The notes under the pieces: generated by a model
Told to the model about the DNA's origin: nothing
Database searches by the model: none
The model's input: only the letters and a program-made list of their open reading frames with translations
Source of the DNA: a virus
Length of the DNA: 8,265 bases
Strand: one strand, 5' to 3'
IMG/VR virus record: IMGVR_UViG_3300044695_004155
Span: 1 to 8,265 of that record
Translations under genes and position numbers: made by a program
Shown here: positions 1-8,265 of the stretch, one piece after another
Position numbering within the stretch: the stretch's first letter is position 1
Layout of the letters: each line of letters begins with the position of its first letter

Positions 1-14
1 TGAGCTACGTGTGA
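1..14 (-). tRNA. 5' end of a tRNA gene truncated by the window edge (identity unknown)
   Basis: The reverse complement of 1-14 reads TCACACG-TA-GCTCA. That is a 7-nt acceptor strand, U8-A9, then the canonical GCUC-A start of a D arm. The rest of the gene would lie left of the window. Confidence 0.4.
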
Positions 15-21
15 ATGATTG

Positions 22-94
22 TTGCGGAGGTGAGATTCGAACTCACGATCTTCGGGTTATGAGCCCGACGGGTTAGCCACTTCCCTACCCCGCG
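22..94 (-). tRNA. initiator tRNA-fMet (anticodon CAU)
   Basis: The reverse complement folds as CGCGGGG-TA-GGGA-AGTGGCTAA-CCC-G-TCGGG-CTCATAA-CCCGA-AGATC-GTGAG-TTCGAAT-CTCAC-CTCCGCA-A (73 nt, no encoded CCA). It has a C1xA72 mismatch and three consecutive G:C pairs closing the anticodon stem, both bacterial initiator hallmarks. The anticodon arm is identical to my recollection of E. coli tRNA-fMet. Confidence 0.85.
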
Positions 95-101
95 ATGTTT
101 G

Positions 102-175
102 TGCCGAAACGTGGAATCGAACCACGGACACGAGGATTTTCAGTCCTCTGCTACTACCAACTGAGCTATCTCGGC
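102..175 (-). tRNA. tRNA-Phe (anticodon GAA)
   Basis: The reverse complement folds as GCCGAGA-TA-GCTCAGTTGGTAGTAGC-A-GAGGA-CTGAAAA-TCCTC-GTGTC-CGTGG-TTCGATT-CCACG-TTTCGGC-A (74 nt). The acceptor has 7 bp including one G-U. The T loop, anticodon loop (C-U-GAA-A-A) and GTGTC variable loop are canonical and resemble bacterial tRNA-Phe. Confidence 0.85.
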
Positions 176-226
176 ATAAAATAAAGAAACCTACGTGTTA
201 CCTTATAGCACTACTGGCACCACAGA

Positions 227-252
227 GGTGCCGGGTGGGAATCGAACCCACC
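227..252 (-). pseudogene. orphan tRNA 3' module: T arm plus acceptor-like 3' strand with no 5' half of its own
   Basis: The reverse complement reads GTGGG-TTCGATT-CCCAC-CCGGCAC-C, a perfect T arm. It starts only about 17 nt after the 3' end of the Ala-like tRNA, so a separate cloverleaf does not fit. CCGGCAC can pair 6/7 with the GGGCCGG 5' acceptor strand at 335-341. It also forms a GC hairpin with 216-221 (GGCACC/GGTGCC). Confidence 0.4.
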
Positions 253-268
253 TATTCAGGTTTCATTG

Positions 269-341
269 TGGACCAGATGAGAATCGAACTCACCACAGGT
301 GCATTGCAAGTGCTCCTCGCCCCCTCGGAACATTCCGGCCC
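269..341 (-). tRNA. tRNA-Ala-like gene (anticodon UGC) with a non-canonical D arm
   Basis: The reverse complement reads GGGCCGG-AA-TGTTCCGAGGGGGCGA-G-GAGCA-CTTGCAA-TGCAC-CTGTG-GTGAG-TTCGATT-CTCAT-CTGGTCC-A (73 nt). G3:U70 and A73, the Ala identity set, are present, and the anticodon loop is a good C-U-UGC-A-A. However, U8 and A14 are replaced, the standard D stem does not pair, and there is an A-A mismatch in the anticodon stem. It may be a variant or a decaying tRNA. Confidence 0.55.
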
Positions 342-352
342 ATAAAGAATGT

Positions 353-868
353 TTATCCGTAGTAGAAATCTTTCCAAGAGTCACCCAAAATTTGAGATAT
401 TGTTTTCAAGTTTGAGGCATCAAGTTTTTTAGTGTGTAACATACGATGATGGTTAGGGCATACTATTGTCAAGTTTGAATGGTCGTCTGAACCGCCATTC
501 TTTCTCGGTATTATATGATGTATATCAGTTGTTGATTCACACCAACCACAAACAACACATGGTATATTCATTCGTCTTATTATTTTCTGTTGTGTTCTCG
601 TTGACAGTTCAAGTATTGAATTTGGTTCATCCTTTCTGAATTTACCACGTGTGGATTTTCCAACCGCCTTTGAATGACTAGTACCTCTTGAAAAGTTTGA
701 TTTGTTCATCTCATGTGCTCTTTTCAATGACACACTCAACTTTATCTTTTGTTCTTCAGACATTGGTGGTCTTTTTGCGTTATTGAATTTTGCCGCACAT
801 GATAGAGAACAAAATCTCTTTTGATGTTTTTTCGTCAACTCATGTTGACATTGCTCACAATGTTTCAT
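353..868 (-). CDS. HNH homing endonuclease (N-terminal Cys4 zinc finger, NUMOD3-like segment, C-terminal HNH nuclease)
   Basis: This is a 171-aa ORF. It carries the HNH core DIHHIIPRKNGGSDDHSNLTIVCPNHHRMLH preceded by CVVCGWC, and an N-terminal CEQC...CSLSC. A Shine-Dalgarno AAGGAG lies 5 nt upstream of the ATG (869-880 region). The gene sits inside a tRNA cluster. Confidence 0.9.
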   Translation of the reverse strand: MKHCEQCQHELTKKHQKRFCSLSCAAKFNNAKRPPMSEEQKIKLSVSLKRAHEMNKSNFSRGTSHSKAVGKSTRGKFRKDEPNSILELSTRTQQKIIRRMNIPCVVCGWCESTTDIHHIIPRKNGGSDDHSNLTIVCPNHHRMLHTKKLDASNLKTISQILGDSWKDFYYG

Positions 869-898
869 ACTGTCTCCTTATTCATGGTGTTTACTATA

Positions 899-927
899 AA
901 TATAGTTGACTGTAACGAAAATTACAA
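899..927 (-). promoter_or_regulatory. candidate sigma70-like promoter for the HNH gene (TTGTAA-N17-TATATT)
   Basis: On the minus strand, TTGTAA (927-922), a 17-nt spacer and TATATT (904-899) end 30 nt upstream of the HNH ATG. This is a pattern match only. Confidence 0.3.
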
Positions 928-934
928 ACAAGTG

Positions 935-1025
935 TGCCTCCATCTGGAATCGAACCAAGTCGCACAACCACCCGTCTTTATTGTATGTGCAACGGTTTTA
1001 CAGACCGCTGACGGGAAATGGAGGC
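935..1025 (-). tRNA. tRNA-Tyr-like gene (anticodon GUA), 91 nt, aberrant architecture
   Basis: The reverse complement reads GCCTCCA-TTTCCCGTCA-GCGGT-CTGTAAA-ACCGT-TGCACA-(19 nt)-TGTGCG-A-CTTGG-TTCGATT-CCAGA-TGGAGGC-A. It has a perfect 7-bp acceptor stem, a canonical T loop, a textbook anticodon loop C-U-GUA-A-A, A73 and a long extra arm as in bacterial tRNA-Tyr. Only 10 nt sit where the D arm should be. Confidence 0.55.
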
Positions 1026-1051
1026 ATGGCGTAATAAGTTTTCAATGAACG

Positions 1052-1067
1052 TCCTTCCGAAGAAGGA
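1052..1067 (-). other. 6-bp hairpin capped by a C(UUCG)G tetraloop on the minus-strand transcript
   Basis: In the minus sense it reads TCCTTC-TTCG-GAAGGA. It lies 26 nt upstream of the 5' end of the Tyr-like tRNA. cUUCGg is the classic hyper-stable tetraloop. Confidence 0.4.
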
Positions 1068-1096
1068 GACACAAACCTATGGAATTTTTCCGATAT

Positions 1097-1127
1097 ATCC
1101 AAATTAATTTTTTGTCATAATTTGGAT
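1097..1127. repeat. perfect 10-bp inverted repeat ATCCAAATTA / TAATTTGGAT with an 11-nt spacer
   Basis: Read directly: 1097-1106 is the exact reverse complement of 1118-1127. Confidence 0.7.
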
Positions 1128-1134
1128 TTTCACC

Positions 1135-1161
1135 GTAAGTCTTTGAAATCAAAGGACTTAC
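1135..1161. repeat. 10-bp inverted repeat GTAAGTCTTT / AAAGGACTTAC-type (one G-T/C-A position) with a 7-nt spacer
   Basis: 1135-1144 pairs with 1152-1161. The odd pair is G-U on a plus-strand RNA but C-A on a minus-strand RNA. It shares the GTAAGTCC/GGACTTAC half-site with the terminator at 1183-1214. Confidence 0.65.
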
Positions 1162-1172
1162 AAAGTTATCCA

Positions 1173-1214
1173 CATAAACAAAAAGGACTTACAAGTTTTA
1201 TCCTGTAAGTCCTT
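1173..1214 (-). terminator. rho-independent terminator after the 46-aa ORF
   Basis: In the minus sense it reads AAGGACTTAC-(12 nt)-GTAAGTCCTT, a perfect 10 bp, followed directly by TTTGTTTATG. Confidence 0.7.
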
Positions 1215-1236
1215 CTGAACTGGTGTGTCTTTTTGA

Positions 1237-1377
1237 TTAGGTCATAGACAACTTACAGGATTTTGATGTTGGGAGATACTCACTATTAAATGTGATACCA
1301 CAAAAAATGGCTCCTTTGCGAGTGACTTGTTGTGTCATCGCCGGATATGATTGCCATGTATGTAGTGAGTTGTTCAT
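1237..1377 (-). CDS. small hypothetical protein (46 aa), not in the supplied ORF track
   Basis: My own translation is MNNSLHTWQSYPAMTQQVTRKGAIFCGITFNSEYLPTSKSCKLSMT-stop. AGGACAGGAA lies 5 nt upstream of the ATG at 1375-1377. A promoter-like element lies upstream and a terminator downstream. There is no recognisable family. Confidence 0.45.
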   Translation of the reverse strand: MNNSLHTWQSYPAMTQQVTRKGAIFCGITFNSEYLPTSKSCKLSMT

Positions 1378-1434
1378 CGAATTTCCTGTCCTAAAAGTTA
1401 TGTCTAAATCCATTCTATATCAATAAGTATGTAC

Positions 1435-1463
1435 AATATACTAAAAAGATTCCACAATTCCAA
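1435..1463 (-). promoter_or_regulatory. candidate sigma70-like promoter (TTGGAA-N17-TATATT)
   Basis: On the minus strand, TTGGAA (1463-1458), a 17-nt spacer and TATATT (1440-1435) lie between the 1475 stop and the 46-aa ORF. Confidence 0.35.
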
Positions 1464-1474
1464 ATTTATTTTTC

Positions 1475-1774
1475 TTACCGAATAAAATTATCTACTTTAT
1501 CATACATCTTCTTTGTTTTCCAACCGTAGTTAAATACAAACCAACCTGCAACTTCCTTTGCAATATACTTTGGTTCACGGAATGTCTTTACATATTCGTC
1601 AATGAACCACTTTGTAAAATCAACATCTTCTTCAAGAGTCCATTCACGTTTAGTAAACCAATAAGGTTGTTGAGCGAACTCTTCGTCATATCCTTCAAAT
1701 CCAACACGACGGAACATTTCGTCAAGTGCTTTCATTTGAAATTCGTCAATTTTCTTTTGTTTTCTCGGTGTCAT
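1475..1774 (-). CDS. hypothetical protein (99 aa)
   Basis: The ORF-track entry 1475..1846 would start inside the terminator hairpin at 1834-1869. The internal ATG at 1772-1774 (MTPRKQKKIDEF...) lies downstream of a promoter-like element. I recognise no family. Confidence 0.7.
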   Translation of the reverse strand: MTPRKQKKIDEFQMKALDEMFRRVGFEGYDEEFAQQPYWFTKREWTLEEDVDFTKWFIDEYVKTFREPKYIAKEVAGWFVFNYGWKTKKMYDKVDNFIR

Positions 1775-1802
1775 TTTATTAACTTGTAATTGATTGAATA
1801 CA

Positions 1803-1831
1803 AGTATACGAAAAAAATCTGACATTTCCAA
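1803..1831 (-). promoter_or_regulatory. candidate sigma70-like promoter (TTGGAA-N17-TATACT)
   Basis: On the minus strand, TTGGAA (1831-1826), a 17-nt spacer and TATACT (1808-1803) follow immediately after the terminator T-tract and lie 28 nt upstream of the ATG at 1774. Confidence 0.45.
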
Positions 1832-1833
1832 AT

Positions 1834-1869
1834 AAAAAAGTCTCACACCAAGAAAATGTGAGACTTTTT
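1834..1869 (-). terminator. rho-independent terminator (symmetric A-tract / T-tract, could act in both directions)
   Basis: In the minus sense it reads AAAAAGTCTCACA-TTTTCTTGG-TGTGAGACTTTTT then TATTTGG. The core stem is 8 bp GC-containing and extends to 13 bp through the A/T tracts. It lies 20 nt after the stop at 1889. Confidence 0.8.
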
Positions 1870-1888
1870 GAACTGGTGTGTAATTTTC

Positions 1889-2236
1889 TTAAAGTGCCGA
1901 ATAAATAGCGGCGTATTCTTTCACATTGAATCTTTGTTTTGCCTTGGCTAACATCTCTGTCATCAATTCATTTTCATACTGTTGAATACCATAAGGCATA
2001 GTTCCAGCAATCTTTCTGATTTCAGCAGTGTGGTCAAGTATCTTTGAATACTTTTGTTCTGCTAGAAGTTTAGCGAGTTCAAATAAAGCCTCTGAACGAT
2101 TTGCCTTCTTTGTGGCTTCTCTCATTCTCTTTACAGAGTTTTCAACTTTTTGGCTAATCTTTTCTTCAGCTTCACGAAGTGATTGAAGTGTTTGAGATGC
2201 CTCGCTAAGTAATTGTTTTCTTGACGATAATTTCAT
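1889..2236 (-). CDS. hypothetical alpha-helical/coiled-coil-like protein (115 aa) with MKL...LLSE leader
   Basis: I chose the ATG at 2234-2236 (MKLSSRKQLLSEASQ...) because GGAG lies 7 nt upstream and the upstream gene stops at 2254. The longer track start at 2266 would overlap that gene. Confidence 0.75.
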   Translation of the reverse strand: MKLSSRKQLLSEASQTLQSLREAEEKISQKVENSVKRMREATKKANRSEALFELAKLLAEQKYSKILDHTAEIRKIAGTMPYGIQQYENELMTEMLAKAKQRFNVKEYAAIYSAL

Positions 2237-2253
2237 TTCATGCTCCGATTGTA

Positions 2254-2640
2254 TTAGTCCCACCAAATTCGGTATAGACCTGGTTCTACTTCATCAAGTT
2301 CATCCGCCTTCAAAGAAGCTTTACTTGGTTTTGTATTCGTCTTTACATAAAGACAAACACTATATTCACGACCAAGTTGAATCTTTGCATCTGCTGGTAA
2401 TTTGTCAATCAATTCAGCAGTGAATTCATTATAACCATCAGGAAGAGCTTGTTTCATAATGTTCATTGCATCTTTCTTACTGAACATTGTTGTGTCTTTC
2501 CACATCATGTTATTTCCATCATATTCCTTGGCAAACTTCTTTGGATCTTTACCAAAATTTACTTCCTTTACTGCCTCATTGATAGATTCAGTCAAAAGAC
2601 CAGCAAGTTTCATCATTCGTTGTTTATTCAGTTCCATCAT
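2254..2640 (-). CDS. hypothetical protein (start ambiguous) containing an MMKLAGLLTE leader
   Basis: The track ORF 2254..2649 begins at a TTG. ATG codons occur at 2640, 2637, 2616 and 2613. Starting at 2616 gives MMKLAGLLTESINE..., which matches the N-termini of the two downstream paralogous leaders (ATGATGAAACT vs ATGATAAAACT). There is no clear Shine-Dalgarno for any candidate start. Confidence 0.65.
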   Translation of the reverse strand: MMELNKQRMMKLAGLLTESINEAVKEVNFGKDPKKFAKEYDGNNMMWKDTTMFSKKDAMNIMKQALPDGYNEFTAELIDKLPADAKIQLGREYSVCLYVKTNTKPSKASLKADELDEVEPGLYRIWWD

Positions 2641-2668
2641 ATATTCCAAAAAATACTATGGTTATATT

Positions 2669-2896
2669 CTATAAATATGATTCAGGTTTTGTTTTCTTAC
2701 GGGAAAGTAAGAAATAAAATCCAAAAAATAACAGCGCAACCCCATAGAAGATAACGTCTGTAATCCAGTAGCTTCCTGTCAATTTCATCACGAAGGAAAA
2801 TGCTGCATCGAAGCCCAGTGGATTGAAGAATGTTCCTAAAACCAAACAAGTTTTTGCGAGGTTGTCTCGTAGTTTTTGTCTTTTTACTATTGCCAT
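2669..2896 (-). CDS. small membrane protein (75 aa, two predicted TM helices, basic C-terminal tail)
   Basis: There are two hydrophobic stretches (CLVLGTFFNPLGFDAAFSFV and WITDVIFYGVALLFFGFYFLL) and a charged tail SRKKTKPESYL. GGGAAG lies 5 nt upstream of the ATG at 2894-2896. I prefer it over the overlapping out-of-frame ORF 2697..2909. Confidence 0.7.
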   Translation of the reverse strand: MAIVKRQKLRDNLAKTCLVLGTFFNPLGFDAAFSFVMKLTGSYWITDVIFYGVALLFFGFYFLLSRKKTKPESYL

Positions 2897-3035
2897 CCGA
2901 ACTTCCCATGTATTTACCTTGTGGTGGGCAATCTGTTATTTAGTATAGAACTTTACATATTCAGTATATGTAGCGAATTCAACTGCAATCGTTATCGGGT
3001 TGGAGTATTTTTTACCAAAATGTAGAATTTCTTTT

Positions 3036-4034
3036 TCATCCATTCTCTTGTTCGGAGTTTTCCTTTGCCTTTTGGATAATGAACGGAATCATCTTATCCG
3101 GAGTGATTTTATTCTTACGACCTTCTTGATAAATACGAATCAAAATATCACGGGCAATAGACCCCATCTTTCTTTTTGCGTTATGTATCTCGGAATCTAT
3201 TACAGATTTAGCATCCATCCCTCCAAAAGTCAGTCTCATATTCCATAACTTACTTTCATATTCTTTCCAACCAGATTCTATGTAATCCTTATATGTTCCA
3301 TACTTCCCACGATCATCCGGTTCCATCTGTAACATTCTGCTGTTGAAATCTTTCTCAGCTGTTTGATTTGACATGAAGATAGTATTTAGTTCTTCCTTTG
3401 ATATACCGACGACTTGTGCGATATAAACCAACCTATCTAATCTTTCAGGATTAGGTGGCATGGAAACATATGGACTTTCATTCGGGTCAATTGGTTGTCT
3501 CAAAGAATCCGCTATTTCTTTTGTCACAAGTTCTCCGTCTCTACCCAATTGAAACTTCTTTTCATTTCTGAATAGAAAACATTGGATGTTTGCTTTTAGG
3601 CAGGCATCCATTACAGCCGTCAATTGAGTCATATTACTCCTGTATACAAAGGCATTTAGGAACAAGTCCACACGTTTGATGTAATTCTTTGCATTAGGAA
3701 TTGTTGGTTCATTGGAAAACAAACGGTCTTCGTATTCCGTACCTTGTGGTCCCATCTGCCAGTAATCTATCGCACCACCCTTATATCGTTGTGATAACTT
3801 TCTCCCGTCCAACTCAAGACGGCAATCATATGATTTACCATAACCACCCCACTTTTGGCGAGCGGTTGAAAGGTAGTATTGTTTATTACCACCAAACTTT
3901 GATATATCTGCACCACTCACTATGCTCAACTCAAACTTGTTTTGCTCTATTATCTTCTTAGCAGCTTGGGGTGATGTGAAGTGCCAGACTATATCTGATA
4001 GTGCCTCTGTTAATATGTGTTTTAGTTTTATCAT
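3036..4034 (-). CDS. 332-aa protein with MIKLKHILTE leader and a possible N-terminal ADP-ribosyltransferase-like domain
   Basis: It is a long uninterrupted ORF. The residues are VWH18FTS, QY53Y54LST, GGY65G and TE100YE102DRLF. Their order and spacing recall the His/Tyr/Tyr/Glu pattern of diphtheria-toxin/PARP-type ARTs. I do not recognise the C-terminal 200 aa. The first 8 codons lie inside the 59-bp repeat. Confidence 0.8.
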   Translation of the reverse strand: MIKLKHILTEALSDIVWHFTSPQAAKKIIEQNKFELSIVSGADISKFGGNKQYYLSTARQKWGGYGKSYDCRLELDGRKLSQRYKGGAIDYWQMGPQGTEYEDRLFSNEPTIPNAKNYIKRVDLFLNAFVYRSNMTQLTAVMDACLKANIQCFLFRNEKKFQLGRDGELVTKEIADSLRQPIDPNESPYVSMPPNPERLDRLVYIAQVVGISKEELNTIFMSNQTAEKDFNSRMLQMEPDDRGKYGTYKDYIESGWKEYESKLWNMRLTFGGMDAKSVIDSEIHNAKRKMGSIARDILIRIYQEGRKNKITPDKMIPFIIQKAKENSEQENG

Positions 4035-4069
4035 TACCTATAAATATGAAACTACGGGGAATATCGTCC
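4011..4069. repeat. 59-bp direct repeat, copy A (54/59 identical to 4783-4841)
   Basis: Aligned by hand without gaps. The mismatches are at 4019, 4023, 4053, 4059 and 4063. The copy covers the first 8 codons of the 332-aa gene plus 35 nt upstream. Confidence 0.9.
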
Positions 4070-4071
4070 GT

Positions 4072-4806
4072 CTATAAGTCATCATCGTCCGGTTCAATGT
4101 AGTTGGACAATCTGTTAGGCAATCTGTCCATAATGTTCTCCCAAAATAGTTCTGAACTTACCGCTATGAATACAGGTTTGGAATACTTTTTTCCAAAATG
4201 AAGTATTTCGTTTTCTTTTCCGTTACCACTGGTGAATGAAAACAAATAATTCATTACCTTTTGATTGAAAAAATACTCATCATTTTGTTCTGAAATAAGT
4301 ATACCATGGTCTCCAAATCTTTTAGATACATTTATATTAGACGTCCAACTTTGAACATCTCGGTGTGGTTTATACGATATTGGTTTATCATATCTATAAA
4401 ATACTTCTTTTCCGATTTTTAATTTAGTATAATCATTATAGTCAGATTTTTCTCTTAGAGGAGAAATAATATTCTTCGAAATATCTTGTAAACCTCGATA
4501 GACTTCTGTACCATTCGGGGTTTCTGGTTTAAATATAGATGGAAATTTAGTTTTTGCATTTTTCAACAAGTCTTTATTTTTATACAAATTGTTTGAAATA
4601 GTTCCATCAGGAGTGCGTACCCATTGTAATATGTATGACAATATCTGTTTTTCTATTTTCGTATTCTTTTCAGAACCAGTTTTTCCCTGTAACTTAACGA
4701 GTTTTTTAAAGAAATCATCTTGACTTATATCACCAAACACAATATCACCAAACGCCTTTTTCGGGTCTGTGTCTGTTTCAGATAATATGTCTTTGAGTTT
4801 TATCAT
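4072..4806 (-). CDS. candidate mono-ADP-ribosyltransferase of the R-S-E type (244 aa) with MIKLKDILSE leader
   Basis: The motifs are EVYR104G, QS153WT155S156N and GKE198NE200ILHF. They occur in the order and approximate spacing of ART regions 1-3 (aromatic-Arg, S-T-S, E-x-E followed by hydrophobics). The tail is acidic (EPDDDDL). The CDS call is firm but the product call rests on motifs only. Confidence 0.8.
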   Translation of the reverse strand: MIKLKDILSETDTDPKKAFGDIVFGDISQDDFFKKLVKLQGKTGSEKNTKIEKQILSYILQWVRTPDGTISNNLYKNKDLLKNAKTKFPSIFKPETPNGTEVYRGLQDISKNIISPLREKSDYNDYTKLKIGKEVFYRYDKPISYKPHRDVQSWTSNINVSKRFGDHGILISEQNDEYFFNQKVMNYLFSFTSGNGKENEILHFGKKYSKPVFIAVSSELFWENIMDRLPNRLSNYIEPDDDDL

Positions 4807-4841
4807 TACCTATAAATATGAAACGACGGGTAATTTCGTCC
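4783..4841. repeat. 59-bp direct repeat, copy B
   Basis: It is offset exactly 772 bp from copy A. It covers the first 8 codons of the 244-aa gene plus the last 10 codons and the stop of the 69-aa ORF. Confidence 0.9.
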
Positions 4842-5019
4842 AACCATCCATTTCAAAGATTTCCATAAACATCCCATAGTAATATACGAAACACGTACCA
4901 CCTGTGATAAAAACGTTGGAAATAAATATCTCATCTCCACGTCTAACAATAATCTTTTTATCCTTCAGATGTGTTGGTTGTGTTATCTTCGGATCTACCT
5001 CGTTCTCTAATCGCAACAT
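4810..5019 (-). CDS. hypothetical protein (69 aa)
   Basis: The ATG at 5017-5019 is preceded by AAGGGGGT with a 5-nt spacing. The stop TAG lies inside the 59-bp repeat, 3 nt before the next ATG. I recognise no family. Confidence 0.65.
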   Translation of the reverse strand: MLRLENEVDPKITQPTHLKDKKIIVRRGDEIFISNVFITGGTCFVYYYGMFMEIFEMDGWTKLPVVSYL

Positions 5020-5158
5020 TCGTTACCCCCTTTGTATGTTTTGGTTCATACGGGCAGTGAAGACATCCCGACCCGCAACAAAATGAACGGCAAAGGTGGT
5101 ACTCTTCTGTGAATACCACCTTCCCGTTTTCGTTTATGTAATAATCTTCCTCTTTCAT
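4958..5158 (-). CDS. DUF5522-like cysteine-rich small protein (66 aa)
   Basis: The segment YYINENGKVVFTEEYHLCRSFCCGSGCLHCPY matches my recollection of the DUF5522 signature (F-T-E-x-Y-H-L-x-R-G-x-C-C-G-x-G-C-x-H-C-P-Y). The low-complexity C-terminal 20 aa overlap the next gene by 62 nt. Confidence 0.65.
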   Translation of the reverse strand: MKEEDYYINENGKVVFTEEYHLCRSFCCGSGCLHCPYEPKHTKGVTNVAIRERGRSEDNTTNTSEG

Positions 5159-5163
5159 TTGAT

Positions 5164-5340
5164 TTACTTGGACTCTTTGCCTTCAGACACAGATGCCTTG
5201 TTGTAAGGTGTGATCAACTTCTTGATTGCACCTAACGCCTTACGAGCGTCTCCTGCACCTTTCTTGAACTTTGAATTGTGTCCGACGGTAAACTCATTGA
5301 ACAGATTTGTAATTTGTTCGTATAGTTCTTGCTTTGTCAT
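5164..5340 (-). CDS. histone H1/Hc1-like small basic DNA-binding protein (58 aa), not in the supplied ORF track
   Basis: My own translation is MTKQELYEQITNLFNEFTVGHNSKFKKGAGDARKALGAIKKLITPYNKASVSEGKESK-stop. A strong Shine-Dalgarno CAGGAGA lies 5 nt upstream of the ATG at 5338-5340. The K-G-x-x-A-G-x-A-R-K-A...K-K-L...Y-x-K-A-S layout resembles bacterial histone-H1-like (Hc1 family) proteins of about 60 aa. Confidence 0.65.
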   Translation of the reverse strand: MTKQELYEQITNLFNEFTVGHNSKFKKGAGDARKALGAIKKLITPYNKASVSEGKESK

Positions 5341-5357
5341 AACGTTCTCCTGTTTGT

Positions 5358-5385
5358 ATAATAGTCGGGATTAGTTCCCTGTTAA
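5358..5385 (-). promoter_or_regulatory. candidate sigma70-like promoter (TTAACA-N16-TATTAT) upstream of the H1-like gene
   Basis: On the minus strand, TTAACA (5385-5380), a 16-nt spacer and TATTAT (5363-5358) lie 17 nt upstream of the ATG. This is a pattern match only. Confidence 0.25.
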
Positions 5386-5397
5386 ATAAATAGATTA

Positions 5398-6216
5398 TTA
5401 CTTGATTTCACAAGAATATTTCCAAATGTAGCCACCACCTTGTTTATATTTCCCAATACAACACCCATATACACTATCCCTACCAACTTTCATAACTTCA
5501 GATGCCTCCTGAATGCTCTTGAATGTTTGTAAGAATTTACCATCTTTACTAAACATATCTATTGGTTTCATCTTACTTACTCCCATTTTTTTACGAACTT
5601 CACTCGGAATTACTTTACCTCTATTCTTTGCAGATATTTTTGCTCTCGTTTCAGGAGAATTTGGTTTTCCAAGATTGTGGGGTATAATTTTACCAGAAGC
5701 ATACAACTCTTTCATCTTTTTTGAATGTTCTGGTCTTGGTTTTCCTCTTCTATTTTCCGCATACATAAGATATTTTTCCGATGATTTCATAGATAAGGAC
5801 ATATTCTTTTTATACCCATCTGACCATTGTGTGCCTTTTCTACTTTTACTCATACGTGAACGTGTTTCCGTCGAATGTGACTTACCGTAAAACGGATTAT
5901 TTACACCACTCGCCATTTTACTCATTTTTTCTTTCCACTCATCTGTATGTTCTGCGCCAGTTCCTTTATTGTGCATATTGTAAAACGTTTCATTGTTACC
6001 TGCATCATAATAATTCAACCAGTATTCTTCCCGTTCTACCATTTGTTCAAATGATGAACATTCCTCAATAACTTCTTTCTTGAAGTTTTCTTTGCCGTAT
6101 TTACGGATTGCAAGCTTGAGTAAATGACCAGAACCAAGATAGTTTGGATTGTTTCTACTATCTCTACCGATATATTGCTTCCCGTTCACCAAATTTGTGG
6201 TCTTGTAGATAATCAT
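5398..6216 (-). CDS. GIY-YIG homing endonuclease with NUMOD3 repeats and a C-terminal helix-turn-helix (I-TevI / Seg-like)
   Basis: The N-terminal MIIYKTTNLVNGKQYIGRD...YWLNYY...N is a GIY-YIG catalytic domain. There are at least four S/T-x-E-x-R-x-K-[MI]-S type NUMOD3 repeats (HSTETRSRMSKSRKG, RPEHSKKMKE, SPETRAKISAKNRG, PSEVRKKMGVSK). The C-terminal FKSIQEASEVMKVGRDSVYGCCIGK...GYIWKY is an I-TevI-like DNA-binding module. GGGAGA lies 6 nt upstream of the ATG. Confidence 0.92.
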   Translation of the reverse strand: MIIYKTTNLVNGKQYIGRDSRNNPNYLGSGHLLKLAIRKYGKENFKKEVIEECSSFEQMVEREEYWLNYYDAGNNETFYNMHNKGTGAEHTDEWKEKMSKMASGVNNPFYGKSHSTETRSRMSKSRKGTQWSDGYKKNMSLSMKSSEKYLMYAENRRGKPRPEHSKKMKELYASGKIIPHNLGKPNSPETRAKISAKNRGKVIPSEVRKKMGVSKMKPIDMFSKDGKFLQTFKSIQEASEVMKVGRDSVYGCCIGKYKQGGGYIWKYSCEIK

Positions 6217-6241
6217 AGGAGTTCTCCCGATTGTTATTAGA

Positions 6242-6341
6242 TTAGTTTGTGTTCACTAATAAATATCGGATAAACAGAAAAGCCAGTTGTTTGGGAGATT
6301 GAGAAGTGGGTTGAACACAAACTAAACAATCACAACTGGCT
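6242..6341 (-). promoter_or_regulatory. two interleaved perfect inverted repeats (14 bp and 10 bp) in the reductase/endonuclease intergenic region
   Basis: S1 pairs 6281-6290 AGCCAGTTGT with 6332-6341 ACAACTGGCT. S2 pairs 6242-6255 TTAGTTTGTGTTCA with 6312-6325 TGAACACAAACTAA. On the minus transcript the 3' arm of S1 is followed by TTTCTGTTTAT, so S1 may act as a long-loop terminator. Confidence 0.5.
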
Positions 6342-6357
6342 CTTCAAATTCAACATA

Positions 6358-8214
6358 TCATACTATATCACATTTTCCGCCCGCGCAGGCCGCTTCTTGT
6401 GAGTGTTCCGTGTTATCATCCAACTCTACTATTTTTGACAAATCAACATCTTTTAGAGTTTCCATCAACTGATGATACTTTTCTTCCGTAATATCTTCGA
6501 ATGGGCTCTGGATGTAAGTATGGTCAGAGAATGGTAATACGGAAACTCCATTATATGAGTCACGATTTGTCCATAGCCATTGACCAACAGCTGGCCATTC
6601 ATTTTCACGAATACTTACGGTAGCCGAAATGTTGTGTGTGTTCATTCCATTCTTGTGACCTGGCTTTATCCAATTTTGGTTGAACCACTTTACGCGTTCA
6701 AGAAGTTGAAGTGGAGATTCTGTTCGCATAATCGCGTGGTCTGGTGCCTTTTGTGGGACACCGATAACTGCGGTATCGTGTGGACGGAAGTATTCATCTT
6801 CTACCAATTCAGGGTGGTTGATTGCAAGGTGAGTATAGATTGCCTCGTTCTTACCAACACGAACACGACGGAGGTAATAGTCATTGTGCCAAGCGTGAAT
6901 ACCAGATGAGCATCCTAATGTAAGAGATGATGTTCCAGCTGGCTTGATTGTTGTAATACGAGCAGCTTTATTGATACCGAGAATTCCAGCAACTCTTTCG
7001 TTCTCTTCCTTTGCAACTTTTGTTGCTGACTTTACATCCAACTTCTGAACAACACCTGAGCCAATACCAGTCATACCAACTCCAAGAAGACCGTCTTTCT
7101 CTGTTGTTCTTTGCCAGATTGGACGAAGATAGTGGAAGTCCGTATAACTTGCTTGAAGTGTTCCGATGAATGTTGCCGCACGAACTCGGTCTTCTAAATC
7201 CTGTTGGTCTACTACGTCTGAAACGTTTACTTCACAAAGATTACAGAATTGGAATGGACGTAGACCGATTTCACAACAAGGGTTTGTTCCCCAATCTTTA
7301 TCGTTTGAGAAGTAAATTCCAGGTTCACCTGCGTTTGAAAGTTCAATCTTCTTCCAAAGTCCCTTGAAGAATTCTTCTGTTACTTTACTACGAAGTAATA
7401 CCGCAGAGTTATTTGCCCGTCCACGTTGAGGATTCAATTCCCACCATGCACCAAATTTACACGAAATCATTTCATCATCATCGGCGGAGAATAGTGAGAT
7501 AAGAGCAGCACGACGAATACCACCAGCAAGAACTGCATCTGCAATATGACAAACCATATCGTGAACTTCGATAGGTGACAACTTGTCTCCATCTTTCTTT
7601 AGGTCAAGAATAGCACGAAGTTTCTCAACACAAATACGAAGTGGTTCTGAGCCAGGAGCTTTACCACCTGATGTGATAAGACGGGCACCCTTTGGACGGA
7701 TGTCTGAATAATCAAAACGAAGTGATGAACCGCTTGTGAAGTATGACTTTACAAGGGCTTTGATTGCGTCTGCCCAACCTTCGATTGAGTCTGACACAAG
7801 GAATCGTCTTTCACGGTCTGCCTTCGGTTTACGAATTTCAGGAAGTTTCTCGACGTGATGTTTCTGAACAGAATATCCAACACCTGTTCCACCGAGAAGA
7901 AGGAACATCACTTCACCAAAAGCACGCCAGTCATCAATAGGAAGATATGCACAGTTGTAAATACGATTCGGTGAAATTTCAATTGGCTTACCACCGAATT
8001 GAAGTGAACGCATTGAAGGAAGAACCTTCTTATCATAGACAAACTTATAGACATTTTCAATCTCGTCTTTTAGTTGTGGGTATTTCTTTTGGTGCATTTC
8101 CTTGTTTCGTGTCACCAACTCTTCCCAAGTTTCCCGACGATTGAGTTCAGGTATGAAACGAGAATACTTCATATAAACCGTAATATCCGAAAGGATTCGG
8201 TTGCTAATATCCAT
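6358..8214 (-). CDS. rtpR: adenosylcobalamin-dependent ribonucleoside-triphosphate reductase, monomeric class II (RTPR type)
   Basis: This is a 618-aa ORF with GGAG 6 nt upstream of the ATG. Blocks match my recollection of Lactobacillus leichmannii RTPR: DYSDIRPKGA...GGKAPGSEPL, VLAGGIRRAALISLFSADDDEM, GRANNSAV, NAGEPGIYF, the thiyl-radical loop GTNPCCEIGL...FCNLCEV, TTIKPAGTSS, and a C-terminal redox tail CAGGKCDIV (compare CEGGACPIK). There is no ATP cone. Confidence 0.93.
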   Translation of the reverse strand: MDISNRILSDITVYMKYSRFIPELNRRETWEELVTRNKEMHQKKYPQLKDEIENVYKFVYDKKVLPSMRSLQFGGKPIEISPNRIYNCAYLPIDDWRAFGEVMFLLLGGTGVGYSVQKHHVEKLPEIRKPKADRERRFLVSDSIEGWADAIKALVKSYFTSGSSLRFDYSDIRPKGARLITSGGKAPGSEPLRICVEKLRAILDLKKDGDKLSPIEVHDMVCHIADAVLAGGIRRAALISLFSADDDEMISCKFGAWWELNPQRGRANNSAVLLRSKVTEEFFKGLWKKIELSNAGEPGIYFSNDKDWGTNPCCEIGLRPFQFCNLCEVNVSDVVDQQDLEDRVRAATFIGTLQASYTDFHYLRPIWQRTTEKDGLLGVGMTGIGSGVVQKLDVKSATKVAKEENERVAGILGINKAARITTIKPAGTSSLTLGCSSGIHAWHNDYYLRRVRVGKNEAIYTHLAINHPELVEDEYFRPHDTAVIGVPQKAPDHAIMRTESPLQLLERVKWFNQNWIKPGHKNGMNTHNISATVSIRENEWPAVGQWLWTNRDSYNGVSVLPFSDHTYIQSPFEDITEEKYHQLMETLKDVDLSKIVELDDNTEHSQEAACAGGKCDIV

Positions 8215-8234
8215 AGTTGTCTCCGATTATTTTT

Positions 8235-8263
8235 TTTCTAAAAACGTTTATTTTTGATTCCAA
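8235..8263 (-). promoter_or_regulatory. weak candidate promoter upstream of the reductase gene (TTGGAA-N17-TAGAAA)
   Basis: On the minus strand, TTGGAA (8263-8258), a 17-nt spacer and TAGAAA (8240-8235) are present. It shares the TTTGGAA -35-like word with the candidates at 1831 and 1463. It sits at the window edge and has a poor -10. Confidence 0.2.
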
Positions 8264-8265
8264 AG

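Follow-up and report, generated by a model that had tools for sequence, protein, structure and literature searches.

To our knowledge, textbooks treat all known bacterial tRNAs as cloverleaves. The locus discussed here raises the question of whether a gene without a D hairpin, in which the extra-arm loop holds a complementary strand, can nonetheless encode a working tyrosine tRNA. It lies in IMGVR_UViG_3300044695_004155, a fragment of an uncultured virus, of which we analysed a stretch of 8,265 nt (hereafter the window). The minus strand carries every gene of the window, and these include a class II ribonucleotide reductase (RNR), homing endonucleases of the GIY-YIG and HNH types, and a small tRNA cluster. 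ARAGORN calls only tRNA-Met (21-94) and tRNA-Phe (101-175) in the window and passes over the tyrosine gene. CCA is not encoded by this gene, nor by the neighbouring tRNA-Phe and tRNA-Met. Isolated phages offer little guidance: neither the whole window (near-mode similarity search) nor the Tyr element (distant mode) had a match among them, and of two other members of the family described below, one was without a match and the other gave a single weak one to a Rhizobium phage. The nearest isolate by its RNR, namely Microcystis phage Mel-JY01 (69% amino acid identity), holds no family member. An exact 28-nt search of viral contigs revealed no second copy of the window's own Tyr gene.

A first-pass annotation of the locus had described a 7/7 acceptor stem, a T loop, discriminator A73, and an anticodon hairpin with GUA, together with 10 nt in place of the D arm and a 6-bp long arm with a loop of 19 nt, in which GACGGG matches CCCGUC of the connector as its exact complement. 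All of these elements are present in the minus-strand sequence (Table 1), with UU and CCCGUC included in the 10 nt. The acceptor strands GCCUCCA and UGGAGGC form seven of seven pairs, after which comes an eighth pair, U8-A. Only 10 nt separate the acceptor from the anticodon stem, and no D hairpin is possible; CCCGUC leads via A1009 directly into the anticodon stem. The gene retains the acceptor stem, a 7-nt anticodon loop (with U33 and a purine at 37), and a TTCGA-type T loop, and there is not a single broken pair across its five helices. Its T stem has just 4 bp, one of which is a U-G pair, and its extra-arm stem, at 6 bp, is among the longest in the family (3-6 bp).

Table 1. Positions, within the window, of the rewired tyrosine tRNA gene, its structural parts, and the cassette around it
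Feature	Position	Strand	Remarks
Cassette of about 850 nt differing from sister contig L324	178..1026	-	flanks identical
HNH homing-endonuclease gene, 171 aa	353..868	-	Pfam HNH, E = 1.2e-8; PHROG HNH endonuclease
Whole rewired tRNA-Tyr(GUA) gene, 91 nt	935..1025	-	G1 at 1025, discriminator A73 at 935
Acceptor stem, 5' strand, 8 nt, GCCUCCAU	1018..1025	-	8/8 pairing with 943-936
UU connector, acceptor to long-range helix	1016..1017	-	TT in 47/64 listed family members
Long-range D-like helix, 5' strand CCCGUC	1010..1015	-	6/6 pairing with 976-971
Anticodon arm, stem GCGGU/ACCGU, loop CUGUAAA	992..1008	-	anticodon GUA at 1001-999
Extra (variable) arm stem, 5' strand UGCACA	986..991	-	6/6 pairing with 966-961
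A/U-rich linker in extra-arm loop, UACAAUAAA	977..985	-	family: 5-9 nt, A/T-rich
Long-range D-like helix, 3' strand GACGGG, in extra-arm loop	971..976	-	family pairing and covariation
UGG, then U	967..970	-	TGG after hexamer in 61/64 listed members
Extra-arm stem, 3' strand UGUGCG	961..966	-	family stem covariation
T arm, 4-bp stem UUGG/CCAG, loop UUCGAUU	944..958	-	sequence; family alignment
Acceptor stem, 3' strand, AUGGAGGC	936..943	-	sequence; family alignment

The same annotation called the layout non-standard, and neither ARAGORN nor Rfam recognises the gene. Apart from the silence of ARAGORN, the best Rfam match of the gene is tRNA-Sec (RF01852; 935-1026, minus strand), at 29.2 bits against a threshold of 47, and its score with the general tRNA model (RF00005) is lower than that. 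In the tRNA-Sec alignment, 6 nt stand where the model has a 16-nt D hairpin. A tRNA-Sec identity can be ruled out, given the sub-threshold score and an anticodon that is GUA, not UCA. Two further readings were also rejected: a fold with the anticodon placed elsewhere, for which all competing stems consist of G-U pairs, and an intron-containing or permuted tRNA gene, as the acceptor strands lie at both ends and no splice motif is needed. The minimum-energy fold computed from the single sequence is not tRNA-like.

Taken by itself, the window is a poor witness. The chance of a 6-nt match between stretches of 10 nt and 19 nt amounts to a few percent, which is only weakly unlikely, so the weight has to rest on relatives. 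The scan pattern with which these were collected had three elements alone, namely the Tyr anticodon loop, a long gap, and a T loop; it made no use of the pairing between connector and loop. The resulting family sample comprises at least 64 distinct phage sequences that have an acceptor stem exactly 10 nt ahead of the anticodon stem. Among the 64 listed, the connector and loop hexamers (30 different ones) pair at all six positions in 62 sequences and at five of six in the other 2. Reading the hexamers backwards gave pairing in 16/64, and shuffling them in 22%. In the family alignment (A1), every one of the six pairs of the long-range helix has changed in both partners, and pairing holds in 99.2% of the cells across the 64 listed members, a degree of covariation equal to that of the acceptor and anticodon stems. 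Over the structure as a whole A1 is 97% paired; shuffles reach 69%, and slid partners no more than 57%.

Covariation is seen in the extra-arm stem too, where the 64 listed members show 31 distinct combinations. Because this stem and the long-range helix covary in the same sequences, both coexist, and on the evidence of the alignment (pseudoknot energies were not computed) the core of the family is a pseudoknot. This bears on what the first-pass annotation had left to be judged on homologous loci. Compensatory changes, not random decay, mark both the CCCGTC/GACGGG and the extra-arm helices. Of the two alternative folds between which it had proposed a choice, the pseudoknot-like D helix is supported, and the exclusive choice itself falls away. 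Its 7-bp acceptor also needs amending: the nucleotide that follows the seven pairs always pairs with position 65 (GC 45, UA 8, AU 6, UG 5), whereas the canonical 49:65 pair forms in just 8/64 listed members, so the acceptor/T layout is 8/4, not 7/5. The strand, too, is to be corrected to minus.

Several features that the search pattern did not contain are invariant in A1, namely G1-C72, A73, and the two G of UGG. The anticodon was addressed by a second, anticodon-free scan that yielded 61 distinct sequences with the rewired layout. GUA is found in 59 of these and UCU in 2, which points to strong selection on the anticodon; the loop is CTGTAAA in 43 and CTGTAAC in 16 (59/61 together). When tRNA-rich phage DNA (about 0.9 Mb) was searched with a covariance model (R1) built from A1 (MAFFT, 64 sequences, the window included), 66 matches reached at least 71.9 bits and none fell between 33 and 71.9 bits, with ordinary tRNAs scoring at most 33 bits. 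The window gene reaches 75.7 bits, a score that is partly by construction since the window is among the training sequences. One match (L039) has a different T loop, which means that the search pattern did not define the class. Across 46 family loci, ARAGORN never called the rewired gene. As far as conservation and pairing can tell, the rewired tRNA-Tyr family is a conserved and discrete class and not a collection of broken tRNAs.

The family occurs in phages as well as in bacteria. In phage clusters with at least 15 tRNAs, a canonical tRNA-Tyr is missing (by ARAGORN) from 14/17, and three large sets, with 37 (L031), 34 (L113), and 26 tRNAs (L089), each cover 19 amino acids with Tyr alone missing by the same program. 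In some phage loci (L103, L107, L043, and L057), a canonical tRNA-Tyr accompanies the rewired gene. Bacteroides phage crAss001 has a divergent member at MH675552:4141-4235, which lies where annotation shows nothing between tRNA-Lys and tRNA-Phe; its split is 7/5, its helix has 5 bp, and its score is 33.8 bits. The UCU type represents a sister class, a rewired tRNA-Arg, which scores 36-65 bits with the Tyr model. As to bacteria (one genome per prokaryote species), 52/53 pattern matches have the full layout. They belong mostly to Planctomycetota, the complete Lacipirellula limnantheis chromosome included. In the bacterial loci that were inspected, the rewired gene often lies within arrays of 20-36 tRNA genes, and in 5/12 of them the order is Asp, Leu(CAA), variant, Glu(CUC). 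That the rewired gene might be the sole cellular tRNA-Tyr of Planctomycetota is ruled out, as an ordinary class II tRNA-Tyr is encoded elsewhere in the genome in all six that were checked. Where a canonical copy coexists, as in these genomes and in the phage loci just named, decoding does not depend on the variant, which may serve some special purpose. Judging from gene content, it is an auxiliary gene, carried by arrays and phages, and in Planctomycetota not the only cellular tRNA-Tyr.

What the window adds to this picture comes from a sister contig, L324, which was found among its RNR-linked relatives. Searching 80 of these relatives with R1 gave no match, and L324 alone was informative, through ARAGORN. 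Window positions 1023-5392 and L324 positions 11104-6735 are 99.977% identical, with one mismatch in 4,370 nt. Where the window has the rewired gene, L324 carries a canonical tRNA-Tyr of 85 nt (11102-11186) that begins at the same start nucleotide behind an identical 5' leader. The L324 slot then continues with tRNA-Ala, tRNA-Phe, and tRNA-Met. In the window, the rewired tRNA-Tyr opens the cassette and is followed by the HNH gene (which begins 66 nt further downstream and is missing from L324), by a variant of tRNA-Ala(UGC), and by a permuted tRNA-like module; last comes a tRNA-Phe whose anticodon arm is not that of L324, and within the T arm of this tRNA-Phe the two contigs become identical again. 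Read from this comparison, the difference is a cassette swap of the kind that homing endonucleases produce. No tRNA gene in either contig encodes CCA, so its lack in the window copy is no defect; most phage copies of the family encode it. Since the rewired gene replaces the canonical one behind the same leader, the signals for transcription and 5' processing are unchanged. The two contigs are thus, by alignment, an isogenic pair of a canonical and a rewired tRNA-Tyr.

We consider it likely, though by no means assured, that the gene specifies a working tyrosine tRNA whose core is rewired. There are no RNA, aminoacylation, or decoding data for any member. Of the three fates that the first-pass annotation had put forward, that of a functional variant fits best, on account of the conserved G1-C72, A73, and UGG, the GUA anticodon in 59/61 sequences, the filled Tyr slot, and the L324 swap. 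A rearranged pseudogene is rejected. A decoy or regulatory RNA is not excluded. Some reserve is in order regarding the slot: phage tRNA genes are frequently dispensable, so that a shared slot is no proof that the two function alike.

The decoy is the foremost rival. In this reading, the RNA would be a tRNA mimic that brings no tyrosine to the ribosome and instead acts as a decoy or sponge, for instance for tRNA-Tyr nucleases, for TyrRS, or for some other factor that binds tRNA. Charging data do not exist to contradict it, canonical tRNA-Tyr genes coexist with the rewired one in all six Planctomycetota genomes and in some phage loci, and the window's cassette also holds the permuted module, which is unable to act as an adaptor. 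Nonetheless, a decoy would not need the strict GUA loop, A73, G1-C72, a 12-bp acceptor/T helix, and the CCA encoded in most phage copies. Moreover, the rewired gene is the sole Tyr candidate in the three large tRNA sets, and the canonical tRNA-Tyr of the sister phage has been replaced, not joined. We therefore judge a mimic improbable as the explanation of the family.

A different doubt concerns the window copy alone, which could be the passenger of a selfish homing cassette: the HNH endonuclease would spread by cleaving canonical tRNA genes in sister phages, and the rearranged tRNA-Tyr allele would be maintained chiefly for the immunity of its DNA to such cuts, while having perhaps little or no function. 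The swap does have sharp borders within tRNA genes, perfectly identical flanks, and an HNH gene inside the block; a second endonuclease, of the GIY-YIG type, is likewise missing from L324 and adjoins a stretch of lower identity, and SegB-type endonucleases are active in phage tRNA regions (PMC13096335). A passenger would hardly account, however, for a fold that is conserved by compensatory changes in phages and in bacterial arrays without a related HNH gene nearby. A homologue of the HNH gene adjoins the rewired tRNA in only 1/63 family loci (L103), for which reason a general link with HNH was dropped, and a search for relatives of the window's HNH protein returned just weak, partial matches. 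The window gene itself shows no broken pair in its five helices, and its R1 score lies far above the gap in the score distribution. Such a passenger status seems very unlikely to us. The reading that remains preferred, a functional tRNA-Tyr, includes a mobile origin for this copy, in which the HNH-endonuclease cassette brought the rewired gene into the window phage and overwrote the canonical tRNA-Tyr.

Least credible of all is a cloverleaf that lacks the D arm and forms no stable pseudoknot (compare mitochondrial tRNA-Ser(AGY) and mini HisT), in which the hexamer pairing is merely a folding intermediate or one state of an on/off switch, for even though D-arm-less tRNAs can work (PMC11551756), the 19-nt loop alone would have to be shared by two helices, and pseudoknot energies are lacking, the two helices covary together at rates equal to those of the acceptor and anticodon stems, and the invariant UGG after the hexamer makes sense only if a helix positions it.

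How could a functional tRNA-Tyr be built from such a chain? The 5' strand CCCGUC, which enters the anticodon stem after one nucleotide, would correspond to canonical positions 22-25, followed by 26 and 27. The 3' strand GACGGG together with UGG would stand for positions 10-13, continuing to G18 and G19. The net effect would be a transfer of segment 10-19 from before to behind the anticodon arm. Arranged in this way, the long-range helix, its polarity normal, could be stacked onto the anticodon stem and present the GG at the elbow to the T loop, yielding an L shape. The 8/4 split would shift the exit of the chain by one pair toward the elbow, from where the 2-nt UU link could reach the top of the helix (normally the site of U8). 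The 8-bp acceptor and the 4-bp T stem together keep the usual 12 bp. This L-shape model, including the docking of the GG, is inferred from reasoning and is backed by neither a structure nor an assay.

The proposed RNA would also retain what its partners are expected to recognize, namely, for EF-Tu, the 12-bp acceptor/T helix and, for TyrRS, A73, G1-C72, G34, U35, and an extra arm that is paired. It would be excised from the phage tRNA transcript, receive its CCA from the host enzyme, and be charged by host TyrRS, after which it could read UAU and UAC.

Why a phage would rewire its tRNA-Tyr is a separate matter, and here phage escape from tRNA-cutting defences, a question of current interest, offers a lead. 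Septu and retron-Eco7 (PtuAB) block phages through cleavage of tRNA-Tyr in its variable arm (PMC11555353, PMC13096335). A distinctive variable loop is stated to make the tRNA-Tyr of phage T5 resistant (PMC13096335), whereas T6 owes its escape to amplification of its own tRNA-Tyr, aided by the SegB endonuclease (PMC11555353, PMC13096335). In the rewired RNA, a 16-19-nt loop that is locked into the core would stand in for the small loop of the variable hairpin and might thereby protect against nucleases of the Septu and retron-Eco7 PtuAB kind that attack the tRNA-Tyr variable arm. We hold this protective role as a possibility only, at clearly less than even confidence and without any assay. The broader scenario, in which a natural, translationally active tRNA of phages and mobile tRNA arrays has a pseudoknot core that hides both its variable arm and its D region from these defence nucleases, and homing-endonuclease cassettes spread it over canonical tRNA-Tyr genes, is likewise speculative and on balance rather unlikely to hold in full. 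As a natural isogenic pair, canonical against rewired, the window and L324 could serve for a direct test of the escape. We also note that nuclease escape alone leaves the rewired Arg class unexplained.

Placing the gene among known systems, its closest kin is the ordinary class II tRNA-Tyr(GUA) (RF00005), of which L324:11102-11186 is the nearest example. Both have the CUGUAAA loop, G1-C72, A73, a standard T loop, and a paired extra arm directly after the anticodon stem, and they share a position in a tRNA operon and (with L324) an identical 5' leader. The rewired gene, in contrast, has no D hairpin, carries one D-stem strand and the GG behind the anticodon arm within the extra-arm loop, and is split 8/4 instead of 7/5. 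Its core is pseudoknotted and cannot be drawn as a cloverleaf, and it is missed by tRNA finders. The rewired tRNA-Arg(UCU) repeats the plan, from the 2-nt connector and the 6-nt strand through the anticodon arm to a complementary hexamer with UGG and the T arm, but it differs in its UCU anticodon, a much shorter extra arm, and other acceptor sequences and discriminator. The window gene resembles tRNA-Sec (RF01852) in that its acceptor stem and extra arm are both long and its D-type helix has 6 bp.

Other parallels concern single traits. The 8/4 and 9/3 tRNAs of bacteria and phages (allo-tRNAs, tRNA-Ser, and tRNA-His; PMC5389517) resemble the rewired gene in the 8/4 split, the 12-bp branch, the occurrence in phage clusters, and the long extra arm. 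The 8/4 tRNAs of Mukai et al. are presented there as cloverleaves of Ser, His, Cys, and Sec types, and, as far as a term search shows, Mukai et al. 2017 (PMC5389517) contains no 8/4 tRNA-Tyr, D-armless, or pseudoknot form. The window gene thus has the 8/4 split of the allo-tRNA group and lacks its cloverleaf D arm and Ser-type identity. The tRNA-Tyr of T5 and T6 is likewise phage-encoded, with a contested variable arm and a homing endonuclease gene beside the tRNA genes; it is treated as an ordinary tRNA-Tyr, however, and its protection is ascribed to loop sequence or high dosage (PMC11555353, PMC13096335).

The lack of a D hairpin before the anticodon stem is shared with mitochondrial tRNA-Ser(AGY) and mini HisT (PMC11551756). 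Such RNAs demonstrate that synthetases, EF-Tu, and ribosomes can use D-arm-less molecules (Edelmann et al. 2024, PMC11551756), and the unmodified E. coli translation system accepts one of them, the laboratory-made mini HisT (PMC11551756). These RNAs adopt a Y shape without D/T contact, whereas the rewired gene keeps a D helix and the GG by recruiting them from distant strands; with its replacement helix, conserved GG, and canonical T loop, the window gene is unlike a D-armless tRNA of the mitochondrial type.

The rewired fold was not described in any source that our full-text literature searches brought up. An IMG/VR survey of structured RNAs gives tRNA-like candidates without describing it, and the accessible part of a 2026 paper on mycobacterial tRNA arrays reports tRNA-Tyr variants with differences in their D, anticodon, and variable arms, again without this fold. 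Should our reading hold, phage tRNA sets have been under-counted by standard annotation, as in the three sets of 19 amino acids from which Tyr alone is missing, and tRNA engineers would gain a new scaffold that is possibly orthogonal or nuclease-resistant. All known bacterial tRNAs have been stated to be cloverleaves (PMC11551756); a conserved and covarying non-cloverleaf tRNA, carried by phages and bacterial arrays, would, if true, be the first natural exception outside mitochondria.

The cassette that distinguishes the window from its sister contig L324 (which has canonical tRNA genes in the same slot) also contains a permuted tRNA-like module. Its predicted fold is held together by an 8-bp outer closing stem, where 264-257 pairs with 193-186. 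Inside this stem lie a T-arm hairpin, an acceptor-like stem that ends in a loop of 5 nt, and a D-arm-like hairpin; an anticodon loop is absent. The folding energy amounts to -33.5 kcal/mol (z = -3.79), and none of 200 shuffled sequences folds equally well. By eye, one half of the module looks like the 3' half of the L324 tRNA-Ala and the other like its 5' half, and the Rfam YrlA (Y RNA-like) family matches it only weakly (19-21 bits, threshold 69).

Next to this module lies a tRNA-Ala(UGC)-like gene for which neither ARAGORN nor Rfam gives a call. Canonical tRNA numbering fits, with the anticodon at 34-36, G3-U70, A73, and a good T arm; the D stem has only two of its four pairs, and 28-42 is an A-A mismatch. 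The odd D region recurs in homologues at further phage loci, namely L286 (88% identity), L214, and L067, the last of which is called as tRNA-Ala by ARAGORN.

Upstream of the tRNA cluster, the terminator-like hairpin is followed within 60 nt downstream by a second hairpin using the motif GTAAGTCC again, and neither of the two differs in L324. At the reductase end, L324 lacks the GIY-YIG/NUMOD3 endonuclease gene; DNA identity between the two contigs is only 82% in the reductase gene and 99.98% over the next 4.4 kb. Judged from sequence alone, this pattern suggests another mosaic border, again linked to an endonuclease.

Features of the window and of the compared loci
Feature	Locus and position	Strand	Remark
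Permuted tRNA-like module	window 186-264	minus	predicted fold
tRNA-Ala(UGC)-like gene	window 269-341	minus	73 nt
Terminator-like hairpin	window 1181-1216	minus	15 bp
GIY-YIG/NUMOD3 homing endonuclease gene	window 5398-6216	minus	immediately downstream of reductase gene
Ribonucleotide reductase gene	window 6358-8214		adjoins endonuclease gene
UCU (Arg) rewired genes	L206:7328-7411, L256:5650-5730, L311:6394-6478		plus about 20 further loci
Adjacent rewired genes	L304:6421-6504, 6509-6592		
Permuted tmRNA-like genes	L089:11753-12256, L037:307-783, L068:4076-4467, L085:7387-7805		ARAGORN
Over-long tRNA-Ile(TAT)	L089:7368-7458, L091:11550-11642, L100:4389-4480, L031:5078-5169, L055:3932-4023, L059:3434-3529, others		ARAGORN
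Planctomycetota arrays	L157 (Lacipirellula limnantheis chromosome), L125, L144, L154, L172, L162		

The rewired scaffold of the tRNA-Tyr recurs in a sister class whose anticodon is UCU (Arg) and whose extra arm is much shorter. About 20 distinct sequences of this class form all six pairs of the long-range helix (6/6); one locus, L304, carries two rewired genes side by side. Planctomycetota chromosomes hold dense arrays in which 19-36 tRNA genes are packed into 8 kb, with a gene order common to five of the six loci, and the L125 array covers 19 amino acids according to ARAGORN, Tyr alone being missing.

In several phage tRNA regions, ARAGORN predicts permuted tmRNA-like genes with tag peptides. 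It also returns over-long tRNA calls in phage clusters, of 85-90 nt for Trp, Gln, Lys, Glu, Met, and Asn, and of 90-96 nt for tRNA-Ile(TAT) in many clusters that also hold a rewired tRNA-Tyr, the latter length being far above that of class I tRNAs.

Follow-up and report, generated by a model that had tools for sequence, protein, structure and literature searches.

For internal protein IPIII of phage T4, positions 4 and 7 of the N-terminus matter for targeting and positions 8 and 10 for processing (PMC9026906). The leader of T4 IPII and IPIII reads MKTYQEFIAE/A, where the slash marks a cleavage site here and below, known or predicted. T4 Alt, a packaged and injected ADP-ribosyltransferase (ART) of 682 aa, carries an even shorter propeptide, MELITE/L, and partial 5'-end duplicates of its gene, alt.-1 and alt.-2, lie beside it; ipI adjoins tRNA genes and segB. 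The head proteins cut by gp21 are gp24 (MAKINELLRE/S), gp22 (MLKEQLIAE/A), gp23 (site ...FLTE/A), gp67 and gp68. In the giant phages phiKZ, 201phi2-1 and SPN3US, N-terminal propeptides target head-internal proteins and a gp21-related protease cuts after x-x-Glu, while the paralogous ejection and inner-body proteins have identical N-termini on diverged bodies, some with transmembrane segments (PMC5694885).

The DNA analysed here (the window) is an 8,265-nucleotide stretch from an uncultured freshwater T4-like phage of a distant T4-like lineage (IMG/VR record IMGVR_UViG_3300044695_004155). Four neighbouring minus-strand genes all open with a short leader ending [LI]-[LIV]-x-E in their ORF translations. 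The leaders are 10, 10, 18 (or 10) and 12 residues long, each terminates in L-[ST]-E, and they fall into three classes. The genes are laid out as follows.

4072-4806, minus strand: ORF of the 244-aa gene, N-terminus MIKLKDILSE/TDT
4777..4806, minus strand: its leader, MIKLKDILSE (class A), predicted cleavage after E10
4072..4776, minus strand: its predicted mature product, 234 aa, pI 8.7
3036-4034, minus strand: ORF of the 332-aa gene, N-terminus MIKLKHILTE/ALS
4005..4034, minus strand: its leader, MIKLKHILTE (class A), predicted cleavage after E10
2254-2649, minus strand: ORF of the third gene, including MMKLAGLLTE/SIN
2587..2640, minus strand: leader of this 128-aa gene, MMELNKQRMMKLAGLLTE (class C), predicted cleavage after E18
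2254..2586, minus strand: its predicted mature product, 110 aa, pI 5.2
1889-2236, minus strand: ORF of the 115-aa gene, N-terminus MKLSSRKQLLSE/ASQ
2201..2236, minus strand: its leader, MKLSSRKQLLSE (class B)
1889..2200, minus strand: its predicted mature product, 103 aa, pI 9.3, helical by the look of its sequence

The preliminary description had read a common leader ending L-[ST]-E on four otherwise unrelated proteins, and the ORF translations bear out the first part. The second holds as well: after removal of the first 14 residues, the four bodies had no detectable mutual similarity (no BLASTP match among them). For the third gene the motif MMKLAGLLTE stands, while the start option at 2616 gives way to the ATG at 2640, most likely the true start (128 aa, the same as the JGI call); the upstream residues (M)xxxKQRM are kept on paralogues with other bodies. 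The leader of this gene is thus 18 aa long, within the T4 range of 7-19 aa. The 115-aa protein has a possible second cleavage site, SLRE/A, at residue 22, and a homologue in L030 (44% identity) retains the leader.

Compared with T4-type capsid-targeted cargo, the locus has the same general design, namely a propeptide of 10-19 residues ending [LI]-x-E, with hydrophobic positions 4/7/8 and Glu 10, set on otherwise unrelated and mostly small basic proteins. The four IPIII positions correspond to the near-invariant L4, I7, L8 and E10 of class A, a comparison made for that class; the register of classes B and C is not directly comparable. The leaders share the shape of the IPII/III leader and of the gp24 and gp22 propeptides. 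Like T4 internal proteins, three of the mature products have a basic pI (8.7-9.3), and that of the 115-aa gene is also small. In both systems the genes are dispersed between non-structural genes, close to a tRNA cluster and homing endonucleases. The differences lie in the leader sequences themselves (MIKLKDILSE, MKLSSRKQLLSE and ...RMMKLAGLLTE versus MKTYQEFIAE), in the presence of at least three leader classes in one locus, in the larger number of tagged genes (about 8-10 within 21 kb), and in predicted enzymes of 27-37 kDa among the cargo. The T4 proteins processed by gp21 are structural or scaffolding, whereas the window genes are accessory and lie outside the head module. The giant phages also tag proteins with propeptides and place identical N-termini on diverged bodies, some with membrane segments. 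They belong to a different virus lineage; most of their propeptides exceed 100 residues, and the cleavage motif is [SAG]-x-E, unlike the short leaders and the T4-like [LI]-x-E found here.

Among cultured phages, Microcystis phage Mel-JY01 is the closest relative, and it is syntenic with the window: its RecA-FEN-helicase-RNR genes (FEN, flap endonuclease; RNR, ribonucleotide reductase) are followed by three leader-bearing paralogues of the 332-aa family (MIKL[KM]SL[LV].E). A T4 gp21-family protease (Peptidase_S77, PF03420) is encoded by Mel-JY01 and about 50 related head modules, with matches at 21029-21691 of Mel-JY01, 1104-1775 of L042 and 5457-6083 of L104 (E 6e-30 to 3e-25). The gp21-type protease looked for after the preliminary description is present in the relatives and missing from the contigs of the window's own lineage: the window and these contigs (longest 25 kb, replication/repair genes only) yielded no head gene. 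The protease is linked to the window's phage indirectly, through the synteny with Mel-JY01 and the tetranucleotide similarity between the window lineage and the head loci L042 and L044 (r 0.92 and 0.91). The search for virion proteomics on any member found none, and a literature search for Mel-JY01 gave no papers.

The [LI]-x-E sites that the preliminary description had proposed seeking in capsid and scaffold proteins were found at the T4 gp23 E65 column and at both scaffold ends. The capsid protein of related head loci belongs to Pfam Gp23, and in the column of the Glu65 cleavage site every aligned relative has E, with [LI]-x before it. Its N-termini read MDLKNILNE/G or MSDIKSLLTE/T. The scaffold starts with M(A)(R)KDLLSE/AIADAK and ends with ...IISE/GN.MA.R[WF]KKLAG[LI]K; the Mel-JY01 scaffold and capsid N-termini are without the E. 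Capsid and scaffold termini in this phage group carry the motifs of the cargo leaders: class A resembles the major capsid protein N-terminus, class B the scaffold N-terminus and class C the scaffold C-terminus (R[FWL]KKLAG[LI]). Over 559,000 residues (3208 ORFs), [RKM]KLA[GN][LIM] had 58 occurrences at scaffold C-termini and 6 at leader N-termini, with none at internal positions; [RK][KDQE][DEQ]LL.E[AS] was N-terminal 26 times and internal once. Small genes adjoining the protease gene also carry MIKLK.IL.E or MKLKDLLNE leaders (L101 at 7360 and 7935; L110 at 7290).

The leader might instead be a functional N-terminal amphipathic helix with a non-packaging role, not cut by the head protease, for which chaperonin binding, oligomerisation, membrane association or a degradation tag might be suggested. 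Residues 5-11 do form a short helix in the 244-aa model, where pLDDT is below 50 for residues 1-4. Class A resembles the capsid protein N-terminus, and that of T4 gp23 is reported to direct fusion proteins to GroEL (PMC3012670). Some leader-bearing proteins contain hydrophobic, membrane-like segments; SPN3US has an ejection protein that carries a transmembrane helix (PMC5694885). The replication/repair enzymes FEN (MMIRKYKDLLKE) and RNA ligase 1 (MKYEHYDLLIE) also match the motif, which is not fully specific; both are probably cases of structural N-terminal helices, and the FEN of Mel-JY01 is without the motif E. A helix of this kind would not account for the near-invariant terminal Glu of every leader class, nor for the leaders' agreement with the T4 gp21 cleavage consensus and with the gp23 Glu65 site in the alignment. 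The likeness of classes B and C to scaffold termini flanked by [LI]-x-E and the leader genes next to the protease gene would also go unexplained. We regard it as unlikely.

The shared 5' ends were also compared at the DNA level. The nucleotide repeat noted earlier, with differing [ST]-E codons outside it, was recovered and measured at 64 nt, its copies being 89% identical.

4778..4841, no strand assigned: 64-nt direct repeat, copy 1, upstream region plus the first 8-9 leader codons
4006..4069, no strand assigned: 64-nt direct repeat, copy 2
2936..3043, minus strand: relic of a 244-type gene C-terminus, a 35-aa ORF beginning MDEKEILHFGKKYSNPITIAV, from DNA alignment and translation

The [ST]-E codons lie just beyond the repeat ends and differ (TCT GAA versus ACA GAG). 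The relic follows directly after the 332-aa gene and overlaps its end; the 332-aa body is therefore flanked by parts of a 244-type paralogue, the leader on its 5' side and the remnant on its 3' side. On the strength of the repeat and this relic, the locus evolves by exchanging bodies behind a constant leader, and the relic is comparable to the alt.-1 and alt.-2 duplicates of T4. Upstream, ATATTTATAGGT is conserved in many members of the 244-aa family, and ATATTTATA precedes three of the four genes, just 4 nt from two of the ATGs; in Mel-JY01, ATATTTATA occurs before the portal and tail-tube genes, at a distance of about 40 nt.

The 5' ends could be shared as DNA only, through a duplicated promoter/translation-start cassette or a recombination junction, with a functionless peptide: the repeat spans upstream DNA together with the first codons, the relic shows body replacement, and ATATTTATAGGT recurs. 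The peptide nevertheless behaves as the conserved unit. In 22 distinct genes, I2, L4, K5, I7, L8 and E10 are encoded by varying synonymous codons with the residues unchanged, and the Glu lies outside the repeat, in agreement with the earlier claim of conservation at the protein level. Homologues retain the leader, as had been anticipated: in the 244-aa family (54 members), M1, I2, K3, L4, K5, I7, L8 and E10 are at least 90% conserved against an overall identity of about 40%, and E10 is at least 90% conserved in the 332-aa family. Beyond the close lineage, conservation does not extend to the DNA upstream, and distant members keep the peptide while differing there; distant 332-family members have different leaders of variable length, still ending hydrophobic-x-E. 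Classes B and C have different upstream DNA and ordinary GGAG ribosome-binding sites, that of the 115-aa gene lying 7 nt before the start. A purely DNA-level origin is hence very unlikely.

The leaders are reused widely. Class A (MIKLK.IL.E) was found on 20 bodies distinct by BLASTP, class B on 9 and class C on at least 2. In L129, from another T4-like lineage, a 332-family member starts with MLSYKEYLAE, which closely resembles the T4 targeting sequence proven by experiment; two unrelated genes beside it have this leader too. The leader could still serve a different machine, such as some other protease, of the phage or of the host, or an export pathway, with a convergent likeness to T4. The window's contigs are without head genes and the head association of its proteins is predicted, which leaves some room for such a machine. 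Yet the leaders have neither the hydrophobic core nor the lipobox of secretion signals, the 21-kb neighbourhood contains no other protease gene, and the nearest analogue of each leader is a head protein terminus. We give this reading very little credence.

On a lineage contig nearly identical to the window (L004/L017), [LI][LIVM]xE ends at residue 7-16 in 10 of 25 called genes, FEN and RNA ligase 1 among them, against 0.5 genes expected from the internal frequency of 0.2% per position (binomial P about 2e-11). Over the whole Mel-JY01 genome the enrichment is weak (17 versus 9.6 expected, P 0.017). The use of such leaders extends well beyond the four genes. Chance or compositional bias towards Lys- and Leu-rich N-termini, which an AT-rich genome (about 35-38% G+C) and the FEN and RNA ligase false positives might have suggested, is effectively refuted by this enrichment, the restriction of the motifs to termini and the conservation of at least 90% across divergent homologues, and its probability is negligible.

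The preliminary description had also suggested that at least one cargo protein resembles an ART. The claim is sustained by the 332-aa protein, whose model matches ART folds, while profile and fold searches left the same label on the 244-aa protein unconfirmed. The 332-aa protein divides as follows.

3540..3992, minus strand: N-terminal ART-fold domain, residues 15-165, from alignment, AlphaFold and Foldseek
3036..3539, minus strand: C-terminal all-helical half, from the secondary structure of the model

Its AlphaFold model has a pLDDT of 84.6. Residues 1-9 are below 50 and the fold begins at residue 15; in this model, as in that of the 244-aa protein, the leader is predicted with low pLDDT and is not part of the fold. 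The best Foldseek match of the N-domain is Tpt1 (7yw4, E 2e-3, probability 1.0, TMt 0.65), and five DarT entries, including 7yk3, 7omw and 7omy, follow with probabilities of 0.87-0.96; the E-values of these matches are marginal. Sequence-profile searches gave no Tpt1 or DarT match for the domain, and none in Pfam even at E up to 1. H18, T20, S56, R59, D76-G77, K79-L80, E100 and E102-D103-R104 are invariant in the family alignment. As judged from its predicted structure, the protein has a Tpt1/DarT-like ART fold. The C-terminal half had no family match in Pfam or PHROGs. It should be further pointed out that E10 stands at a fixed distance (4 residues) from a conserved S-D, and that INE/RIS also precedes the internal domain copy of two-domain members; E10 could therefore belong to the domain and be structural in this family.

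For the 244-aa protein, an R-S-ExE ADP-ribosyltransferase is possible, a label based on the invariant R / S-W-T / E-x-E triad only. R104 (YRG), Q152-S153-W154, E198/E200 and H203-F204-G205 are invariant in the family, and R104, S153-W-T155 and E198-x-E200, invariant or at least 90% conserved, sit at strand ends in the model. Pfam and PHROGs gave no match for the protein, nor did a PDB profile search for the family; Foldseek with the model returned nothing below E 0.5 from PDB and unnamed proteins only from BFVD. An hhalign comparison of the family with T4 Alt gave E 0.24, with the catalytic-Arg region of Alt as the best-aligned stretch.

The ART-fold cargo parallels T4 Alt (PMC9026906), with enzyme-sized proteins, a short propeptide ending [LI]-x-E and ART-type chemistry that is plausible for both proteins from sequence motifs and models. 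It departs from Alt in having no detectable sequence or profile similarity (hhalign, 244-aa family), in size (244 and 332 aa versus 682 aa), and in a 332-aa domain that resembles Tpt1/DarT and not the R-S-E clade.

Taken as propeptides, the leaders would dock through hydrophobic positions 4, 7 and 8 onto the scaffolding core or the inner prohead shell, each of the three types resembling a terminus active in head assembly of this phage group. A gp21-family prohead serine protease (Peptidase_S77) would cut at the [LI]-[LIV]-x-E end and leave the mature N-termini TDTD..., ALSD..., SINE... and ASQT... inside the head. We infer docking, cleavage, packaging, injection and the enzymatic activities alike. 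It is likely that the products of the four genes are precursors of proteins carried inside the head of a T4-like myovirus ("ejection" proteins), and the proposed cargo locus gains support from the computational checks on homologues, protease and capsid/scaffold sites, which were all favourable. By the evidence of its leaders, the locus is probably a capsid-targeting propeptide system of the T4 type, belonging to a distant T4-like lineage. Since these leaders resemble the T4 packing-and-cutting tag, the four products are, by analogy, probably injected into the host: the mature proteins would enter together with the DNA, and the 332-aa protein with its ART fold and the 244-aa protein, possibly an ART, may modify host targets early, like T4 Alt.

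The four leader genes of the window are probably part of a T4-type capsid-targeting propeptide system that carries enzyme-sized cargo in a distant, uncultured T4-like lineage. Each leader is a short N-terminal peptide ending in [LI]-[LIV]-x-E, and every gene of the window lies on the minus strand:

6358-8214, minus strand, class II ribonucleotide reductase (RNR)
5398-6216, minus strand, GIY-YIG homing endonuclease
4072-4806, minus strand, leader gene, 244 aa, class A leader MIKLKDILSE
3036-4034, minus strand, leader gene, 332 aa, class A leader
between the 332-aa gene and gene 3, minus strand, hydrophobic ORF of 75 aa
2254-2640/2649, minus strand, leader gene (gene 3), 128 aa, class C leader MMELNKQRMMKLAGLLTE
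1889-2236, minus strand, leader gene, 115 aa, class B leader MKLSSRKQLLSE
353-868, minus strand, HNH endonuclease
within the window, minus strand, small ORFs, a 123-aa ORF, tRNA-Phe and tRNA-Met

No DNA-level match to the window was found by megablast among 50,697 phage records, and a tblastn search of phages with the 244-aa protein gave none either. Metagenome contigs of up to 25 kb from IMG/VR and JGI were 99.98% identical to window positions 1023-5392 and lacked both homing endonucleases. They carry the genes of a T4-like replication and repair region: a UvsX/RecA-like protein, flap endonuclease (FEN), DnaB-type helicase, RNR, T4-type RNA ligase 1, polynucleotide kinase, about 20 tRNAs, SAM lyase and DNA ligase, with a possible gp32-like gene so named solely for adjoining UvsX. 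The nearest cultured relative is the Microcystis phage Mel-JY01 (190 kb; host Microcystis elabens), which has the same gene order and shares 69% identity in RNR and 53% in FEN; a literature search on this phage found no paper. Directly after its RNR gene stand three paralogues of the window 332-aa protein with the N-termini MIKLKSLLQE, MIKLKSLLKE and MIKLMSLVTE.

Three further features of the window were observed. In 178-1022 the HNH gene is flanked by tRNA-like pieces, where near-identical relatives have intact tRNA-Tyr and tRNA-Ala genes (13010-13177 of the lineage contig L004). A Tyr-like sequence at about 935-1027 has the anticodon loop CTGTAAA and matching acceptor ends and was called by neither ARAGORN nor Rfam, and two copies of the tRNA-Ala 3' half lie at about 230-295. 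The GIY-YIG gene (region 5393-6594) is absent from the relatives that are 99.98% identical to its left; to its right identity falls to 82% in RNR, whose last ~80 codons have no megablast match. Recombination thus has a sharp boundary at this homing endonuclease. A small CxxC-rich protein encoded at 4958-5158 (minus strand) matches DUF5522 (E 9e-16). Its ORF overlaps one of 69 aa called by JGI at 4810-5019, so that perhaps just one of the two readings is real.

ORF translation reproduced the N-termini quoted in the preliminary description, and the four bodies behind them (the proteins minus their leaders) had no BLASTP similarity to one another, as it had stated. For gene 3 the leader MMKLAGLLTE stands, while the start option proposed with it probably gives way to ATG 2640, the JGI-called start in identical contigs. 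The preceding (M)..KQRM is conserved on paralogues with other bodies, and with this start the leader is 18 residues long. In the lineage contig, 10 of the 25 called genes had [LI][LIVM]xE ending at residue 7-16, against 0.5 expected from its occurrence at 0.2% of internal positions (P ~2e-11). Beyond the four window genes, this tagged set comprises a 244-aa paralogue, two further MKLSSRK..LL.E proteins, an MKDLIQE protein, the SAM lyase, FEN and RNA ligase 1. The last two are probable false positives and probably not cargo: Mel-JY01 FEN has no Glu at that place, and, by comparison with T4 Rnl1, the RNA ligase N-terminus looks like a structural first helix. Because such N-termini are only mildly enriched over the whole Mel-JY01 genome (17 versus 9.6 expected), the large expansion of tagged genes is a property of the window's lineage.

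The direct repeat claimed earlier is real: 64 nt at 89% identity, which take in upstream DNA and the opening codons of both the 244-aa and the 332-aa gene. Directly after the 332-aa gene lies a relic of 35 aa of a 244-type C-terminus (EILHFGKKYS...). Repeat and relic together show that a 244-type paralogue lost most of its sequence, from behind the leader up to the 3' end, to the 332-aa body. T4 likewise has incomplete copies of the alt 5' end beside alt.

Such shared 5' ends might reflect an element acting at the RNA or DNA level, a reading rejected on account of synonymous codon variation. Among 22 distinct MIKLK-type genes the codons vary (I2 ATA/ATT/ATC; L4 CTA/CTC/CTG/TTA; K5 AAA/AAG; E10 GAA/GAG) and the residues I2, L4, K5, position 7, L8 and E10 are kept; the upstream DNA is unrelated beyond the close lineage, and an Rfam scan of the window returned two tRNAs and nothing else. 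Conservation at the protein level, as first proposed, is thus upheld, and the expectation that homologues keep the leader was borne out in two families. In the 244-aa family (54 members, ~40% overall identity), M1, I2, K3, L4, K5, I7, L8 and E10 are each at least 90% conserved, and positions right after the Glu are free to vary. E10 is likewise at least 90% conserved in the 332-aa family (27 members), where the Glu stands at a fixed distance from the fold: distant members differ in leader length and sequence and keep a hydrophobic-x-E end three residues ahead of a conserved [IL]-S-D-x-V-[WYF]-H. In two-domain members the internal domain copy is also preceded by I-N-E, which could point to cleavage at an internal site or to a structural role of the residue. 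AlphaFold models of the 332- and 244-aa proteins (pLDDT 84.6 and 90.9) have residues 1-9 and 1-4 below pLDDT 50, with folds that begin past the leader. Across related loci totalling about 2 Mb, BLASTP-distinct bodies behind the leader numbered 20 for class A, nine for class B and at least two for class C.

The leader system is best read as working like the internal-protein and Alt system of T4, and every feature of T4-type membership that can be tested from sequence was found in it or in related phages. The T4 propeptides have the same shape (a slash marks the known or predicted cut after Glu): gp22 MLKEQLIAE/A, IPII/III MKTYQEFIAE/A, gp24 MAKINELLRE/S, Alt MELITE/L and gp21 MNEPQLLIE/T. In the mutational map of the T4 IPIII targeting sequence, positions 4 and 7 serve targeting and 8 and 10 serve processing (PMC9026906); the same four positions are the conserved L4, I7, L8 and E10 of the window-type leaders. 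T-even internal-protein loci are described as very diverse behind a conserved targeting sequence (PMC3012670). In another T4-like contig (L129, 10001-13649), three adjacent genes surrounding the gp19 tail-tube gene start with MLSYKEYLAE, MLSYKEYLDE and MLSYKEFLFE, which come near MKTYQEFIAE, the targeting sequence proven in T4. The first is a 332-family member with a weak PF22545 (ADP-ribose glycohydrolase domain) match below cut-off (E 8e-4), and the other two are unrelated. In L132/L133 (~5222-6755 and 9454-10987), two adjacent unrelated genes carry a (K)MRKMMGLNE leader, a further lineage-specific variant that resembles class C and the scaffold C-terminal motif. For cyanophage-type T4-like phages, a literature search found no description of a capsid targeting sequence.

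A search for a gp21-type prohead protease, as suggested in the preliminary description, succeeded in Mel-JY01 and related head modules (Peptidase_S77, the T4 gp21 family; E 1e-25 to 6e-30); no protease, scaffold or capsid gene could be placed on the window's own contig. The same loci encode a capsid protein of the Gp23 family (E 1e-79). The [LI]-x-E-type sites sought in capsid and scaffold proteins are present there as well. T4 gp23 sheds a 65-residue propeptide (PMC9026906), and in its alignment with seven of these capsid proteins the Glu65 column is invariant and preceded by Q-L-[IV]-x. The scaffold, encoded just upstream of the capsid gene in some 50 head loci, starts M(A)(R)KDLLSE/AIADAK and ends ...IISE/GN.MA.R[WF]KKLAG[LI]K, and many capsid proteins start MDLKNILNE/G or MSDIKSLLTE/T. 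As the lineage contigs reach at most 25 kb, the head module was approached by composition and synteny. L042 and L044 are the best candidates for that of the window: they have the highest tetranucleotide similarity to it among head loci over 5 kb (r = 0.92 and 0.91) and are closest to Mel-JY01. In marine relatives, small genes beside the protease gene bear the very same leaders (MKLKDLLNE and MIKLKNILKE in L101; MKNLKELLNE in L110).

Each leader class resembles one terminus of these head proteins, and the motifs are largely confined to termini when counted over 3208 ORFs (559,000 residues).

Leader classes, their likeness to head proteins and the position of their motifs
Class A, MIKLKDILSE; resembles the capsid N-terminus (MDLKNILNE, MSDIKSLLTE); core motif N-terminal 38, C-terminal 0, internal 6 (all in large head-module ORFs)
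Class B, MKLSSRKQLLSE/A; resembles the scaffold N-terminus; motif N-terminal 26, C-terminal 0, internal 1
Class C, ..QRMMKLAGLLTE/S; resembles the scaffold C-terminus R[WF]KKLAG[LI]K; KLAG-type motif N-terminal 6 (leaders), C-terminal 58 (scaffold), internal 0

The internal class A copy reads ...KEGT-MKLKDILKE/SF... in head-module ORFs of 340-840 aa (L050 5795, L055 41, L057 633, L117 2508, L045 186 and L047 122), and may mark a processing site within the protein or stem from two mis-joined genes.

The preliminary description recognised none of the four proteins, and Pfam and PHROGs gave no match for any of them. Its suggestion of an enzymatic ADP-ribosyltransferase (ART) cargo is supported by the model of the 332-aa protein, while the 244-aa protein was negative in profile and fold searches. 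The model of the 332-aa N-terminal domain (~15-165) matched the tRNA 2'-phosphotransferase Tpt1 (E 2e-3, probability 1.0, TM 0.65 on target) as well as five DarT structures (probability 0.87-0.96). These have the ART fold of enzymes acting on nucleic acids. Since Pfam gave no sequence profile support, we call it an ART-fold candidate and not a family member. The 244-aa protein has an invariant Arg (YRG), S-W-T and E-x-E in R-S-E ART order, which makes a second ART possible. It failed confirmation by Foldseek against PDB, a PDB profile search and hhalign against T4 Alt and an ART-like Mel-JY01 head protein; BFVD gave unnamed proteins only. Three of the four predicted mature products are basic (pI 8.7-9.3), and those of 110 and 103 residues belong to no recognisable family.

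Other putative cargo was seen nearby and in related loci. The SAM lyase (L004 19438-20049) has its PF23780 domain from residue 40 and an N-terminal extension, METKMKLKDIVSE/S, so it may be a packaged, injected anti-restriction enzyme. Two leader proteins in L023 (3989-4711 and 5279-6046; also L002 302-1069), MKDLIQE... (240 aa) and MKLSSRKQLLKE... (255 aa), have hydrophobic glycine-rich stretches that seem to span a membrane, and would be candidate membrane-active ejection proteins were they packaged. Between protease and scaffold, a gene of Mel-JY01 (22429-23595) and L042 (2626-3888) encodes a C-terminal YRA...STT...ESE without a Pfam match; the pattern is reminiscent of R-S-E ARTs, and the place would be apt for a packaged Alt-like enzyme.

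Four copies of the motif ATATTTATA stand on the coding strand of the window and none on the other:

4811-4819, minus strand, ahead of the 244-aa gene
4039-4047, minus strand, ahead of the 332-aa gene
2670-2678, minus strand, ahead of the 128-aa gene
895-903, minus strand, ahead of the HNH gene

A late-promoter role was considered because ATATTTATA is over-represented on the Mel-JY01 gene strand (17 versus 7.5) and well placed there, about 40 nt ahead of portal, tail-tube and other genes. We do not rely on it, since the motif corresponds to the T4 late-promoter consensus with one added base (TATAAATA+T) in reverse complement, and in the window it ends just 4 nt before two start codons. Those ATGs lack a Shine-Dalgarno sequence, and their mRNAs may be leaderless.

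More tentatively, the leader types may be mimics of three prohead docking elements, namely the N-termini of capsid protein and scaffold and the R-x-KKLAG peptide at the scaffold C-terminus. If so, each docking element, in scaffold and cargo alike, would be set off from the body by a protease site, and the phage would sort a large "injectome" into the head via copies of its own assembly handles. That injectome would amount to about ten proteins in 21 kb, with a DarT/Tpt1-like ART, a second possible ART, the SAM lyase and membrane-active proteins, and injected anti-host effectors could be read straight from metagenomes by their leaders. The likeness of the tags to the ends of scaffold and capsid proteins is relevant to the way in which T4-type targeting sequences reach the prohead core. 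As cultured Mel-JY01 carries three tagged paralogues, the prediction that tagged proteins are packaged is directly testable.

Phage proteins injected with the DNA act before phage gene expression and are prime candidates for anti-restriction and host takeover; we know of almost none beyond T4, P1 and a few giant phages. The candidates at this locus are the Tpt1/DarT-like ART-fold protein, the possible R-S-E ART and the nearby SAM lyase. A short tag would let injected proteins be listed by sequence in the abundant uncultured T4-like phages of freshwater and marine habitats.

Follow-up and report, generated by a model that had tools for sequence, protein, structure and literature searches.

A repeated gene start in an uncultured T4-like phage encodes a putative head-targeting leader shared by unrelated proteins

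Introduction

Why should two adjoining phage genes with unrelated products begin with the same stretch of DNA? The question arises in an 8,265-nt stretch of viral DNA (positions 1 to 8,265 of IMG/VR record IMGVR_UViG_3300044695_004155, hereafter the window), in which the two copies of a direct repeat open two neighbouring minus-strand genes encoding proteins of 244 and 332 aa. The original prediction, made from the letters of the DNA, described the repeat as a mobile start cassette bracketing an ADP-ribosyltransferase (ART) gene. Here we propose that the repeat serves two cargo genes as a common front end, in which a 10-nt promoter-like motif precedes ten codons for a leader that would direct new proteins into the phage head and then be cleaved off, and we regard this explanation as a whole as probable.

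Results

The best direct repeat in the window pairs positions 4006–4069 with 4778–4841 (64 nt, 57/64 or 89% identical, spacing 772, longest perfect run 29 nt) and contains a core, 4011–4069 against 4783–4841, that is identical at 54 of 59 positions. An independent ungapped scan of all offsets returned this core as its top pair (offset 772, 4011–4069, 54/59), at the same coordinates as the 59-bp repeat of the original prediction and with a score of 44, compared with 13.3 ± 0.9 and a maximum of 16 in 40 first-order Markov simulations. The repeat is far above chance expectation. Both copies read on the minus strand, as had been predicted, and share one layout, consisting of 25 nt from the end of a gene tail, the 10-nt motif ATATTTATAG, 3 nt and ten codons, which belong to two different genes. 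In copy B (4778–4841, minus strand) the tail of a 69-aa gene is followed by ATATTTATAG, GTA and the MIKLKDILSE codons of the 244-aa gene, and in copy A (4006–4069, minus strand) a relic of that tail is followed by ATATTTATAG, GTA and the MIKLKHILTE codons of the 332-aa gene. The upstream part of copy B is coding and supplies the C-terminal codons of the 69-aa ORF (...DGWTKLPVVSYL-stop); in that frame copy A gives ...TIFPVVSYL-stop within intergenic DNA, starting 3 nt past the stop of the 244-aa gene, as expected of the relic that had been proposed there. Other copies of the cassette have unrelated sequence in the tail stretch, in line with the earlier suggestion that this segment was copied together with a gene tail. 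The original prediction also holds in that the coding sequences are unrelated beyond the repeat, a BLASTP comparison of the 244-aa and 332-aa proteins detecting nothing past the first ~10 residues (best E = 23), and in that no usable Shine-Dalgarno (SD) sequence lies ahead of either ATG (the DNA reads ...TATAGGTA-ATG).

The ten codons of the 244-aa gene (4777–4806, minus strand) and of the 332-aa gene (4005–4034, minus strand) encode a putative capsid-targeting and cleavage leader with the consensus M-I-K-L-K-[D/N/H]-I-L-x-E. Codons 1–8, used as an exact-DNA query, returned 60 viral loci, and 37 of the 41 distinct proteins from that search have Glu at position 10, codons 9 and 10 lying outside the query pattern. 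A degenerate search raised the count to at least 119 loci on viral contigs and at least 155 distinct N-termini, and the leader proteins of 60 aa or more, at least 150 in number, fall into at least 80 clusters unlinked by BLASTP at E < 1e-3. The leader is common to at least 80 unrelated protein families and to more than 119 viral contigs. The predicted mobile start cassette was therefore right in outline, as an upstream motif plus first codons, but missed the significance of the peptide that these families share. Among the matches listed, the 114 N-termini found solely by the degenerate search vary synonymously at Ile2 (ATT 54, ATA 53), Lys3 (AAA 67, AAG 47) and Leu4 (TTA 80, CTN 26), as well as at position 8; selection on the leader appears to act at the peptide level. 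The codons of Ile7 (ATA in 105/114) and Lys5 (AAA in 109/114) are nearly fixed in the same set, and with so much less variation some nucleotide-level constraint or shared DNA descent is possible. In the predicted models of the 244-aa and 332-aa proteins the first ten residues have mean pLDDT values of 51 and 43, compared with whole-model values of 90.8 and 85.9, which places the leader outside the predicted fold of both. The same phage has a third copy of the start cassette at a distance of 7 kb, ahead of a 234-aa paralogue, and the same 30–43 nt are present in other genomic contexts within the same lakes.

Within the shared DNA, ATATTTATAG occupies 4810–4819 in copy B, where it includes the TAG stop of the 69-aa gene, and 4038–4047 in copy A (both minus strand), in each case 3 nt from the ATG of the cargo gene. 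Exact copies number four in the window against 0.85 expected, all on the gene strand and upstream of starts; a 20.7-kb locus (L001) has eight, 8/8 on the gene strand, and several motif copies are followed by conserved leaders. Another window copy, at 2669–2678, is overlapped by the end (...ESYL-stop) of a 75-aa gene. The motif is phage promoter-like, and we infer both its promoter activity and the timing of the promoter. A sigma-70 scan called no site at either repeat copy, and no conserved −35 element is present among the eight motif copies of L001; GGACGA, which the original prediction placed about 18 nt upstream of the ATG, was rejected as a −35 element because all other motif copies carry unrelated sequence at that spot. 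The motif was also considered as an opposite-strand T4 late promoter (TATAAATA), a reading set aside because all motif copies are sense-oriented immediately ahead of gene starts; in head-module loci TATAAATA has zero gene-strand occurrences. No terminator-like site was found at the repeat, nor a hairpin, the repeat regions folding no more stably than shuffled sequences (z +1.75 and +0.69). A leaderless mRNA beginning at the A of the ATG, one reading of the original prediction, would be a candidate transcript; no RNA run contained the stretch. Among the matches listed, TATTTAT lies within 16 nt of the ATG in 18 of 149 leader genes; the remainder have SD-like leaders, an abutting stop codon or other upstream contexts, and the peptide is kept in all. 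The promoter motif is absent at five of the six leader genes of one array (L185).

The two cargo genes fill a slot bordered upstream by the 69-aa gene (4810–5019, minus strand), whose tail is kept in all syntenic relatives, and downstream by the 75-aa gene (2669–2896, minus strand). Six different fillings occur, that of the window included, with one to six leader-bearing genes among syntenic relatives, and there is also an empty form. The slot holds the 244-aa and 332-aa genes in the window, one gene in L067, two 244-aa family paralogues in L018, a 138-aa gene in L043, P0038 and a 222-aa gene in L180 and L182, and six consecutive leader genes in L185. The empty-slot joint (2942 to 4810) occurs in three of eight lake metagenome runs, at a depth comparable to that of the full form. 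The module variation foreseen by the original prediction is thus present as variation of the slot among relatives, but the 772-bp deletion between the repeat copies was not seen among the assembled contigs of the eight runs, and contigs drop rare variants. A 35-codon relic (MDEKEILHFGKKYSNPITIAVEFATYTEYVKFYTK, 2936–3043, minus strand) corresponds to the 3′ end of P0038, another member of the 244-aa family, and its DNA is essentially identical to the intact P0038 gene in L182. This relic is a scar of the replacement by which the 332-aa gene arrived; together with the 25-nt tail of the 69-aa gene in copy A, it makes up the recombination scars flanking that gene.

Two genes downstream of the slot have notable starts of their own. 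The gene at 2254–2616 (minus strand) has the conserved start MMKLAGLLTE, at which its L067 homologue also begins, and shows the same leader pattern, hydrophobic at positions 4, 7 and 8 with Glu at 10. The gene at 1889–2236 (minus strand), starting MKLSSRKQLLSE, is a member of the paralogous set MKLSSRxQLLxE and may bear a second leader type.

The 244-aa cargo gene (4072–4806, minus strand), named as the ART in the original prediction, has 59 homologues, and the leader is present in 59/59. Across the 36 homologues compared, R104, S153 and E200 are invariant and E198 is nearly so, in the contexts Y-R104-G, Q-S153-W-T and E198-x-E200. This R...S...E order is that of ARTs and is suggestive, a motif pattern by itself not amounting to membership. 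The protein has no match in Pfam, PHROGs or the PDB profile search, and tblastn gave none; hhalign against the Alt/ModA/ModB profile aligned only the 16-column leader (probability 8%). Its AF2 model (pLDDT 90.8) has no PDB match at E < 0.6 by Foldseek, and against BFVD the best matches are uncharacterised, an ART exoenzyme ranking 11th (probability 0.20). Neither the profile searches nor the fold searches support an R-S-E ART of the Alt/ModA/ModB type (PF03496 and relatives), and the original assignment is not confirmed. The 332-aa cargo gene (3036–4034, minus strand) encodes an N-terminal domain with invariant H18, T20, S56, R59, E100, E102, D103 and R104. No profile matches the protein; the top three PDB matches of its model are Thermus DarT, a weak fold resemblance (E 0.2–0.36, probability 0.69–0.82, TM 0.40–0.43 on target). 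Pfam and PHROGs returned nothing for the two cargo proteins or for the 69-, 58-, 75- and 131-aa ORFs.

At many loci the genes that bear the leader are flanked by genes for a Peptidase_S77 (gp21-family) protease, a scaffold and a gp23-type capsid protein. Many leader contigs and Microcystis phage Mel-JY01 have a prohead protease matching PF03420 (E 5e-32 and 6e-30), together with a capsid gene of the gp23 type. T4 gp23 is cleaved after F-L-T-E65, and the gp23-type capsid proteins of leader loci have L-I-[D/S]-E at that cut position. Leader-bearing cargo includes a 388-aa Alt-like ART (PF03496, with a tblastn match to Alt of Acinetobacter phage Ac42), zeta-toxin-like kinases and one protein resembling, on inspection by eye, a SleB-type cell-wall hydrolase; such cargo is in keeping with injected effectors. 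The Mel-JY01 homologue of the 388-aa ART begins MYEYVEYILE, near the MKTYQEFIAE of T4, and so carries a T4-like leader in place of MIKLK. Scanned strictly for the leader, the entire Mel-JY01 genome gave three homologues of the 332-aa family and nothing else, so that MIKLK in its exact form is not abundant there. Mel-JY01 proteins with the leader begin MIKLKSLLQE.

The window derives from a freshwater phage that is uncultured, belongs to the T4 superfamily and is distantly related to Mel-JY01. The genes around the window on its contig are of kinds typical of T4 (gp41-type helicase, RNase H-type exonuclease, RnlA, PNKP, tRNAs and seg-like GIY-YIG genes), the ribonucleotide reductases (RNR) of this phage and Mel-JY01 are 69% identical, and gene order is shared. 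Megablast of 3000–5400 against GenBank phages gave no match, and blastn of the 30-nt leader DNA against them gave mainly chance matches, with Mel-JY01 at the top. The window's own contigs reach at most 25 kb and end short of the head module; a gp21-type protease may be ascribed to this phage through relatives and same-lake contigs, the 69% RNR identity and gene order. Besides the nearly fixed Ile7 and Lys5 codons, further observations count against the head-targeting explanation: the cargo genes lie amid replication and nucleotide-metabolism genes, and a motif ending 3 nt from the ATG is awkward for the geometry of a T4-late-type promoter.

Discussion

We propose that ATATTTATAG and the ten leader codons form a common front end of adjoining cargo genes. 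The leader would act like the T4 capsid-targeting sequence (CTS), docking the new protein onto the prohead scaffolding core, after which a gp21-type prohead protease would remove it by cutting after L-x-E; the mature cargo would then be carried inside the head and injected alongside the DNA. All cargo genes begin with the same ~30–60 nt, and these starts therefore supply recombination homology. Swaps, gains and losses of genes occur at the slot that the 69-aa and 75-aa genes enclose.

The closest parallel is the T-even internal protein (Ip) system. The T4 CTS is MKTYQEFIAE, in which targeting depends on residues 4 and 7 and processing on residues 8 and 10 (PMC9026906, section 2.6); internal-protein genes of T-even phages carry it (Mullaney & Black 1996, as cited in PMC9026906). 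T-even Ip proteins have the leader alone in common and are encoded in polymorphic hotspots (PMC12373910, PMC3012670, PMC2839356), with T4 ipI, ipII, ipIII and more than 30 variants at two polymorphic loci, according to Repoila et al. 1994 as cited in PMC2839356 and PMC12373910. Like the T4 CTS, the MIKLK leader has ten residues, hydrophobic at 4, 7 and 8 with Glu at 10, and like the ip leaders it ends in (L/I)-x-E and is the sole common part of otherwise unrelated small-to-medium proteins. A perfect repeat of ~47 nt, its copies 697 bp apart, covers the SD region and CTS of T4 ipIII and ipII, so that in both systems adjoining genes are bracketed by a direct DNA repeat spanning the translation start and leader; in both, gene number, order and identity vary, and both would rely on a gp21-family protease, which for the window's phage is deduced from relatives and same-lake contigs. 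The differences are equally clear. The leader is MIKLK-x-IL-x-E and not MKTYQEFIAE, and the common upstream part is a 10-nt motif abutting the ATG, with neither SD nor stem-loop, whereas that of T4 ip genes consists of an SD and an upstream inverted repeat. Moreover, arrays reach six genes in the leader-bearing clade, whose aquatic phages are uncultured and far removed from T4 (33% identity between their capsid protein and gp23), and packaging and cleavage of MIKLK proteins, unlike those of the T4 Ip proteins, are putative.

The likeness to T4 hyperplastic-region cassettes that was noted originally is apt, T4 ipIII/ipII having the same anatomy. The promoter-early stem-loop (PeSL) elements of such regions are mobile regulatory cassettes (PMC2839356, PMC4122927), and like them the present repeat is a short conserved gene-border sequence that flanks variable ORFs and offers homology for modular shuffling. 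PeSLs are non-coding and combine a sigma-70-like early promoter with a GC-rich stem-loop (PMC2839356, PMC4122927); in contrast, the repeat has no sigma-70 promoter or hairpin and over half of the conserved unit is coding. The injected ADP-ribosyltransferase of T4, Alt, is packaged and protease-processed (PMC9026906), and the leader-bearing 388-aa PF03496 ART in the head module of related contigs corresponds to it, whereas the window's 244-aa protein has no detectable relation to Alt, ModA or ModB, the leader alone aligning.

Could the repeat be purely regulatory, as first read, a leaderless-mRNA promoter with an unstructured, readily translated AT-rich start whose peptide has no role? An enriched, strand-specific motif that always stands upstream of starts, two ATGs without SD, folding no better than shuffles and the almost fixed Ile7 and Lys5 codons would all suit such a cassette. 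What makes it quite unlikely is that the peptide outlives the motif: among the matches listed, most leader genes keep the peptide and do not have TATTTAT near the ATG, five genes of the six-gene array lack the promoter motif, codons 2, 3, 4 and 8 change synonymously, and E10 and the hydrophobic pattern are retained across at least 80 families. A functionless, decaying remnant of a recent tandem duplication, as two sharply bordered direct copies 772 bp apart might suggest, is very improbable and already contradicted by the distribution data, given that the two genes are unrelated past their first ~10 residues, that the same 30–43 nt recur in other same-lake contexts with the leader on at least 119 contigs, and that a third copy precedes the 234-aa paralogue 7 kb away.

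The leader might instead be a label for some other destination or fate, such as a different compartment of the virion, an assembly built by the phage, a chaperone or regulated degradation, rather than a head-targeting propeptide that is cut. What the data contain is a shared N-terminal tag on unrelated proteins, to which a destination is assigned by reasoning; export is unlikely because the leader has no signal-peptide-like hydrophobic core, and other partners are conceivable. We nevertheless judge this reading unlikely, since the leader matches the T4 CTS specifically, in its length, residue positions and L-x-E ending (PMC9026906), leader genes sit within the protease-scaffold-capsid block, and the leader is borne by an Alt-like ART, T4 Alt itself being packaged and protease-processed (PMC9026906).

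Beyond this locus, the head-targeting explanation raises a broader and more tentative possibility, to which we give somewhat less than even weight: MIKLK-[D/N]-IL-x-E may be the universal pack-and-inject label of a large, mostly uncultured aquatic T4-like clade, marking far more than 80 families of injected effectors (among them ARTs, kinases and cell-wall hydrolases) within a gene-capture and shuffling system that includes a promoter-like motif. If so, the injected arsenal of environmental phages could be listed from metagenomes by a ten-residue search. Injected phage proteins act within the first seconds of infection, and they are hard to spot by sequence because a short leader is the sole shared part. 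Those of T4 defeat host restriction systems (PMC12373910). Confirmation of the leader would provide a sequence handle for hundreds of candidate injected effectors and anti-defence proteins of uncultured aquatic phages, and a second, different targeting peptide useful for loading foreign proteins into phage heads. It would also mean that the T4 strategy, a common label with recombination at the label, is ancient and widespread.

A direct repeat joins a promoter-like motif to a shared leader peptide

The substantial genes of the window (8,265 nt, 37.6% G+C) all lie on the minus strand. A repeat search of the window returned a single outstanding direct repeat, 4006–4069 versus 4778–4841, which spans 64 nt at a spacing of 772, matches at 57 of 64 nt (89% identity) and has a longest perfect run of 29 nt. 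An independent scan over all offsets gave 4011–4069 as the best ungapped pair (54/59, offset 772), with a score of 44 compared to 13.3 ± 0.9 (maximum 16) for the top pair in 40 Markov simulations. Read on the minus strand, both copies consist of GGACGAnATTnCCCGTnGTTTC, the ATATTTATAG motif, GTA and the coding start ATG ATA AAA CTn AAA nAC ATA TTA nCn GA. The upstream copy (copy B) precedes a 244-aa ORF (4072–4806, minus strand) and the other (copy A) a 332-aa ORF (3036–4034, minus strand); a stop codon lies 3 nt upstream of the start in both genes, whose translation may be coupled to it or may begin on a leaderless RNA, and the two proteins show no similarity past the first ~10 residues. The repeat, originally described as a mobile start cassette, was borne out in every detail by the repeat search, our ungapped scan and the minus-strand reading.

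The ATATTTATAG motif occurs four times in the window, always on the gene strand and ahead of a gene start (868, 2649, 4034 and 4806); chance predicts 0.85 matches at up to one mismatch, and four were reached in none of 200 shuffles. L001, a 20.7-kb locus on a 24.9-kb contig of the same phage, has eight copies of the motif at up to one mismatch, again always on the gene strand; after several of them comes a ~40-nt leader that contains a poly-T run and GGAG. By sequence the motif looks like a phage promoter. A promoter scan rejected it as a sigma-70 promoter, site scanning and folding found no adjoining hairpin or terminator, and its copies share no conserved −35 element. GGACGA, originally noted as part of a possible promoter, occurs only in the two window copies, where it belongs to the tail of the 69-aa gene in copy B (...DGWTKLPVVSYL-stop) and to a relic of that tail in copy A (...TIFPVVSYL-stop).

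The motif can also form the end of a gene. TCATATTTATAG encodes the final S-Y-L-stop of the 69-aa gene and of the 75-aa gene (window 2669–2678 and 4810–4819; L001 12129), so that one sequence serves as stop codon and as promoter-like motif of the next gene. Outside the window, the same phage carries a second repeated cassette (L001 1108–1160 and 5718–5770) of ATATTTATATCATATAAACCAAAGTA, a T-run and GGAGTC, a promoter-like motif plus conserved 5′ leader that precedes two unrelated small genes; a weaker version lies ahead of the gene at window 2254–2649.

The leader peptide is shared by unrelated proteins

The 244-aa protein has a paralogue in L001, encoded by a third gene with the same start (234 aa, MIKLKDILLE...). 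In IMG/VR, ATGATAAAACTNAAANACATATT, which covers codons 1–8, was matched exactly at 60 loci. The ORFs that follow encode unrelated proteins, all of which begin MIKLK[D/N/H]IL plus one free residue, mostly then Glu, and diverge from residue 11; Glu is at position 10 in 37 of 41 distinct proteins, codons 9–10 being outside the search pattern. A back-translated leader pattern matched at least 119 loci. Among the matches listed, the pooled searches yielded at least 155 distinct N-termini, and 150 proteins of at least 60 aa fall into at least 80 clusters that have no BLASTP link at E < 1e-3.

Among the matches listed, 114 N-termini were found only by the degenerate search, and their synonymous codons vary at Ile2 (ATT 54, ATA 53), Lys3 (AAA 67, AAG 47) and Leu4 (TTA 80, CTN 26), which argues that selection acts on the peptide; Ile7 (ATA, 105/114) and Lys5 (AAA, 109/114) are oddly fixed. 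TATTTAT lies no more than 16 nt from the ATG in only 18 of 149 leader genes; the remainder have SD-like leaders, abut the previous stop codon or lie in other upstream contexts. The peptide is the universal feature and the promoter–ATG fusion a local habit of the window's lineage. The structural reading in the original prediction was good, but it missed the peptide as the functional core. Both AlphaFold models are least confident over the first ten residues (mean 51 versus 90.8 overall for the 244-aa protein, 43 versus 85.9 for the 332-aa protein), which places the leader outside the fold. We found no prior description of MIKLKDIL or MIKLKNIL in the literature searched.

Other recurrent N-termini of similar design occur in this phage group, namely MKLSSRxQLLxE (in several tandem paralogues), MMKLAGLLTE and MIKMKDLVLE (window 1889–2236 and 2254–2616; L185 6973–8607; ORFs of L018, L055 and L067). 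Each may represent an additional type of leader or a diverged version of the same leader.

The slot between the 69-aa and 75-aa genes is polymorphic

We compared this slot in relatives that keep its flanks (ribonucleotide reductase [RNR], 58-aa, DUF5522 and 69-aa genes on one side; 75-aa, 128-aa, 115-aa and 116-aa genes on the other). In the window and L001 it holds the 244-aa and 332-aa genes, in L067 a single 221-aa member of the 244-aa family, in L018 two paralogues of that family, in L043 one unrelated 138-aa gene (MIKLKHILQE), and in L180 and L182 P0038 (225 aa, a 244-aa-family member) and a 222-aa gene, followed by a homing endonuclease. In L185 six leader genes follow one another (416, 227, 147, 298, 224 and 337 aa), with the promoter motif before the first only, and the other five abut or overlap the preceding gene. 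The module-level variation anticipated among related genomes is thus present. In three of eight lake-water runs an abundant contig joins 2942 to 4810, leaving out 1,867 nt and placing CAA at the joint; its depths are 8.2, 13.6 and 9.2 versus 16.9, 17.2 and 9.4 for the full form. The contig represents an empty version of the slot, from a co-existing strain. Other contigs of these runs match only 4778–4820 or only 4003–4035 with unrelated flanks, so the cassette also precedes other genes. The proposed 772-bp deletion did not turn up in the assembled contigs, a type of data that leaves out rare variants.

The 332-aa gene has a scar on either side. The upstream one, the 25-nt relic left by the tail of the 69-aa gene, is dispensable for the putative promoter, as other motif copies lack it; downstream is a 35-codon ORF, MDEKEILHFGKKYSNPITIAVEFATYTEYVKFYTK (3043–2936, minus strand), which at the DNA level is virtually identical to the 3′ end of intact P0038 in L182. 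Together they indicate that the 332-aa gene formerly lay directly behind a 69-aa gene and displaced the body of a paralogue from the 244-aa family. With its perfect 29-nt core, the repeat offers sufficient homology for further exchange. In L185 (6347–6673) the 3′ remnant of a 244-aa-family gene, truncated to 108 aa and beginning within the conserved core of the family, comes after a homologue of the 332-aa gene; the same type of scar hence recurs in a relative at 71% identity.

Several other features mark this region. The DUF5522 gene (66 aa, 4958–5158) and the 69-aa gene (4810–5019), both on the minus strand, have 62 nt in common, read in different frames; the overlap is kept in L018, L043, L067, L182 and L183 at 62–75% protein identity, which suggests selection on both frames. 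Between the RNR and 58-aa genes lies a GIY-YIG/NUMOD3 homing endonuclease gene (5398–6216), which is missing at that site in L001–L004 and occurs elsewhere in L067, L018 and L180; this mobile endonuclease hence shows presence/absence polymorphism. The gap between the reductase and GIY-YIG genes contains two nested inverted repeats (6242–6345), a perfect 14-nt pair at 6242–6255/6312–6325 and a 14-nt pair at 6277–6290/6332–6345. The stretches 353–868, 21–175, 227–294 and 933–957 contain an HNH endonuclease ORF that adjoins two tRNA genes (Met and Phe), and further T-arm-like repeats beginning GGAATCGAACC (231–252, 273–294, 933–957). Neither ARAGORN nor Rfam recognised these repeats as tRNAs; they may be decayed or unusual tRNA genes.

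Cargo proteins

All 59 homologues of the 244-aa protein carry the leader. Arg104, Ser153 and Glu200 are invariant and Glu198 nearly so, in the order expected for R-S-E ADP-ribosyltransferases, and we hypothesize from these residues that the protein may be such an enzyme. The "ART" label originally given to the gene was not upheld by any membership test: the protein has no match in Pfam, PHROGs or PDB profiles, its confident model has no PDB neighbour in a fold search, and in hhalign comparisons with Alt, ModA and ModB only the leader aligns. Against BFVD, uncharacterised phage proteins rank first. The N-terminal domain of the 332-aa protein has invariant His18, Thr20, Ser56, Arg59 and E100-x-E102-D103-R104; its relatives are found in T4-like and jumbo phages, often in multiple copies, and the three best PDB fold matches of its model, all weak, are Thermus DarT.

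The leader resembles the targeting sequence of T4 internal proteins

T4 IPII and IPIII begin MKTYQEFIAE. This 10-residue capsid-targeting sequence (CTS) suffices to load proteins into the prohead; positions 4 and 7 serve targeting, and cutting by the gp21 protease depends on positions 8 and 10 (PMC9026906). Like the CTS, MIKLKDILxE is ten residues long, is hydrophobic at 4, 7 and 8 and has Glu at 10. Passages on T-even Ip proteins (PMC12373910; PMC3012670; PMC2839356, citing Repoila et al. 1994) describe the leader as their sole common part and the means of finding them, and place their genes in polymorphic hotspots. The T4 ipIII and ipII genes are neighbours on one strand with starts 697 bp apart, and share a perfect ~47-nt direct repeat that spans the SD region plus all ten codons of the CTS, past which they are unrelated; the window repeat is the counterpart of this anatomy in a distant phage.

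The two leaders appear to be bridged by a 388-aa leader-bearing protein, a PF03496 ADP-ribosyltransferase that matches Alt of Acinetobacter phage Ac42. Its homologue in Mel-JY01, a cultured Microcystis phage, starts MYEYVEYILE, which agrees with the T4 leader at Met1, Tyr4, Glu6, an aromatic residue at 7, Ile8 and Glu10. Homologous in their mature parts, the two proteins carry leaders that seem interchangeable.

In many fetched loci the leader genes sit within a head-gene block of a Peptidase_S77 (gp21-family) protease (PF03420, E-values 5e-32 and 6e-30), a scaffold-like gene and a gp23-type capsid gene (33% identity to T4 gp23). T4 gp23 is cut after F-L-T-E65. The capsid proteins of the leader loci have Q-L-I-[D/S]-E followed by Ser, Ala or Thr in this region, consistent with a protease of the same specificity as that of T4. 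A ribosomal protein S21 homologue also lies in this block, just upstream of the leader-bearing ART (L070 2449–2676 in Mel-JY01; L013, L024, L046 and others; 60–63% identity between Mel-JY01 and lake contigs).

The window's own contigs, 25 kb at most, end short of the head genes. Their gene content is T4-like (gp41-type helicase, RNase H-type exonuclease, RnlA, PNKP, tRNAs and seg-like GIY-YIG genes), and the order helicase–class II RNR–leader genes is common to the window's phage and Mel-JY01. The RNR is 69% identical to that of Mel-JY01, and head proteins on leader-bearing head-module contigs from the same lake samples are equally distant from Mel-JY01. Gene content, gene order and this distance probably place the window's phage with this T4-type-head group.

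The repeat is real, and by analogy it represents the T4 internal protein design, in which a putative common targeting leader doubles as recombination homology; we infer that leader-bearing proteins would be packaged, cleaved and injected. The design is housed here in a distant uncultured freshwater clade, with a new leader sequence and a regulatory front end different from that of T4, and the reach of the leader is unexpectedly wide, at least 80 cargo families.

Follow-up and report, generated by a model that had tools for sequence, protein, structure and literature searches.

Introduction

The closest described systems are found in phage T4 and among the polyvalent proteins. The 10-residue capsid-targeting sequence of T4, which reads MKTYQEFIAE, has been functionally mapped: residues 4 and 7 take part in targeting, whereas 8 and 10 are involved in processing (PMC9026906). 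Alt of T4, a 682-aa enzyme of the R-S-E type with a PF03496-type domain near its C-terminus, possesses N- and C-terminal propeptides, and its packaging has been shown experimentally; its N-terminus, MELITE/LFDE, is cleaved at ITE-6 (PMC5694885). ModA and ModB, of about 200–207 aa, are made after infection as early, intracellular proteins devoid of a capsid-targeting sequence, and residue R73 of ModB is required for catalysis (PMC10468400). Finally, the polyvalent proteins of phages and conjugative elements are regarded as effectors that undergo packaging and delivery (PMC5512222).

We analyzed a gene located at positions 4072–4806, minus strand, of an 8,265-nucleotide stretch of viral DNA (positions 1 to 8,265 of IMG/VR record IMGVR_UViG_3300044695_004155, hereafter the window). 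Judging from its sequence, this gene, which belongs to an uncultured T4-like phage, encodes a probable injected, Mod-like ADP-ribosyltransferase.

Sequence motifs and their conservation

Translation of the open reading frame from its ATG start yields a precursor of 244 aa, in which a 10-aa leader is followed by an acidic linker bearing an FG..FG motif, then by N-terminal helices and an α/β core of catalytic type. The protein was modelled with AlphaFold (pLDDT 91.3). A preliminary description of the sequence had named three motifs in the order characteristic of R-S-E ADP-ribosyltransferases, and the translation places all three at the codons given there (all on the minus strand). The aromatic-Arg-Gly motif Y103-R104-G105 (4492–4500; codons 4498–4500, 4495–4497 and 4492–4494, respectively) lies on strand 101–106 of the model. 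The STS-like motif Q152-S153-W154-T155 (4342–4353, with S153 at 4348–4350 and T155 at 4342–4344) occupies strand 151–155, which is followed by helix 158–164. The E-x-E motif is contained in E198-N-E200-I-L-H-F-G (4192–4215, with E198 at 4213–4215 and E200 at 4207–4209), at the start of strand 200–204. The distances, 49 residues from R104 to S153 and 45 or 47 residues from S153 to E198 or E200, are close to the values of about 50 and 44 proposed earlier. A further motif, E46-K-N-T49-x-x-E52 ... W62 (4621–4671), is recognizable in the N-terminal helices from its conservation and from the alignment to ModB.

Homologues are numerous: 59 were recovered in one search, and the family comprises at least 742 clusters at 50% identity. 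In an alignment of 98 sequences only P89, R104, S153 and E200 are invariant. Among 185 homologous domains, position 103 is aromatic in 100%, R104 is present in 100% and G105 in 99%; S153 is found in 99.5%, followed by an aromatic residue at 154 and by T or S at 155 in 100%; E198 is found in 97% (Q in 3 of the 185, so that E or Q amounts to 99%) and E200 in 99%. The helical motif is nearly as well kept, with E46 in 94%, T49 in 89%, E52 in 96% and W62 in 97% of the domains. The expectation that the motif residues would be conserved in homologues is thus borne out for R104, S153 and E200, which are kept at 99–100%, and the family-wide flanks read [YFW]-R-G, Q-S-[WFY]-[TS] and [EQ]-x-E-[IV]-[LI]. 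Two details of the preliminary description have to be corrected. S156 (codon 4339–4341), which it counted in the second motif, is variable among homologues (S in 33%, T in 25%), and the FTSGNG stretch (residues 191–196) preceding E-x-E falls in a variable, gapped region of the alignment. The segment F191-T-S-G-N-G-K197 (4216–4236) nevertheless takes the position where an ARTT loop would be expected, the model having a loop at residues 194–199 between helix 182–193 and strand 200–204. The features of the R-S-E clade, that is an aromatic-Arg pair on a strand, an S-x-[ST] strand followed by a helix, and [EQ]-x-E after a variable loop, are all present.

How often such motifs arise by chance depends on how they are defined. 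A loose pattern ([FYW]R ... S.[ST] ... [EQ].E with gaps of 25–75 residues) is contained in 4.8% of composition-preserving shuffles of the protein and is for this reason weak evidence when taken alone. The stricter pattern [FYW]RG ... S.[ST] ... [EQ].E[ILV][ILVM], also present here, occurs in 0.015% of shuffles and, in a set of 65 real proteins that bear the leader and measure 150 aa or more, only in the two that are members of the family. On these sequence comparisons it is the conservation in homologues, more than the occurrence of the pattern, that sets the three motifs above chance.

Relation to ModA and ModB

The best profile match of the family is to ModA/ModB (PF26816), and both families belong to T4-type myoviruses. 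Comparison with hhalign gives a probability of 74–77%, short of the 90–95% normally demanded, with P about 2e-5 and a score of 38.5–39, to be compared with 13.1 ± 2.0 (maximum 19.3) for 60 column shuffles and 11.5 for the reversed profile. In the reverse direction, 18 family members exceed 10 bits with a Mod HMM (best 21.3), whereas shuffled sequences do not exceed 3.0 bits and reversed ones 5.8 bits. Since no member reaches the PF26816 model itself (no match at E ≤ 1–5 among the 51 + 98 members scanned), the profile homology is best described as a tie at the superfamily level, and not as membership of PF26816. A leader-tagged cluster of PF03496 enzymes resembles our family with a score of 27.9 (P 0.0014, motifs colinear) and to ModA/B with a score of 29.1 (P 0.0013), about equally close.

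The alignment with ModB is colinear over about 165 positions. E46, T49, E52, L56 and W62 pair with ModB E30, T33, E36, L40 and W41; Y103-R104-G105 corresponds to Y72-R73-G74; Q152-S153-W154-T155 to D98-S99-F100-T101, with S153 facing S99; F164 to F110; and E198/E200 to E171/E173 of E171-Q-E173. The high-confidence segment spans the R and S motifs, and E-x-E is joined to it only under relaxed settings. Position 161, a serine here and an alanine in 79% of the family, pairs with ModB A107. Within the Mod family E36, L40, R73, G74, S99, A107 and F110 are invariant and E171/E173 are conserved to at least 90%; all nine are matched by the predominant residue of our family. In the two models, each predicted independently, the secondary structures coincide at 63% of the aligned positions (67% in the core), as against 21–39% when the core register is shifted. 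The shared order of elements comprises the E-x-x-T-x-x-E...L...W helices, the Y-R-G strand, the S-[FW]-[TS] strand, the A-x-x-F helix and E-x-E, in proteins of comparable size (about 234 aa for the predicted mature protein).

There are also differences. ModA and ModB lack the leader; the R-to-S distance is 49 residues here and 26 in ModB, owing to an inserted hairpin at 126–143 of our model; the S-to-E distance is 47 here and 74 there; and the regions C-terminal to E-x-E are unlike, the strand bearing E-x-E being followed by one strand and a helix in our model and by two long strands in ModB.

Database and fold searches

Neither the single protein, nor profiles, nor all the members of two alignments gave a significant match in the curated libraries searched (Pfam, PHROGs, NCBIfam and PDB sequences), and none of the ADP-ribosyltransferase models in Pfam came at or near its gathering score for the family members. 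The most frequent weak Pfam match was DRAT (PF07357), found for 2 of 98 members with a best E-value of 0.005. VHS and Tox-REase-5 were considered as identities and rejected, their matches being far under threshold and non-recurring. Three members gave weak Pfam matches to ARPP-2 (E 0.07). Among GenBank phages, no match was obtained by megablast with the whole window or by tblastn with the protein. A scan of cellular genomes with a 9-sequence alignment, by a method that relies on conserved peptide words, found no relatives.

The preliminary description had predicted that a structural model would display an ADP-ribosyltransferase fold. Foldseek, however, retrieved no ADP-ribosyltransferase from the PDB with the model of the 244-aa protein (best E 0.5, TM about 0.1). 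This negative result is meaningful, because a ModB-like model of similar quality (pLDDT 89.5), used as positive control, retrieved 94 chains at E ≤ 1e-3, all of them C3/VIP2/iota/CDTa-type enzymes; the ModB-like model is hence recognized as C3-like whereas ours is not. In the BFVD fold search a protein annotated as ADP-ribosyltransferase ranked eighth (E 0.32), the only match so annotated, and T4 ModA, ModB and Alt were absent from the top 50. The proposed likeness to R-S-E enzymes consequently stands in part: the remote homology to ModA/ModB is reproducible, but it is accompanied neither by a match to a curated ADP-ribosyltransferase model nor by an ADP-ribosyltransferase fold from the PDB.

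These results lend themselves to another reading, in which the protein would be a packaged effector with a different enzymatic activity or a new fold, for example a hydrolase or a nuclease, its resemblance to Mod being local and convergent. Indeed, a confident model finds no PDB fold where the ModB control finds 94 chains, curated ADP-ribosyltransferase models stay silent, and H203, which is not a classical R-S-E residue, is conserved in 87% of the 185 domains. In addition, two polypeptides (P0128 and P0146) combine the domain with a separate ART-PolyVal domain, and a second ADP-ribosyltransferase domain in the same polyvalent polypeptide would be somewhat unexpected. We nonetheless consider this reading unlikely, given that the similarity to Mod lies far above the shuffled and reversed nulls in two independent tests, extends colinearly over the whole aligned region with its nine matched residues and keeps the secondary structure in register with ModB, and that the flanks of the three motifs are typical of R-S-E enzymes. 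A remote ModA/ModB relative thus remains our preferred assignment.

The N-terminal leader

The first ten codons (4777–4806, minus strand) encode MIKLKDILSE, a putative capsid-targeting sequence and cleavage propeptide in which positions 4, 7 and 8 are hydrophobic and position 10 is Glu. Among 117 N-terminal family members it is far more conserved than the body of the protein; M1, I2, K3, L4, K5, I7, L8 and E10 are near-invariant, even in homologues that are only about 30% identical overall. The sequence MIKLKxILxE moreover begins at least 124 ORFs of IMG/VR viral contigs, falling into at least 74 unrelated clusters, and the cargo behind it includes ADPrib_exo_Tox (PF03496), Peptidase_M23 with tail lysozyme, phage lysozyme, Zeta toxin, RNase_T and NUDIX domains. 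The leader accordingly behaves as a modular tag. As its codons show synonymous variation and the upstream DNA is unconserved across lineages, selection acts on the peptide.

The comparison with IPI, IPII and IPIII of T4 is instructive. In both cases a 10-residue tag that is hydrophobic at 4, 7 and 8 and ends in Glu precedes unrelated, fast-evolving cargo encoded in hyperplastic regions, with tRNA genes and homing endonucleases nearby (PMC3012670, PMC9026906), and cargo is exchanged at the conserved leader. The amino acid sequence of the tag is different, as is the clade (aquatic or environmental T4-like phages), and the repertoire of cargo recorded to date is far larger here, at least 74 clusters. 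The nearest cultured relative, Microcystis phage Mel-JY01, has leader-bearing genes, among them those at 60276–60926 and 62056–62718, a gp21 homologue (33.5% identity, E 4e-27) and a T4-like capsid protein with an I-S-E/A site where T4 gp23 has L-T-E/A; contigs bearing the family contain genes of the gp32, UvsX and gp41 types. The prohead protease is seen in the related cultured phage, the contig of the window (11.4 kb) stopping short of the head genes.

An Alt-like mode of delivery, as put forward in the preliminary description, receives comparative support from the presence of the leader on at least 74 cargo clusters, a bona fide PF03496 enzyme among them, and from the layout shared with T4. 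Alt is an R-S-E-type enzyme, and the present protein a probable one, behind a short N-terminal propeptide, here a putative one, ending in hydrophobic-x-Glu, with delivery at time zero in Alt and, by inference, here; the two leaders are unrelated in detail. In agreement with the preliminary description, no significant similarity to Alt was found: single-sequence profile comparisons gave nothing significant, either against T4 Alt or against two ART-PolyVal domains.

Alternatively, the protein could be a Mod-like enzyme that is not packaged and acts once made inside the cell, the decapeptide serving as a translation-initiation or regulatory element or as a degradation or localization tag. Its closest relatives, ModA and ModB, are of this kind (PMC10468400), and in the window a conserved upstream DNA block and the element CATATTTATAG accompany the leader, which could mean a regulatory cassette. 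Against this stand the evidence for selection on the peptide and the fact that its best-conserved positions, 4, 7, 8 and 10, are those important in T4 (PMC9026906). The nature of the cargo (lysozymes, M23 peptidase, Zeta toxin, ADP-ribosyltransferase, nuclease) also fits ejected or polyvalent effectors (PMC5512222), and the lineage has a gp21-type protease. We therefore attribute a low probability to an unpackaged enzyme and retain packaging as the function of the leader in the discussion below.

Cassette exchange and occurrence in polyvalent proteins

The neighborhood of the gene carries traces of recombination. A 64-nt direct repeat is present at 4778–4841, comprising 35 nt of upstream sequence and the first 29 nt of the leader, with CATATTTATAG at 4810–4820, and again at 4006–4069, before and into the next gene, with 89% identity between the copies (family D1). 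The CATATTTATAG motif is over-represented and recurs at 2669–2679, upstream of a 120-aa gene. A T4 late promoter in the upstream block was considered and rejected: the strand carrying TATAAATA is the opposite one, and 3 nt separate the end of the element from the ATG.

The gene entered by the second repeat copy (3036–4034, minus strand) encodes a 332-aa protein with the leader MIKLKHILTE and an unrelated body, and represents a second leader-tagged cargo. It is not a paralogue, BLASTP finding no similarity past the leader. For its N-terminal domain, 36 phage records contain homologues, among which are three leader-bearing paralogues in Mel-JY01; in IMG/VR, only identical copies of the protein were found. 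Next to it, at 2936–3043 (minus strand), lies the 3' remnant of a second gene of the ADP-ribosyltransferase family, of the P0038 type, consisting of 35 codons and a stop (MDEKEILHFGKKYSNPITIAVEFATYTEYVKFYTK) and detected by tblastn and the family HMM (E 5.6e-10); the DNA at 2914–3044 is 96% identical to the 3' end of an intact gene in the relatives L139, L140 and L141. A third, diverged leader, MMKLAGLLTE, may begin the 120-aa gene at 2254–2616 (minus strand), listed as a 131-aa ORF with a TTG start but read here from M12, in agreement with the product of its relatives, which starts with MMKLAGLLTE and has 120 aa. The window thus contains two, possibly three, leader-tagged genes. The 618-aa ORF was considered as NrdD, an assignment rejected in favor of a class II, B12-type ribonucleotide reductase. 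Taken together, the 64-nt repeat and the 3' remnant of a second paralogue point to cassette shuffling at this locus.

The domain also occurs without leader, inside multi-domain proteins of 859–1632 aa together with ART-PolyVal, GNAT, SprT-like and DUF3140/DUF5661 domains, whose genes adjoin that of a 1693-aa helicase. In its leaderless form it resembles the effector domains embedded in polyvalent proteins (PMC5512222), whereas in the window it is a stand-alone gene with its own leader; the domain matches no Pfam model, including those associated with polyvalent proteins.

Proposed mode of action

Our preferred explanation, which we hold with slightly better than even confidence, is that the gene encodes the precursor of a small R-S-E mono-ADP-ribosyltransferase, distantly related to ModA/ModB, which is packaged by means of its leader, injected, and acts on host proteins. 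Like the T4 capsid-targeting sequence, the leader MIKLKDILSE would dock the precursor on the prohead's scaffolding core, and a gp21-type prohead protease would cut the leader off after Glu10. The mature enzyme of roughly 234 residues would be kept in the head and enter the host together with the DNA at ejection. Once inside, it would bind NAD+ through R104, S153 and the E198-x-E200 strand and transfer ADP-ribose to one or several host proteins, the variable loop ahead of E-x-E setting the target specificity. The gene itself lies in a hot spot where recombination within the conserved leader and the block upstream of it swaps leader-tagged cargo.

The ADP-ribosyltransferase scaffold might also support another reaction, such as NAD+ glycohydrolysis, RNAylation or a modification directed at nucleic acids or at small molecules. 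RNAylation of proteins with NAD-capped RNA is known for ModB (PMC10468400), to which the family has its best profile match. Moreover, the structure departs from that of the protein-targeting C3-like toxins, and the target-recognition loop is highly variable among homologues. We regard such a reaction as very unlikely, however, in view of the first Glu of E-x-E, which is present in 97% of the members; in the R-S-E clade, a Glu in the first position of this motif is the established mark of protein transferases specific for arginine. Given E-x-E in place of Q-x-E, the acceptor in the preferred scheme of protein ADP-ribosylation would most probably be an arginine side chain, as for Alt and ModA acting on RNA polymerase.

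Implications

In a broader context, a large and for the most part uncultured clade of aquatic T4-like phages might use MIKLKxILxE as its capsid-targeting sequence, and the protein described here might represent a widespread, structurally aberrant branch of ADP-ribosyltransferases that links ModA/ModB to polyvalent effectors and possibly has new targets; we rate this as possible, somewhat short of an even chance. Injected effectors acting at time zero include counter-defence proteins and host-takeover enzymes; to our knowledge, T4 and a few model phages are the only ones for which they have been characterized in detail. If the proposal is correct, the leader would be an address label listing the whole injected-effector repertoire of the clade, which would run to dozens of unrelated and mostly unannotated enzyme families, and a tag of ten residues would allow injected proteins to be picked directly from metagenomes, including those of relatives of a phage infecting bloom-forming Microcystis. 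The gene would also bring into the ADP-ribosyltransferase superfamily an unannotated family numbering at least 742 clusters, and it would combine a ModA/B-like core with Alt-like delivery. The capsid-targeting sequence of T4 has already been used to package foreign proteins, and the leader with its cargo may likewise constitute a compact natural module for this purpose. The locus further illustrates clearly how cassettes are exchanged at a conserved leader.

Conservation of the R-S-E motifs

The ORF at 4072–4806 (− strand; 244 residues from an ATG start) carries at their places all residues and codons that the preliminary description had named for an R-S-E ADP-ribosyltransferase. The bare triple of R, S and E motifs is not rare by chance, occurring in 4.8% of composition-matched shuffles of the protein; the form present, [FYW]RG ... 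S.[ST] ... [EQ].E[ILV][ILVM], occurs in 0.015%. The R-S-E residues are indeed kept in homologues, all three motifs being found in an alignment of 185 domains: an aromatic residue at 103 and R104 are each present in 100% and G105 in 99%; Q152 is found in 94% and S153 in 99.5%, an aromatic residue at 154 and T or S at 155 each occurring in 100%; E198 is present in 97% (Q in three members) and E200 in 99%, followed by [IV][LI] and then H203 (87%) and G205 (88%). Neither S156, previously proposed as a motif residue, nor the FTSGNG stretch, proposed as the loop preceding E-x-E, is conserved among the homologues. In an alignment of 98 sequences with a mean column identity of 16%, only P89, R104, S153 and E200 are invariant. 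Conservation extends beyond the classical motifs to E46, T49, E52, W62, Y145, P147 and F164, among others.

The acidic C-terminal tail of the protein (...NYIEPDDDDL, residues 230–244; 4072–4116, −) is missing from most homologues, and its Y-I-E resembles a site of the type cut by gp21, the T4 prohead protease. Alt, the packaged and injected ADP-ribosyltransferase of T4, is processed C-terminally at LTE-619; by analogy, C-terminal processing is conceivable here.

Distribution of the family

A word-indexed search recovered 59 homologues with identity down to 29%, all metagenomic hypothetical proteins, and searching 1.84 billion cluster representatives with a profile yielded 742 clusters at E ≤ 1e-3. 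No relatives were found by tblastn in 50,697 GenBank phage records, nor in 185,579 species genomes by a method that needs conserved peptide words; likewise, neither the protein, nor the profile, nor about 150 members scanned singly matched Pfam, PHROG, NCBIfam or PDB sequences. Members lie on contigs that also contain gp32, UvsX, RNase H and gp41-type genes and thus derive from T4-like myoviruses. The family is large, unnamed and phage-restricted.

The domain also occurs, leaderless, within polyvalent proteins. In the homologue P0128 (1632 residues) it lies at 1122–1317 behind ART-PolyVal, GNAT and DUF3140 domains, and in P0146 (859 residues) at 258–452, preceded by ART-PolyVal and followed by DUF5661 and a SprT-like domain; P0146 adjoins a 1693-residue AAA_34/Helicase_C_4 protein (locus L005, 1715–9381). 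A polyvalent protein followed by a giant helicase is an arrangement typical of delivered anti-restriction modules, and in this context the domain joins effectors for which delivery together with the DNA is assumed. A second ADP-ribosyltransferase domain in the same protein argues mildly against the family domain being one.

Homology to ModA and ModB

The Mod reference set comprised ModA and ModB, taken from the T4 record (from which Alt was also extracted), and 17 further Mod-family proteins, all belonging to PF26816. Profile–profile comparison of the 185 domains with the Mod profile gave a probability of 74–77%, P about 2e-5 and a score of 38.5–39, against 13.1 ± 2.0 (maximum 19.3) for sixty column-shuffled Mod profiles and 11.5 for the reversed one. 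Independently of this, 18 family members exceeded 10 bits with the Mod HMM, the best reaching 21.3 bits (E 1.5e-6 for 185 sequences), and shuffled and reversed sequences stayed at or below 3.0 and 5.8 bits, respectively. An alignment with ModB under relaxed settings is colinear from the N-terminal helices through the E-x-E strand, pairing E46, T49, E52, L56 and W62 with ModB E30, T33, E36, L40 and W41, Y103-R104-G105 with Y72-R73-G74, S153-W154-T155 with S99-F100-T101, position 161 (where this protein has S and 79% of the family have A) and F164 with A107 and F110, and E198 and E200 with E171 and E173. Within the Mod family E36, L40, R73, G74, S99, A107 and F110 are invariant and E171 and E173 at least 90% conserved; ModB, described as an R-S-EXE enzyme, needs R73 for activity (PMC10468400).

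As a yardstick we used a cluster of bona fide PF03496 ADP-ribosyltransferases bearing the same leader, against which the family scored 27.9 (P 0.0014, three motifs colinear) and ModA/B 29.1 (P 0.0013). By these similar scores the family stands at much the same distance from canonical enzymes as ModA/B do, and the profile scores place it nearer to ModA/B than to canonical enzymes. Weak corroboration comes from the commonest sub-threshold Pfam match, DRAT (2 of 98 members, best E 0.005), and from rank 8 of the BFVD fold search, a protein annotated as ADP-ribosyltransferase exoenzyme (E 0.32). As judged from sequence, the conservation of R-S-E with canonical flanks and a reproducible profile homology to ModA/B are established.

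Predicted structure

The AlphaFold2 model (51-sequence alignment; pLDDT 91.3, pTM 0.86) consists of four to five N-terminal helices, strand 101–106 with R104, a helix, a hairpin (126–143), strand 151–155 with S153, a helix, strand 168–173, helix 182–193, a loop, strand 200–204 starting from E200, strand 212–217 and a helix. Despite this pLDDT, the expected ADP-ribosyltransferase fold was not confirmed by Foldseek against the PDB, the best match having E 0.5 (TM about 0.1) and none being an ADP-ribosyltransferase. In BFVD the model matched two unnamed viral proteins (E 1e-5 and 1e-3, TM 0.32–0.43) and three proteins of Achromobacter phage Motura; ModA, ModB and Alt were absent from these matches. 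As a control, the model of a protein 95% identical to ModB (pLDDT 89.5) gave in the same PDB search 94 chains at E ≤ 1e-3, all of them ADP-ribosyltransferases (C3, VIP2, iota, CDTa, Certhrax, Vis and Plx2a types), so the negative result is real information.

The model would represent either a strongly remodelled ADP-ribosyltransferase or no ADP-ribosyltransferase at all. A packaged enzyme of different fold and chemistry would account for a model devoid of PDB ADP-ribosyltransferase matches next to a successful ModB-like control, but it has to contend with a profile homology to ModA/B that exceeds the shuffled and reversed nulls, and we regard it as unlikely. Secondary structure speaks in favour of remodelling, agreeing with that of the ModB-like model at 63% of sequence-aligned positions and 67% in the core, against 21–39% in the core at shifted registers. 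The predicted differences are localised, namely a hairpin inserted between the R and S strands and, after the E-x-E strand, one strand and a helix in place of the two long strands of ModB. The protein probably belongs to the ADP-ribosyltransferase superfamily.

The leader as a modular tag

The N-terminal decapeptide (MIKLKDILSE) is near-invariant at M1, I2, K3, L4, K5, I7, L8 and E10, even at about 30% overall identity. Inside large proteins the profile match begins at about position 5 at the earliest, and nearly always at 13–17 or later, so that the leader is largely or wholly absent there. Scanning IMG/VR for DNA encoding M-I-K-L-K-x-I-L-x-E yielded at least 132 matches in at least 119 loci; at least 124 matches head ORFs of 50 residues or more, nearly all within 25 codons of the preceding stop, and these ORFs form at least 74 clusters unrelated past the leader. 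Among the matches listed, only two ORFs belong to the family described here, the I2 codon is ATA in 64, ATT in 50 and ATC in 7, six codons are in use at L4, and the DNA in front of the leader shows no conservation from one lineage to another. Because codons vary synonymously and the upstream DNA is unconserved, it is the peptide that is under selection. Beside this mixed usage at Ile2, Ile7 shows a codon bias, being ATA in 106 of 121 among the matches listed.

Pfam domains behind the leader are ADPrib_exo_Tox (27.3 bits against a threshold of 23.4; VFRG ... FTSTS ... ESELTLP), Peptidase_M23 with Phage_lysozyme2, Phage_lysozyme, Zeta_toxin, RNase_T and NUDIX, types known from ejected and polyvalent effectors (PMC5512222). 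Proteins of 358–413 residues combining the leader with a canonical PF03496 domain are encoded at loci L050 (6214−), L016, L018, L026 and L110; this cluster is a direct Alt analogue within the same phage clade. Loci L070, L103, L014, L030 and L116 encode an M23 peptidase with tail lysozyme, a T4-type lysozyme and further tagged enzymes, the set also including a Zeta-toxin kinase, an RNase T-like exonuclease and a NUDIX hydrolase, and many more tagged clusters among the matches listed are without annotation.

The T4 leaders are MKTYQEFIAE (IPII/III), MELITELFDE (Alt) and MKTFKEF...ITE (IPI). Residues 1–10 of IPIII are enough for packaging in T4, positions 4 and 7 serving targeting and 8 and 10 cleavage (PMC9026906); Alt is cleaved at ITE-6 (PMC5694885), and the capsid-targeting sequence is the sole common feature of the internal proteins (PMC3012670). 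The leader studied here is of equal length, and its best-conserved positions, hydrophobic 4, 7 and 8 and Glu 10, are the functional ones of T4 (4, 7, 8, 10). The cultured Microcystis phage Mel-JY01, for which (as for the leader sequence) no publication was found in the literature searched, has three leader genes (MIKLKSLLQE, MIKLKSLLKE and MIKLMSLVTE) directly behind its RNR gene, a prohead protease that shares 33.5% identity with T4 gp21 (E 4e-27) and a T4-like capsid protein with I-S-E↓A at the site of L-T-E↓A in T4 gp23. A capsid-targeting function of the leader is likely. A Mod-like enzyme that is not packaged would agree with the homology to ModA/B and leave this likeness to the T4 sequence aside, and we give it little credence.

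Organization of the locus and cassette exchange

Genes of the window lie almost exclusively on the − strand: a class II (B12-type) ribonucleotide reductase (6358–8214, −; 69% identical to the Mel-JY01 enzyme), a GIY-YIG/NUMOD3 homing endonuclease (5398–6216), a 58-residue ORF, a DUF5522 protein (4958–5158), the candidate transferase, a 332-residue ORF (3036–4034, −), several small ORFs and an HNH endonuclease (353–868), with tRNA-Phe and tRNA-Met at 21–175. The leader-tagged genes come after the RNR gene here as in Mel-JY01, and relatives have NUMOD3 endonucleases at other positions of the region. The flanking endonucleases and tRNAs are reminiscent of the T4 ipI/tRNA/segB layout.

A 64-nt direct repeat (4778–4841 and 4006–4069, 89% identity) takes in, for each of the two leader genes, the 29 nt at its start and the 35 nt before it, and is likely a recombination substrate for cargo swapping. 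At 2936–3043 (−) lies the 3' remnant of a second family gene, whose 35 codons encode MDEKEILHFGKKYSNPITIAVEFATYTEYVKFYTK before the stop; its product is identical to the C-terminus of the homologue P0038 (family HMM E 5.6e-10), and it overlaps the stop of the 332-residue ORF in a different frame. The syntenic site of related contigs holds DUF5522, a 69-residue ORF, ART-A (P0038, 225 residues), ART-B (221–222 residues, 53% identical to the protein studied here) and further ORFs, namely an optional NUMOD3 endonuclease, a 75-residue ORF and then a 120-residue ORF. By this sequence comparison, most of ART-A is replaced in this phage, relatives keeping the intact gene, and the 332-residue gene with its own leader block now lies between the candidate transferase and the remnant. 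What was listed as a 131-residue TTG ORF is probably a 120-residue gene (2254–2616, −) beginning with a diverged leader, MMKLAGLLTE, which would bring the tagged genes of the window to three. The region is a hot spot of cassette shuffling, much like the polymorphic loci for internal proteins in T-even phages, which likewise lie beside tRNA genes and homing endonucleases. Leader modularity, peptide-level selection, T4-type context and cassette exchange are all shown by sequence comparison.

The element CATATTTATAG occurs at 4810–4820, 4038–4048, 2669–2679 and 894–904 (all −), each time upstream of a gene start (three exact copies and one with a single mismatch, against 0.27 expected), and in IMG/VR loci ATATTTATA-like boxes likewise stand in front of many leader genes, at distances that vary. 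Read on the other strand, CATATTTATAG is TATAAATA, the T4 late-promoter consensus; the element may be a promoter of this lineage or something else.

Homologues of the N-terminal domain of the 332-residue protein (about residues 8–170; motifs VWHxT and YxxS[TV]AR) are present in 36 phage records, often in several copies; among these are Lu11, SCTP-2 and phages of Vibrio, Dickeya and Alishewanella, and Mel-JY01 encodes three paralogues with the leader (L133, 5354–6004, 6001–6183 and 7134–7796). The protein has no Pfam or PDB match, and its H-x-T ... Y ... pattern faintly resembles H-Y-E-type ADP-ribosyltransferases.

Proposed function

Because of its E-x-E, and by analogy with established R-S-E enzymes, the protein would bind NAD+ and transfer ADP-ribose to arginine; a non-canonical reaction, which would keep the scaffold and give up this analogy, we consider very unlikely. 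The leader would dock the precursor on the prohead core, a gp21-type protease would cut after E10 and the mature enzyme would be ejected with the DNA, with a host target that may belong to the transcription or translation apparatus, like those of Alt and Mod. On balance we lean towards this combined reading, a leader-packaged, injected Mod-like arginine ADP-ribosyltransferase. It would be no new kind of system, as Alt (an injected ADP-ribosyltransferase), the Mod enzymes and capsid targeting as a principle are already known. What is new is, first, a widespread family, so far without annotation and apparently of aberrant structure, that would couple a Mod-like core with delivery in the manner of Alt, and second, a leader of its own kind that seems to mark out a highly diverse set of injected proteins in T4-like phages from the environment.
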